The notes under the pieces were generated by a model. The model was not told where the DNA came from. It did not search any database and was given only the letters and a program-made list of their open reading frames with translations. DNA of 63,203 nt, the filler included, from Dimorphilus gyrociliatus (taxonomy: Eukaryota; Animalia; Annelida): assembly GCA_904063045.1 (NCBI GenBank). It is 6 parts of 6 records of this genome, joined end to end, with 100 filler letters (N's around TTAATTAATTAA, not from the genome) between each part and the next. Parts side by side here need not be neighbours in the genome. Positions count along the whole stretch, not along the records: positions 10,135 to 32,988 come from CAJFCJ010000112.1; 5 more parts are not named here. One strand, 5' to 3'. This document shows, piece by piece, positions 1-63,203 of this stretch; position 1 is the stretch's first letter; each line of letters starts with the position of its first letter. A program made the position numbers and the translations under genes.

Positions 1-21
1 ACAGAAGGAAAAATAGTTTCT

Positions 22-339
22 ATGATTTTTATAATTATAATAAATCATTTATTATTTTATCATTTTTCAACTCAAGATATTATTTCTAATACTATTTCTT
101 TCTATTTTAAATATGAATTGGAATTTTCAATTACTGGTTTATTAGGTATTTCACATAGTGAAACAAATACAACTTATTTTTTGGGATACTCAGAAAAATT
201 TCAACCTGACTTACAAACTTTATGCAAAAGTTTTAATTATGATTCAATCAATTCTGAAATTATAAAACATCTTGCATATAATCAGATGAATGTGGCGAAG
301 AATATAAGCAAATATGATGAAAAATGTTGTCAATTGTAA
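22..339 (+). CDS. Possible 5' coding exon (hydrophobic N-terminus) of the downstream LDLa-LRR-GPCR gene
   Basis: 105-aa ORF with signal-peptide-like start and a few Cys. Same strand as, and upstream of, the receptor exons. Linkage not demonstrated. Confidence 0.3.
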   Translation: MIFIIIINHLLFYHFSTQDIISNTISFYFKYELEFSITGLLGISHSETNTTYFLGYSEKFQPDLQTLCKSFNYDSINSEIIKHLAYNQMNVAKNISKYDEKCCQL

Positions 340-840
340 TAATACATTTTCTCTACTTTTAACTGATAAAGGGATATCAATAATTTAATGGTGGTAAGGG
401 AAGAAATATATTTACAAACTTTTATTGATATCCCCAAGTTTTCGTATATAAAGTGAATGACAGGAGTATTTGACACTATAAATTTTGATAGGCCAACTTT
501 TAATTAATATTTAAAATTGTTTGTCTACTGAAAATTAGTATTTTTTGTCTAAATTTATATAGAAAAAGAGTTAAAAATTGACATAATATTGAAAAAATTT
601 AAGAAAATGATAATATTTTGTGAAAATTATTAGCAAAAATTTTTAATAATTTTCATAAGTTTTTTCTTTTTTTGGCTGTGCAACTTGTTTATTGGAACAT
701 TGAGTTGACATCTGGCTTGGCATGCAAATAGACTTCTTAAACAAAAATTTTTTCAACCTATTTTCTGTTTTTAGTTAAGTTCATTAGTTATTGAATATTC
801 AAAATTACTATATATAATTTATTTTGTATTTTTTTTAATT

Positions 841-1175
841 ATGGCATGGAGTAAAGATATTAGGGATCTTGTAATCAAAAAATATAGAGAAATAGGCAAA
901 TTAAGGGCAACAGCAAGAGTTTTAGGAATGGCACCATCATCAGTTAGTAACATCTTGAAATATAAGCAACCAGAACAAGACAATTGGGGCTGTCCAAAAA
1001 AGCTTTCAGACAGAGATAAACAGGATGAAAAAGATTGTGAAGAAATTGAAAGATAACAAGCAAAGAGTGACAGCAGAAAACTATAACTTCCTCATTGCGG
1101 AAGATGTTCTGCCTCTCATAGAAGAAATTGAGGCAAAAATGGACAGGCAGTACATCTTCCAGCAAGATAACGCTA
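841..1175 (+). mobile_element. Internally deleted Tc1/mariner-like transposase remnant
   Basis: N-terminal HTH-like MAWSKDIRDLV...RATARVLGMAPSSVSNIL, clearly paralogous to 39643-39894. After a frameshift it reads KQRVTAE and jumps to YNFLIAEDVLP...YIFQQDNA, the Tc1 second-Asp motif. Confidence 0.75.
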
Positions 1176-1276
1176 ATATTTCATATTTTATTTTAGGGGA
1201 AGTCAACATATCATACTATTTTTACTGAACTGTTCCAGAGAAATAAGTTAGATAAGAGGCCTACAATTTTACTAGT

Positions 1277-4200
1277 TATTTTTGCAAAATTTCAATCAAT
1301 TCTCTTCTTTCTCAAAATTCAGTAATTGAATGTAATGAAGCAAATTATAGTATTTTAATTTATGATACTTGCTATTATTTTTTTCAAACAATTGGAGGAG
1401 AGAAACCCATAGAAAAAATTGAAGAATTATGTAAAAAACAAAATTTAACATATAATGATATGCCTGGATCTGTATCTAATAATATTATTCCATTTTTACA
1501 CATAATGAGTGAATCATTCATAAAAAATTTCACAAAAAATTATAAATTTCAAAATGGTAATGATAAAGAAACATTCTTTTAAAGGTTATTAGTTAAAAAA
1601 ACATTTTTTTCTTTCAATTTTAGAGATTTATAGAAAAATTTTGAGGAAGAATGAAAAATCAGTTCAAATAACTAGCAATCTCTCAATGGTCAAAAAAATA
1701 AGGTGTTACTAGATATTAAATATTTGAAAAATCCATATAACTTCATATAAAAAAAAAAATAGAAATGTAATGATAACATTAAGAACAGAATGACAGCTTA
1801 CTATCTGTTTCTTAAATCTGGACTTACCAGGGAAGTGGCAGAGATCCCTTATGATTGTTTTCATCTTAAAATTCAGATATTCCCTGAAAGTCCTATGTTT
1901 CTTAAAAATGTTCTATTTATTAGTTGTGGAAAGGTGATGATGAGAAATTATATCTGTCTTAAACTACCAATTGTAAATGTAGTAAAAATAATTTCTGTTT
2001 ATACAATCAATTCAAAACTATTTCAAGAATTAAAAAGTGTTACTTTAAGAACTAAAGATAAATTTGACTGTCCACCAAAAGCTTTTCTTTGTAAATCTGA
2101 TGAACTTTGTATTGCTAGTGTCCATCTTTGTGATGGATATTATGATTGTCCTTCCAAAGAAGATGAAGAGAATTGCCCTAATATCCAATCTGATTACTTT
2201 CAGTGCTTTAATTCCTTTAAAAAAATTCATTATAATCATTTTTGCAACTTTATCTCTGATTGTTCAGATGGTTCTGATGAAATGTTTTGTGGTATGTACA
2301 TATTTTTGTTTTATAGATAATAATTCACTATTACAAATTATAAATAACAAAAGAAAGAGATGCTTGTGACAAAGAATATCTTAGGTATGGTTAATATAGA
2401 TAAAGAGAGATCAGAAAAAATCACTATAATTTTCAAAGGGATAGACATACAGAGAGAGAGAAAGATAATGAGTGAGTAATGGTGAAAGCGAGAGGTTGAA
2501 AGAGAGATAATGAGTAAGAAAAACAAGGAAAGAAAGTAGTTGAGATAGTAAATAAGAGAGGAAGGAGGATAGGTGATTTATGGAGAGAGCCAGACAGAGT
2601 AAAAGATAGAAAGACGGATTTTTCCAACTTTCTTGAAAAGGTTTAAATCCTTATATATCTAAAATAATCTTTGTATAAAATAGCAAATGTTCAAATGGGC
2701 AGTGTATATTAAACAGTTTTTTTGGAGATAATGAAAGAAATTGTTTTGATTCAAGTGATGAAGATTTTAACTATGTTTTGAAAAATAATCTTACTAACAG
2801 TAAAAATTTCAAGAAAGATTTGCTTTTGACAAAAATTAATTCTAATAATTTTCTATAGAAAATGAAATATATTGGTGTGATGGCAAAATAATTCATAAGG
2901 ATTCACTTTGTGATTTTAAAAAAGATTGTTCAACAGAGAAAGATGAGAATCAGGAAATCTGTACTTCATCTTCAAAATTAAAATCAATGATATACACTAC
3001 ATGCTTTGCAAATGTTTCAAGAAACACATGTAAAATAAAATATAATTCACTTGGTGAATTTAGAACAAAGCTACAATGGCCTTTCCTTGACCTTGGTCGC
3101 TGCAATTTAAACAAGTGTAATCTTGGAGAATATCTCTGCTATAGCAGATTTTGTATATCAATTGAACAATTTTGTGATGGCATAAAACATTGTTTCCATG
3201 GTGATGATGAATCTGACTGTGGTGACTATAAATTTCTAAATGTTTAAAACATAAATAAAGCAATGATGTTTTTCTGAAGAAAGTATAAAGATAAGTGGAT
3301 TTTTCAAATGCCAAAATGAAAATAGATTTCTACAACATGATAAAATTTGCAATAAGATTATTGATTGTCAATTTGGAACTGATGAAATGAATTGTATTAA
3401 ACTAGATAATTTTCCATCATATTGTACTCAGGAATATTCTTTTGATGTCAAATGTCATACACAGAGCAATTCTCAAATTTTAATATCATTTAACCAAACA
3501 TCAATTAAGAAACTATCACTCAACGGAAATTTTCAACTAGTACACATAAACTCATCTAAAAATTTAATATCATTGGAGATTTTAAATAGTAATATAGATA
3601 GCTTTAGTTTTAAAAATTTCCTAAATTTAGTATCAATTTCAATCAAAAATTCAAATTTTCAATTTGTAAAAAATGACTGTAAATCAAAAATATTACAATA
3701 TCTAAATTTATCCTTTAATCCAATAGAAAATGTACAAATTTTAGAAAATTTTCAATCAAAAGCATTGAAAGTTTTAGATATTTCATATACAAAAATTGAA
3801 TATTTAAATCTGAATACAACAAATACATTTAAAAATCTGTTGGTATTAAAACTTACAAACTGCAATATTAAAAATGTTGATGAATATTTTTTCAAGTTCT
3901 TCAAAAATCTTTTGGAATTACATTTAAATAATACAAACTATCCATCAAAACAATCATATTTTATTTCTAAAAATCTGATTAGAATTCAAAAAATTTATAA
4001 TACTCACTTTAAACTTTGTTGTTTTACTTGGAAACTAATGACAAGTAAAGTGTTATGCCTACCATCACCAAGAGGTTATGAAACATGTACAACCTTATTG
4101 AGTACATACTTAGTTAAAATTCTACTTTGGTTTTATGGATTAATTGGTATTGTAGCAAATCTGAGTGCAATAGCTATTTTTTGCTTTCAAACAAAAAAAT

Positions 4201-4761
4201 GCATCTTGTTTCAAGTTATTATGACAGTTGGAGATTTTTTAACATCAGTATATTTTATTATCATTGTAGCTGCAGATCTCTACTTTGGAATTAATTATAT
4301 AAATTTTGATGAAGATTGGAGATATGGTTATCCATGTAAAATGTTAGGTAACATTCTATCTTTTGCAATACTTCTTTCTGCTACCAGTTTACTATTAATG
4401 ACATTTCAAAAAAACTTATTTAATTTTAAATAATGGTGTTGGATTATCAATATTTCAAAAGGATTATTTAATAGTTATAATGTTAATACTCTTTTCACTC
4501 ATTCTATCAACACTTCCAAATATGCTTTATGAAAGATTTTACTCAAAAACTACAATTTGTTTTAATGCCTATATTAGAAAAGAAACTGTTGAAGGATGGT
4601 TTATATCTTTCTTCACATATGGCATACTATTCAGCATTTTTATCTTCATTATTATCTTTTGCTATATAAAAATTAGTATTTATTTTAAAAAATCACAAAA
4701 ATTATTAAAAAATTTAGGATGGAGTGGATCAAGTGGTCTTAACAAAGGAAATTTTGGTTAA
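1277..4761 (+). CDS. LDLa-LRR-rhodopsin-type GPCR (GRL101/LGR type C-like), frameshifted and truncated after TM5
   Basis: Five LDLa repeats (e.g. CPPKAFLCKSDELCIASVHLCDGYYDCPSKEDEENC; GFFKCQNENRFLQHDKICNKIIDCQFGTDEMNC) joined by phase-1 introns 2292-2858 and 3222-3279. Then LRRs (LQYLNLSFNPI, LKVLDISYTKI, LLVLKLTNCNI), hinge LCCF...CLP...CTTLL, TM1-3, a 1-nt shift at the A7 run 4408-4414, and TM4-5. A C-type-lectin-like segment (C..CYYFF..EELC) lies at about 1277-1580. Confidence 0.8.
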
Positions 4762-4791
4762 AATTAATCAACAAAATGTGAGTATTTCATC

Positions 4792-4830
4792 CAAAGAATA
4801 TATATTGAGTAAATGAGTTACATTACTGTA
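4792..4830 (-). mobile_element. Short remnant of the Gypsy LTR/leader family
   Basis: Reverse complement ctcatttactcaatatatattctttggatgaaatac closely matches about 40847-40880 and about 45899-45935. Confidence 0.5.
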
Positions 4831-4996
4831 CCAATTGTTAATTTAACATATATGTTTATTAAACTTGTGATATTGAAATCTATACTATACTGATATTATG
4901 TATATAGCCAATTATATAATCATACATTTATCTAAAAAATTAAAAGAATTAAAAATGAAATGAAAAGAAAAAGAGAATATGAAATGTAGGTAAAAT

Positions 4997-5030
4997 GGAT
5001 GCCACAGAAAATGTCCACAAATTCACAGAT
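4997..5030 (+). repeat. Solo MULE-C-type terminus
   Basis: ggatgccacaGAAAATGTCCACAAA has the same 10-nt offset and sub-repeat as intact ends, with CpG decayed to TpG. No partner end found. Confidence 0.4.
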
Positions 5031-5084
5031 TGGTGAAGTTGAAGTTTTTGGCAATTATTTAAGACACTCCGATCAGCAAAATAC

Positions 5085-5575
5085 TAATGTATTGTTACAC
5101 AAGCCAGTATGAGCATCTTCTGTTCATAGTTTTCGTTTCCCTCCTCAAAAACTAACAGATGGCTATATGACATTTTCTATCATTCTGCTGAAATAATAAA
5201 TACAAAACAATGGACAAGAATTGATATGCTTGCAACGTATACAATTTTTCAAATGGCAATTTTGAACAGAGATGAAAACTGTATAGTTTATTCAAAAATA
5301 TTATGATATATTATCAGTTATCTTATTATTCACCGTACACACAAGAGCAAGATATATCAATGGATTTGTGTCAACTTGTCAAGAATTTAGCCTAGATGAA
5401 CAACTTTCCTATTCTAAAAAATGCTTTAGCAATAACAAAAACTTTAACAGTGGAGAATATAGACTACGGGCTTGTGAAACACCATTTCCAGTTGGCTGAT
5501 TTACCATCCTATTTCTAGATATACTAGAGGTTATCAATATTATTGAAGTGGAAGCCTACGGCCAAGAAATTGTAA
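5085..5575 (+). pseudogene. Fucolectin (FTP)/F5-8 type C domain pseudogene
   Basis: Manual translation: HKPV*ASSVHS..PQKLTDG..QWTRIDM..IFQMAILNRDEN and INIIEVEAYG. In-frame TGA codons and a frameshift. Confidence 0.55.
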
Positions 5576-6892
5576 ATAATGATATGATTCTTTTACCAAT
5601 TGCGAAGTCTATATATAAAAGTCTATTTGGGTGACCTCTATTCTCCTGCTCTGGTGTTCTATATGTTTAGAGGTCAATTCAATAGGTTTTGCCTCAAAAA
5701 TCATGGAGAAGACGCCCAGGGCTTGAAGAAAATGTCCACTAGGGGGAGAAAATATTCAAAAAAAATTTGCTAACATATGCATTGTAATTATTAGCAACTA
5801 TGAATGCTATATTCTAAATGGCTGTATTTTCACTTATGTCCATATTCAATCATTTTGAATAGAAATTTGAATGCCTGCATTAAATACTCTTTCAATTCCT
5901 TAAAAATGAATAGGCAACTTGTCGTCTGAAATATTTTCATAAATAAAAAAGACAACATCTGTAGCACTCATTCTGAATATACTATGTTGTAGTGTACGTG
6001 TAGGAATTTCTGACTGCTCACCCCAGTAGTTTGGTTCAAATAGAACCTCAGGGTCAAGGAAAACTCGTCACTGGAAGAAAAGCATCCCTAAGGCTGACAT
6101 AGAATCTTGCAATCAGATAGCACAGGGATTGCCCACGGAATTGCCAGATTTTAGACAATTTGATAAATGTCATCTGGTGGAGACATTTGAAACAATTGTA
6201 TGAATATTCATTAAGATTATATCTATCAATTTCCTAACCTTTCATGTTCCCACATACTTGTTGGGATTACATTATCTTTTCTATAGTTGATAAGATTCCT
6301 GAATACACTTAGAAGCTTTCTCTTTGTCATCACGAAATATGCAATAAAATATTATCATTTTTAAGGAATTTTAAAAGATTATGGTTAGGTTTGGGTTATG
6401 GGTTTGGGTTGTGATTACAGCTGAGCTATTTCAGTATGGTGCTGGTAAGTTAGGTTCTGGTAAGAGCCTGTTTCTCTTAGGCAAAGCTATCTTACAGTTG
6501 GGTAGTTCGGTACCATCTACCCTAGAGGCAACATCTACTTCAACACTTCTACCATATAGTAAGTATCATTTATAAAATATCTATAAACTCTAGTTCATAA
6601 GTGTACACATAGTAAAAGTTTACATCTATCTGATTTCCATGATAAGTCCACAAAGCATATTTAAAATTGCAATGATATTCTCCTCTTTTCTTATTCAGTG
6701 GACATCTTACCTTTGAAAAATAGATGGAATGTAGATGATAAAAGACATTCTAACCTCCTCTAACATACCGTTATTAGTTTTGGAGAAATGTACAAAATGT
6801 TTCCACTATGTTTAACAATTGCAAGAACATCGGCTAGATTAACATCTTTACATGCCCTACAAAAACATAAACAACAATATATTATATAATAA

Positions 6893-7099
6893 GGGGCCGA
6901 CAGAAAACGTCCCCAAGTGAGATTTTTGAAAGCAAGATTTTGGATTGAAAAATGGTTAGCAGGAGTAAAGTAGCTTTTGATTTGTAGTTAGGAGGGTTCC
7001 ATCTAAGGGTTAGGGGTAATCAAAAAGGTTAGAGAGAGACAAGGGCTAGGTTAGGGTTAGGGTTAAATCATGCATTTGGGGACGTTTTCTGTCGTATCC
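6893..7099. mobile_element. MULE-family MITE (207 bp)
   Basis: Ends ggggccGACAGAAAACGTCCCCAA and (reverse complement) ggatacGACAGAAAACGTCCCCAA. Perfect 9-bp TSD ATATAATAA at 6884-6892 and 7100-7108. Interior homologous to 60713-60918. Confidence 0.9.
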
Positions 7100-7109
7100 A
7101 TATAATAAG

Positions 7110-7415
7110 AGTTTAAATAGAGTTGACATATAACACACTTGCAGAGAAGTCTCTAGAACAAGATCTCAGCTGGACAAAGCATTTCCAATACAGAATGTCC
7201 TGTTGAAATATTTTGTTAGGGTAAAAATGCAAAACAGGGGACGTTCTGTCCAGCATCCGACAGATGTTGATAACTTTATGGAGAAATGCTCTAAAATAGA
7301 AGTTTTTAATCTTCAAGGGAATAGCCTTAAAGAGATTGATTTTGCAAATATTTGCAAAAGACTCATTCAATCATCCGCTACTTTAAAGGTTTTAAATTGT
7401 GGTTGTTGTGAATAG
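7110..7415 (+). pseudogene. Degenerate RNI-like LRR fragment
   Basis: KCSKIEVFNLQGNSLKEIDFANICKRLIQSSATLKVLNCGCC resembles the LRR units of this locus; bounded by stops. Confidence 0.45.
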
Positions 7416-7596
7416 CCCATGCCAAAGATTGATAAAATGGGAAATTTATTGAGACATTGTAAGTAAATTACAGAGATTTGTTCGAAATCTTGTAAAAATA
7501 ATATTGATCCATTATTTGAATTTGAAGAATATGCACTTAGATATAATGATATATGAATACTTAGACTTTAGATATAAGGGTACATTAGAAAGACTT

Positions 7597-8190
7597 CTAT
7601 TTCGTAACAATTATAATTGTGGTACTTTAGAAAGAACTCTATTTTGTAAGAAATAGACTCTTTGACTGTAACAGTTGGTGGCTACTTGGAAATTAACAAA
7701 GGAACAAAGAACATGGAAAAGATGCAGGTCAAACACCAGATGCTGATGAGGCAGGCCTATTTGCAGTGGCAAATGTTTGACATGTGGCCCTAATCTTAGG
7801 ATAATATTTTATATGTGTGATATAACAGTCTTTCATATTTTTGAGAATTATAAGACTGTCAGATTTCAACTTTGAAATGTAACAGTTTCACAATGTACAT
7901 ATAACAAAGACATGAAAAACTATTCCATCACTTATGGCTAACATGTGGCACTGCAAAAACAAGTCTGCCTCTTCAGCATCTGTTTTTGAATAAGATGTAA
8001 CAAGTTTGACATGCATTTTTTCTATATTGTTTGTTCCATTGTTAATTCCATAACGGCACCATCTGTTATTGTCATAGAATCTACTTCGTATGAAAAAAAA
8101 GTCTTTTTAAAGTTCTAGAATCTAATTCTACCAAATAAAAGTCTTTCTAAAGCTCCACAATTATAATTTCTATGAAATAACAATTTTTTC
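7597..8190. repeat. Imperfect long inverted repeat (foldback/MITE-like)
   Basis: Arm about 7597-7790 aligns to the reverse complement of about 7940-8190 (e.g. aattataattgtggtactttagaaag vs aattataattgtggagctttagaaag; cagatgctgatgaggcag vs cagatgctgaagaggcag). Spacer about 150 bp. Confidence 0.75.
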
Positions 8191-8656
8191 AAAACTTCCA
8201 CCTAACCCTGTCTAGGAGCTGGGGTACAACCAGCACTGTTATAACTTGCAACTATATAAATAGCCTCCACTAACAGTAGAACAGAAGGGTGCCTAAAACA
8301 CAGCTTAAAAACAAACTCAGGCACCAAAGACTAGAAGCATATGTGATTTTTGATGGAACAAATTTTAATTTCAGTGACAGATATATTTGTTAAAAAACTA
8401 TAACTTGAAGAAACTACTAAAAAAAATATCGTGACAAAGAAGGTGACCACTACTTATCAGATAAGTGCAATATCAGTCTCATACAAATTATCAATTAAAC
8501 AATATGTATAACAAATGCATGCATTCACACATAACAGAAAAATACAACTGGCTTGAAGCAATCCTTTTATTGGTAAATTCGCATTTTTGTAAATTATGTA
8601 CTTATCACAGCTCATTACACTCAGTTACTCCACTAAAAAACAATTCAAGCCTGCCA

Positions 8657-10034
8657 TCAAACGCACAATGTGCTGGACCAAGCATCACAAACCTTGAAAA
8701 ATGATCTTTGACATTTTGAGATAATTTCTTTCCGATTTTTGGACCACAGAGAATATCCCACAAATACAATAACTCTGACTGAGGATTTGGCCAATTGCTT
8801 CACCAAAGAAAACAAATATACTATGCTGAAATTAACAGTTTGACAATAATGCGCTTTGAGACTTGAACAACGATCTTTGATATTTTGAAAATTTTTCTTC
8901 CCAATATCAGGACCCATTAGATTTCCTACAAATTCAGTTCCTCTTAATGGGATTTGACCCAGTTGCTTCGCCAATGGCCAGAACTACACTGTTGTCAAAT
9001 GAACAGTTTCACAAATAAAATGTTTTGAAATTTGAACAATGATCTATGATATTTTGAAATATTTTATTTACAATTTCAAGACCAAGTGGATTTTCCTCTA
9101 AGTTCAATTCCTGTAAATGAGGACTTGACCCAATTGCTTCACCAATCACCTCACCAATACTATGATCAAATGAACAGTTGGACAAACAAAGTATTTTGAG
9201 ATTTGAACAGTGATCTTTGATATTTTGAAATATTTTATATCCAATTTCTGAACCTAGGGGATTTTCTTGCAAATTAAGTTCCTCTAAATGAGGATTTGAC
9301 CCAATTGCTTCACCAATGACCACACCTATACTACTGTCAAATAAACAGTTTGACAAATAAAGTACTTTGAGATTTGAACAATGACCTTTAATATTTTGAA
9401 ATATTTTTTTTCCAATTTCTGAACCTAGGGGATTTTCCTGCAAATTGAGTTCCTCCAAATGAGGATTTGACCCAATTGCTTCACCAATGACCACACCTAT
9501 ACTACTATCAAATAAACATTTTGACAAATAAAGTGCTTTGAGATTTGAACAATGATCTTTTATATTTTCAAATACCTTCTTTCCAGTTTCTGGTCCAAGT
9601 GGATTTTCATCCAAATACAGTAACTCTAAATGAGGATTTGATGCAATTGCTTCACCAATCAGCCCACCAATACTACTGTCAAATGAACAGTTTGATAAAG
9701 CAAGTTTCTTCAAATTTGAACAATGATCTTTGATGTTTTGAAATAATTTATTTCCAATTTCTGGACCAAAATGATTTTCCTGCAAATTCAGTTTTTCAAT
9801 ATGGGGATTTAACCCAATTGCTTCACCAATGACTACACCTACACTACTGTTGAATAAACAGTTGGACAAATGAAGCGCTTTCAGATTTGAGCAATGCTCT
9901 TTGATATTTTGAAATATTATATTTCCAATATCTGGACCAAGTGGATTTTCCTGCAAATTAAGTACCTCTAAATGAGGATTTGACCCAATTGCTTCACCAA
10001 TGACCACACCTATACTACTGTCAAATAAACATTT
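8657..10034 (-). CDS. RNI-like LRR tract with 57-aa (171-nt) units, degenerate at its 3' end
   Basis: ORF 9009-10007 has about six units LKxLxLSNCxFDxSIGxVIGEAIGSNPHLEELNLQENPLGxEIGxKIFQNIKxHCSN. A TGA replaces the Ser codon at 9009-9011, and frameshifted similar sequence continues to about 8660. The 5' end abuts a gap. Confidence 0.8.
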
Positions 10035-10134
10035 NNNNNNNNNNNNNNNNNNNNNNNNNNNNNNNNNNNNNNNNNNNNTTAATTAATTAANNNNNNNNNN
10101 NNNNNNNNNNNNNNNNNNNNNNNNNNNNNNNNNN
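10035..10134. other. Artificial assembly gap with six-frame-stop linker (same at 32989-33088, 39543-39642, 51883-51982, 59897-59996)
   Basis: Each is exactly 44 N + TTAATTAATTAA + 44 N. Confidence 0.97.
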
Positions 10135-13100
10135 AAGTATAATTGTTTTCATAGACATTGAAGAAGATTTGAGCCCATCACATATCACTTTAAAGCCATT
10201 CCCCATGTTACTATTCCATGAGAAATCAACATTCTCCAATGCTGAACAGTGTTTAAATGTTTCTCCTAAACTTTGAGCTTGTTCATCATTCAAATCACAC
10301 CCATCAAGTGTAATTGTTTTCATAGACATTGAAGAAGATTTGAGTCCAACACATATCACTTTAAAGCCATTCCTCATCTTTCTATTACGTGAGAAATCAA
10401 CATTCTCCAATGCTGAATAGTATTTAAATGTTTCTCCTAAACTTTGAGCTTGTTCATCATTCAAATCACACCCACTAAGATTAATTGTTTTCATAGACAT
10501 TGAAGAAGATTTGAGCCCATCACATATACCTTTAAAGCCATTTCCCATGTTACTATTCCCTGAGAAATCAACATTCTCTAATGCTGAACAGTGTTTAAAT
10601 GTTTCTCCTAAACTTTGAGCTTGTTCATCATTCAAATGACACCCATCAAGTTAATTATTTTCAGAGACATTGAAGAAGATTTGAGTCCAACACATATCAC
10701 TTTAAAGCCATTCCTCATCTTCTATTATATGAGAAATCAACATTGTCCAATGCTGAACAGTGTTTAAATGTTTCTCCTAAACTTTGAGCTTGTTTATCAT
10801 TCAAATCACACCAACCAAGATTAATTGTTTTCATAGACATTGAAGAAGATTTGAGCCCATCACATATCACTTTAAAGCCATTCCACATCTTTCTATTACA
10901 TGAGAAATCAACATTCTCCAATGCTGAACAGTGTTTAAATGTTTTTCCTAAACTTTGAGCTTGTTCATCATTCAAATCACACTCACCAAGTTTAATTGTT
11001 TTCATAGACATTGAAGAAGATTTGAGCCCATCACATATCCCTTTAAAGCCATTCCGCATCTTTCTATTACATGAGAAATCAACATTCTCCAATACCGAAC
11101 AGTGTTTAAATGTTTCTCCTAAACTTTGAGCTTGTTTATCATTCAAATCACACCAACCAAGATTAATTGTTTTCATAGACATTGAAGAAGATTTGAGCCC
11201 ATCACATATCACTTTAAAGCCATTCCGCATCTTTCTATTACGTGAGAAATCAACATTCTCCAATGCTGAACAGTGTTTAAATGTTTCTCCTAAACTTTGA
11301 GCTTGTTTATCATTCAAATCACACCAACCAAGATTAATTGTTTTCATAGACATTGAAGAAGATTTGAGCCCATCACATATCCCTTTAAAGCCATTCCGCA
11401 TCTTTCTATTACATGAGAAATCAACATTCTCCAATGCTGAACAGTGTTTAAATGTTTCTCCTAAACTTTGAGCTTGTTTATCATTCAAATCACACCAACC
11501 AAGATTAATTGTTTTCATAGACATTGAAGAAGATTTGAGCCCATCACATATCACTTTAAAGCCATTCCGCATCTTTCTATTACATGAGAAATCAACATTC
11601 TCCAATACCGAACAGTGTTTAAATGTTTCTCCTAAACTTTGAGCTTGTTCATCATTCAAATCACACCAACCAAGATTAATTGTTTTGATAGACATTGAAG
11701 AAGATTTGAGCCCATCACATATCCTTTTAAAGCTATTCCCCGTGTTTTCATTAAATCTGAAATCAACATCCTCCAATGCTGAACAGTGTTTAAATGTTTC
11801 TCCTAAACTTTGAGCTTGTTCAGCATTGAAATCACACCAACCAAGATTAATTGTTTTCATAGACATTGAAGAAGATTTGAGCCCATCACATATCCCTTTA
11901 AAGCCATTCCCCATGTTTTTATTCAATGACAAATCAACATTCTCCAATTCTGAACAGTGTTTAAATGTTTCTCCTATACTTTGAGCTTGTTCATCATTCA
12001 AATCACACTCACCAAGTTTAATTATTTTCAGAGACATTGAAGAAGATTTGAGTCCAACACATATCACTTTAAAGCCATTCCCCATGTTACTATTCCATGA
12101 GAAATCAACATTCTCCAATGCTGAACAGTGTTTAAATGTTTCTCCTAAACTTTGAGCTTGTTCATCATTCAAATCACACCCACTAAGATTAATTGTTTTC
12201 ATAGACATTGAAGAAGATTTGAGTCCAACACATATCACTTTAAAGCCATTCCTCATCTTTCTATTACGTGAGAAATCAACATTCTCCAATGCTGAATAGT
12301 ATTTAAATGTTTCTCCTAAACTTTGAGCTTGTTCATCATTCAAATCACACCCACTAAGATTAATTGTTTTCATAGACATTGAAGAAGATTTGAGCCCATC
12401 ACATATACCTTTAAAGCCATTTCCCATGTTACTATTCCCTGAGAAATCAACATTCTCTAATGCTGAACAGTGTTTAAATGTTTCTCCTAAACTTTGAGCT
12501 TGTTCATCATTCAAATGACACCCATCAAGTTTAATTATTTTCAGAGACATTGAAGAAGATTTGAGTCCAACGGGGTCGGGTGTGAACGTACCTGGGTGCG
12601 AACGTACCCGGGTGCGAACGTACCCTGGGCGGGTGCGAACGTACCTGGGTACGTTCGCACCCTATTTTTATATTTATTTTATTTTGAATTTTTGAATAAA
12701 CATGTACATTGACACCCTTTTTTCCTTCTGTTCCTTCATTATATATTTGTTAATATATTGATTTGATAGAATGCAGATATTAAATAGAATACATATCCAT
12801 CAATATTAAATTACTACTTTAAAAGAAAATGTTGTTGAAAGTGAAATAGCAGCCATTTTAATAGTGATAGTTTTATTAAATAAACTTTCACTTGGAATAT
12901 TTATCCTTGCAAAAGTAAAGCTATATTTACTGAATAAATTTGGACAAAGTTCTTCTTGGAAGCTTCAACAGAAGTGAGTATTTATATCTAATCATTGAGA
13001 TTGTTGATTCATGATATTTTGATGTAATATACTATCTTCAATTGTGAAAAAGCTGAATATTTTTCATAAATAAAATTTCAGCCATTTTGAATATTTGGAA

Positions 13101-16100
13101 AGGAAATTTATTGATAACTGGAAATATTTTTAGATAACCATCTACATTTGATTGAAGATTAAAAAATGGCTTTCAAATGTCACAATTGTCATTCAACAAT
13201 TTATGGAAGGCAAAAATATTTGAAATGCAGCCTTTGTAAGAATCTTATTCATAGGAAATGCACAGGTATGTAACTCTTTAATCAGCTTTCATGTAATTAT
13301 ATTTTTTAACATATTCTTATAGAAACACATAACATACCAATTTGCAAACCTTGTAACAAAAGAAAATGTACTGTCATGCTCAAGAAGTTAACTAATCTGG
13401 AAATTCATCAATTCAAAGTAAATTCTGAAGAAAGCTTTATTGATGAAAGAAATAAGATTGCTGCAGTTGAGGAATCAATATTGGAGGATGAAAATCATGT
13501 TCTTTCAGAATGCCAATCAATGGACCTAGACTCTTTGGAGGAAGTTGAAGAGAATGCTGAAGAATATTGTGAATCATCCACAAAAAGTGATTTTGAGATT
13601 GTAAAAGGAGGAAGTAGAAAGGGACATGACATTTTACTGAATGATGGATATTCTTTTGTTGTTAAACATAAAACACCATCAAGTACTATTTGGGTGTGCA
13701 GTGTGAGAAGTAAGAAGAAAAGATGTGTGGCCAGAATAAGACAAAATGGAAATTTATTTCTCAAAGGCAATTTGGAACATAATCACAACAGAAAAAAGAA
13801 TTTAGAAGTGGATATTAAAGTGAAAACAGATTTGAAAATTGTTTGCAGAAGTGATAATCAAACATCTGGAAGAAGCATTGCTGAAAAAGTTCTTCTATCC
13901 TATGAACCCAATGCAACTTGTCTTCCTGATATCAACTATTTGAAGAGAATGGCAAACTCAAATAGACAAAAGTTTAGGCCAGTGGAACCTAAAGTGTACA
14001 ACTTTAATTTAGATGAAACATTTTTGCCTGATGAATTTTTGCAGAAAGATATTTGTGAAAATGGAGAAAGAATTTTAATCTTTGCAACAAACCATCAGCT
14101 GAATTTATTATCAAAATCCAACTGTTGGTACATTGATGGTACTTTCAAGATTGTAAAAGAACCATTTTATCAACTTGTCACTATTCACTCATTTGTTAAG
14201 AAGAGTGGTGATATGAAGCAAGTTCCTCTTGTTTTTATTTTTCTGACTTCAAAGCATACCAAAGCATACTTACAAGCATTTCAAGTAAATATTTCATATT
14301 ATCTCTTCAAAAGTGATGATAAATAAAGTTGCTTTTTTGTAGCATATCAACAATCTTATCAATGATTTTCATCCAAAAGAATTACAATGGATTTTGAAAA
14401 AGGACTATGGAAAGCATTATCAAAAGTATATCCCCTCACTGAATTTCAAGGTTGTGTATTTCATTTCACACAAGCAGTATACAGGAAAATACAAGTCAGT
14501 TACATTCAAATATATATAACATTATCTATTAAATAACTTATATTATTGAATAGGCTCTTGGCTATGTAAAGAAATACAAAGAAAAAGGAAATGATTGGAA
14601 AGATTTCAGAAAATTGATGGCTCTGCCATTCTTGCCAGCACATATTATTCAACCAACATTTGACAGCATAAATGCAGAACTTTGTGAAAAAAATAGATTT
14701 TTGGACCTGCTGCAATACTTCCAAACAAACTGGATCAAAAATAAATTATGGAAACCAAATAACTGGTCAGTTTTTGGTTTGTCTATTAGGACCAATAATG
14801 ATTGTGAAGGATGGCATCAAAGAATGAATAGTAAGCTGCCTGCTAAAGGTTCTTTTTACATGCTGGTTGATGAGCTAAAAAAAGAGTCTGAGTTGATTGC
14901 AGTTTATGAGAAATTACTGTCAGAAAAAAGGATTTACAAACATCAAAAGAAAAAGTATATTGACATCCAAAAGAAAATTTTTGATTTATGGGATGATTTC
15001 AAGTTGAACAAATTGACATCAATTGATCTATTAATGCAGACATCCCATATCTACTCTCCAGCATAAATATCATTTGTCAAGCTTTATTGTTTTTTAGTAT
15101 AATATTTAGTCTTTTAAATACATACTTTTAGATTTATAGCTAAATCTTTTATTCAAAAATTCAAAAATAAAATAAATATAAAAATAGGGTGCGAACGTAC
15201 CCAGGTACGTTCGCACCCGCCCAGGGTACGTTCGCACCCGGGTACGTTCACACCCAGGTACGTTCGCACCCCAACTCGAGTCCAACACATATCACTTTAA
15301 AGCCATTCCTCATCTTTCTATTATATGAGAAATCAACATTGTCCAATGCTGAACAGTGTTTAAATGTTTCTCCTAAACTTTGAGCTTGTTTATCATTCAA
15401 ATCACACCAACCAAGATTAATTGTTTTCATAGACATTGAAGAAGATTTGAGCCCATCACATATCACTTTAAAGCCATTCCACATCTTTCTATTACATGAG
15501 AAATCAACATTCTCCAATGCTGAACAGTGTTTAAATGTTTTTCCTAAACTTTGAGCTTGTTCATCATTCAAATCACACTCACCAAGTTTAATTGTTTTCA
15601 TAGACATTGAAGAAGATTTGAGCCCATCACATATCCCTTTAAAGCCATTCCCCATGTTACTATTCTCTGAGAAATCAACATTCTCCAATGCTGAACAGTG
15701 TTTAAATGTTTCTCCTATACTTTGAGCTTGTTCATCATTCAAATCACACTCACCAAGTTTAATTATTTTCAGAGACATTGAAGAAGATTTGAGTCCAACA
15801 CATATCACTTTAAAGCCATTCCCCATGTTACTATTCCATGAGAAATCAACATTCTCCAATGCTGAACAGTGTTTAAATGTTTCTCCTAAACTTTGAGCTT
15901 GTTCATCATTCAAATCACACCCACTAAGATTAATTGTTTTCATAGACATTGAAGAAGATTTGAGTCCAACACATATCACTTTAAAGCCATTCCTCATCTT
16001 TCTATTACGTGAGAAATCAACATTCTCCAATGCTGAATAGTATTTAAATGTTTCTCCTAAACTTTGAGCTTGTTCATCATTCAAATCACACCCACTAAGA

Positions 16101-19100
16101 TTAATTGTTTTCATAGACATTGAAGAAGATTTGAGCCCATCACATATACCTTTAAAGCCATTTCCCATGTTACTATTCCCTGAGAAATCAACATTCTCTA
16201 ATGCTGAACAGTGTTTAAATGTTTCTCCTAAACTTTGAGCTTGTTCATCATTCAAATGACACCCATCAAGTTTAATTATTTTCAGAGACATTGAAGAAGA
16301 TTTGAGTCCAACACATATCACTTTAAAGCCATTCCTCATCTTTCTATTATATGAGAAATCAACATTGTCCAATGCTGAACAGTGTTTAAATGTTTCTCCT
16401 AAACTTTGAGCTTGTTTATCATTCAAATCACACCAACCAAGATTAATTGTTTTCATAGACATTGAAGAAGATTTGAGCCCATCACATATCACTTTAAAGC
16501 CATTCCACATCTTTCTATTACATGAGAAATCAACATTCTCCAATGCTGAACAGTGTTTAAATGTTTTTCCTAAACTTTGAGCTTGTTCATCATTCAAATC
16601 ACACTCACCAAGTTTAATTGTTTTCATAGACATTGAAGAAGATTTGAGCCCATCACATATCCCTTTAAAGCCATTCCCCATGTTACTATTCTCTGAGAAA
16701 TCAACATTCTCCAATGCTGAACAGTGTTTAAATGTTTCTCCTAAACTTTGAGCTTGTTCATCATTCAAATCACACCAACCAAGATTAATTGTTTTGATAG
16801 ACATTGAAGAAGATTTGAGCCCATCACATATCCCTTTAAAGCTATTCCCCGTGTTTTTATTAAATCTGAAATCAACATCCTCCAATGCTGAACAGTGTTT
16901 AAATGTTTCTCCTAAACTTTGAGCTTGTTCATCATTCAAATCACACCAACCAAGATTAATTGTTTTCATAGACATTGAAGAAGATTTGAGCCCATCACAT
17001 ATCACTTTAAAGCCATTCCGCATCTTTCTATTACATGAGAAATCAACATTCTCCAATACCGAACAGTGTTTAAATGTTTCTCCTAAACTTTGAGCTTGTT
17101 CATCATTCAAATCACACCAACCAAGATTAATTGTTTTGATAGACATTGAAGAAGATTTGAGCCCATCACATATCCCTTTAAAGCTATTCCCCGTGTTTTT
17201 ATTAAATCTGAAATCAACATCCTCCAATGCTGAACAGTGTTTAAATGTTTCTCGTAAACTTTGAGCTTGTTCAGCATTGAAATCACACCAACCAAGATTA
17301 ATTGTTTTCATAGACATTGAAGAAGATTTGAGCCCATCACATATCCCTTTAAAGCCATTCCCCATGTTTTTATTCAATGACAAATCAACATTCTCCAATT
17401 CTGAACAGTGTTTAAATGTTTCTCCTATACTTTGAGCTTGTTCATCATTCAAATCACACTCACCAAGTTTAATTGTTTTCATAGACATTGAAGAAGATTT
17501 GAGCCCATCACATATACCTTTAAAGCCATTTCCCATGTTACTATTCCCTGAGAAATCAACATTCTCCAATGCTGAACAGTCTTTAAATGTTTCTCCTAAA
17601 CTTTGAGCTTGTTCATCATTCAAATCACACTCACCAAGTTTAATTGTTTTCATAGACATTGAAGAAGATTTGAGCCCATCACATATCCCTTTAAAGCCAT
17701 TCCCCATGTTACTATTCTCTGAGAAATCAACATTCTCCAATGCTGAACAGTGTTTAAATGTTTCTCCTAAACTTTGAGCTTGTTCATCATTCAAATCACA
17801 CCCATCAAGTGTAATTGTTTTCATAGACATTGAAGAAGATTTGAGTCCAACACATATCACTTTAAAGCCATTCTGCATCTTTCTATTACATGAGAAATCA
17901 ACATTCTCCAATGCTGAACAGTGGTTAAATGTTTCTCCTAAACTTTGAGCTTGTTCATCATTCAAATCACACCCACTAAGATTAATTGTTTTCATAGACA
18001 TTGAAGAAGATTTGAGTCCAACACATATCACTTTAAAGCCATTCCTCATCTTTCTATTACGTGAGAAATCAACATTCTCCAATGCTGAATAGTATTTAAA
18101 TGTTTCTCCTAAACTTTGAGCTTGTTCATCATTTAACTGACACCAATTAAGATTAATTGTTTTCATAGACATTGAAGAAGATTTGAGTCCATCACATATC
18201 CCTTTAAAGCCATTCCTCATGTTTCTATTACATGAGAAATCAACATTCTCCAATGCTGAACAGTGTTTAAATGTTTCTCCTAAACTTTGAGCTTGTTCAT
18301 CATTTAACTGACACCAATTAAGATTAATTGTTTTCATAGACATTGAAGAAGATTTGAGTCCATCACATATGACTTTAAAGCCATTCCCCATGTTACTATT
18401 ACATGAGAAATCAACATTCTCCAATGCTGAACAGTGTTTAAATGTTTCTCCTAAACTTTGAGCTTGTTCATCATTTAACTCACACTGGGCAAGCTTAATT
18501 GTTTTCATAGACATTGAAGAAGATTTGAGTCCATCACATATCACTTTAAAGCCATTCCCCATGTTACTATTCCATGATAAATCAACATTCTCCAATGCTG
18601 AACAGTGTTTAAATGTTTCTCCTAACCTTTGAGCTTGTTCTTCATTTAACTCACACCTACCAAGATTAATTGTTTTCAATGAGAATGAAGAAGATTTGAG
18701 TCCATCACATATCCCTTTAAAGCCATTTCCCATGTTTTTATTCCATGAGAAATCAACATTCTCCAATGCTGAACAGTGTTTAAATGTTTCTCCTAAACTT
18801 TGAGCTTGTTCATCATTTAACTCACACTGGGCAAGCTTAATTGTTTTCATAGACATTGAAGAAGATTTGAGTCCATCACATATCACTTTAAAGCCATTCC
18901 CCATCTTACTATTCCATGATAAATCAACATTCTCCAATGCTGAACAGTGTTTAAATGTTTCTCCTAAGCTTTGAGCTTGTTCATCATTTAACTCACACCA
19001 GGCAAGGTTAATTGTTTTCATAGACATTGAAGAAGATTTGAGTCCATCACATATCCCTTTAAAGCCATTTCCCATGTTTTCATTCCCTGAGAAATCAACA

Positions 19101-20103
19101 TTCTCCAATGCTGAACAGTGTTTAAATGTTTCTACTAGAGATTGAGCTTGGTCATCATCCAAATCACACCCATGAAGTTTAATTGTTTTGATAGAGTTTA
19201 AAGAAGATTTAAGCCCATCGCATATGTCTTTAAAACTGTTTCCCATGTGGTTGTTTTTTGATAGGTTAACATATTTTAATGATGCACATTTTTTTAAGTT
19301 TTTACCTAATATGTTTGAATTTTGACTATTTAAGTTACAATCTACAATCACAATATGGCTTAAGGTATGTTTAAATGAGTCGAAATTAAAATATGTATGA
19401 GCTTTTTTATAACTTTCAAATATTAAAGTTTTCATTTTGGTACATTTTCCTAGAAGTTCAGGCAGAGTTCTTTGCTGTTTTTCAAAGTTGGTGTAAGATT
19501 TAATATTAAATATCTCCATTGTTTGGCACAATATTTCAAAAACATCATTTAACGTTTCTTCATAATTTGCACTATTTTTATATTATATAATTCTACTGGA
19601 AAATGACACATGGTAACAAATTTTTTTTTCAATGCCCATTTTAAGCACTCCAAGGTGTTTTTGTTCAAGTTGGCAATCGCACTTTCATCAACTGTCAGTT
19701 TTGCTCCTGTGGCATTGAAAGAAACTTGCAGTTTTTCATTACTGAAAGCTTTAATCTGAATAACATTTGATGTTGAGTTATTATCAAAATATGAATGGAG
19801 TGATAAATCTTTGGATATATAACTGTAATAGTCCAAAAAGAATTTGTTTGTGAGATTTATTATTGAGCTATCTTGTATAACCAATTTTTTAAACTGGTAA
19901 TGCTCCCTTTTAAATTTTAAAACATTAAGAAATTTGTCCAAATCAATTGCAGAGACAATTTTGTTTTTCAGAATTATATCATTCAGATTATGGTGTCTTT
20001 CAATATATTTTAGTGATGCCTCTTTGTAAAATATTTCTGAATTGTATGATATATCTGTTAAATTTGTTAATTGATTATTCCAAATGTCACTTGAATCAAC
20101 CAA
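10135..20103 (-). CDS. Giant RNI-like (NLR-type) LRR protein with about 38 tandem 56-aa units, interrupted by a MULE
   Basis: ORFs 19549-20103, 15248-19531, 10715-12550 and 10087-10635 join after removing MULE-A (12572-15277 plus one TSD copy) and three 1-nt indels (T5 run 19575-19579; single-T losses near 10720 and 10651). Unit: KTIxLxxCxLNDEQAQSLGETFKHCSALENVDFSxNxxMxNGFKxICxGLKSSSMSM. No NACHT domain is visible. Confidence 0.9.
12572..15277 (+). mobile_element. MULE-A: complete Mutator-like (Phantom-type, FLYWCH) DNA transposon
   Basis: Exact 9-bp TSD GAGTCCAAC at 12563-12571 and 15278-15286. TIRs of about 130 bp made of GGGTGCGAACGTACC sub-repeats plus an AT-rich inner part. Internal transposase gene. 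Confidence 0.97.
13166..15066 (+). CDS. PHD-FLYWCH-MULE DDE transposase (MULE-A)
   Basis: Exons 13166-13265, 13323-14284, 14343-14494, 14554-15066. PHD CHNC..CSLC..H..C..CKPC; FLYWCH GYSF..WVCS..C..HNH; catalytic IDGTFK, MDFE, GCVFH (CxxH), RTNNDCEGWH. One 1-nt deletion in the A run at 14375-14378. Confidence 0.92.
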
Positions 20104-20239
20104 TTGGTTTGGTATTTATTACTAGAAATTTCTAATTTCTCAATTTGCATTTTTGATAGTATACCACTTTTACCATAATTCTTTTTTTTGATGAAAACTT
20201 TAATATTATGTACAATCAAATATGTAATATTAGTTGATG

Positions 20240-20640
20240 TTATCAATGCCAGCAGTTCTTTAAAATCATTTCATTNCCCTTCTTTCTTTTTAAATTCTGA
20301 ACTGTAGCCAAGATCCTTTAAATAGAACAATAAAGGTAGATTACATTTCTATACTGTTCAATATTGTTGCTAACCTGAATTTTTCTGAATATTGCTTGTG
20401 ACCAATGAAAAGAACAACCAACCATTAAAACATCTGGCCAAGTATCTCTTATACCTTTCCAAATTGCTTTCTCATAGTCCAAAACAGTTTTCTTCGCAAA
20501 GATGTTACCAATTAGCTCATTTACAGCCTAAATACACAGATTATCTTTGATTTAAGTATTTTTACAAATAACTTATGGTACAACTTTAATTATGGCTGAT
20601 AGAAAACATTCTCAGGCTGACAGAAAATATTCCCAATAAG
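20240..20640 (-). mobile_element. Deleted MULE-C-like transposase fragment
   Basis: Reverse strand reads VLDYEKAIWKGIRDTWPDVLMVGCSFHWSQAIFRKIQ, intron, DLGYSSEFKKKEG, homologous to 50322-50560 including intron sequence. Decayed GACAGAAAA sub-repeats at about 20597-20630. Confidence 0.75.
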
Positions 20641-21808
20641 ATGGAGAATGGGCTATAGTAATAAAACTCATTAGAGGTAAGTTGAAAATTTATTATTTGT
20701 CGTTTTAAAAGCTATGTTATAATTTATTTTTTAATGTGACATTGTATTTTTATAATAAAATCTTTGTGTAACATTCTAACCAAAAATTTGACAAATTTTA
20801 TGTGTTTTTTATCTTTTTTTATTAATTTTACATTGTAAGGCTTGTGGTTATATTATCAATGTATATATATATATCATGCAATAATTCTGATTCTTCTCAT
20901 AAATTCACTGTCAGTCTAATTAAAGGCAAATGTTGTCTCTTTTGAAATACCAAAAAAACTGATAAACCTTACTCAGGGTTAAAACATTATGATTTATACA
21001 AGAGATATTTCAAAATAGTCATTCTTAACTTTCATGTAATAAACACTTGTATTTTGAATTACCATTCATAAAAAGAGTTCCATCTATCTTCATTTTTATT
21101 TTTTACAGTGTCCACATTTATACAATTATCTGTTATTATAAAAAAATCACAAAATAATATCATGGGAAAATATTAAAGTTGCATTTTGGTTCAAAAGATG
21201 AAATATAAAGCAAAACATAAATGTAATTTTCTCAGTTAATATTTTTTTAAATATTATTGACAAAATTCTCCACCAGGCGTCATATTATACATGACAACAC
21301 CTCTAAAAAATGCTAGTTCAATACTACTTACCTATACCAGAACTGGCCTTATGAATATAATGGTACAATAGGTAAGATTTCTTCAGCAAATTTCTTAACT
21401 AAACATTTTTAACATTTGTAAAATTTTGAGTACTTTTTAAGAATAACTTCAAGAAACATTTTGGTATAGGATTCTTCTGTAGAATTCAGTTTTCTGACAA
21501 TTAAAAACTAATATCAATTTTCATAAATGACTTAGTGTAAAATGTAACAAATGTAAAACACTTTTCAAAGTAATTAGTTTACATTTTTTTGCACCATCAT
21601 AAAAAAAGCTATTTGAAGATCATTCAGCAGAATAAAATAATTAGTTTTAAAAAATTTATTACAACAGACTTAACTAATATTCTGAAACATCAGTTAAAAA
21701 CACAGCAAACTGTAGCCATCCAACATGTGAAAAATATACTAAATAGATAAAAGTTGACAGAAGCAAATAATATTTAAAACAGATACAGATAACTTCAACA
21801 AAAAAGAT

Positions 21809-23236
21809 GTGGATTTCAAAATTATGTGTACTGGACACAAAATCTCTTCAAACTCTTTAAACACACTTGAAAATATTAATTTCTCAGACAATAGAAGCAT
21901 GAGAAATGGATTTAAAGTAATATGTGATGGATTCAAATCTTCTGCAAACACTTTGAAAATAATAAGGTTTTTTTACTATGAATTAAATGATGAACAAGCT
22001 AAATGTTTGGGAGAAACATTGAAAGAATGCTCAACACTTGAAGAAATTAATCTCTCTTGCAATAGCAGAATGGGAAATGGATTTAAAGAAATATGTGATG
22101 GACTCAAATCTTCTTCAAACACTTTGAAAATAATTAGTTTTGATAGCTGTGAATTAAATGATGAACAAGCTAAATTTCTGGGAGAAATGTTTAAAGAGTG
22201 CTCAACACTTGAAGATATTGATTTGTCCTGTAATGAAAATATGGCAAATGGATTTAAAGTAATATGTGATGGACTCAAATCTTCTTCGAATACTTTGAAA
22301 ATAATTAGGTTTTGTAGATGTTCATTAAATGATGAAGAAGCTAAATTTCTGGGAGAAATGTTTAAAGAGTGCTCAACACTTGAAGATATTGATTTGTCCT
22401 GCAATGAAAATATGGCAAATGGATTTAAAGTAATATGTGATGGACTCAAATCGTCTTCAAATACTTTGAAAATAATTAGGTTTTGCTATGAATTAAATGA
22501 TGAACAAGCTAAATGTTTTGGAGAAACATTGAAAGAGTGCTCAACACTTGAAAATATTAATTTCTCTGACAACAACAATATGGCAAATGGATTTAAAGTA
22601 ATATGTGATGGACTCAAATCTTCTTCAAACACTTTGAAAATAATTAGGTTCTGTAGATGTGCATTAAATGATGAACAGGCAAAATGTCTAGGAGAAACAG
22701 TTAAAGAGTGTTCAACACTTGAATATATTAATTTGTCCTGTAATAAAGATATGGCAAATGGATTTAAAATAATATGTGATGGACTCAAATCTTCTTCAAA
22801 CATTTTGAAAATAATTAGTTTTTGTTACTGTGCATTAAATGATGAACTAGCTAAATGTTTGGGAAAAACATTTAAAGAGTGTTCAACACTTGAAGATATT
22901 GATCTCTCTTTTAATAGCAGCATGGGAAATGGATTTAAAGAAATATGTGATGGACTCAAATCTTCTTCAAACACTTTGAAAATAATTAGTTTTGATAGCT
23001 GTGAATTAAATGATGAACAAGCTAAATTTCTGGGAGAAATGTTTAAAGAGTGTTCAACACTTGAAGATATTGATTTGTCTGGTAATAAAGATATGGCAAA
23101 TGGATTTAAAGAAATATGTGATGGACTCAAATCTTCTTCAAATACTTTGAAAATAATTAATTTTTGTTACTGTGAACTAAATGATGAACTAGCTAATTAT
23201 ATCAGAGAAACATTAAAAGTGAAATTACTACTGTAG
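21809..23236 (+). CDS. RNI-like LRR protein, paralog of the giant LRR gene (about eight 56-aa units)
   Basis: 475-aa ORF of units LKIIxFxxCxLNDEQAKxLGExxKECSTLExIxLSxNxxMxNGFKxICDGLKSSSNT. Stop-ridden sequence at about 21300-21800 weakly resembles the N-terminal region of the other LRR gene. Confidence 0.88.
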   Translation: MDFKIMCTGHKISSNSLNTLENINFSDNRSMRNGFKVICDGFKSSANTLKIIRFFYYELNDEQAKCLGETLKECSTLEEINLSCNSRMGNGFKEICDGLKSSSNTLKIISFDSCELNDEQAKFLGEMFKECSTLEDIDLSCNENMANGFKVICDGLKSSSNTLKIIRFCRCSLNDEEAKFLGEMFKECSTLEDIDLSCNENMANGFKVICDGLKSSSNTLKIIRFCYELNDEQAKCFGETLKECSTLENINFSDNNNMANGFKVICDGLKSSSNTLKIIRFCRCALNDEQAKCLGETVKECSTLEYINLSCNKDMANGFKIICDGLKSSSNILKIISFCYCALNDELAKCLGKTFKECSTLEDIDLSFNSSMGNGFKEICDGLKSSSNTLKIISFDSCELNDEQAKFLGEMFKECSTLEDIDLSGNKDMANGFKEICDGLKSSSNTLKIINFCYCELNDELANYIRETLKVKLLL

Positions 23237-25102
23237 TTTTTTATAGAGATTAGTTGATTTAATTCCTTAATTCCAATATTAAGATTTTTCAAAGAAAAAC
23301 CATACACATACATTTATCAGTTCTATTCTACCATAGTTATTGTCTAGTTTAAAAACTTGGTTTTATTGCAAATACAAGTTGAACAGGAAAAAGAAAATTC
23401 AGAGAATATTCCAGTTTTACAGCCAAAATCTTAGCTGGAAATTTTAATATAATAATAAGACAACATATTTGCTTACACTATTGCTCTAGGAAATATTTAG
23501 AAAATGTTTTCCCAAAAGTTCAAACAAGTTAAAAGAAATGAAAATTATGCTCATTTGGATAAAGATTAGGGTCACTCTTATTCAATTATTTGGGAAAAGG
23601 TTAGTTCCAACTTTTCCTCCCTTGTTATCAAATCCCTCTTCTTATGTCCTTGTTAGGTAAGGGTTCCAATTAGGGTGAGGTGAAAAAAAAATGTTTTTGT
23701 TTCTTATTGGACTAGTTATTGTTATACAATTGGACTGCTCTGGTCTTGCCAATTTATTCATTTACAGACAACAGTACTGGTTCTATGTGAACATTAAAAA
23801 CAGCTGTGCAGCCTTCACCATCCTAAGTTTGTCATATTTAAATGTTTAAGCCCATTTAATAGATGATTCTATTATTTTAACAATTTATAATTGAATGTTT
23901 ACAATTTGCAAAAATAATTGTCCCAATTGCCTTTTATCCTTAAATAATCTTGATATAAGCTACTTCTAAGAGCACAGTTGTGAATTGGCTTCAGGAAAAA
24001 CTTGAGTAACTGCTTTCCACAAGCCTACCTCAAGGTCCAATACAAAATTGTGCAGTTTTTTCTTCTTCATAACACTTTCTACTTCCTTAAAGAGCAGAAT
24101 AATTTTTTGTTTTATTTTAGCAAATTTTTTGAATTACTCACTCTTAAAACTTCCAAGTAGCGTTTCTTTTTTTTCCCCACTCATTAAGATAAACAAAAGT
24201 GGCTAAATTGTCCCCAACTGAATTATCCCCACATCGACTTCCATCAATTGTCATTGAAGATAGAATTAGATGATTAGAACATAGATGTACCAGCTTGTTG
24301 GCTCATTTTGCCAATGTATTCTTTGCCATAAAAGAAAAGTCATAATATCATTTTTTTTATCTATGCCTAAAATAGTTCAAACTACAAAATTTTTTTGTTT
24401 TTTGATCTTAACTTCTCTTATATTGAAAAAATGATCTATAAGTTTGACACTACTCATTACAGACACTATAGTTAAGGTCAAGTTTTTTTCTCATTTGAAT
24501 AATTAAAGCAATATATTTCTGTTGTTGTTTAATGATTCTACTACTAAATATATTAACCATTTAAAGTAGAATAAGAAGTATAAAAAATTATTGAGAAGAA
24601 GCCATAAAATCATTTAAATTCTTCTAACATTTCAAATCAAAAATTCATATTTTAGATCACTTTTCAAAATTGATGTTTCATTTTCAATTTTTTCAGAAGA
24701 GCGAGAGAGCGAGACTACTTAAAGAATATATCCTGTTATTAACAGATAGAAAAGATATTCTCTTGAAATCTAGATATTTCCTTCAATGTATAACGTATTT
24801 TCAATCAATTTTTTTAAATCATTTTTTATCCTATTCTTAACATCATCTTCTTTTTAAAAGCTTTTTTTTAAATATATATCAAGAATTTATATCTATATAT
24901 GTGTTTGTAATGCTTAATATGTGCCTAAACTACTCAATGCTCTATCATACACTAAAGCAAACAGAAAGCTTTTAACATATTCTTTAATATTTAAAATAAA
25001 CTTCTTTTGATCAAAATTAAATCATGGATAATATGTATATATATATATATATTGACTGGTATAACTTGTGGTCTATCTATATATGGCAATTGTCAAGATA
25101 CT

Positions 25103-26011
25103 ATGAATTTAACTTTAGCTGGATTTTCTATTAAATATGATTTAGATGAAATGGAAAACATCATTCTACATATCATATCTTATACAATTATAATTTCTGG
25201 ATTAACACTAACAGCAATAGTTATTTTTCTTTTTTTAAAATTTGAGTCTGTTAGAGAATCCTGTGGATATTTTATTTTTTTCCTTATGCTGAATCATCTT
25301 TTATTACTCATAATATTTCTACTTGGAAATATACTTTATCTTTTGGGAAGACTTTTTAACCCTACTCCAACTCTATGTATTATCTCAATAGTAATTCCTG
25401 GTGTAGGAAATATTCTTTCTCAGATCAACTTTCTAGGCCTATTTGTTAGCAGATATTTGTCAATAAAATTTCCTTTTAAGTACAACTATTATTGTCATTC
25501 AAAGAATAAGATATTAATAACAATTCTTATAAATATCTTTGGTTTTTTGGTCTCTCTCTATTCTATCATAAAGCCTTATAAGAAATCAACAATCTGCTAT
25601 GGTTACATTTCAGTAGATATTGATTCTTTTATTGTATTTTTATTCTTTTTCTTTGGTCCAATTCTACCATCTGTAACATTTCACTTTCTCACATTAAAAT
25701 TGGCTAAAAAGCATGCAAGATCTATGGAAAATCAATTACAATCTTCTCAATCCATCTCTAAATCTTCTAAGGCAACATTTTGTAAATTAATCTTGGTTAT
25801 CCTATTATGGATATGCTATATTGGTATTTTTAGTACTATATCGCTAAATGTATATGTTTCATTCAAAAAATTGATTATTATGCAATATATTATACTTTTT
25901 CCAACTATTACTAATTCACTTATAGTACTCATCAGTAATTCTCATATAAAACTTATTTTGAAAAATTGTTGTAAATTGAAAATACATGCTACCAATAACA
26001 GCAACAGTTAA
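25103..26011 (+). CDS. Intronless class A (rhodopsin-like) orphan GPCR, chemoreceptor-like
   Basis: Seven hydrophobic segments, N-terminal NLT sequon, TM3 C...SRYLSIKFPFKY (DRY-like) motif. Likely ATG at 25103 within ORF 25007-26011. Confidence 0.85.
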   Translation: MNLTLAGFSIKYDLDEMENIILHIISYTIIISGLTLTAIVIFLFLKFESVRESCGYFIFFLMLNHLLLLIIFLLGNILYLLGRLFNPTPTLCIISIVIPGVGNILSQINFLGLFVSRYLSIKFPFKYNYYCHSKNKILITILINIFGFLVSLYSIIKPYKKSTICYGYISVDIDSFIVFLFFFFGPILPSVTFHFLTLKLAKKHARSMENQLQSSQSISKSSKATFCKLILVILLWICYIGIFSTISLNVYVSFKKLIIMQYIILFPTITNSLIVLISNSHIKLILKNCCKLKIHATNNSNS

Positions 26012-27050
26012 ACTGGATAACATCTACTATTTGCATTAAGCTTGACCTTTACCTTAATGTTATGCTAATTTATCATATTATTAAGTAGTTTATTATTTGT
26101 TTTGTTTTTCATCTTCACTGGCGACTTGTCAGAGAGAAAAACAACTTTATACATCTTAAAGATTAACATAGGCCTATTTACTGACACCAGTAGTAAGGAC
26201 ATAATACAAAAAGCTAACTTTCTATACATTAGTAATATTGAATAATGCATTTGCTAAATATTCATCCTAAAAGGATTATTAGTGTTGTTAATTATGGCAA
26301 AACACTCCTGGAAATTTGATATTTTTGTTAAATTTGTTTTTTTGCATAGACAAATATTACTCAATTTTTAACAGTTTGGATAATCCGAAATAAAATTTGA
26401 ATAAAAGGTTTCAATAAAATCTCTTATTCTTCCAGAATGTTCTTTTTTTCTTATGTCTGAAATTGATTAACTTCTACCAGAAGCTGCCTTCTGGCAAAAG
26501 TAAAGTTTCACTTACTCCCTACAGAGAGTATACATTAAATTTTTTTAACTTCTTTGGACTAGTGACAGAAAAGCTTTGAGTGAGTCATATATATGAAGCA
26601 CACAAAAATTTCAACAATCACAATACAGATACATTCTGAAACTAGCTGAAAGACAACTTGATATCTACAAACTATATTTGCTTATATCTTACCTCAATGA
26701 AATAACAAATATTTGATAATTTTAAAGTTTGCATGTCTCAAGATGTTTCAATTTAAATACCAATGACCTTTTCAGTTGGGTTGCTGATGCAGTTGTGAGC
26801 TTTTTAAGCAAAAACCTGTGTTCTGGAGGTAAATTCAGGTGCAAACAAAATCTGCATTAGCAATTTTGTAATGCAAAAAAACATTTTTTAAAGCTTGTGT
26901 TAGAGTAGAGAAAATACTTTATGCAAGATAATTAGTTTGATCAGACACTGATTGATATGTAAATTAGATCTTGTGAACCATTTTATTCAAGAACAGCATA
27001 ATACAATCAACTGTAGATGGAGATTGAAATTTTGTGTCTTATTTTAAAGA

Positions 27051-29130
27051 TTAAAAATCTACTGATATATCACACAGAGACAATTTTGGAATGTCTGACA
27101 ACTCATATATATGTATAAGAATATGTAAATTATCTAATCCTTTATTGCTTCTTGCTTCACATTCAAATGGAAAATGAAAATAGGAATTTTTCTCAATCAT
27201 TGTCTGCTGCTGTTTACATAACTTGCCATCAGCATTATCCAACTTGATGAAGATATTAACATTAAAATCTCCCAAAAGAGTATCAGTTTTTTTTAATACA
27301 ACTTTAGAAAAAGTACTATTGCTTCTAAAGCCATTTCCATTTGACAGTTTGTAATGAAAGAGACTGTTTCTTTCCTTTAGTGGTGTGCATGTATAAATAT
27401 GTGGATCAATTGCTTTATAATATTCATTATTAGTGCAGTCGTGATAAAAGTTTTCCAGTTTTATTCCATCTGTAAAAAAAATACAGTAAAATGTAGGTTT
27501 ACAAACTATCATTATAATATTTGTATACCTTCATCAACAACCCTCACTCCATTTTTTATATTTGACAAACCATTTTTAAACAAGATTTGTCTTGGTTTGA
27601 TAGATATGGCTGATGAGATAGTTGCCAATCTAGAAATACCATATTCCATACCCAAACCAAATGTTATATGACTTTCTGACATTTCTAGCCAGAAACTTTT
27701 CCAATCATCACAACTAAACAATGGTAAAGAACTTATTTGTATTGAAGGTTGATTAGTTACTTCCATTGATGAAATTTTGTTGTTGTTTATAATTTCATTG
27801 AGCTTTATAGTCAATTGGATTGATGTTTCACTTTTAAAGGCAATTATAAAAGATGAACAATCATCTGTTTGACCTAGATTTACACCTAAAATTTGAAATT
27901 TTATAGCCCTAAAATTCTGGTAAACATAAGGTGATAGATGATAGACAACAAAGTTTTCTGACTGAATTAAATATATCAATTTTGAAGAATCTATATAGAG
28001 AGATTATTTTATTAAACTTTAACCTTGACCTTTTATCCTAATATTAATCTTACCTTTTACAAAAACACTCACATATTGAAATCCAACATTTTTGTCAATG
28101 TAAACATCCATAATGGTAAGTTTTAGTCCATGTTCCATTCCAAAAGAATTTGTATAATTAAAGCAATGTATCTGGTCAGCATTTGGAAGATTTACTGTCT
28201 GATTAAATCCTGAACTCCATTCAACTCTAACAGTCTTAATTCTATTTGTAAATTGGTGTCTGTTTTTAAAAGTATAAAAATGGTGGATATAACATTAAAA
28301 ATGTATAGTATGATATTGATAATGATAAAATACCCATTTGATATGCATAGTAGTTTTGGTTCTGCAGGGAATGCTAATGCTACATCAATATAATGATTTA
28401 CACACGACCCTTTCAATGAGTCACTCACATCACAATTTGGACTCCAGGTTTTAGTTATGTCTCGGTCTAGTGCTTCGCTACATTCAAAAGTTGACCTTGA
28501 ACTTGATGCACTACAGCTAGCTCCTACATGTTTAAAAGCTGTGTTTGTAAGTTTATCTCCGTTGTGTACTATTGAAAAGTTTGATAAATAAAGGTAAATC
28601 AATAGGATTAGACAATAATCAATAGGAATATTTATTTTTTTCACAATATTCTCCTACCATTTTCATTCTCTAGTGCAAAAATAGATATATCATTAAACCC
28701 AATATTTCTTGTATTTCCAGACATATAGGACTCTGCTTCAAATTTTGCCTTAGATGAACTAGATCCATCGCCATCTTCAAGCAACAAACATGTTGTTAAA
28801 ATGTTAATGTGATAAATCCGGGTTGGATTAGTTCCCATGGTAACTTTAATGGCTGTCATCAATGATGAAGGGTCAACTAACCTCTGGGTAGTACAAAACT
28901 CTATTACATCATAGATCTTTGTAAAAGTAATCTCTATCCAATGTTGCTTGCAATTTGCATTTGAGCAGAGAGCTGCCCAATCATTGTAATCAATCCAGAA
29001 AGGTTTCAGGGCAAATTCACACTCAAAGTTATACTTTGCAGTTGGAAATGTGGAAGAACGTGTGCACATTGCCCCATTGGATTTTCTGGCTACATTAATT
29101 AGCTTACTGTCTCCTAACGTTGATAATAAA
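27051..29130 (-). CDS. Multi-exon putative secreted protein with two F5/8 type C (discoidin)-like domains and a farnesoic acid O-methyltransferase-like domain
   Basis: NVARKSNGAMCTRSS..QHWIEITFTKIYDV..; NTAFKHVGASCSASSS..TWSP..YIDVAL; FSCDDWKSFWLEMSESHITFGLG. A phase-1 intron at 28569-28657 joins two ORFs. Gene ends not resolved. Confidence 0.6.
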
Positions 29131-29917
29131 AATGAAATCTAATATAAACAAGAGAGAAAAAATAGGATTCATACTAACTTGATGAAATTCCTCCAACAAT
29201 GATACACTTTCTAAAGATCAATACAAAAGTCATATTATAGATAAAATTGAGGATAGACATTTTCATTTTCAGTGACAAGAGTTGATTGAATGTATTAAAA
29301 AAGCCCATGTAAATCGATCTCTCTAGAATTATTTAACATATTCTGTATTGAAATTATCATATACAGTAAAATTCATTCAAAGATCTCTATAAATTTTGTA
29401 AACAAAAACTCTTTTCGAATTTATTGTCCTGCATGCAAAGATAATTCTTTAATTATTTACATTTTGAATTAGTTACAAAGTCTTTGGAAAATTAATCAGT
29501 TTTTTCCCCTCTTTTTTTCTTTATCAATAATACTATGAAAAATACATTAAAATTATAATTTTTTCAATGTTTTTGGTATTTTTATATGATTTGGAAAACA
29601 ACATTTTTTTGCTTACTTTTTGGTGTTATTTCTCAGCAATTAGGCATAAAATTAAAGAAATTACATATTTATCTTCTATTAAAGAACAATTCCATCATTT
29701 TCATTACATTACACTGTTGCCATAGTAACATTTATATTTTATCCATAGTATATACAAATTATAAGTAATTTATTAACAAGAATAAACACAGAATAAACTC
29801 AGTAGCTTCTCTCTTCTATTCTAAAGGACGCCATACATATAAATAATCCAAACTATGTTTGATGAACTAAAGTGTAAGTCTTAACAACCGAAAATTTTCT
29901 TGAAGATCCATTAAAGA

Positions 29918-30050
29918 GGCTGTCATGGAAAACGTCCACAAAACTGTGCTCTTACCCTAACCCTAACCTAGCCAGTGGGTTTGCCTAACCACTCTGAATA
30001 GCCCTAACCCTGAGATGGTATGCCCCTAACTGCAAATCAATGGCTATCTT
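29918..30050 (+). mobile_element. Truncated copy of the MULE MITE family
   Basis: ggctgtcatgGAAAACGTCCAC followed by taccctaaccctaacctagcc..cccctaactgcaaatcaatggctatc, similar to 60713-60845. The other end is missing. Confidence 0.65.
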
Positions 30051-30249
30051 TTTTTTTAATACAATATATTAACAAGTATATACTTTCACTTGAAAAGAGG
30101 CACTCATATTCAGGAAAAGTTCTTTGGGGACAATTCTCAATTAGTTTTCTATTGTAATTAAAAATTGATAAACTATCTAAACAGAGGGGGAAACTTGGAT
30201 TAGTTTATACATAAATAATAAACGTTATTTCGGTAGAAATTAATCAACA

Positions 30250-30515
30250 AAATACCAATATTTCATCAAAAGAATATGTATTGAGTAAAATGAGCTTTAG
30301 GCAAGTTTAAGCAACCATCTGACAGTGAGAGAAGTGAACTATCAACTGTTAATTTACTCTTTTAAAGGTTGATAGTTGACTAAATTCAATGTTCACAAAA
30401 ACAAAAGTAATATATGAAGACAAAGAAAAGTTGTAAATATGCTCATCCTTTTATTGTTTTCTTCTTTTGAATAATAGTTGTATTTCTCAGGTTGGAGAGT
30501 TGCATAAGATGTAAA
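30250..30515 (-). mobile_element. Gypsy LTR/leader remnant
   Basis: Reverse complement aligns colinearly with about 45652-45940 (ttacatcttatgcaactctccaacc ... ctcattttactcaatacatattcttt), with the TATA segment deleted. Confidence 0.8.
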
Positions 30516-30603
30516 GAATACGACAGAAAACGGCCACAAATCAACAGAAAACGGCCCCAACTGGAACAGAAAACGGCCCCAACTGAGACAGAAAACAGCC
30601 ACA
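30516..30603 (+). repeat. Solo MULE terminus with four ACAGAAAACGGCC sub-repeats
   Basis: gaatacgacaGAAAACG start with the canonical 10-nt offset, abutting the LTR remnant. No partner end seen. Confidence 0.6.
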
Positions 30604-33600
30604 GGATTCTTCAACCTAAAATATATAAAACAAGAAATGAATTAAATTTTGAAAGTGTGTTTATTTGAAGAGTTGAATACATTATGAGACTACAACTTAA
30701 AAGATCATGCAATTTAACAACAATTGATTTATTTATTGAGCTATTAAATAAAGTTCAGAACACTTTACTAGAACTTCTGATGAAGTAATCTCATGCTTTT
30801 TTGAAAGGTAGATATTCTTTCAACATCTAGTTATAAATCAAGATATTTATAGCGCTATCATTGTGTTCTTTTGTCCACTTAATTCTATATTAAATCCTCT
30901 AATTTACACTTTTTCTGAAGTAACTCTATACAATTTGAAAAATAGGACTAAGGAAGATAAAATGTACAAATAAGCTTTTTTCTAAATTTCTAGTATTTTA
31001 TATTATTTGTTTTTACTATTAAAATCTTTATTTAAGAAAAGCACTACATTGGAGCAAGTAATCAAGAAAAACAATCATATTAAATGTAGTCTTTTTTCAA
31101 AAATTTAAAGAACAAATTTTTAGCATTAAATTTTCCTTTCTTTTGGTTTTAGTTCGATCTTGCATGGAATTTTCAAATAGGCATTGCATTTTTAAAGAAA
31201 ATATCAACTCTTATAAGAGCCTGTTCATAGATGCAAAAATTTTCACTAATTTAAAATACTTAAAATGTATTAAAGATATAACAATGGCTATAGTTGCAGC
31301 TCATCAAAATTCATTAAGTTTCAAAAATTTTCCAACTATTCTTCTTTCTCAAGTTTTGTTTATTTCAAATATTTTTATTTAAATTTTTCTCTAAATAAAA
31401 TTTTCTTTTAGCAAAAAGCTGAAAATTATTTAATTTCTTCACAACTAATTCATTCAAATCATTCATTTGAAAGAGATGATATTAAGAATCTTGGTTTATT
31501 CATTCAAAAAATTTGTGACAGAGTTTTTAAATTAAAATTATGTCAATCATTCTAATAGAAAAATAATTGTTTCATGCTTGCTTATTAACTAATTTGCGTA
31601 ATAAACTTTTGAAAATTGTCAAGACGTATTGTTTTTGTTACAAAATTAGTTTTTGCTGCTTTGAGTAGGTATTTTCTTTTTCATCTTGTAATGCCAAAAT
31701 TTTCATAACATTTTAGGCTTAATTTATTAGGTAAATAAACTATTAAAATATACTTGAGAAAAACAGAAAATAGTTCAATTTTTTACAAACTCAGATATAA
31801 AGTGACTAGTAATGCTTTATACCATTTTGGGAGTGATTACTTATGCTCTCCACCTACAGAAGATTACATTAATCTATATAAAATAATTCTATGTCTTAAT
31901 AAATCTTGTTTCTCTCTTTTTCAAGTAGCTTTTAAACCTTATTAGAAGTTCTTAGCTTTTCACTATTTAATATATTTTTAAAACAAAAATTTTTCTTAGC
32001 TGTATGATGTCTTTTCCCACTCATATGATATTTTTTCCAAGTATTAGAACATTTTCCATTAAATGAGAATGACACTGCTATGATCTCAATATAAGAAAAT
32101 AAAAATATTTATTTATAAATTGTTTTTCCATAATTTTGGGTCAAGACAGATGACCCCTGGGCAGTGTACTTAACTCTAAGACAATTGGTCACCAAGACTG
32201 CTTAGAGCCAACTTGAAATAGTTAATGAAATATTCAGTAAAATCATCTTAATTGAATATACTTGGTTGTATTGTAATTGTGAGAATTTGAGCTATTCACA
32301 ATTGTATAAGTCCTTTCCATCAGTCTCTAATCTCCAACTGTGAACTACACTGTACTGTTACATTGCAACTAATTTACTTAATAAATGTTAACTCTCATCT
32401 TTCTTTAATACATTGGTATATTTCAATACTAAACTCATTCTAAAGGTTTGTATTTTGTGGACAAACTTGAGACTCTCTTAAGACTGGAAAATTTCATGAA
32501 AGGAATAAAACATTAAAATTAATCATAAAAATCAATCTGCGAGGTAAGTACTGGTCACTGGTCCAAATAGAATCAAATTAGGAGTAAGCCACTCAGAAGA
32601 GATGTAGAATTGAGGGAAGGCATATATAGAAGCAATTTGTAAGAATAATATAACTGATTTATAAAGTAATACTAGACCTGTTCACTAAGATGGTTGATTC
32701 AGGACTAAATCCTGTTACTACCTACACCCTGGCTTTTATATAGCTCCTTGTCACTTGTTTATGCCTTAGGTGTAAACAAATAGGGTCTAGTCACCAGATA
32801 AGGATTATTCTCAATAAAACAGGGTCAAGGGTTATATTATGCAATAGTGATATAAACAACAAGGGGTTTTGTCATTTATATAAACTAGATATATTATATT
32901 AACTAGAGTTCATAAATGTACACAAACTAAACATTATCAAATGTTGCTTCATTGCTTCCTATTCTGCAATAGTTTCCTCACAATAATANNNNNNNNNNNN
33001 NNNNNNNNNNNNNNNNNNNNNNNNNNNNNNNNTTAATTAATTAANNNNNNNNNNNNNNNNNNNNNNNNNNNNNNNNNNNNNNNNNNNNAAATTCTCTATT
33101 CTTTCTGCTTGATAATATAATTACGAAATCTTACTATATGTGATTCTATAATATAGAAATTGAATAATCTCTCTTTTCTAGACACTTTTAGCTGTGTTAA
33201 CTTTTAATCTTTTTATTACAAGGGGGGTACTTCTGCTATGCCTGGCTCCAGATTTACTGCATACTAAATAACATTAATATAAAAACAATAAATAGTCCCA
33301 ACGACCCTATCTTATACCATATACATCCCCTCTGAAAATGACACGATTTTCGAGAATCATTAAATCGTTTTTGTAAATCGCAATAATGATTTACTTTTAT
33401 CGAGAAGGTACATTTTATACGTATCCTAAGGTATCAAATCGACGTGAAAAAATCCATCATTTAAATCAATACTTAAAAAATGCCTCTATGTAGGCAATCT
33501 ATCGATAATTTCCTTTATCTTTGGAAGTAGAAATTCATCTAGAGAGACCAGAGCATTCAGTCTCCTTAGGTCTAACGTCAACCTACAATCGCTATTTTTT

Positions 33601-34754
33601 TAACAATGACCACTGACATAATTAAGATGTATTTTTCTCTATACTCTCCTTCTCTATCATATCATCAACCGCTTTATGCCCTTATTCTCTTCTCTCGATC
33701 ATAAACTTTTTTCCGGCTTAAAATCTCGCCTGGAGTTGTTTTCACTTAACACTTTATTGTAAACGTGCGAGTTGATCAAGTTTTAATATAATAATTTCCT
33801 AAAAGTAAATTAAATACTGGTGTATCTAATACGTATAGTAAAGTTTCTCTTTCTGTTTCCGTGTTTAATTCACATTTAGGTAAATGTTCTCAAACATGTC
33901 TTATAAACATTCACCATTGTCAGGATCTGTTCATGTTCTAAACTCTAAAGTGGTAATTTAAATACTAAGCCATCTTCTGAGAAATCAGATTGACACTTGA
34001 TCCAGTGGATATGATACATTAATATTTCTTCAGATTCCTTCCATATCTTCATATTTCACATCATTAATCTGCGCCTCCTCTTCCCATAGCATTCTTCTTA
34101 TAGGTTAATTTTGTGCTATATGGTCTCATTTTTGCATTTAAAACACTTGATGTGTTTAAATTTTGTGGTCGAAGTAGAAATCTTTGCGCCTGTACGGAAT
34201 CCACTCTGGTGAAAATGTTTGCGTTCAGACATTAACTTATAGACTTACAAAGCCTCTATGTTCTCATTAAAGCTGTGAGGGGTCACTAGAAAAAGTACTT
34301 GCAAATCTATCGGTGCTAATGTCGGTTGCATCTTATCAAACACTGTTGATCCCCCCTACCGTTATATTTTCTCTATTTCCTTCGCTCTTATTACATAAGC
34401 TGAACAGCGCTCATCTCTGTACTTGTTGGATCAACTAAAATGAGTCTAGAATTTTTTTTAATTAAAATAACTTTAGTAACAATTTTGAAGATAACAACAA
34501 TCTTTTCAATTATCTTCAGTTAATTTTTTGGGTATGAGTATTATAAAGGACTTTTCAAAAATTTAAAAAAATAGTTAAATTCTTTAATTAAATCTAAATT
34601 CATTAAATAAATTATCATATGTACTGCTTAGAAAAAAATTATCGGACTATTTAATTTTTTAAATTTATCACGTTTCCTAAACCAAATTGCTTGTAAAATA
34701 TACAAAAACTGTAAATCTATATTTGTATGTTTTCTTAATTCTCTTTTAGAAATT

Positions 34755-35480
34755 CTCTAGAAGCACTCTATATTGTGTGTATGGATTTATCTGTTTTGGG
34801 GAGAAACAAAATTATACGTGTAATTGACAGTTTAATAGTGATAGTTATGATCGTCTCTAAAGGGAGCTCAATATGCAGCCCGCTCATCTGTTATTACAGT
34901 GGTATTATTAGTTATATCATCGAAAATTACCGACCCCAATGTGTTTTTCTTCTTGTTTGGTACTTCAACTACAAAAATGTTATCAGTATTATGTTAATAT
35001 CACCTAAATACAAATATTGTGAATCATTTTATCTCTATTATATTTGTTTTCAAAATAAGGCTTTCATCAATCTCTACAATGTTTGGTGTTACGTCAAGAT
35101 TTACACTTCCTATTGGCTGCATTGTATTTATAATGTCATAGGCTATCGCCTCTGATATAATATTCTCCCATTTTAATACTATTCTTTTATTTATGTTAGG
35201 TCATGTGAACCGAACATCTTGTTGATATTGAACAACAATTTACTTATCATATTTAATAAGTTATAAAAACAACTTCGAACCATGAAAGAAACTTCCATCT
35301 CTTATGAATTTTTTTCATTACATACGGTGCATATAAAAAAAAGCCATCAACCTTGCTCATATCTTCAATCAAATGCATATTATTATTATATTTAGTACAC
35401 CTCTGAAAATTGTTGATTAGTTTAAACCTAGACATAATCTCAATTATTTCCTGCCTATCAATTAATTGATCTATGTCATG
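34755..35480 (-). mobile_element. Degenerate Merlin (IS1016/ISXO2-like) transposase
   Basis: Reverse-strand fragments: FQRCTKY..M.L..DG..IRDGSFFHGSKL, NIVEIDES, FVVEVPNKKKNTLGSVIF..TTVITDERAAY, VNYTYNFVSP..HTHNIE. Confidence 0.75.
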
Positions 35481-37559
35481 TAATACAAGTTTAAACCTAT
35501 ATATTTCAGTATAGCTTAGAATTTTACTAGTTGGTAGGATAAATTTTTTATTTTTTATATAGTACATATGTGTGAAGAATGATCCTAAAATGAAGTCCAA
35601 AATCCCTAATAATAGCCATTCCCCTTAGATTTACTCGAGATCTGTTTCTAGATATTATCTATTAATTTATGTTCATGCTTATAACAAAATCCGCTACACT
35701 GTTCGGCCTTCCATTGATCTATCTCTAATGGTCTTACAATATAAGACCATTAATACAAACCTATTGTGAGAAAATAGAAATTTTCACTTTTTGTAAAAAC
35801 AAAAAAATATCACATTTAATCTTATTTTATCTGTTTAATGTTTTATTTAGATTTCTCTATATTTTACAACAGAAATTAGAAAAAATATTTTTAATATTCT
35901 CATTAAAGGCATAAATAGTTCTAATAACGTAGTTTTTTACAATAGAATCATTTGTGTCATGGGGCTTTTACTATACACTAGTGATGTTTATACTTAAAGT
36001 ACATTGTCTGTAGGATTTGAAGTCTAGCGTGTATGGAGAAAGCCACTGAATATAATGTTATTTCGTATATGAATACTTTGATTGTTTTGATTATGTATAT
36101 TTAAGTTTTATCTATTATTAAAAGAGTGTCTTTTATAAAGCTTAAGCGAGCATACAACTTTTTATAAATTCACCTAACTAATCGGGACTGAATGATGCGC
36201 CAGCAATTGTATAATAGAGTATGCCAGTTACGTGGAACAATACACAAAAGGATATGTTTCGTCCTCTGTATGTTGTACAGGCTCGACAGTATCCTGGTTC
36301 GCTGAAAAATATCCGTTATTTTTTATCTTCTGTTAAAAAATAGGCGGCGAAAACTTGTCACAGCCAATAAAAGCCTACTTTTGTCTTTATCATTAAATTA
36401 AAATTGGGGATTTGAAACAAGTGTTTTAATTTATTTAGCTTCTACTTTTTTTGAATTAAAAAACTATTTTTCTTTTAATTTTTAAAGTCTTTTAATGATT
36501 TCATATCGTGATTAGTAATATTTAATATATTGTTATATATACCTTCTTTTTGTTCAATTTATGTATTTTTATGTTATAATTTTATTCTAATTGAATAAAA
36601 TAGTCTAATTAATAGTAAAACAATCATTTATATTATGCTTTCGATAAAAAATTATCTTTTTATATTACTTTGTTATATTTTTATGGTAAGCAATCAATTA
36701 TTTATAAAATTGCATTTTAACATGGGAAGTATGAATATGTGCATGAAATATAAACATTCATGAAAGATTTCAAACATACAAACACACAAAGAGATAAAAA
36801 ATGCTTTTATATAAAGGTTATAATTATACACAGCATAAATCTGAACAAAAGCTAGAAAAGTTAGATCTAATGAAGTGTAGAAATAGAATATGTAAAACTA
36901 AAGTTTGAGCGAGAAATAACTCACAAGTGCAAATTTTATCAGACCTTGCCACCTAGAAGATAATGGAAACCATAATGCTCATTTTAATAAAAAAGCTTAA
37001 AGGAATGGCTATTTTCAGTGATTGCGAGCTCGATAAATGCCTAGCAAATATAACTAAAGACTTAATGAAAATTGAATTGAGAAAGCCTAAAGTATAAAAA
37101 GCTTAAGGGATGTATTCATGAGACAGAAAAAAAAATTTAAAAGTTGGTGCGGAATAGTGCTTATTTTTCAACAAAAAAGCAATAACAGGAGAGATTTGAT
37201 TCAAAAGCCCGTTACAATTTATGAAAATGAATAAATTGCTTTTTTTGCACTGGCAGCGTGAAGTCAGAAAGAAATCAAAACTATTATCTGTTGGTATACA
37301 TTCAAATCTGCGCCTAAAAAAAATAACATGCTTTTTATGATACACAGATATGATTTTGATTCAATTTTTCCATGCATTTTTATTATATGTAAATCAAAAG
37401 CAAAAGTCAGTTATCAGCTTAGGGGTAGGTATCTCTTTAAAATTAGGCTGTCAAATCGCGAATAATCGTTGCATACATCAATATTCAGCTCTAATGAAGT
37501 TCTTGTGTCCTTGGATGCCAGACAAACTTCAGTATAGCACATGAGGGTCAATTCCAGGT

Positions 37560-38400
37560 ATAGCTATTTATTTAAAAACGTCCTTATGCGAGAATTATTA
37601 AATCATAAGTCTAAAATCTTTTTAAATTCTGAAGATGCAATAATCTTTTTATTAATTAGAAACATAATAAGAAGCGAAATTAATTGTGAACAGTGTGGGT
37701 CTATTAGAGAACTCAAAGAAAGAAACTCCACTAAAAAAAATTATATTTTTATTCGTGTAGACTAAAAAGATGTAGGAGCAGGAAATCATTAATGGAATAT
37801 TCTATATTCAAAAAGACAAGGTTGGAGATAAATGACCGACTAGGCGTGCTATATTGTTATCTTTTAAACATGGCAAATTATCAAATAATTAACCTACTTG
37901 ATAGATCAGAAAAGACTCTCATTTCATATAAAAAAGTTTAGCGCTTAGCAGAAATTATCGTATTTTCTAGTAGAAAGATAGACGGGATCAGAAAACTGTA
38001 CAATTAGATGAATAGTTTTGACAGGCTCCGACGTGATAAGGCCACCAAGTTGCTTTGATGACAAAAAAGGGATTTCGTGTGACTTTTTGGTGGAATCGAA
38101 GAAGGTAAACCAGAAAATTTTTTTATGTATCGTTCCTGATCGTAAATCTTGATGCATTGACTAGGTATATAAGTGCAAAAGTTAATATGAGAACACACAT
38201 TACAACTTATGCTTATCCATCATATCCTTCTCCTGTTGCACAATCTAGATGTTAACATTCAATTGAAAAACTTGATGAAGGTTTTGAGTATGCTGAAGGA
38301 CAACATACTAACAATAAAGAAAATCCTTGGTCCGCCCCTAGAGGCGAAATAAGAAAAAGGCAAGGTGTTCAATTTAGCAATAATAATGAGTTTTTATTTG
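37560..38400 (+). mobile_element. Degenerate Merlin (IS1016/ISXO2-like) transposase
   Basis: Zinc-ribbon INCEQCG, TVQLDE, FGGIEE, IVPDRKS, HTNNKENPWS. Many stops and frameshifts. Confidence 0.75.
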
Positions 38401-38769
38401 GAAGGGGGCTTAAAAAAACCTTATTCAATATATGTGAAAAATATCAATCCAATTTTTATAAGAATGTTACAAATTTTATTTGAAGTTTAATTTATAGGGA
38501 GGAGCCCGATAAATTTGGGATTTTCCAAGGATGGGTAAAATATTAAAAAATATAATTTTTTTACAAGCAAAGTGGGATTTTTTCGATCAAATTAAGATTT
38601 TTTTCAAATAATTAAATTTCTTTGTATAGTTTTAATTTTTTGTAAAAATAAAGAAGAATAAAAAATATATTTATATAAAAAGAGATTTTTAACAAAAAAT
38701 TGAAGAAAGATTTATTCTAATATTTCTTCTTCTGCTTTGCAGCATGGGGATAGCCTAACATGTTTCTAA

Positions 38770-39541
38770 AAAAGCCATTACAATTTGACTTTGTAATAAT
38801 TGAGAACCCTTGTTCTATATAACTTAGTAAAGAACTTGTATCAATAGACCTTGACCTTCTTACATAACTTTGCATTTTAAGAAAGCATTCTCAATAATGT
38901 TTAAAAAGGAAGAATAAGGTAATAAACAAGAACTTAGAGTTCTATATCTATAATAGTTTGCTTTAAAGGTGTATAGTGGTGAATCTTTGTATTATCCATT
39001 ATAAATGTCGGGTTATTTATACCAGAATCTCTTCGAACCTCTACTAATCTTAACATAAAGCTTTTAAACCCTCACCATTTATAGAATCTCTTTTTAGTTC
39101 ATAAATTAGACCTTTTCTGGTGTTATTGTAGAAATAATACTATGATTGATACTTCTCACAGATTTTACTTGACTATATGCTGAAGTTTCTACTTTATATC
39201 TTCCCCTTTTTACTCTCATCTATAAAGAAAATCCCACTTCGTCTAGAAAAATAAATGAGCCAAATTTATGTAATGCTAAACGATTAGTAACCTCATTTTC
39301 ATATATTTTTCTCTAATTTATAGTTCCTTCTGTATTTCTTGAAGCCGGAATTACAGAAAGAGTTTTTATAAAATAGTGTAGTTTTTAGAGTACTTTAATG
39401 ATAGTACTATAAGATGATTTAATCTAGAATTTTTGGTAAAGTAACTCTGATAGTTTTTTTAAAATTAGAGTTGCATCGTTATTTAATAGCTTCTCTAAAT
39501 ACTCCTTATGTTCAATGGATAGCAGACTTCTTCTATCACCG
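38770..39541 (-). mobile_element. Degenerate IS630/Tc1-like (DDE_3-type) transposase
   Basis: Reverse strand: FIFLDEVGFSL, TFIMDNTKIHHY, LPYSSFLNIIENAF. Interrupted; 5' part runs into a gap. Confidence 0.8.
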
Positions 39542-39642
39542 TNNNNNNNNNNNNNNNNNNNNNNNNNNNNNNNNNNNNNNNNNNNNTTAATTAATTAANN
39601 NNNNNNNNNNNNNNNNNNNNNNNNNNNNNNNNNNNNNNNNNN

Positions 39643-39894
39643 TGCTAAGACCTTTCCTGCTGTAACCCTTTCCTTATTTCTCTTAAGTCTCTTTACTATT
39701 CTTTTTATCCTCACTATGTCTCTTTCTGTTAGCTTCTTTGTACGACCCCTGTTCTCTTGTTGTGGTGGCTGATATCTCAAAATGTCACTAATGGTAGATG
39801 GTGCCATTCCCAAAGCCCTTGCAGTTGCCCTAATTTTTCCCAATTCTTCATATTTCTTAAATACTAGATTCCTAACCTCTTTACCCCATGCCAT
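39643..39894 (-). mobile_element. 5' part of a Tc1-like transposase, truncated by a gap
   Basis: MAWGKEVRNLVFKKYEELGKIRATARALGMAPSTISDIL..GRTKKLTERD, open up to the gap. Paralog of 841-1175. Confidence 0.75.
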
Positions 39895-40758
39895 AATTAA
39901 TTAAATATAATTTATAGTTAACTACAGTAATTAAAATAGATCAAAAGTGATTACTTAACTTGGAAAATTAGTTTGGTCAAAAATAAATTCTGTTTGGGAT
40001 GTTAATTTGAATCCAAAACCTGAAACAAAACGGATGTGGCCAAATAAAGAAAAAATTAATTAAAATTAGTAAAAATTTTTTTCCTATTAATATTCACAAA
40101 TGTACACATTTAGGCAGTTTGTAGGTACTAAACACATAAGCTTGTAACCAGGCTCACAAATTCACACAATACACCCAAATTGTTACATTTCATTCATCAA
40201 TGGAAAGCAATATTGAAAGAGTATTATAGAGTACTCTACACACCTAAAACTATAACATACACTATTTAAACTAAGTTGTAAAAGTATTTTACAACTTAGA
40301 TGTTAACCGTAATTATTATACACATCATATTTAATGAATATTAATTATATCTTCCACTATTCTATTTATATTTGGAGCTTTTAGATTATTGTCACTTTTC
40401 AACAGTATTGTATGCACAATACTATATTGGATGATTAAGTTTAATACTTTTATCCTACCAGTCCTTTACACAGAAACATATTATCTTACACAAACAATTA
40501 TTATTAATAATTTGTTGTATATTAAAACAGCATCAAGTTGACCTTTTCCTATTCTTGTGTTTTGGAATCAATCCAACTTCTATTAATAATTGTTACATCT
40601 TAGGCAACTTTCTGACCTACTAAAATAGCGAGCAAAAGTTCTCCAAGATAAAGAAAAAGTAACAAACATGGAAGTATATTTGAACTTTCCCTTTATCCAA
40701 ATTGTTACATTCGTTTGTGTGAATATTTTTATCTGTGAACTGTGAACTATTGGAAAAG

Positions 40759-40797
40759 TATATAAACCCTACGAATTTAACAGTAGTCAGTTCAGTT
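40759..40797 (+). promoter_or_regulatory. Putative LTR promoter (TATA box plus TCAGTT initiator)
   Basis: TATATAAACCCTA followed about 28-33 nt later by TCAGTT. Conserved in the diverged Gypsy-2 (45812-45850) and in Gypsy-3 (58679 onward). Confidence 0.5.
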
Positions 40798-40984
40798 TTC
40801 TAACCATTAGCTAGTTGTTCAAACTTGCTTGTTTAGAACTAGAAACTCATTTACTCAAATACATATTCTTTGAATGAAATACTGGTGTTTGTTGGTTAAT
40901 TTTTACTGGAATTACATTTATTAAGACTACTTGTGGACGAACTTGAAAGATTCTATTTGGACCAGTACTTTGGCACATTGGTAA

Positions 40985-42945
40985 ATGATTGGAGAGGACG
41001 AATTTGATAGTGATGAGCTAGGACTTCCTACAATTACAATACAACAAAGTACAAATATGGCGCAGTCGACAGCCCACAACACTTCTACAATGAATGATAT
41101 TTTGGTTTTTGAAAATGACAAGATCAGAGGCAAAGAAATAGATGAGTATCTTACTAAAATAAATGAATTAATGTTGAGAATTAAAAGTAGTGGAGCCAAG
41201 GTTGATGGTAATAGTTTTTTGAAATACCATTTGATGACTGGGGCAGCTATAATTCCTGAAGGTATGGAGAACCCTTATCCTACTCAACCAAAATTCAATA
41301 ATGATGGCATTCAAGATAATGCTTTGGAAAAGACAATTGCAAGTCTTCTAATTGATGCTAATGAGAAACCTAATACTACTTTGCTAAGACCTTTTTCTGG
41401 TAGCAAAGATACTTGGGCCTTTAAGAGGAACTTTCAAACTGCTTGTGAATTAAACCTTTGGGATACAGAGGAAAAGAGAATTCGAATGTTGAGAAAATAC
41501 ACTACTGGAAGAGCCAGAGATGTAATTGAAAGCTTACCCTCCAGGGCAACTGAAAATGAAATTTGGGATGCATTGGATGAAGAATTTAATCCAGATCCTA
41601 TGGCTTATAAAAAAGATATTGATAGATTGAGACAGTTCAATGATGAAACTGTTCAAGGTTTTGTTAGAAGAAGTAAAGAACTTGTAGAGAAATTCCTACC
41701 ATTCAAACCTACTGAGATGGTATGTGTTACTGAGAGAGTTAGAGAACTGCAACTCCTTAGTATATTCAGGAATGGTCTAAAAGGAAAAATTGTGAACCAT
41801 GTGGAAAAAGATGGAAAAATTAGCTCAATAATCCAATATATTAAATTGGCAAAAAGAGCAGAAATTTACTTTAATAATGCAAGGAGAGAAGATGAAAATG
41901 AATTCAAGCAATTCAAAAAAAGATTTGATAACAATAACAGTTATGCAAATGATAATGACCATAAATTTACACCTTTTTCTCAAAATAGGACCCATCAATA
42001 CCAAAGATCTGGAAATGAGAGAGGTACCTTCAACAGATTAATTCATGCTGAACCTGATCAACCTAATGAAAGAGAAACGTCCAAGGGTACAATGGCAATA
42101 TTTAATCTTAAAGAGGAGAAAGTTTCACATTTCAAGTGCACATCTCAAATAAAAGGAAGAGATGATTTCCAATTTCGTTTGAAGAATCATAATGGAAGAG
42201 AAGTGATTGCATTATGTGACACAGGAGCACTCATGTCATTTATCACTGAAAAAGAAATTAAATTATTGGACCAAAAATGGGTAAAGAAAGAAACCACTTC
42301 ATTACCAATAATAACTTCAGCTGATGGAAATGCTTTGAAAACTAAAGGTAAAGCAAAACTTAACATACAATTTGCTGGAAGAATAATGGAACAAGAATTC
42401 TTTATAGTGGAAAAATTGGATATGGCAATAATTTTGGGATGTGACTTCTTAAGAAAGTCTGGAGCAATAATCAACTTTGCAATTAAACAAGTTTCACTCC
42501 CATTATTTATAAGAAAAGGAGAACCTGTTAAAACTTTTCTACAAAAAAGACAAAAGGATCAAACACACAAAAGAAACCAAGGGAAACCTAACAAACTAAC
42601 TGTAGGAATGATTGGACAATATGCTCATGAACATGATGACCCATCTGAAGTGTCAGATAGTGTGGATTCAGATATGGATATTACTGAGCCAGATACTGGA
42701 TATGATATAAGTAATACTTATGGCTCAAATGAAACTTTGAGTTCTTCTGAAAATTATGATACAGAGATGAGTAATGAACCAGAGCATAACTCAGACTCAG
42801 ATTTGGATATTGTTAATGGTATAAAGTCATCTGAAGAAGAAACCAATAATATTTTTGTGTCTGACAATGATTCAATCAATATTATAGATTCATCTGAAGA
42901 AGAAAATGGCAACACAACAGATTCAGACAATGACTCAGTTATTAT
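40985..42945 (+). CDS. gag: Gag-aspartic protease polyprotein (Gypsy-1)
   Basis: Long ORF with retropepsin motifs ALCDTGA and ILGCDFL, then a D/E/S-rich spacer. The last codons (VQ*) come from the MULE-D end. Confidence 0.88.
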
Positions 42946-43048
42946 GGTGCAGTGACATTTCGACCCACTTTGGGACATTTCTGCCCAAAATATTTCACCC
43001 CATGTTGGAAAAATAACAAGAAAAAACATGTAATTTTCAATTGCAGTT

Positions 43049-43081
<33 letters not shown>

Positions 43082-44978
43082 AATCATTCAAAAAATTTGA
43101 AACATTTTCATATTACCAGTTTTCTTTTTTTCAAAAGTATATTTTACTATTTTTTGCAATTTCCTTTTCCTGTTGTGAAAAAAGTAGAGGGTATATTTGT
43201 TTTCTTGCATTTCATCCTAGTTTTGATAGAAACCACAGCATGAATTTGAAAAATTGTTGGAAGTGTGGATTGAGGTTCCACTGGACTCAAAGAAAATTCA
43301 GATGCAAGTTGTGCAGACATTTTTATCATGCAAAATGTTCAAAAAGTAAGTGTATTCTATTAAACTTTCCAATGTTTAATGCTATATCATTTATATATTA
43401 AGATACAGATTATTGCTCTGATTGCCATGATGTCAGGAGAAGACAATTATTTATTAAATTGAAGAAAATAGATAATTATCATCAGAGTGAAATTCTTCAA
43501 GAAAGTGATATTGATATGGAATCTTCAATGGATTATGCAAGTGAAAGCAACACAAATCAGGTAATTTCAATGCTTAAAAAATATTAATATCTCACTCTAA
43601 ATTATTTTTGACAGCTGAGACTCTCTTTTGACTTTAATTCAACTGAATCATCAAATATTGAAAAAGAGGCGAATCTTCCTGATAATAGGCAAGATATGAG
43701 AGATATGAAAGTTGACATCAGTGATGAAACTTCATTTGAGATGGATCAGCAGTGTAACATTATGGAAACTGAAACAGATGAATTCAAAATTGTTGTTGGT
43801 GGAAGTACCAAAGGTAAAGACTTACTTCTACACAAAAATTGTTCATATTCCATGAAAAGAAAAACTGAGAGTTCAATTACCTGGAGATGTACTCAAAGAT
43901 ATGCTAAAAATCCTTGTCCTGCATACATAATACAAAAAGGATCAAATTTCATTGTAAAAAATGGAAACCATCTTCATAAGTTGTATAAAAATCTGGAAAA
44001 TGTTCTTCAATCAAGAATGGATTTGAAAGAAATGGCAAATTGTGACAATGACAAAACTGGTAAAAGAATAGCAGAAGATATCATTCTTAAATTTAAAGAT
44101 AATATTGAAGACTTACCAGAATTAGAATCACTAAGAAGAAAAGCTTCCAGATATAAAGAGAATGGTTCAGACAGAAAACGTCCACAACAGAAAATGTCCA
44201 CAAAAGACAGAAAACGTCCACAAAATTAAAACAATGAAAAAATAGGTGAAAAAATCAAAAAAAAACCTTTTTCTTTTGAAAACTTTATAGAAAAGTGTTA
44301 ATTTTATATGTATAATTAATTATATTTTCAAAAAAAGGTGACTTTGATAGTTAAACTAACCCTGACAGAAAACGTCCACAAAGAGACAGAAAACGTCCAC
44401 AAAGAGACAGAAAATGTCCACAAAGAGACAGAAAACGTCCACAAAGGGACAGAAAACGTCCACAAAGTGACAGAAAATGCCCACAAAAAAACAAAATATT
44501 TACAAAGTGATAAAAAGCTTTTAGATATCTCTTCATAGTAGTAAAAAGATTTTTAATTCACTCTTTTGATAAAATAAAAAAATTTATGATCCCCAGCAAA
44601 AACAGGTATTGTTGGAAATCTTCTGCTTTGAAAATAGAAAAGATCAACTTCCTTTTCTATTTTCACTCAGCAGAGGTAAGAAGGAATTTTAATGAAAAGT
44701 GTTTTTTTAAGGTTAAAATGGAGTATATGTTCAAAAGCAGTCAACGATTTATTTAACATAAATTTATACTACCTTTTTTGCCTAATGTGGTGTATTTAAA
44801 TTTTTTTTTTGACTATTGTACAAACCTTTAATTACAAAGCATGATTTGTCAATAAAATTGACTGTTTGATTTCTCTTATTGAATAATGTATATACTATAG
44901 ATAATTGCTAATTTCTGGTATTTTGTTAATATAAATTATTTTCCAAGTTTTCTAGAAAACTATCCCAAGTTTAAAAAC

Positions 44979-45171
44979 ATGGATAATACATGTTATATTT
45001 GTCAAGATGAATTCATTGAAAACCAAATCAAAGGCAAATGTTGTCTTTGCTTTAAAAACTGTCATATTAAGTGTTTTAAAGGTATGAAATATCCAAAGTT
45101 TGATTTTGTCAGTTATTAATTTTTTTTCAGATGCAACCAGCACTTTGCCATTATGTTTGATGTGTTATCAA
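44979..45171 (+). CDS. 5' PHD exons of the MULE-C transposase, cut by Gypsy-2
   Basis: MDNTCYICQDEFIENQIKGKCCLCFKNCHIKCFK, phase-1 intron 45082-45130, DATSTLPLCLMC, then the LTR terminus TGTACAC at 45172. Confidence 0.8.
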
Positions 45172-48100
45172 TGTACACATACATTCGTCAGCTATATTCT
45201 ACAATAGAGAAGTAGTATTGAACCAGTATTGTACTATGCAGATAGCACTGATAAAGATAAGCAGTAGTGACCTAGTTTCGCATAGGGCAGTGCATACACA
45301 TTATGCAGTAATAAAACCTATTGAATTATATAAAGAATATTTGCTATTTGCAACCTAGCATTAATATTACAATTTATTAATCCATAAATTTATGATTTCG
45401 AACTAAAACTAGTTCAATTAATTATCAATTATGCTTAAATTCTAAGGTTAGATTATATTCACTATTCAACAGTATTGTATACACAATACTGTTCTTTTTC
45501 ACATGCATTAATCAGATATACTTCCTCCTTATATGCTGATGCTAAATTTACTAACTCAATCAATTGAATATCATTATTAAGGTAGAATATAAAAACGGTC
45601 AAATATACAATCTACATGTTTTCTTGATTGTTGGACTTGTCCTACTAAAATTGTTACATCTTATGCAACTCTCCAACCTTCGAAATTCAACTATTATTTA
45701 GAAGAGGAAAACAATAAAAACATGACCATATTTACAACTTTTCTTTGTCTTCAAATGTTACTTTTGTTTTTGTGAACATTGAAATTTGTGAACTATCAAC
45801 CCTTAAAAGAGTATATAAACCCTACGAAATTAACAGTTGATAGTTCAGTTTTCTAATCGTCAGCTAGTTGTTTAAACTAGCTTGTTTAGAACTAGAAGCT
45901 CATTTTACTCAATACATATTCTTTGGACGAAATACTGGTGTTTTGTTAATCAATTTCTACCGAAATTGCCTTTGTTAGACTATTTGTGGACGAACTTTAA
46001 AGGTTCTATTTGGACCAGTACTTTGGCAAGTTGGTAAATGATTGGAAAGGACGATTACAGTTGTGACGAACCAGAAATTCCTACAATTACAATACAACAA
46101 AGTACAAATATGGCGCAGTCGACAGCCCACAATGCTACTTCAATGAATGTTATTTTGGTTTATGAGAATGACAAAGCCAGAGCCAAGGAAGTAGATGAGT
46201 ATCTTTCAAAAATTAATGAATTAATGTTGAGAATTAAAAGTAGTGGAGCCAAAGTTGATGGTAATAGCTTTTTAAAGTACCATTTGATGACTGGGGCAGC
46301 TACAATTCCTGAAGGTATGGTTAATCCTGATCCTACTCAACCAGAATTCAGTTATAATGGCATTCAAGATAATGCTTTGGAAAAGACAATTGCAAGTCTT
46401 CTAATTGATGCTAATGAGAAACCTAATACTACTTTGCTGAGACCCTATTCTGGTAGCAAAGATACTTGGGCCTTTAAGAGGAACTTTCAAACAGCTTGTG
46501 AATTAAACCTTTGGGATACAGAAGAGAAAAGAGTTCGAATGCTGAGAAAATACACTACTGGAAGAGCCAGAGATGTTATTGAAAGTTTACCCTCCATGGC
46601 AAATGAAAATGAAATTTGGGATGCATTGGATGAAGAATTTAATCCAGATCCTATGGCTTACAAAAAAGAAATTGATAGATTGAGACAGTTCAATGATGAA
46701 ACTGTCCAAAGTTTTGTTAGAAGAAGTAAAGAACTTGTGGAAAAATTCCTACCATTCAATACTACTGAAATGGTTTGTGTTACTGAAAGAGTTAGAGAAC
46801 TTCAACTGTTAACTGTATTCAGGAATGGTCTTAAAGGAAAAATTGTTAATCATGTGGAAAAAGATGGAAAGATTAACTCAGTTAATCAGTATATTAAATT
46901 GGCAAAAAGAGCAGAAATATTTTTTGATAATGCAAGAAAAGAAAGCGAAAATGAATTCAAACAGTACAAAAGGAGATTTGACAACAATCAGAGTAACTCA
47001 AATCAAAATGAACATACATTTAAACCTTTTTCTCAAAATAGATTTCAACAACAAAGAAATGGAAATGCAGGAAATAATGAAAAAGGCAGCTTTAACAGAC
47101 TAATACATGTTGGACCTGATGAACCTAATGAAACTGAAATTTCTAAAGGAAGAATGGCAATATTTAATCTCAAAGAAGAGAAAATCGCACATTTTAAGTG
47201 TACTTCTTTGGTAAAAGGCAGAAAAGATTTCCAATTTCGAATGAAAAATCATAATGGAAGAGAGGTTATTGCTTTATGTGATTCAGGAGCACTTTTGTCA
47301 TTTATTACAGAAAAAGAAATCAGGTTAATGGATTCTAAATTCATCAAGAAAGAAACTACTGGCTTACCAATCATCACTTCAGCAGAGGGAAATGCTTTAA
47401 AGACAAAAGGAAAAACAAAACTGAATATTCAATTTAATGGAAGAATTATGGAACAAGAATTCTTTATTATGGAAAAACTAGATATGGCTATAATACTTGG
47501 TTGTGATTTCTTAGAAAATGCTGGAGCTCTTATTGATTTTGCAACAAAACAAGTTTCTCTTCCATTCTTTATCAGAAAAGGACAACCAGTTAGAAAGTTT
47601 TTGCAATATAACGAAAATCACCAAACAAAATTTGGAAAACAAGGCAGTGTAAAAAAAGTAACTGTTGGAATGATGGGACAGTATTTTGAAGATTCTGACA
47701 CTCCATCTGAAGTTTTTGATACTCCATCTGAAGTTTCAGATAGTGTGGACTCAGAAATGGAAGTTACTGATCCAGATACTGGCTATGATACAAGCAACAC
47801 TCATGGTTCAAGCATAGTTTATGAGGGATTCAATGGTTTTGATTCAAATAGCAATTATGGCACAGATGAAAGTTCCAGTACTTCTGAAAATGATTGTTAT
47901 AGACTCATACCATTCCATTACTTTGGCTATGGAATGCTGTTGTTTTAATTTTTCGTATTCCCATTGATGTCACCATTTCTGTAAAGATTTCCCCAAGAAA
48001 ATTCCTTCCTTGATCTGTGAGAATTTCTTCTGGGATACCAAATATTGGGAAATAGTTGAAAAACAAATGTTTAGAAATTTCCTCAGCTGTTTGAGTTTTT

Positions 48101-49733
48101 AGAGGGAATATGTTGGTAAATCTGGACATGTGGTCTATAATGACAAGTATATACTTGTAAGAATCATGTCCAGTCAGAGGTCCCATTATGTCCATAGCTA
48201 TTCTTTGCATTGGTAAAGTTGGGTGAGGTGTTTCAACCAACAGATGTTTGTTGCCTGGTGCTCTTAATTGCTCACAAAATTCACAACTCTTTATGTGATC
48301 TTTAATTGTTTTCTTTAGCTTTGGGTGCCAGAAAGCTTGCTCCAAAGTGTGAATTGTTATGTCTACACCATAGTGCTCAAATAGTTGATGTTGATGAATT
48401 TGTCCAAGTAAGTTGGTTAGAGTTGATAGTGGAATTACAAGTAGTGGTTGACAGCCATTTAGATACCATACAAGGTCTTCTTTTACAAACATAGATTCAA
48501 TAAAGTTTCCATATTCATTCAAAGACCCATTATCAATGTTTTCTCCTTCCAATTTGTCTACAACTTTCATTAGTGGAGTATCTAATACTTGTTCTCTATA
48601 GAAGTTTATTTCAACTGGTGTGATTTTTAGTTTCATAATCTGGGCTTGGATTTCAGTTATGTCTTCATCATAATCATTGTCTAGATTGTCATCTAAACAA
48701 TCATCTAATTCTTCTAAGTCCTCTGTATCAATATAAAAGCATTTAAGCATATCCTTTCTTTCTGCTAATTGGGGAACTGTATTGCCATTTTGTTTTTCTT
48801 CATTTAATCTTTCCTTAAGTAAATTACGAAAATCAATTACTTCATCAGTTTCACCAATTCTTGATATCCAGTCTGCTCTATTAGTTCTTCCTGGTATGTA
48901 TATTATTTCAAAATCCATATCCATAAGTGCCATCACCCATTTAACAGTACTTGTATTCAGTTTGTTTTGTACAAATGTTTGTACCAAATTTTGGTGATCA
49001 GTGTAGAGAAAAAATTTCTTATACTGTAGATAATGGGAGAATTTTTGTACTGCCCAATATACTGCAAAAGCCTCTTTTTGATAAGCTGCATATCTTAGTT
49101 GTGTATTGATTAGGAGCTTGGAAGCAAAAGAAATTGGTTTTCTTATTTTCTTTCCATCTTCTTCCCATTCTTGTTCTAGAACTGCACCAACTGCATAATT
49201 AGAAGCATCTGTTGTTAAATAGAATGATTTAGTAAAGTCTGGCAGTTGAAGGATTGGGGGCTCTGTCATTGCATTCCTTAGTGTTTCATAAGCTTCCTCT
49301 GCTTTTTTTGTCCATTTCAGTTTTTCTGTCTTTTGGTGTACTTTTAATAATTCTCTCAAAGGTTTTGTGATTTTTGCAAAATCTTTAACAAATCTTCTAT
49401 AATAACCACAAAATGCCACAAAACTCAACAGAGTATTTGCAAACATAGGTAATTTGGCATCTTTTATTTTTTGAATCTTTTCAGGATCAGTTTCAATGCC
49501 ATTCTGTGTAATTCTATGACCAAGGAATTGAACTGATTCTTGTAAGAATGCACATTTGCTCAGTTTAATTCTGAAGTCTTTTTCCTTGATTCTTTCCATA
49601 AGTTTCTGTAGAGCTACAAAGTGTTCTTCCAATGTTTTGGTAAAAACTATAATATCATCCATATAATTAATGCAGAAGTTTTCCAATCCATTAATAACAA
49701 AATTTGCCATGATATAGCTGAAGTGTGAAGGTG
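45172..49733 (+). mobile_element. Gypsy-2: rearranged Ty3/Gypsy retrotransposon nested in MULE-C
   Basis: TGTACACAT terminus, leader homologous to Gypsy-1, gag-PR on the + strand, pol fragment on the - strand, no 3' LTR. Confidence 0.85.
46038..47900 (+). CDS. gag: Gag-aspartic protease polyprotein (Gypsy-2)
   Basis: Diverged paralog of Gypsy-1 gag-PR (ALCDSGA, ILGCDFL, acidic spacer). The last residues of the ORF read through antisense integrase sequence. Confidence 0.88.
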
Positions 49734-49735
49734 CA
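47905..49735 (-). CDS. pol: Inverted pol fragment: RT C-terminal half, RNase H, integrase core
   Basis: APSHF..YMDDIIVF (RT); LTTDASNYAVGAVL..E..A..DHQNL..AD (RNase H); H..H..C..C, IAMDIMGP, TDQGRNF, HSQSNGMV (integrase). The RT-RH-IN order indicates Ty3/Gypsy. Confidence 0.92.
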
Positions 49736-51040
49736 AGTATTAACCAAAAAGGAAGTGATTTTGTAATTGGTAAAATGAAACACAATCATTCTCCATTGAA
49801 AAATGCAGAAAAGCAGATTATAATTAGAAAAGATATCAAAGAGAAGTGCCTTAGTGATAATAAATCATCTGGAAAAAGGATTGCAGAAGACACTCTTTTA
49901 AAATATCCATTTGGGAATTTACACAACTGCAAAGAAGTAGGCAACTATAAGAGGCTAAAAAATAGACCAGCTGAGCCTGATGATGTCAACTTTCAACTTG
50001 ATTTGACTTTTATACCATTGGAATTTCTAAAGAAAGATATTTATTTAAATAATCAAAGAATATTAGTATTTGCAACTGACCATCAGTTAAATCTTTTGAG
50101 TAAGGCTAAAATATGGTATGTGGATGGTACTTTTAAAATTGCCAAGGATCCATTTGTTCAAATGTTTTCAATACATGGATTCTTAAAGAAAAATGGAGAG
50201 TTGAAGCAGGTGCCATTGCTTTTTTCATTCTTAACTTCAAAAAAGAAAAAAGCTTATAAATTACTTTTCAAGGTAAGTTATACTTTTAAATACTTAAATC
50301 AATGATAGTTTGTGTATTTAGGCTGTAAATGAATTAACTGGTGACATCTCTGTTCAAAAAATTGTTTTGGACTATGAGAAGGCCATTTGGAAAAGTATCA
50401 GAGATACATGGCCAGATGTTACAATGGTTGGTTGTTGTTTTCATTGGTCACAAGCCATTTTTAGAAAAATTCAGGTTAGAAATAATACTAATAAATGTAA
50501 AAATTTAATCCAAGTATATTATTCTACTTTTAGGATCTGGGTTACAGCCCAGAATTTAAAAAGAGAGAAGGAGAATGGCAATCAATGAAAATGATTATGG
50601 CTTTGCCCTACCTTCCTCATACTTTGATTGCAAATCAATTTTACAAAATAAAAAGTGAGCTGGCTGAAAGAAATAAGCTTGGAGATTTATTAGAATATGT
50701 GGAGGATAATTGGATAAAAAATAGCTTTTGGCCTCCAGAAACTTGGTCTGTGTTTAACCAATCAATCCGCACTAATAATGACTTGGAAGGATTCCATAAT
50801 AGACTCAATAAAAACATGGGAATAAACTCATCATTTTACACAATTATAGATGAACTAAAGAGAGAGGCTGACTTAATATCTGTCTATGAAAAATTATTAA
50901 GTGAGAAGAAGATATTGAGAATGCAAAAAAAAGTCTACACAGAAATTCAAAAGGAACTGTTTTCCATTTGGGAAAACTTCAAAGTTGGTGACATCACAGC
51001 AAGTCAACTTGTTGAGATGTGTTCTGCTTTATATTATTAA
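49733..51040 (+). CDS. 3' part of the MULE-C transposase
   Basis: ASINQKG..HNH (FLYWCH tail), VDGTFK, introns 50273-50321 and 50475-50533, LDYE, GCCFH, RTNNDLEGFH. Open from here to the stop. Confidence 0.9.
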
Positions 51041-52880
51041 CTATGTGCAGTATTGATTCAACAGTATTAAAAATATCAAAAATGTTCAAGTCATTTGAAA
51101 AATTATGTTCTTAAATAAACTTTTTTACTTGCAATTTCATGGTTTTCATTTTCTCAGATCATTAGTATTTAATCAATTAAGAAAAATATATTAATTCATT
51201 TCATCTTCTCTATTCTTATTTAATTATTTTTATAATACTATGTGGACATTTACTGTTCATTTGTGGACATTTTCTGTCCATCTGTGGACGTTTTCTGTCA
51301 ATTGTGGACGTTTTCTGTTGTGGACGTTTTCTGTTGTGGACGTTTTCTGTTGCCCCCAAAGAGAATAGAAGACCAAAGCATCCTAGAGATTTACACTTTG
51401 AAATAAATCTAGATGAAATTCCAATGGATTTCTTATTGAAAGATATAAAAGAAAAGAAAAATCGATGTATTATATTTGGTACAAATCATCAAATAGAATT
51501 ACTTGAATGTTGTAAAATTTGGTTCATTGATGCAACTTTTAAAGTTGTTAGAGATCCATTTTATCAACTCTTTTCAATTCATGGATTCTTGAAAAAACAT
51601 GATGAATATCAGCAGGTTCCATTGATTTATGTTCTGATGAGTAGCAAAAAGAAAAACTGCTATATTGCTGTTCTTCAGGTTTGAAATTTTTCAATATGAT
51701 ATTCACTTTTAATTTAACTCCTTATAAATGAACACAGGAGATAAGAAAATTACTGAATGATAAAACACCCAGGAAATGTGTTCTTGATTTTGAAAAGGCT
51801 ATATGGATGGCACTTAAAGACCAGTTTCCTAATTCTGACCTTCAAGGATGCTCTTTTCATTTCAAGCAAGCAATTTTGAGAANNNNNNNNNNNNNNNNNN
51901 NNNNNNNNNNNNNNNNNNNNNNNNNNTTAATTAATTAANNNNNNNNNNNNNNNNNNNNNNNNNNNNNNNNNNNNNNNNNNNNTTTATATACTTTGAGGTT
52001 TGTCTCTGACATCCAATCATCACTTTACAGTTGCCAAATGTGTAGTTCATATTTATCTTTAGTAACATCCTGTTACAAGGTTCAACATTTAGGAAGGTTA
52101 ATTGAATTATAACTTGGCCACACCCTAGGCAAGTTAATTAAATTATAACTTGGCCAAACCTTTATTGATGATTAAAGATGAGCCTTCAAGCTGACTAATC
52201 AGACTTATGTTTGGCCAATGTTATAGCATTTTCTTGCATAGGTTTCAAGATGTACATGTATATGATGCATAAAATAATAGAGTTCAAGCATGTAAAAATA
52301 ACCAAAGTTGTACACGAAAATGATTAAATGAATTCATGTAGGGTTTGGTTAATTAATGCATTTTCCAATTTTTTTTGTTAGGGTTAAGGGCTACAATTAG
52401 GGTTAGGAAAACTACAGCAAATATATTCTAAAGTAAAGAATGAACATGTATTCATAATAAATTCAATTTGGATACAAAGAATAAGAGAGGATCATACAGT
52501 GACTTCATTAAAGCTAAATAAATGGTACAACGGATGATTCTAATGTTAGCAAAGTTATTTCAATATTGAAGCTTACAAATTATGCTATATTTTAAAAAAC
52601 CTAATTCATTAAAATTCACAAAGAAATAAGGGAGAAGCTCCTTAAAGTCGAACAAATATTTTGTTAAATAATAAAAAATTTGTCTTTTTCAAGTGAACTT
52701 TTCTGAGCTATTAGTTGAGCGATTTTGTTGAAATTTGAATCAAAATGAGTGTAAAACAATTTACTTATGTATTACAGACATGAAAAACTAAATAAAATAT
52801 TAGAAAATGTTTGGAAAAAGCTAACAAATGTTTTAAATATATACAACACCTAATAACAATACAAATTATATGGTAAATAT

Positions 52881-54250
52881 TTATAATTTATCAAACAAGT
52901 GCTCAAGTAAGAGCTTCTGATCTTCTTTATCTTCAAGTCCATTGAATCCACCTTTCGGTTTTATCATCTTCTGCTCAAGCTTCTTTGGTATGGAAACAAA
53001 ATTCATTTGATCATCTTTCAGCCTTTTTTCATAATGTGTAGTAAAATAGTGATTTAAAAAGATTATCTTTTCTAACTTGACTGGGTGTATTTTGAATTTT
53101 GTAGAGGGCTTTATAGGCTGATCTTTGGTGAAGAAGAAGACTCTATCAAAGGAGAGAGTCCAATTTTCTAAAATTGAAACTATGTCCAGAAATGTTAAAT
53201 CTTTGAATAACATCTTTCTCTTATTTCCTATAATTGGATACTTTAGTTTGAAAACTTGTTTTGGTGATATTCTTTAAAAGGTATCATCTGTAATAATCAA
53301 TAAATGATAAAGTTGAGTACTAAAGTAGGGCATCCTTTTTACACAATTAGCTTTTTTGATTTCTCCAATATTTTTAAAGGCATCTTCAATCACTCTGTTC
53401 TTCCTTCTGACATGGGTGAAACTAGGAAATTGTGTCACTTTCTCATTTGCTCTTCTCAAATAGTCATAATTAATGTGCCTTCTAACATCTTTCTCTTGAA
53501 TTGGTACATCAGGTAGGTGTTCAGGAAGTGGAACTTGATTATTCTCAACACTGTTTTCCTGTTGATATTCTTCTGTGTCTCAAACTTGTGCTACTTCTTC
53601 TGGAATTGGTACTTGTACTACTTGTTCAGGAATTGGAACTTGTTTATTCTGCAGTTGATTTTCTTCTATGTTGCAAACTTGTTGTGGAATTGGTATTATC
53701 TCCCTAGAATCTTGTCTTTGTCTCTTTTCTGCTGGTTGCACTGGTTCAATTCTTTGTCTTTTTCTTTTTTTGGATTGTTTTTCCATCAACTTTGGCTGAT
53801 CTTTATGGATTCTTTGTCCTTTTTTCTTTCTGGCTTGTTTATTTTTCAACTTTGGCTCATATTCTTTATCAGAATCACTTATTTCAATAATATCTACTCT
53901 ATGTTCAACAGCTATATTTGACTTTGGCAATCTTGGAATAGTTGTTTGGCAACCCACATCCTTATATGTCTTTGACATTTGAATTCCTACATCTACTGTT
54001 TGTGGCTTTTCTACTTGAACAGCAACTTCTCTATTTACTTCTTCTTGTATATGGTCTATAATCTGTGTTTGCTGTGGTGTATCAACAAGTTTGTCAGGCT
54101 GTTTGTTTCCTGTTACTTTTTCATAAAAGTTAAAAACATCTTTGGAAAATTCCTCAAAGTAAGTTTCCTTGAAGTCTTTACAGTTTCTTTTTTTGTTTTT
54201 AATTTCACCATTTACAAATTTTAACTCCTTATACAGTTCTTCCCAATACT
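52881..54250 (-). pseudogene. Frameshifted ORF of unknown function (Q/E/K-rich, low complexity)
   Basis: ORFs 53580-54353, 53274-53459 and 52881-53213 are roughly colinear with frameshifts. NLS-like KKRKRQR and QVPIPE repeats. No recognised family. Confidence 0.45.
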
Positions 54251-54504
54251 TTGATTCTGTGGGTAACAAACGTGTTAAAGACAAAATATTATGTAAGTTT
54301 ATAATGTTAAAAGACAAAATAGATATTGAAAAGATCAAATTGAAGATAAACAAAGTTTCTTTTCAAAGAGATTTGAATAACTGCTGTGTCTATGTTATGC
54401 TATTTGCCAAATGTAAGACTCTTTCCATTCCTTATAGTAGCATTCAAGACCTTAATTTAAAACATGAAAGGTATAAAATTCTCATTGATATTTCAACCAA
54501 ATAA
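54247..54504 (+). pseudogene. C-terminal fragment of a Ulp1/C48-type cysteine protease
   Basis: YFDS...QRDLNNCCVYVMLFA matches the YFDS and Q-x-D-x-x-N-C-G-V-Y motifs. The N-terminal part with the catalytic His is missing. Confidence 0.6.
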
Positions 54505-54623
54505 ATAAATCATAGTTCATAGTTATACTTTCTTTTCTGAAACACAATTATTTTTAAGTGTCAACTGATAACAATTTCACAATACATATGTTTTATCGGT
54601 TAAATCAAAAACACATAATGTTC

Positions 54624-57401
54624 GAATTATGGAGAAAACGTCCACTGGAGAAAACGTCCACTGGAGAAAACGTCCACTGATTGGAGAAAACGTCCACTGG
54701 TTGGAGAAAACGTCCACTGGAGAAAACGTCCACTATGTGAAGAATATATTAAAAAATACTTTTTCAAATTTAAACTTTTATTATTGATTTTGAGATATAT
54801 CCAATACATTCCCATAATGCAATCACTTTTGGTAGCCATTTTGAAATCCAGACAGGAAACAGTTCTGGGATCTTCTATGTTTTTCATGGAAAGTGAATAT
54901 TGTGCATATTTCATCTACAATTTTTCAGAATTTTTTGCAGTTTGAAATATATTTCACTATTGAAAACCATCAGACAAAACACAAACTTTAGAATTGATAT
55001 CAGTAAGTTATAGAATATTGTGTTGAAATGATTTATTTATAAATTAGCTTTATTTTTATAGCAGCCATTTTGTTTATCATTATTGTTAATTGTTTAATTT
55101 TTAAATTTATACAGTTGGTTATTGATAGAGATTCCAAATTGAACATGGCACCAATTTGTTACATTTGTGAAGAGAGAATATATGGAAGACAAAATCAAGA
55201 GAAATGTCAGCTTTGCTGTCATTTATTTAAAATACATAAAAAATGTTTGGATTATAAAGGTTTGTTTAAGTTTTTTGTCACTATCCTTCCTTACAAATAT
55301 GTTTTTATATTTTTTCACAGATCAATCATTTTATTGTAACATTTGCTGTGACATATCAATGAAGAAATGCATTGTTGCACTTCAAAGGCTACCTTCTAGT
55401 GCATCTGCTAATGAAGAAATAAGACAAACACCAAATTTTGATACAGCAAATAATAGAAATGAGCAAACTATTGTTTGTGAAAATCATTGTGGAAATTCAA
55501 GTGGAAATGATACAAATGGCAGTATTATGGAATCACACAATGTTTTAGTTGAAGATCTTCCAGCTCAGCAAAATAATATGATGGAAGTTTCATTTATAGT
55601 TTCTCCAAAATCAGATTGTGAGAAAGAAAGTTATTCATTTAAAATCTTAAAGGGAATGAGCCAGAAAGGAAAAGATTTGCTACTTTTCAACAATTTCTGC
55701 TACAATATTAAAGAAAAAAGAAACAAGACAACATTCTGGATATGCAGTGTTAGGAACAAAAGAAACAAATGTTCAGCAACAGTTAGTCAGCATGGGAACA
55801 GTTTTATCCTGGAAAGTTATCCCATTCTCATGAAAGAGTACCTGATTTGGAACAAAAAATAATGATTAGGAATGAACTAAAAAATGCTTGTAATAAAGAT
55901 ATCAGTAGTTCAGGAAAACGTTTAGCTGAAGATGTTCTGGTGAAACATTGTAGTTCTGGTGAAGTTATTCCATCTCTAGATAATTGTACAAGACTGGCAA
56001 ACTGGACAAGAAAGAAGTTTAGACCAGCTGAACCTCAAAGTATTCACTTCAACTTGGCTAAAACTTTATTCCTGATGATTTTTTACAAATGGATATACAA
56101 ATGGAGAATGATAGAATACTAATATTTTCAACTACAAAGCAAATTGAATTATTATCTAAAGGCAAAATATGGTTTATGGATGGCACATTTAAATGTGTGA
56201 AAGACCCTTTTTATCAACTTTTTTCTATTCATGGATTTATAAAAAAAAATGGAGAAATAAAACAAATTCCAATGGCTTTTGCTTTTATGGGATCTAAGAG
56301 AAAGACAGCCTACAAGAAATTATTTAAGGTACAATAATTGTGCATTTTAAATTGAATAATCTAATTTGTTAAATTAACAGGCAATACAAGATTTAACAAA
56401 TGGGCATAGCCCCAAAAAAGTTGTTGTAGACTTTGAAAAAGCTATTTGGAAAGCACTATCATTCACTTATCCTGAAGCAAACATTAAAGGGTGTGTTTTT
56501 CACTGGACACAGGCAATATACAGAAAGATTCAAGTAATACTTTAATTTAGTATTTGAGGTCTAGATAGAACTGACATATTTATTTCCAGGAATTAGGATT
56601 ATGTAAGATGTACAAGGAGAAAAAAGCTGAATATAGAATCATGAAGAAATTAATGGCATTACCATTCCTGCCCTCTGATCTGATAGAACCAACATTTAAG
56701 ACTATTAAAGAAATAAGTCCTATTGAAATGAAGTCTCTATTGGAGTACATTGAGACACAATGGATAAATGGATTTTATAAACCAGAGGTATGGTCTGTTT
56801 ATGGTGAGGCTATAAGGACAAATAATGATCTTGAAGGATGGCATCACAGGCTTAACAAGAATCTTTGCTCGAACACTGCATTCTATTTGCTTTTAGATGA
56901 ACTGAAAAGAGAAGCTGATCTGATAAAGCTATATAAAAAATTACTGAGTGAAAAGAAAATTTGTAGACAGCAAAGAAAAGCATATCAGAATATTCAGAGC
57001 AAAATATTCAGCTTATGGGAACAATTTGAAATTGCCTCAATTACCTCCCTGGACTTACTTGATAAAGCTTCTGACATTTATTCACCAGTTTAAAATACCT
57101 TTATTCTTTAATGTTGTTACACTGTTGTCAATCATTCTTGTTATATTGCTTCTTTTTACTTAATCAATATATTAATATTTAAATATTTGTAATTCTTATT
57201 ATTCATTTTTTCCTGTCAAATTGCTCTAAAAACTCCATCTATCAAATATGTTATATCTTACTTTGAAGTTTTATAATGGACGTTTTCTCCAGTGGACGTT
57301 TTCTCCAAGCAGTGGACGTTTTCTCCAAACAGTGGACGTTTTCTCCAGTGGACGTTTTCTCCAGTGGACGTTTTCTCCAGTGGACGTTTTCTCCTGTACC
57401 C
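54624..57401 (+). mobile_element. MULE-B: complete Mutator-like element
   Basis: Exact 9-bp TSD ATAATGTTC at 54615-54623 and 57402-57410. TIRs of tandem GGAGAAAACGTCCACT sub-repeats. Confidence 0.95.
55145..57093 (+). CDS. PHD-FLYWCH-MULE transposase (MULE-B), two frameshifts
   Basis: Exons 55145-55259, 55321-56328, 56381-56533, 56590-57093. Motifs CYIC..CQLC..H..C..CNIC, FWICS..C..HSH, MDGTFK, VDFE, GCVFH, RTNNDLEGWH. 1-nt shifts near 55810 and 56060. Confidence 0.9.
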
Positions 57402-58020
57402 ATAATGTTCTATTCAAACACAGTGTATTTCTTAAAATAAATTCTAGTTTTATTGAAATCAGAATGGTGACAAACTTTTCTATCAAAAATAAACTGATTG
57501 TATCACATTAAGTATTTATTCAAATAATTTTTGCTCTTTTGATGGAAATCGGTAACATTGAAGTGCATCATGTTGAGGAAGAGTCTCTATCCAGTCTAGA
57601 AGAAGAAAGCAAATAAGAAAACCTTACAGACAATTTATTCTATTGGGTTGCAAATCTTACTCTGGATTATAGTGAAGATAGAATTTATACTATGATGAAT
57701 TAATTAGCAAAGCGAGAATTGATCTTTTATTTAAAACTATATGTGTTACACTCAGTATTTACAATAGATCTTTTTCGATATTAGAATTAATATACTTGTC
57801 CCATAGACTAAAAATTCAATTCATTTTCAGAAAAATGAAATGTTAAATAAGTATTTTGGCTTCAACTACTATGATCCTGATTACTATTGGTATGATTTTG
57901 ACAGTGAAAAACCTCTTGATGAAAACTATTTATTCAATTTGACGGATTTTTTTGATGAGGAATCTCGATATATTCAAAATATCTGCATTGATACTCTAAT
58001 AAAAATTGTCGTAACAAAAT

Positions 58021-59896
58021 TGTACACATTTAGGCAGTTCGTAGGTACTAAACACATAAGCTTGTAACCAGGCTCACAAATTCACACAATACACCCAAAT
58101 TGTTACATTTCATTCATCAATGGAAAGCAATATTGAAAGAGTATTATAGAGTACTCTACATGCCTAAAACTACAACATACACTATTTAAACTAAGTTGTA
58201 AAAGTATTTTACAACTTAGATGTTAACCCTAATTATTATACACATCATATTTAATGAATATTAATTATATCTTCCACTATTCTATTTATATTTGGAGCTT
58301 TTAGATTATAGTCACTTTTCAACAGTATTGTATGCACAATACTATATTGAATGATTAAGTTTAATACTTTTATCCTACCAGTCCTTTACACAGAAACATA
58401 TTATCTTACACAAACAATTATTATTAATAATTTGTTGTATATTAAAACGGCATCAAGTTGACCTTTTCCTATTTTTGTGTTTTGGAATCAATCCAACTTC
58501 TATTAATAATTGTTACATCTTAGGCAACTTTCTGACCTACTAAAATAGGGAGCAAAAGTTCTCCAAGATAAAGAAAAAGTAACAAACATGGAAGTATATT
58601 TGAACTTTCCCTTTATCCAAATTGTTACATTTGTTTGTGTGAATATTTTTATCTGTGAACTGTGAACTATTGGAAAAGTATATAAACCCTATGAATTTAA
58701 CAGTAGTCAGTTCAGTTTTCTAACCATCAGCTGGTTGTTCAAACTTGCTTGTTTAGAACTAGAAACTCATTTACTCAAATACATATTCTTTGAATGAAAT
58801 ACTGGTGTTTGTTGGTTAATTTTTACTGGAATTACATTTATTAAGACTACTTGTGGACAAACTTGAAAGGTTCTATTTGGACCAGTACTTTGGCACATTG
58901 GTAAATGATTGGAGAGGACGAATTTGATAGTGACGAGCTAGGACTTCCTACAATTACAATACAACAAAGTACAAATATGGCGCAGTCGACAGCCCACAAC
59001 ACTTCTACAATGAATGATATTTTGGTTTTTGAAAATGACAAGACCAGAGGCAAAGAAATAGATGAGTATCTTACTAAAATAAATGAATTAATGTTGAGAA
59101 TTAAAAGTAGTGGAGCCAAGGTTGATGGTAATAGTTTTTTGAAATACCATTTGATGACTGGGGCAGCTATAATTCCTGAAGGTATGGAGAACCCTTATCC
59201 TACTCAACCAAAATTCAATAATGATGGCATTCAAGATAATGCTTTGGAAAAGACAATTGCAAGTCTTCTAATTGATGCTAATGAGAAACCTAATACTACT
59301 TTGCTAAGACCTTTTTCTGGTAGCAAAGATACTTGGGCCTTTAAGAGGAACTTTCAAACTGCTTGTGAATTAAACCTTTGGGATACAGAGGAAAAGAGAA
59401 TTCGAATGTTGAGAAAATACACTACTGGAAGAGCCAGAGATGTAATTGAAAGCTTACCCTCCAGGGCAACTGAAAATGAAATTTGGGATGCATTGGATGA
59501 AGAATTTAATCCAGATCCTATGGCTTATAAAAAAGATATTGATAGATTGAGACAGTTCAATGATGAAACTGTTCAAAGTTTTGTTAGAAGAAGTAAAGAA
59601 CTTGTAGAGAAATTCCTACCATTCAAACCTACTGAGATGGTATGTGTTACTGAGAGAGTTAGAGAACTTCAACTGTTAACTGTATTCAGGAATGGTCTAA
59701 AAGGAAAAATTGTGAACCATGTGGAAAAAGATGGAAAAATTAGCTCTGTAATCCAATATATTAAATTGGCAAAAAGAGCAGAAATTTACTTTAATAATGC
59801 AAGGAGAGAGGATGAAAATGAATTCAAGCAATTCAAAAAAAGATTTGATAACAATAATAGTTATGCGAATGATAATGACCATAAATTTACACCTTT
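58021..59896 (+). mobile_element. gag: Gypsy-3: 5' LTR/leader and gag (58905 to gap), near-identical to Gypsy-1
   Basis: Only scattered substitutions versus 40101-41976. Identity starts at TGTACAC and upstream flanks differ. Confidence 0.9.
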
Positions 59897-59996
59897 NNNN
59901 NNNNNNNNNNNNNNNNNNNNNNNNNNNNNNNNNNNNNNNNTTAATTAATTAANNNNNNNNNNNNNNNNNNNNNNNNNNNNNNNNNNNNNNNNNNNN

Positions 59997-60207
59997 CCCA
60001 CCAAGCATAACTGGTAGTGCAAGTAGTAGAAGATTTTTCATAGTTCTCTTCATTAGAATTTGCAAAAGATGCTAAGCGGCTATCATCACCACTGCAGCTC
60101 TGATGCGCTTGGCGCGATCTCGCAATGTTATCGTCTTCCAGAATGAAACAACAAGTTAGGGATAGATAACTTGAAAGAATAACAAAAAAATTCGCCTTCA
60201 ATTTCAT
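59997..60207 (-). CDS. Secreted fucolectin (FTP domain) protein, N-terminal part, truncated by a gap
   Basis: Signal peptide then NIARSRQAHQS..LASFA..TCTTSYAWW, typical of the FTP/F-type lectin N-terminus. Confidence 0.7.
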
Positions 60208-60712
60208 TTAGATTTTGGATGATGAGTACAACTCAAGAAGAAGATAAATGATTTAACCGATATATCTTGTGGATCAATAATCTTTCATAACACCTGTAAT
60301 TTTCTAACATATTGAAAATCAATATAAAATGGATAAAAAGAAAATTCATTTGTGTATAAACCAATGATCGAAATGTTTTTTTTCATCAATTTTTATATTT
60401 AGGAACTATGTTAAGCTTGAATAAAGAATTATTGATAAGTCTTAGTCATACCCAGGTGTATAAAAAATTAAAAAGGGGCTTTGACTAACTACTCAAAGAT
60501 ACAGGGTTTTTTCATTACTCTTCATTATCTATAGACGAGATATATGCGCCCTCTACAGTTTAGAATTAATCTATTTTTCCCTGTAGAGGACGCAATGATA
60601 CCACACTTCAGGTTTTGAAGATGAGTAGTATGTAGAAGAATTTTTGGTGAATAAACAGATAAGAAAAAAGATGGTATTCAGTTCAAAATATTTTCTTCAC
60701 ATAGTTTCAAAT

Positions 60713-60918
60713 GGATGTGGTAGAAAACGGCCATAAATCCATGGCTTTACCCTAACCCTAGCCTTGCCCTTGTTTTTACCTAACCTTTTTAAGTACCCCA
60801 AACCCTTGGATTGAACCCTCCTAAGTACATATCAATAGCTATCTTATTCTCCTAACCATTTCCCAGACTGAAATCTGACCTTCATATATTTCCTTTATGG
60901 CCGTTTTCGACCGGTTTC
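60713..60918. mobile_element. MULE-family MITE (206 bp), opposite orientation to 6893-7099
   Basis: Ends ggatgtggtaGAAAACGGCC and (reverse complement) gaaaccggtcGAAAACGGCC. TSD GTTTCAAAT / GTTTCAAAC (one mismatch). Interior colinear with the reverse complement of the 6893 MITE. Confidence 0.85.
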
Positions 60919-61404
60919 GTTTCAAACTGACCCTTCACTTGCACTGAACTCTTCTCATAAAGTACTCAATATAAAAAGAATAGATTAAATATTATTAATA
61001 ATAATCTGAAATGTTCACCTTGAGTATAATAAAGTTATAGGACTTTTTACAATGCACAGGCAAGCTGGTATTGTCAACACTGGTGATATAGCGTTGAGTA
61101 GTGTTAGCATCTCAGTTAGACTTTTGTGTCAGCTAAATGTTCTATGCAAATGGGGTTGTGTTAGACCTATCAAAAATGAGTTTAGGTAAACACCAGGGTT
61201 GGATAATAAATAAAACCAAATAAATATTTGTTGATGTTTGCCATGACCCTAACAAATGTGAATTTTTTTCATAAAGCAAATTGTTTATAAGATCCAAATT
61301 TCATATTTGTTACTATAAATTTATTCTTATTGATTATTGGAGAAAAAAACTCCAACTTGCTATTTGTAATATTTTTATTGTATTTTATTAATCAAATTAG
61401 CCAG

Positions 61405-61784
61405 TTAAAAGAAAGAATAAAACCAACATTTCAGATGTTTGATAAGATATGAAAAAAGTATAAATGGAATAAAATAGGTTGCTTTAAATGGTTGTAATCT
61501 GTTTGAATTATTACAAATCTTCCTTTGCAAACACAGTTGATTTTGACCAAAGTTTTCACATAATTATATTTATAACTTGAAGTGAAACATGTTGGTGGTT
61601 CAGAATCGTTATCCATACATCCTCTATAAACGTACTTTGAACTTCTGGATCAATCGAATATCTTTTTGTAGCAAGCTGTACTTTCACATATATTGAGTGA
61701 CATATTGTTAAAAAATTCATCAGCGCATTGATCATTTGTAATGGAATTACATTTATAACAATACCTATTGAGTGAAATTGAAGT
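61405..61784 (-). pseudogene. Ly6/uPAR three-finger (quiver-like) gene, disrupted
   Basis: YCYKCNSITNDQCADEF..ICESTACYKKIFD*..VYRGC..TC..NCVCKG, a 1-nt shift, then ICNN and a hydrophobic tail. Splice acceptor at 61785. Confidence 0.65.
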
Positions 61785-62329
61785 CTATTTCAATATTCTT
61801 GATGCTACAATTTCCTTGTTAGATTTTGCAATAGACATAGCAATTTTTTTAAAAGAAGAAAGTTTGGAAATATCTTTCTCCTCCCTTAAGCCAAAATAGG
61901 TTTTATTTATTGTAGAACCAATTACATTCTTCACATAAACAACACCATTAAATTGAAATTTAATATGGAGGTTTACAACACTGTCCTCTTTGCAAGTATA
62001 TTTGAACATTTCATTTGGTTGGACAGTAGTTATAGATATTTTGAGTTTTCTTAACCCATTGCTCAAAAATGAAAGACAATGGTAACTTCCAAATAAGAAA
62101 TCAAGACTATTTGGAAATATTTCAACTGAATTTTTTACATTATTATTTGTAAAAGTACAATTCGACGTAGATTGATGAGTTGTAAGAAAACCAAGATTGT
62201 TTATAAGATAGATATCTTCATTTTGCAAGGTAAGCAAGTTATAAAAATTGGAGTTGATTTGGACAGAGGTTGTTTGCCTGGAAGTAGGGAAAAGTGAGAA
62301 CAGTAACTTCCAGTTTGGACCCAAATTCT

Positions 62330-62648
62330 GTATTGTATTATCAGTGTAATTCAATGGAAATCAAATATTGTCTTGATGAATTTAGTAGCCCTAGATATGA
62401 TGTTGAATATTGTCTTAGTGTTGCTTGTTTCAAAAAGAAAGTTATAATTTCAGATGGATATCATGAAATTCATAGAGGTTGTAAGAAAACATGGTGTAAT
62501 CATGAAGATCACTGCAACTTCTTCATAATATGACTTTCAGAAAGATTTTAACACAAATTATTGCATTTGTTCATCTTCCAAACGCAACAATTTTAACACA
62601 ATTTTAACCAGAAGAGATTATCTATTTATCTTATTTGTCCTACTTTAA
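62330..62648 (+). pseudogene. Ly6/uPAR three-finger-like gene, disrupted paralog
   Basis: YYQCNSMEIKYCLDEF..YCLSVACFKKKV..IHRGC..HC, a shift and stop, then NYCICSSSKRNN and hydrophobic YLFILFVLL*. Confidence 0.6.
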
Positions 62649-63203
62649 TGTTTGCAATTCCAATAAACGCTCTCATTTGATTATCAATAATTCTATTCAT
62701 TTAAATTTAACTTGAACATTCAATCTTTGAAAACATTTTGACTATTCAATAAAGGTTTTGGGAGAAAACTTCCCAGTAACAAATACACCTAACCTGTTTG
62801 TTTTTGTAATGATTTGTAACATTATTTAAGACTTTTGTATGAATTCAGGGTATAGTATATTCTTTTACTCAAACCATTATCCAACCCTTTACCTTTGCCT
62901 TACTTTTTTCAATACACTTAACCCTTAGACTACAAATAAAAAACTATCCTGAGGCTTTGGTGGTGATATTTATTGAGATATTCTTAAATTGATGTTGTAA
63001 TAATTCAAAATAGGTTCGAAAATATATATAATAGTGTTACTAATATAAAATTTTCCGAAACTTGTACACATCTTGCCTCTCCACCTGAAGGAAACAAAAC
63101 AAGAATTCACAAGTTCTAGTTCTCTTATTACTTACTACTTACTGAAACCTTTAGGTGTAACTTTTAGCGTGACTAAGTTACTTTTTCCTACAGTGATTCT
63201 ACG

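Follow-up and report, generated by a model that had tools for sequence, protein, structure and literature searches.

What kind of gene does a giant tandem array of leucine-rich repeats (LRRs) in Dimorphilus gyrociliatus, an annelid of minute size whose genome is among the smallest in animals, belong to, and how did its combination of a rigid scaffold and a variable face come about? The array lies in a window of 63,203 nucleotides (the whole stretch of DNA that was analysed, to which all coordinates refer unless a paralog is named). The annotated D. gyrociliatus protein DgyrCDS14440 is matched at 100% identity in the same genome, which rules against a ciliate or protist source such as AT-richness and long intronless frames might suggest. 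In our judgement the region is likely to be the C-terminal sensor array of a member of a lineage-specific NACHT-LRR family, an array enlarged and reordered in the germline through unequal crossing-over or gene conversion, with face residues under diversifying selection, in a copy that was then hit by a young MULE.

The array is encoded on the minus strand and occupies 10140-12569 and 15278-19248 (TRF period 171, 92% matches). Each unit of 171 nt, or 57 aa, joins an A-type LRR of 28 aa to a B-type LRR of 29 aa, in the manner of ribonuclease inhibitor (RI). An earlier, sequence-only reading of the locus had given a period of 168 nt, which TRF and the unit spacing correct to 171 nt, and had counted about 38 units or 76 LRRs. 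The array itself is real, and the count becomes 37 full units plus a degenerate first and a cut last unit, giving at least 77 LRRs, where both order and number depend on an assembly of early PacBio CLR data in which indel errors can be demonstrated at the locus. In the direction of coding, a degenerate LRR pair, "unit 0" (19241..19375, minus strand), is seen ahead of the regular array in the translation of the ORF 15248..19531. There follow units 1-23 with the opening 10 codons of unit 24 at 15287..19240 (minus strand; TRF, constant 57-aa spacing and unit table). The rest of unit 24 lies at 10135..12571 (minus strand), together with units 25-37 and 22 aa of unit 38. The contig runs on leftward past 10135, and unit 38 is cut by the edge of the piece, making the unit total a lower bound. 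The 57-aa spacing is constant, with no indel, across 34 consecutive units; 1-nt deletions are found in A-runs of the array tail at 10721/10722 and 10650/10651. The near-constant scaffold described earlier is borne out by 27 invariant amino-acid columns out of 57. Mean pairwise identity between units is 92.4% for nucleotides and 83.7% for amino acids (over ~2,100 aa), and 28 of the 37 units are distinct, several recurring in exact multi-unit blocks.

The array is split in unit 24 by a FLYWCH/MULE DNA transposon of 2,706 nt (12572..15277, plus strand, antisense to the gene). It has terminal inverted repeats of 123 nt that are 93% complementary and is flanked by a 9-bp target-site duplication (TSD), GAGTCCAAC, with the left copy at 12563..12571 and the right copy at 15278..15286. 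It matches FLYWCH (E 4.4e-7), Transposase_mut (PF00872; E 1.5e-4, 21.2 bits against a cut-off of 21) and, in two pieces that cover profile positions 2-51 and 68-98, the MULE domain (PF10551; E 5.6e-5 and 5e-3). The genome contains at least 18 near-full copies with 99-100% identity and, because the transposon is nearly identical to these dispersed copies, the disruption must be very recent. Removal of the transposon together with one TSD copy restores the frame and leaves a single open frame of 2,033 codons in the array. If transcribed as assembled, the gene would give a protein that ends after 48 LRRs, nine codons into the MULE. Splicing of the transposon as an intron by the one obvious GT...AG pair, with junctions read by eye, would leave 31 extra nt and be out of frame. 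The proposal that 10135-19260 constitutes one intronless exon does not hold in this assembly, given the transposon, two 1-nt deletions and repeat debris at the expected site of the NACHT domain (see below).

The fold encoded by the units belongs to the RI-like subclass of LRRs, as indicated by the 28/29 alternation, the profile similarity and an alpha/beta horseshoe (TRF, AF2 and Foldseek). A profile of the array matched ribonuclease inhibitor (E 1.7e-68) and NLRP14 (E 1.6e-55) in PDB (hmmsearch), and LRR_6 was matched in Pfam (E 1.8e-16). An AF2 model of 6 units (pLDDT 96, pTM 0.92) has an alternation of strand and helix in every repeat, the strands being formed by unit residues 19-21 and 47-49, and is superimposed on RI by Foldseek with a TMq of 0.82-0.83. 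A single-sequence search of PDB at E<=1e-40 returned no match; the search at 1e-15 provided an alignment to porcine RI, in which the W-x-W of LKTLWLWECDIT, which we take to be the RNase-contact residues W257/W259, falls on unit positions 21 and 23. Pfam matches to LAX, Filament_head, PMC2NT, DUF5444 and Erp_C were discarded, as no single stretch passes the threshold and the scores accumulate over 23 identical repeats.

The nature of the gene becomes apparent from its paralogs. The paralog at C112:63094-67345 is a single frame of 1,417 aa with a NACHT domain (Pfam E 1.3e-10), including Walker A GEPGIGKS and Walker B LLLDGADE, followed by the same linker and LRR units. Its N-terminus resembles Pfam Death at E 0.024, which is below the cut-off. 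At least 28 NACHT loci are found in the genome, several with open frames of 1,600-3,238 aa, and the C38 paralog combines NACHT with at least 45 units in an intact frame of at least 3,225 aa. Since NACHT and LRR units share an open frame in the paralogs, the present array is to be read as the sensor array of an NLR. A comparative study found NLRs in three annelids only and no NLR homolog in D. gyrociliatus (PMC8476170), and the text of the genome paper mentions "immune" expansions only and names neither NLR nor NACHT (PMC7854359). The locus points to an NLR expansion in this species that has so far gone unremarked. A role in innate immunity, as put forward in the sequence-only reading, is plausible because close paralogs are NACHT-LRR proteins.

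Upstream of unit 0, the linker/cap between NACHT and LRR is found at 19376..20264 (minus strand) and is homologous, with 93-97% identity in three frames (tblastn), to the intact paralog's residues 618-~910. Its identity is 99% to the closest paralog, on C205, and 96% to C112:65k. The assembly is missing one T at 19574 and one T at 20077, both of which are present in all short-read contigs (3-4 runs), and the two frameshifts are assembly errors. A short intron between the ORFs 19549..20103 and 15248..19531 was likewise dismissed, as the gap between them is a T missing from the assembly. At the expected NACHT-encoding site, 20265..21808, lies a patchwork of dispersed-repeat fragments, which have matches of 71-88% identity at 40+ genomic sites and include a MULE-like ORF piece at 20318-20482. 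Residues 1-617 of the paralog (the NACHT side) had no match when searched against this segment. It is followed by a diverged 8-unit LRR array fragment of another paralog (21809..23236, plus strand; TRF 21863-23219, period 171, 86% matches), arranged head-to-head with the present gene. The fragment ends in a natural stop, has no NACHT upstream and carries face pairs DS, CR, CY / SD, SC, SF, SG. Short-read contigs with the letters of this copy continue into NACHT-side sequence that is also held by three other loci. No short-read (Logan) contig bridges 20264/20265 and none is listed across 15277/15278, leaving the loss of NACHT unconfirmed by these contigs, which inside the array are only 53-111 nt long. 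The assembled copy, transposon-interrupted and without NACHT, is probably a recently disabled or truncated family member and not a working 77-LRR receptor. More generally, the reference assembly and gene models are unreliable at these loci, with indel errors, models cut at 1,148 aa within a frame of 3,238 aa and one that fuses NACHT with MULE/FLYWCH.

Variation between units is concentrated as had been suggested, on the xxLxLxx face. Entropy is highest at unit positions 52, 24, 23, 54, 57, 21, 5 and 26. All the face pairs previously listed are present, SG, GW, DG, GE, AW, AQ, NW and GR in the A half, to which HG is added, and SG, SW, SC, SR, SE, SL, RF and SY in the B half. By codon class, piN/piS is 2.1-2.7 for face and loop and 0.55 for the scaffold. 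For the face defined a priori as xxLxLxx together with the following loop it is 2.47 (bootstrap 95% interval 1.31-5.32), an estimate based on few synonymous differences among units that are non-independent and recombine. Non-synonymous and synonymous states stand at 35:4 versus 19:10 (Fisher p=0.03). The x columns across 17 paralog segments are the same columns that vary in the array, amino-acid identity between units (83.7%) is below nucleotide identity (92.4%), and the positions under selection coincide with RI's ligand face. Judged by these patterns, the array appears to have a few hypervariable, positively selected positions per repeat on its predicted binding surface, a feature of the high-internal-conservation (HIC) type of NLR, and the variable face presumably binds a ligand. 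In the C38 sister array, variation is mostly in the B-type loop and the A face is almost invariant; the "hypervariable face" thus does not apply equally to all members of the family.

The second component of diversity is the re-pairing of half-units. Each of the combinations noted earlier was recovered: GW with RF, SC, SE, SY and SR; GE with SG, SL, SE and SC; and SG with SR, SC and SW. A PHI-type permutation test on the 171-nt unit alignment gave p<0.0005, at least 12 recombination events (Rm) are needed within the alignment, and nine units are exact two-parent mosaics, each 2-8 nt away from its nearest single relative, all in agreement with the suggested sub-unit recombination. On a larger scale, a 6-unit block of 1,026 nt has been perfectly duplicated in tandem (11950..16743, minus strand; exact run of 1,053 nt at a lag of 6 units), and 16743-15691 equals 15717-11950 exactly once the transposon is taken out. 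The junction of this duplication is unit 21 (15820-15650), a chimera that equals unit 27 in its 5´ part and units 9/15 in its 3´ part (0 mismatches). A third exact copy of the block, 747 nt long and including both 1-nt deletions of the tail, covers units 33.0-37.4 (10311..11055, minus strand). From the nine mosaics and the duplication with its chimeric junction, it follows that half-unit re-pairing is real. The notion that halves pair freely needs to be qualified, as many combinations are exact block copies and not independent; five units recur inside multi-unit blocks of 100% identity.

These observations suggest the following course of events. Units out of register would exchange, by unequal crossing-over or gene conversion, and thereby duplicate multi-unit blocks and create chimeric units in which a new A face is paired with a new B face. 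Diversifying selection would have retained point substitutions at the predicted ligand-face residues and in the following beta-alpha loop, with the scaffold conserved, and a very young MULE would later have entered unit 24 of this copy. By analogy, the mode of evolution may be that of the HIC repeats in fungal WD40/ANK/TPR NLRs and of plant R-gene LRRs.

How much of this could be produced by the assembly itself? The array length and the identical blocks, and perhaps also the 20264 and transposon junctions, could reflect mis-assembly or over-polishing of a locus that is really shorter or rearranged. The assembly pipeline consisted of PBcR, Quiver and Pilon, followed by HaploMerger2, the short-read contigs directly expose two indel errors, and the contig is just 97.7 kb and rich in transposons. 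Nearby, at C112:69888, the transposon junction recurs in inverted orientation, and the 1.1-kb alignment of this copy contains 36 gap columns and 0 mismatches, a sign of low-quality consensus, and neither 20264/20265 nor 15277/15278 is spanned as described above. Yet such an artefact would hardly preserve the 57-aa register without one indel through 34 units, and the duplicated blocks differ in their flanks, with a junction unit that is the exact chimera expected from one unequal exchange. Moreover, the transposon is present in only one of the three block copies, with a proper 9-bp TSD, and independent paralogs on other contigs, such as C38, have very long arrays in intact frame. We therefore regard an artefact of this kind as unlikely. 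The notion of a decaying pseudogene under relaxed constraint, in which variation would simply fall on those surface residues that folding constrains least, has in its favour the state of the copy, interrupted, NACHT-less in the assembly and placed amid repeat debris and array fragments. LRR surface positions are also known to tolerate substitutions, and neither diversifying selection nor function would be needed. This reading predicts piN/piS of ~1 everywhere, as opposed to the 0.55 of the scaffold and the 2.5 of face and loop, the interval of which excludes 1. It is further at odds with the 2,033 codons that are open with the transposon out, with the recent date of the disruption implied by the near-identical dispersed copies and with the finding that the two apparent frameshifts are assembly errors; we find it improbable.

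A more radical proposal is that LRR modules are assembled by a programmed process, somatic or developmentally regulated, as in VLRs, for which NACHT-less arrays such as the present one and 21809-23236 would serve as donor cassettes. Orphan array fragments next to NLR genes and the mosaic units are circumstantial points in its favour. Unequal crossing-over, however, fully accounts for the mosaics and block duplications, which the germline assembly already contains; the intact paralogs at C112:63094-67345 and C38 encode complete NACHT-LRR frames that require no assembly, and no joined or rearranged forms occur among the short-read contigs examined. Nothing points to a programmed or somatic process, and we give this proposal very little credence. 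Judging from the signatures in the units, the shuffling appears to be of the ordinary kind that tandem arrays undergo in the germline, by unequal crossing-over or gene conversion.

The closest structural relatives are RI and the LRRs of vertebrate NLRP/NLRC proteins, with which the array shares the 28/29-residue A/B alternation, the 57-aa (171-nt) module and the LxxLxLxxC/N consensus. The porcine W-x-W motif falls on variable positions of the array. The number of LRRs is 15-16 in RI and far below 77 in mammalian NLRs; the repeats of RI and NLRP are old and diverged, and the 171-nt modules are separate exons. Unlike these, the annelid array has at least 77 LRRs in units of 92% identity within one open frame. 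Plant R-gene LRRs are similar in evolutionary mode, with diversifying selection on solvent-exposed residues (xxLxLxx in NLRs) and intragenic unequal crossing-over that alters the number and order of near-identical LRRs. Variation in LRR copy number is seen at Cf-2/Cf-5. Shuffling of repeats at RPP5 (Noel et al. 1999) is cited in section 12 of PMC13449251. The plant repeats differ in being a plant-specific 24-aa type, attached to NB-ARC NTPases or part of extracellular receptors, and are of independent origin. Lamprey VLR cassettes and TALE RVD repeats, to which the array had been likened, are similar in concept only, as modules with few specificity-setting residues. VLRs are assembled somatically from flanking cassettes and TALE repeats are 34-aa DNA-reading modules, and neither is related to the array in sequence. 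The comparison does not extend beyond analogy, the signatures here, such as unit 21, being those of germline unequal crossing-over or gene conversion.

The most instructive comparison is with the HIC NLRs of fungi, such as the NACHT-WD40 proteins HET-E/HET-D/NWD of Podospora anserina (PMC1805685, PMC4986451, PMC13449251). Shared features are a NACHT NTPase, found here in the paralogs, ahead of long arrays of near-identical, superstructure-forming repeats, a predicted binding surface with a few positively selected hypervariable positions per repeat, the shuffling of repeats through unequal exchange and an association with transposons. HIC repeats have been defined by identity of >=85% over >=100 aa (PMC4986451) or by Psim >= 0.7 (PMC13449251), and the array, with a mean amino-acid identity of 83.7%, is slightly below the former value. 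The differences are that the repeats here are RI-type LRRs, a class described as absent from fungal NLRs (PMC4986451), and that an animal is the host. For animals, arrays of hypervariable, internally conserved repeats have been mentioned at survey level only (PMC13449251, section 12). Fungal NLR and plant R-gene arrays are well studied, and the present locus adds a concrete animal NACHT-LRR example, in which the making of chimeric double-LRR units by unequal crossing-over can be read directly from the DNA. One possibility, which we raise tentatively and would not ourselves favour at present, is that D. gyrociliatus has an animal version of the fungal HIC-NLR system, in which ~30+ NACHT-LRR genes with giant, near-identical RI-type arrays of up to ~90 LRRs would be continually re-sorted by unequal exchange, possibly with NACHT-less fragments as donors, so that populations would carry diverse binding surfaces with which to recognise pathogens or to carry out allorecognition.

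The leucine-rich repeat (LRR) array on contig CAJFCJ010000112.1 (C112) is coded on the minus strand and has a period of 171 nt with 92% matches over 10140-12569 and 15278-19248 (Tandem Repeats Finder). The sequence-only reading, which had described some 38 units of 168 nt running unbroken through 10135-19260, was largely right, but its period was too short and it overlooked a transposon inside the span. In translation, the unit of 57 residues has the form NGFKxICxGLKSSSMSMKTIxLxxCxLNDEQAQSLGETFKHCSALENVDFxxNxxMx, made up of a 28-residue LxxLxLxxCxL repeat (A) and a 29-residue LxxVxFxxNxxM repeat (B), and the NGFK-to-NGFK spacing is exactly 57 residues throughout 34 units. There are 37 full units, a 22-residue piece of a 38th and a degenerate unit ahead of unit 1. 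This amounts to at least 77 LRRs within the window, a lower bound since the edge of the piece cuts the 38th unit and the contig continues to the left of 10135.

A 57-residue (171-nt) A+B module is a hallmark of ribonuclease inhibitor (RI) and of the LRR domains of vertebrate NLRP and NLRC proteins. Period, profile and fold all place the array in the RI-type class. A profile of 17 paralog segments matched RI (E 1.7e-68) and NLRP14 (E 1.6e-55), and an AlphaFold2 model of six units (pLDDT 96, pTM 0.92), with one helix and one short strand per repeat, resembles RI with a TMq of 0.82-0.83 (Foldseek). The predicted strands lie at unit residues 19-21 and 47-49. In a HMMER alignment of porcine RI LKTLWLWECDIT with array MKTIKLGECDLN, the two tryptophans of the porcine segment, the RNase A contacts W257 and W259, correspond to unit positions 21 and 23.

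The array belongs to a lineage-specific family of NOD-like receptors (NLRs) with very long LRR domains, since its paralogs carry a NACHT domain together with the same units. The intact paralog C112:63094-67345 is a single frame of 1,417 residues, in which an N-terminal region of ~170 residues with a weak Death match (E 0.024) is followed by NACHT (GEPGIGKS and LLLDGADE; Pfam E 1.3e-10), a linker and LRR units like those of the array. In a protein search, this NACHT paralog had good matches only to Dimorphilus gyrociliatus proteins, one of which (DgyrCDS14440) is found at 100% identity in the same genome. The PacBio assembly of this species is ~78 Mb (PMC7854359); in the 78 Mb and 349 contigs searched, at least 28 loci encode NACHT, several of them in open frames of 1,600-3,238 residues, and a gene on contig C38 combines NACHT with at least 45 units without a break in the frame. 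At the latter locus (C38:147500-157400), DgyrCDS14440 is annotated with 1,148 residues against an open frame of at least 3,225-3,238, and the gene model appears to truncate the giant array, which comprises ~9 diverged units plus at least 36 near-identical ones organized as higher-order blocks of 3-4 unit types. In its text, the genome paper mentions only locally duplicated immune-related expansions and names neither NLR nor NACHT.

Variation among units is concentrated on the predicted binding face, as had been proposed. The assignment of variable sites to the face rests on RI homology and predicted strand positions. Entropy peaks at unit positions 52 (8 residues), 24, 23, 54, 57, 21, 5 and 26, and 27 of the 57 columns are invariant. 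With codon classes set from the LRR motif ahead of counting, piN/piS is 2.1-2.7 for the xxLxLxx face, 2.1-2.3 for the following loop and 0.55 for the remaining scaffold. Face and loop together give 2.47 (1.31-5.32 by codon bootstrap), based on few synonymous differences and non-independent units. Additional non-synonymous and synonymous states number 35:4 in face and loop versus 19:10 in the scaffold (Fisher p=0.03), and units are more alike in DNA (92.4%) than in protein (83.7%). The same columns lack a consensus residue across paralogs. Close paralogs add the face pairs HG, YG, FR, HR, CR and TF, and the C38 array has a nearly invariant A face, with most of its variation in the B-type loop.

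All pairings of A and B faces listed in the earlier reading are present, but with only 28 distinct units they amount to fewer than 37 independent draws. A 1,053-nt stretch recurs perfectly six units further on, 16743-15691 being identical to 15717-11950 minus the transposon, and a third exact block copy spans 747 nt (11055-10311). Unit 21 lies at a tandem-duplication junction and joins the 5´ part of unit 27 to the 3´ part of units 9/15, every position matching; it is the product expected of one unequal exchange and creates the new pairing GE + SE from parents GE/SL and GW/SE. Eight further units are exact two-parent mosaics, 2-8 nt from their nearest single relative. These mosaics and a PHI-type permutation test (p<0.0005; at least 12 recombination events needed) demonstrate that the sub-unit recombination previously suggested is real. 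Unequal crossing-over or gene conversion of the ordinary germline kind would yield duplicated blocks, chimeric units and new face pairings alike. A mode beyond standard tandem-array dynamics, hinted at earlier by reference to VLR cassettes and TALEs, is not what the data indicate: the signature is that of germline exchange, with no pointer to somatic or programmed assembly. Short-read contigs of four public runs (two studies), placed on 14900-20700, showed neither joints nor rearranged forms.

The supposedly continuous array is interrupted within unit 24 by a Mutator-like DNA transposon (MULE) of 2,706 nt (12572-15277), antisense to the gene. It has terminal inverted repeats of 123 nt, a FLYWCH zinc finger (E 4.4e-7) and pieces of MULE/Mutator transposase, and its insertion has duplicated 9 bp of target site, GAGTCCAAC, now present at 12563-12571 and 15278-15286. 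Once the MULE and one copy of the target site are removed, the array again reads in one frame of 2,033 codons, and at least 18 other near-full-length copies in the genome are 99-100% identical; the insertion into an intact array was therefore clean and very recent. As assembled, translation would pass 48 LRRs and stop nine codons inside the element. None of the listed contigs from the four runs bridges the MULE junction.

MULE insertion into NLR genes seems recurrent in this genome. On contig C59, an NLR paralog has NACHT at 70052-71920, a linker at 72047-72409 and, 24 nt on, a full MULE copy (72433-75139); the annotated DgyrCDS14643 at this locus (C59:70052-75139) combines NACHT, MULE and FLYWCH domains. 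C112 bears three further MULE copies. A plus-strand paralog, C112:69800-70998, ends at the same MULE with a junction identical to window 15200-15400: the last ~90 nt of the 'SYNRKMR-NGFKVICVGL' unit and the MULE show 0 mismatches and 36 gap columns in 1.1 kb, and similarity is only ~93% in the units further upstream. The two MULE copies are mutually inverted and flank the middle array segment, an arrangement due either to a genuine inverted duplication, or an inversion between the copies, or to a low-quality assembly mis-join.

The copy in the window is probably disabled. In the assembly it appears truncated at the 5´ end: homology to the intact paralog begins only at paralog residue 618 and runs from 20264 downwards in three frames, and the upstream stretch 20265-21808 is pieced together from fragments of dispersed repeats. 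No contig of the four runs bridges 20264/20265; contigs matching this copy extend into NACHT-side sequence, a 30-mer of which also occurs at three other loci. Some frame disruption stems from the assembly, which lacks one T in each of the T-runs at 19574 and 20077. These frameshifts are consensus errors, since all covering contigs, from 3-4 runs, hold the extra T; one such contig (X2 record 12) in addition shares with this copy a C at 19572 that is absent from both paralogs. Two 1-nt deletions in A-runs, at ~10721 and ~10650, also break the frame and may be errors of the same kind. Similar local frameshifts are seen in the paralog arrays C112:63-70k and C205 (e.g. '...GMALK*').

Head-to-head with the main gene across the repeat debris lies a separate, more diverged array fragment of another paralog (21809-23236, plus strand; 8 units, 86% matches), which has a natural stop but lacks NACHT upstream; as a by-product, its repeat also gives periodic ORFs of 100-157 residues on the antisense strand. 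The linker region is present a fourth time at C112:41169-41667 (71% identity, several in-frame stops), in a decayed NLR pseudogene. A 334-residue ORF at 25007-26011 (plus strand; 7tm_1 E 5.6e-9, rhodopsin family) is a GPCR gene, apparently without introns, located a few kb away from the NLR arrays. Minus-strand ORFs of 150-155 residues at 27051-27979 and 28192-28644 are without clear family (one weak TRPM2-like match, E 0.0055), and a short 22-nt tandem repeat (3.8 copies) lies in AT-rich sequence at 30523-30603, close to the contig end.

In conclusion, the array exemplifies an overlooked NLR expansion in the compact D. gyrociliatus genome, and calls for caution, as assembly and annotation are poor at giant NLR-array loci. 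Its evolutionary mode resembles that of plant R-gene LRRs and of fungal NLRs with high internal conservation (HIC), described as having near-identical WD40, ANK or TPR repeats with few positively selected binding-surface positions, repeat shuffling and transposon association (PMC1805685, PMC4986451, PMC13449251). The kind is already known, since section 12 of a 2026 survey reports HIC NLRs in animals too (PMC13449251). The window array adds a concrete and unusually long animal case of the LRR type, to which VLRs and TALEs are related by analogy only.
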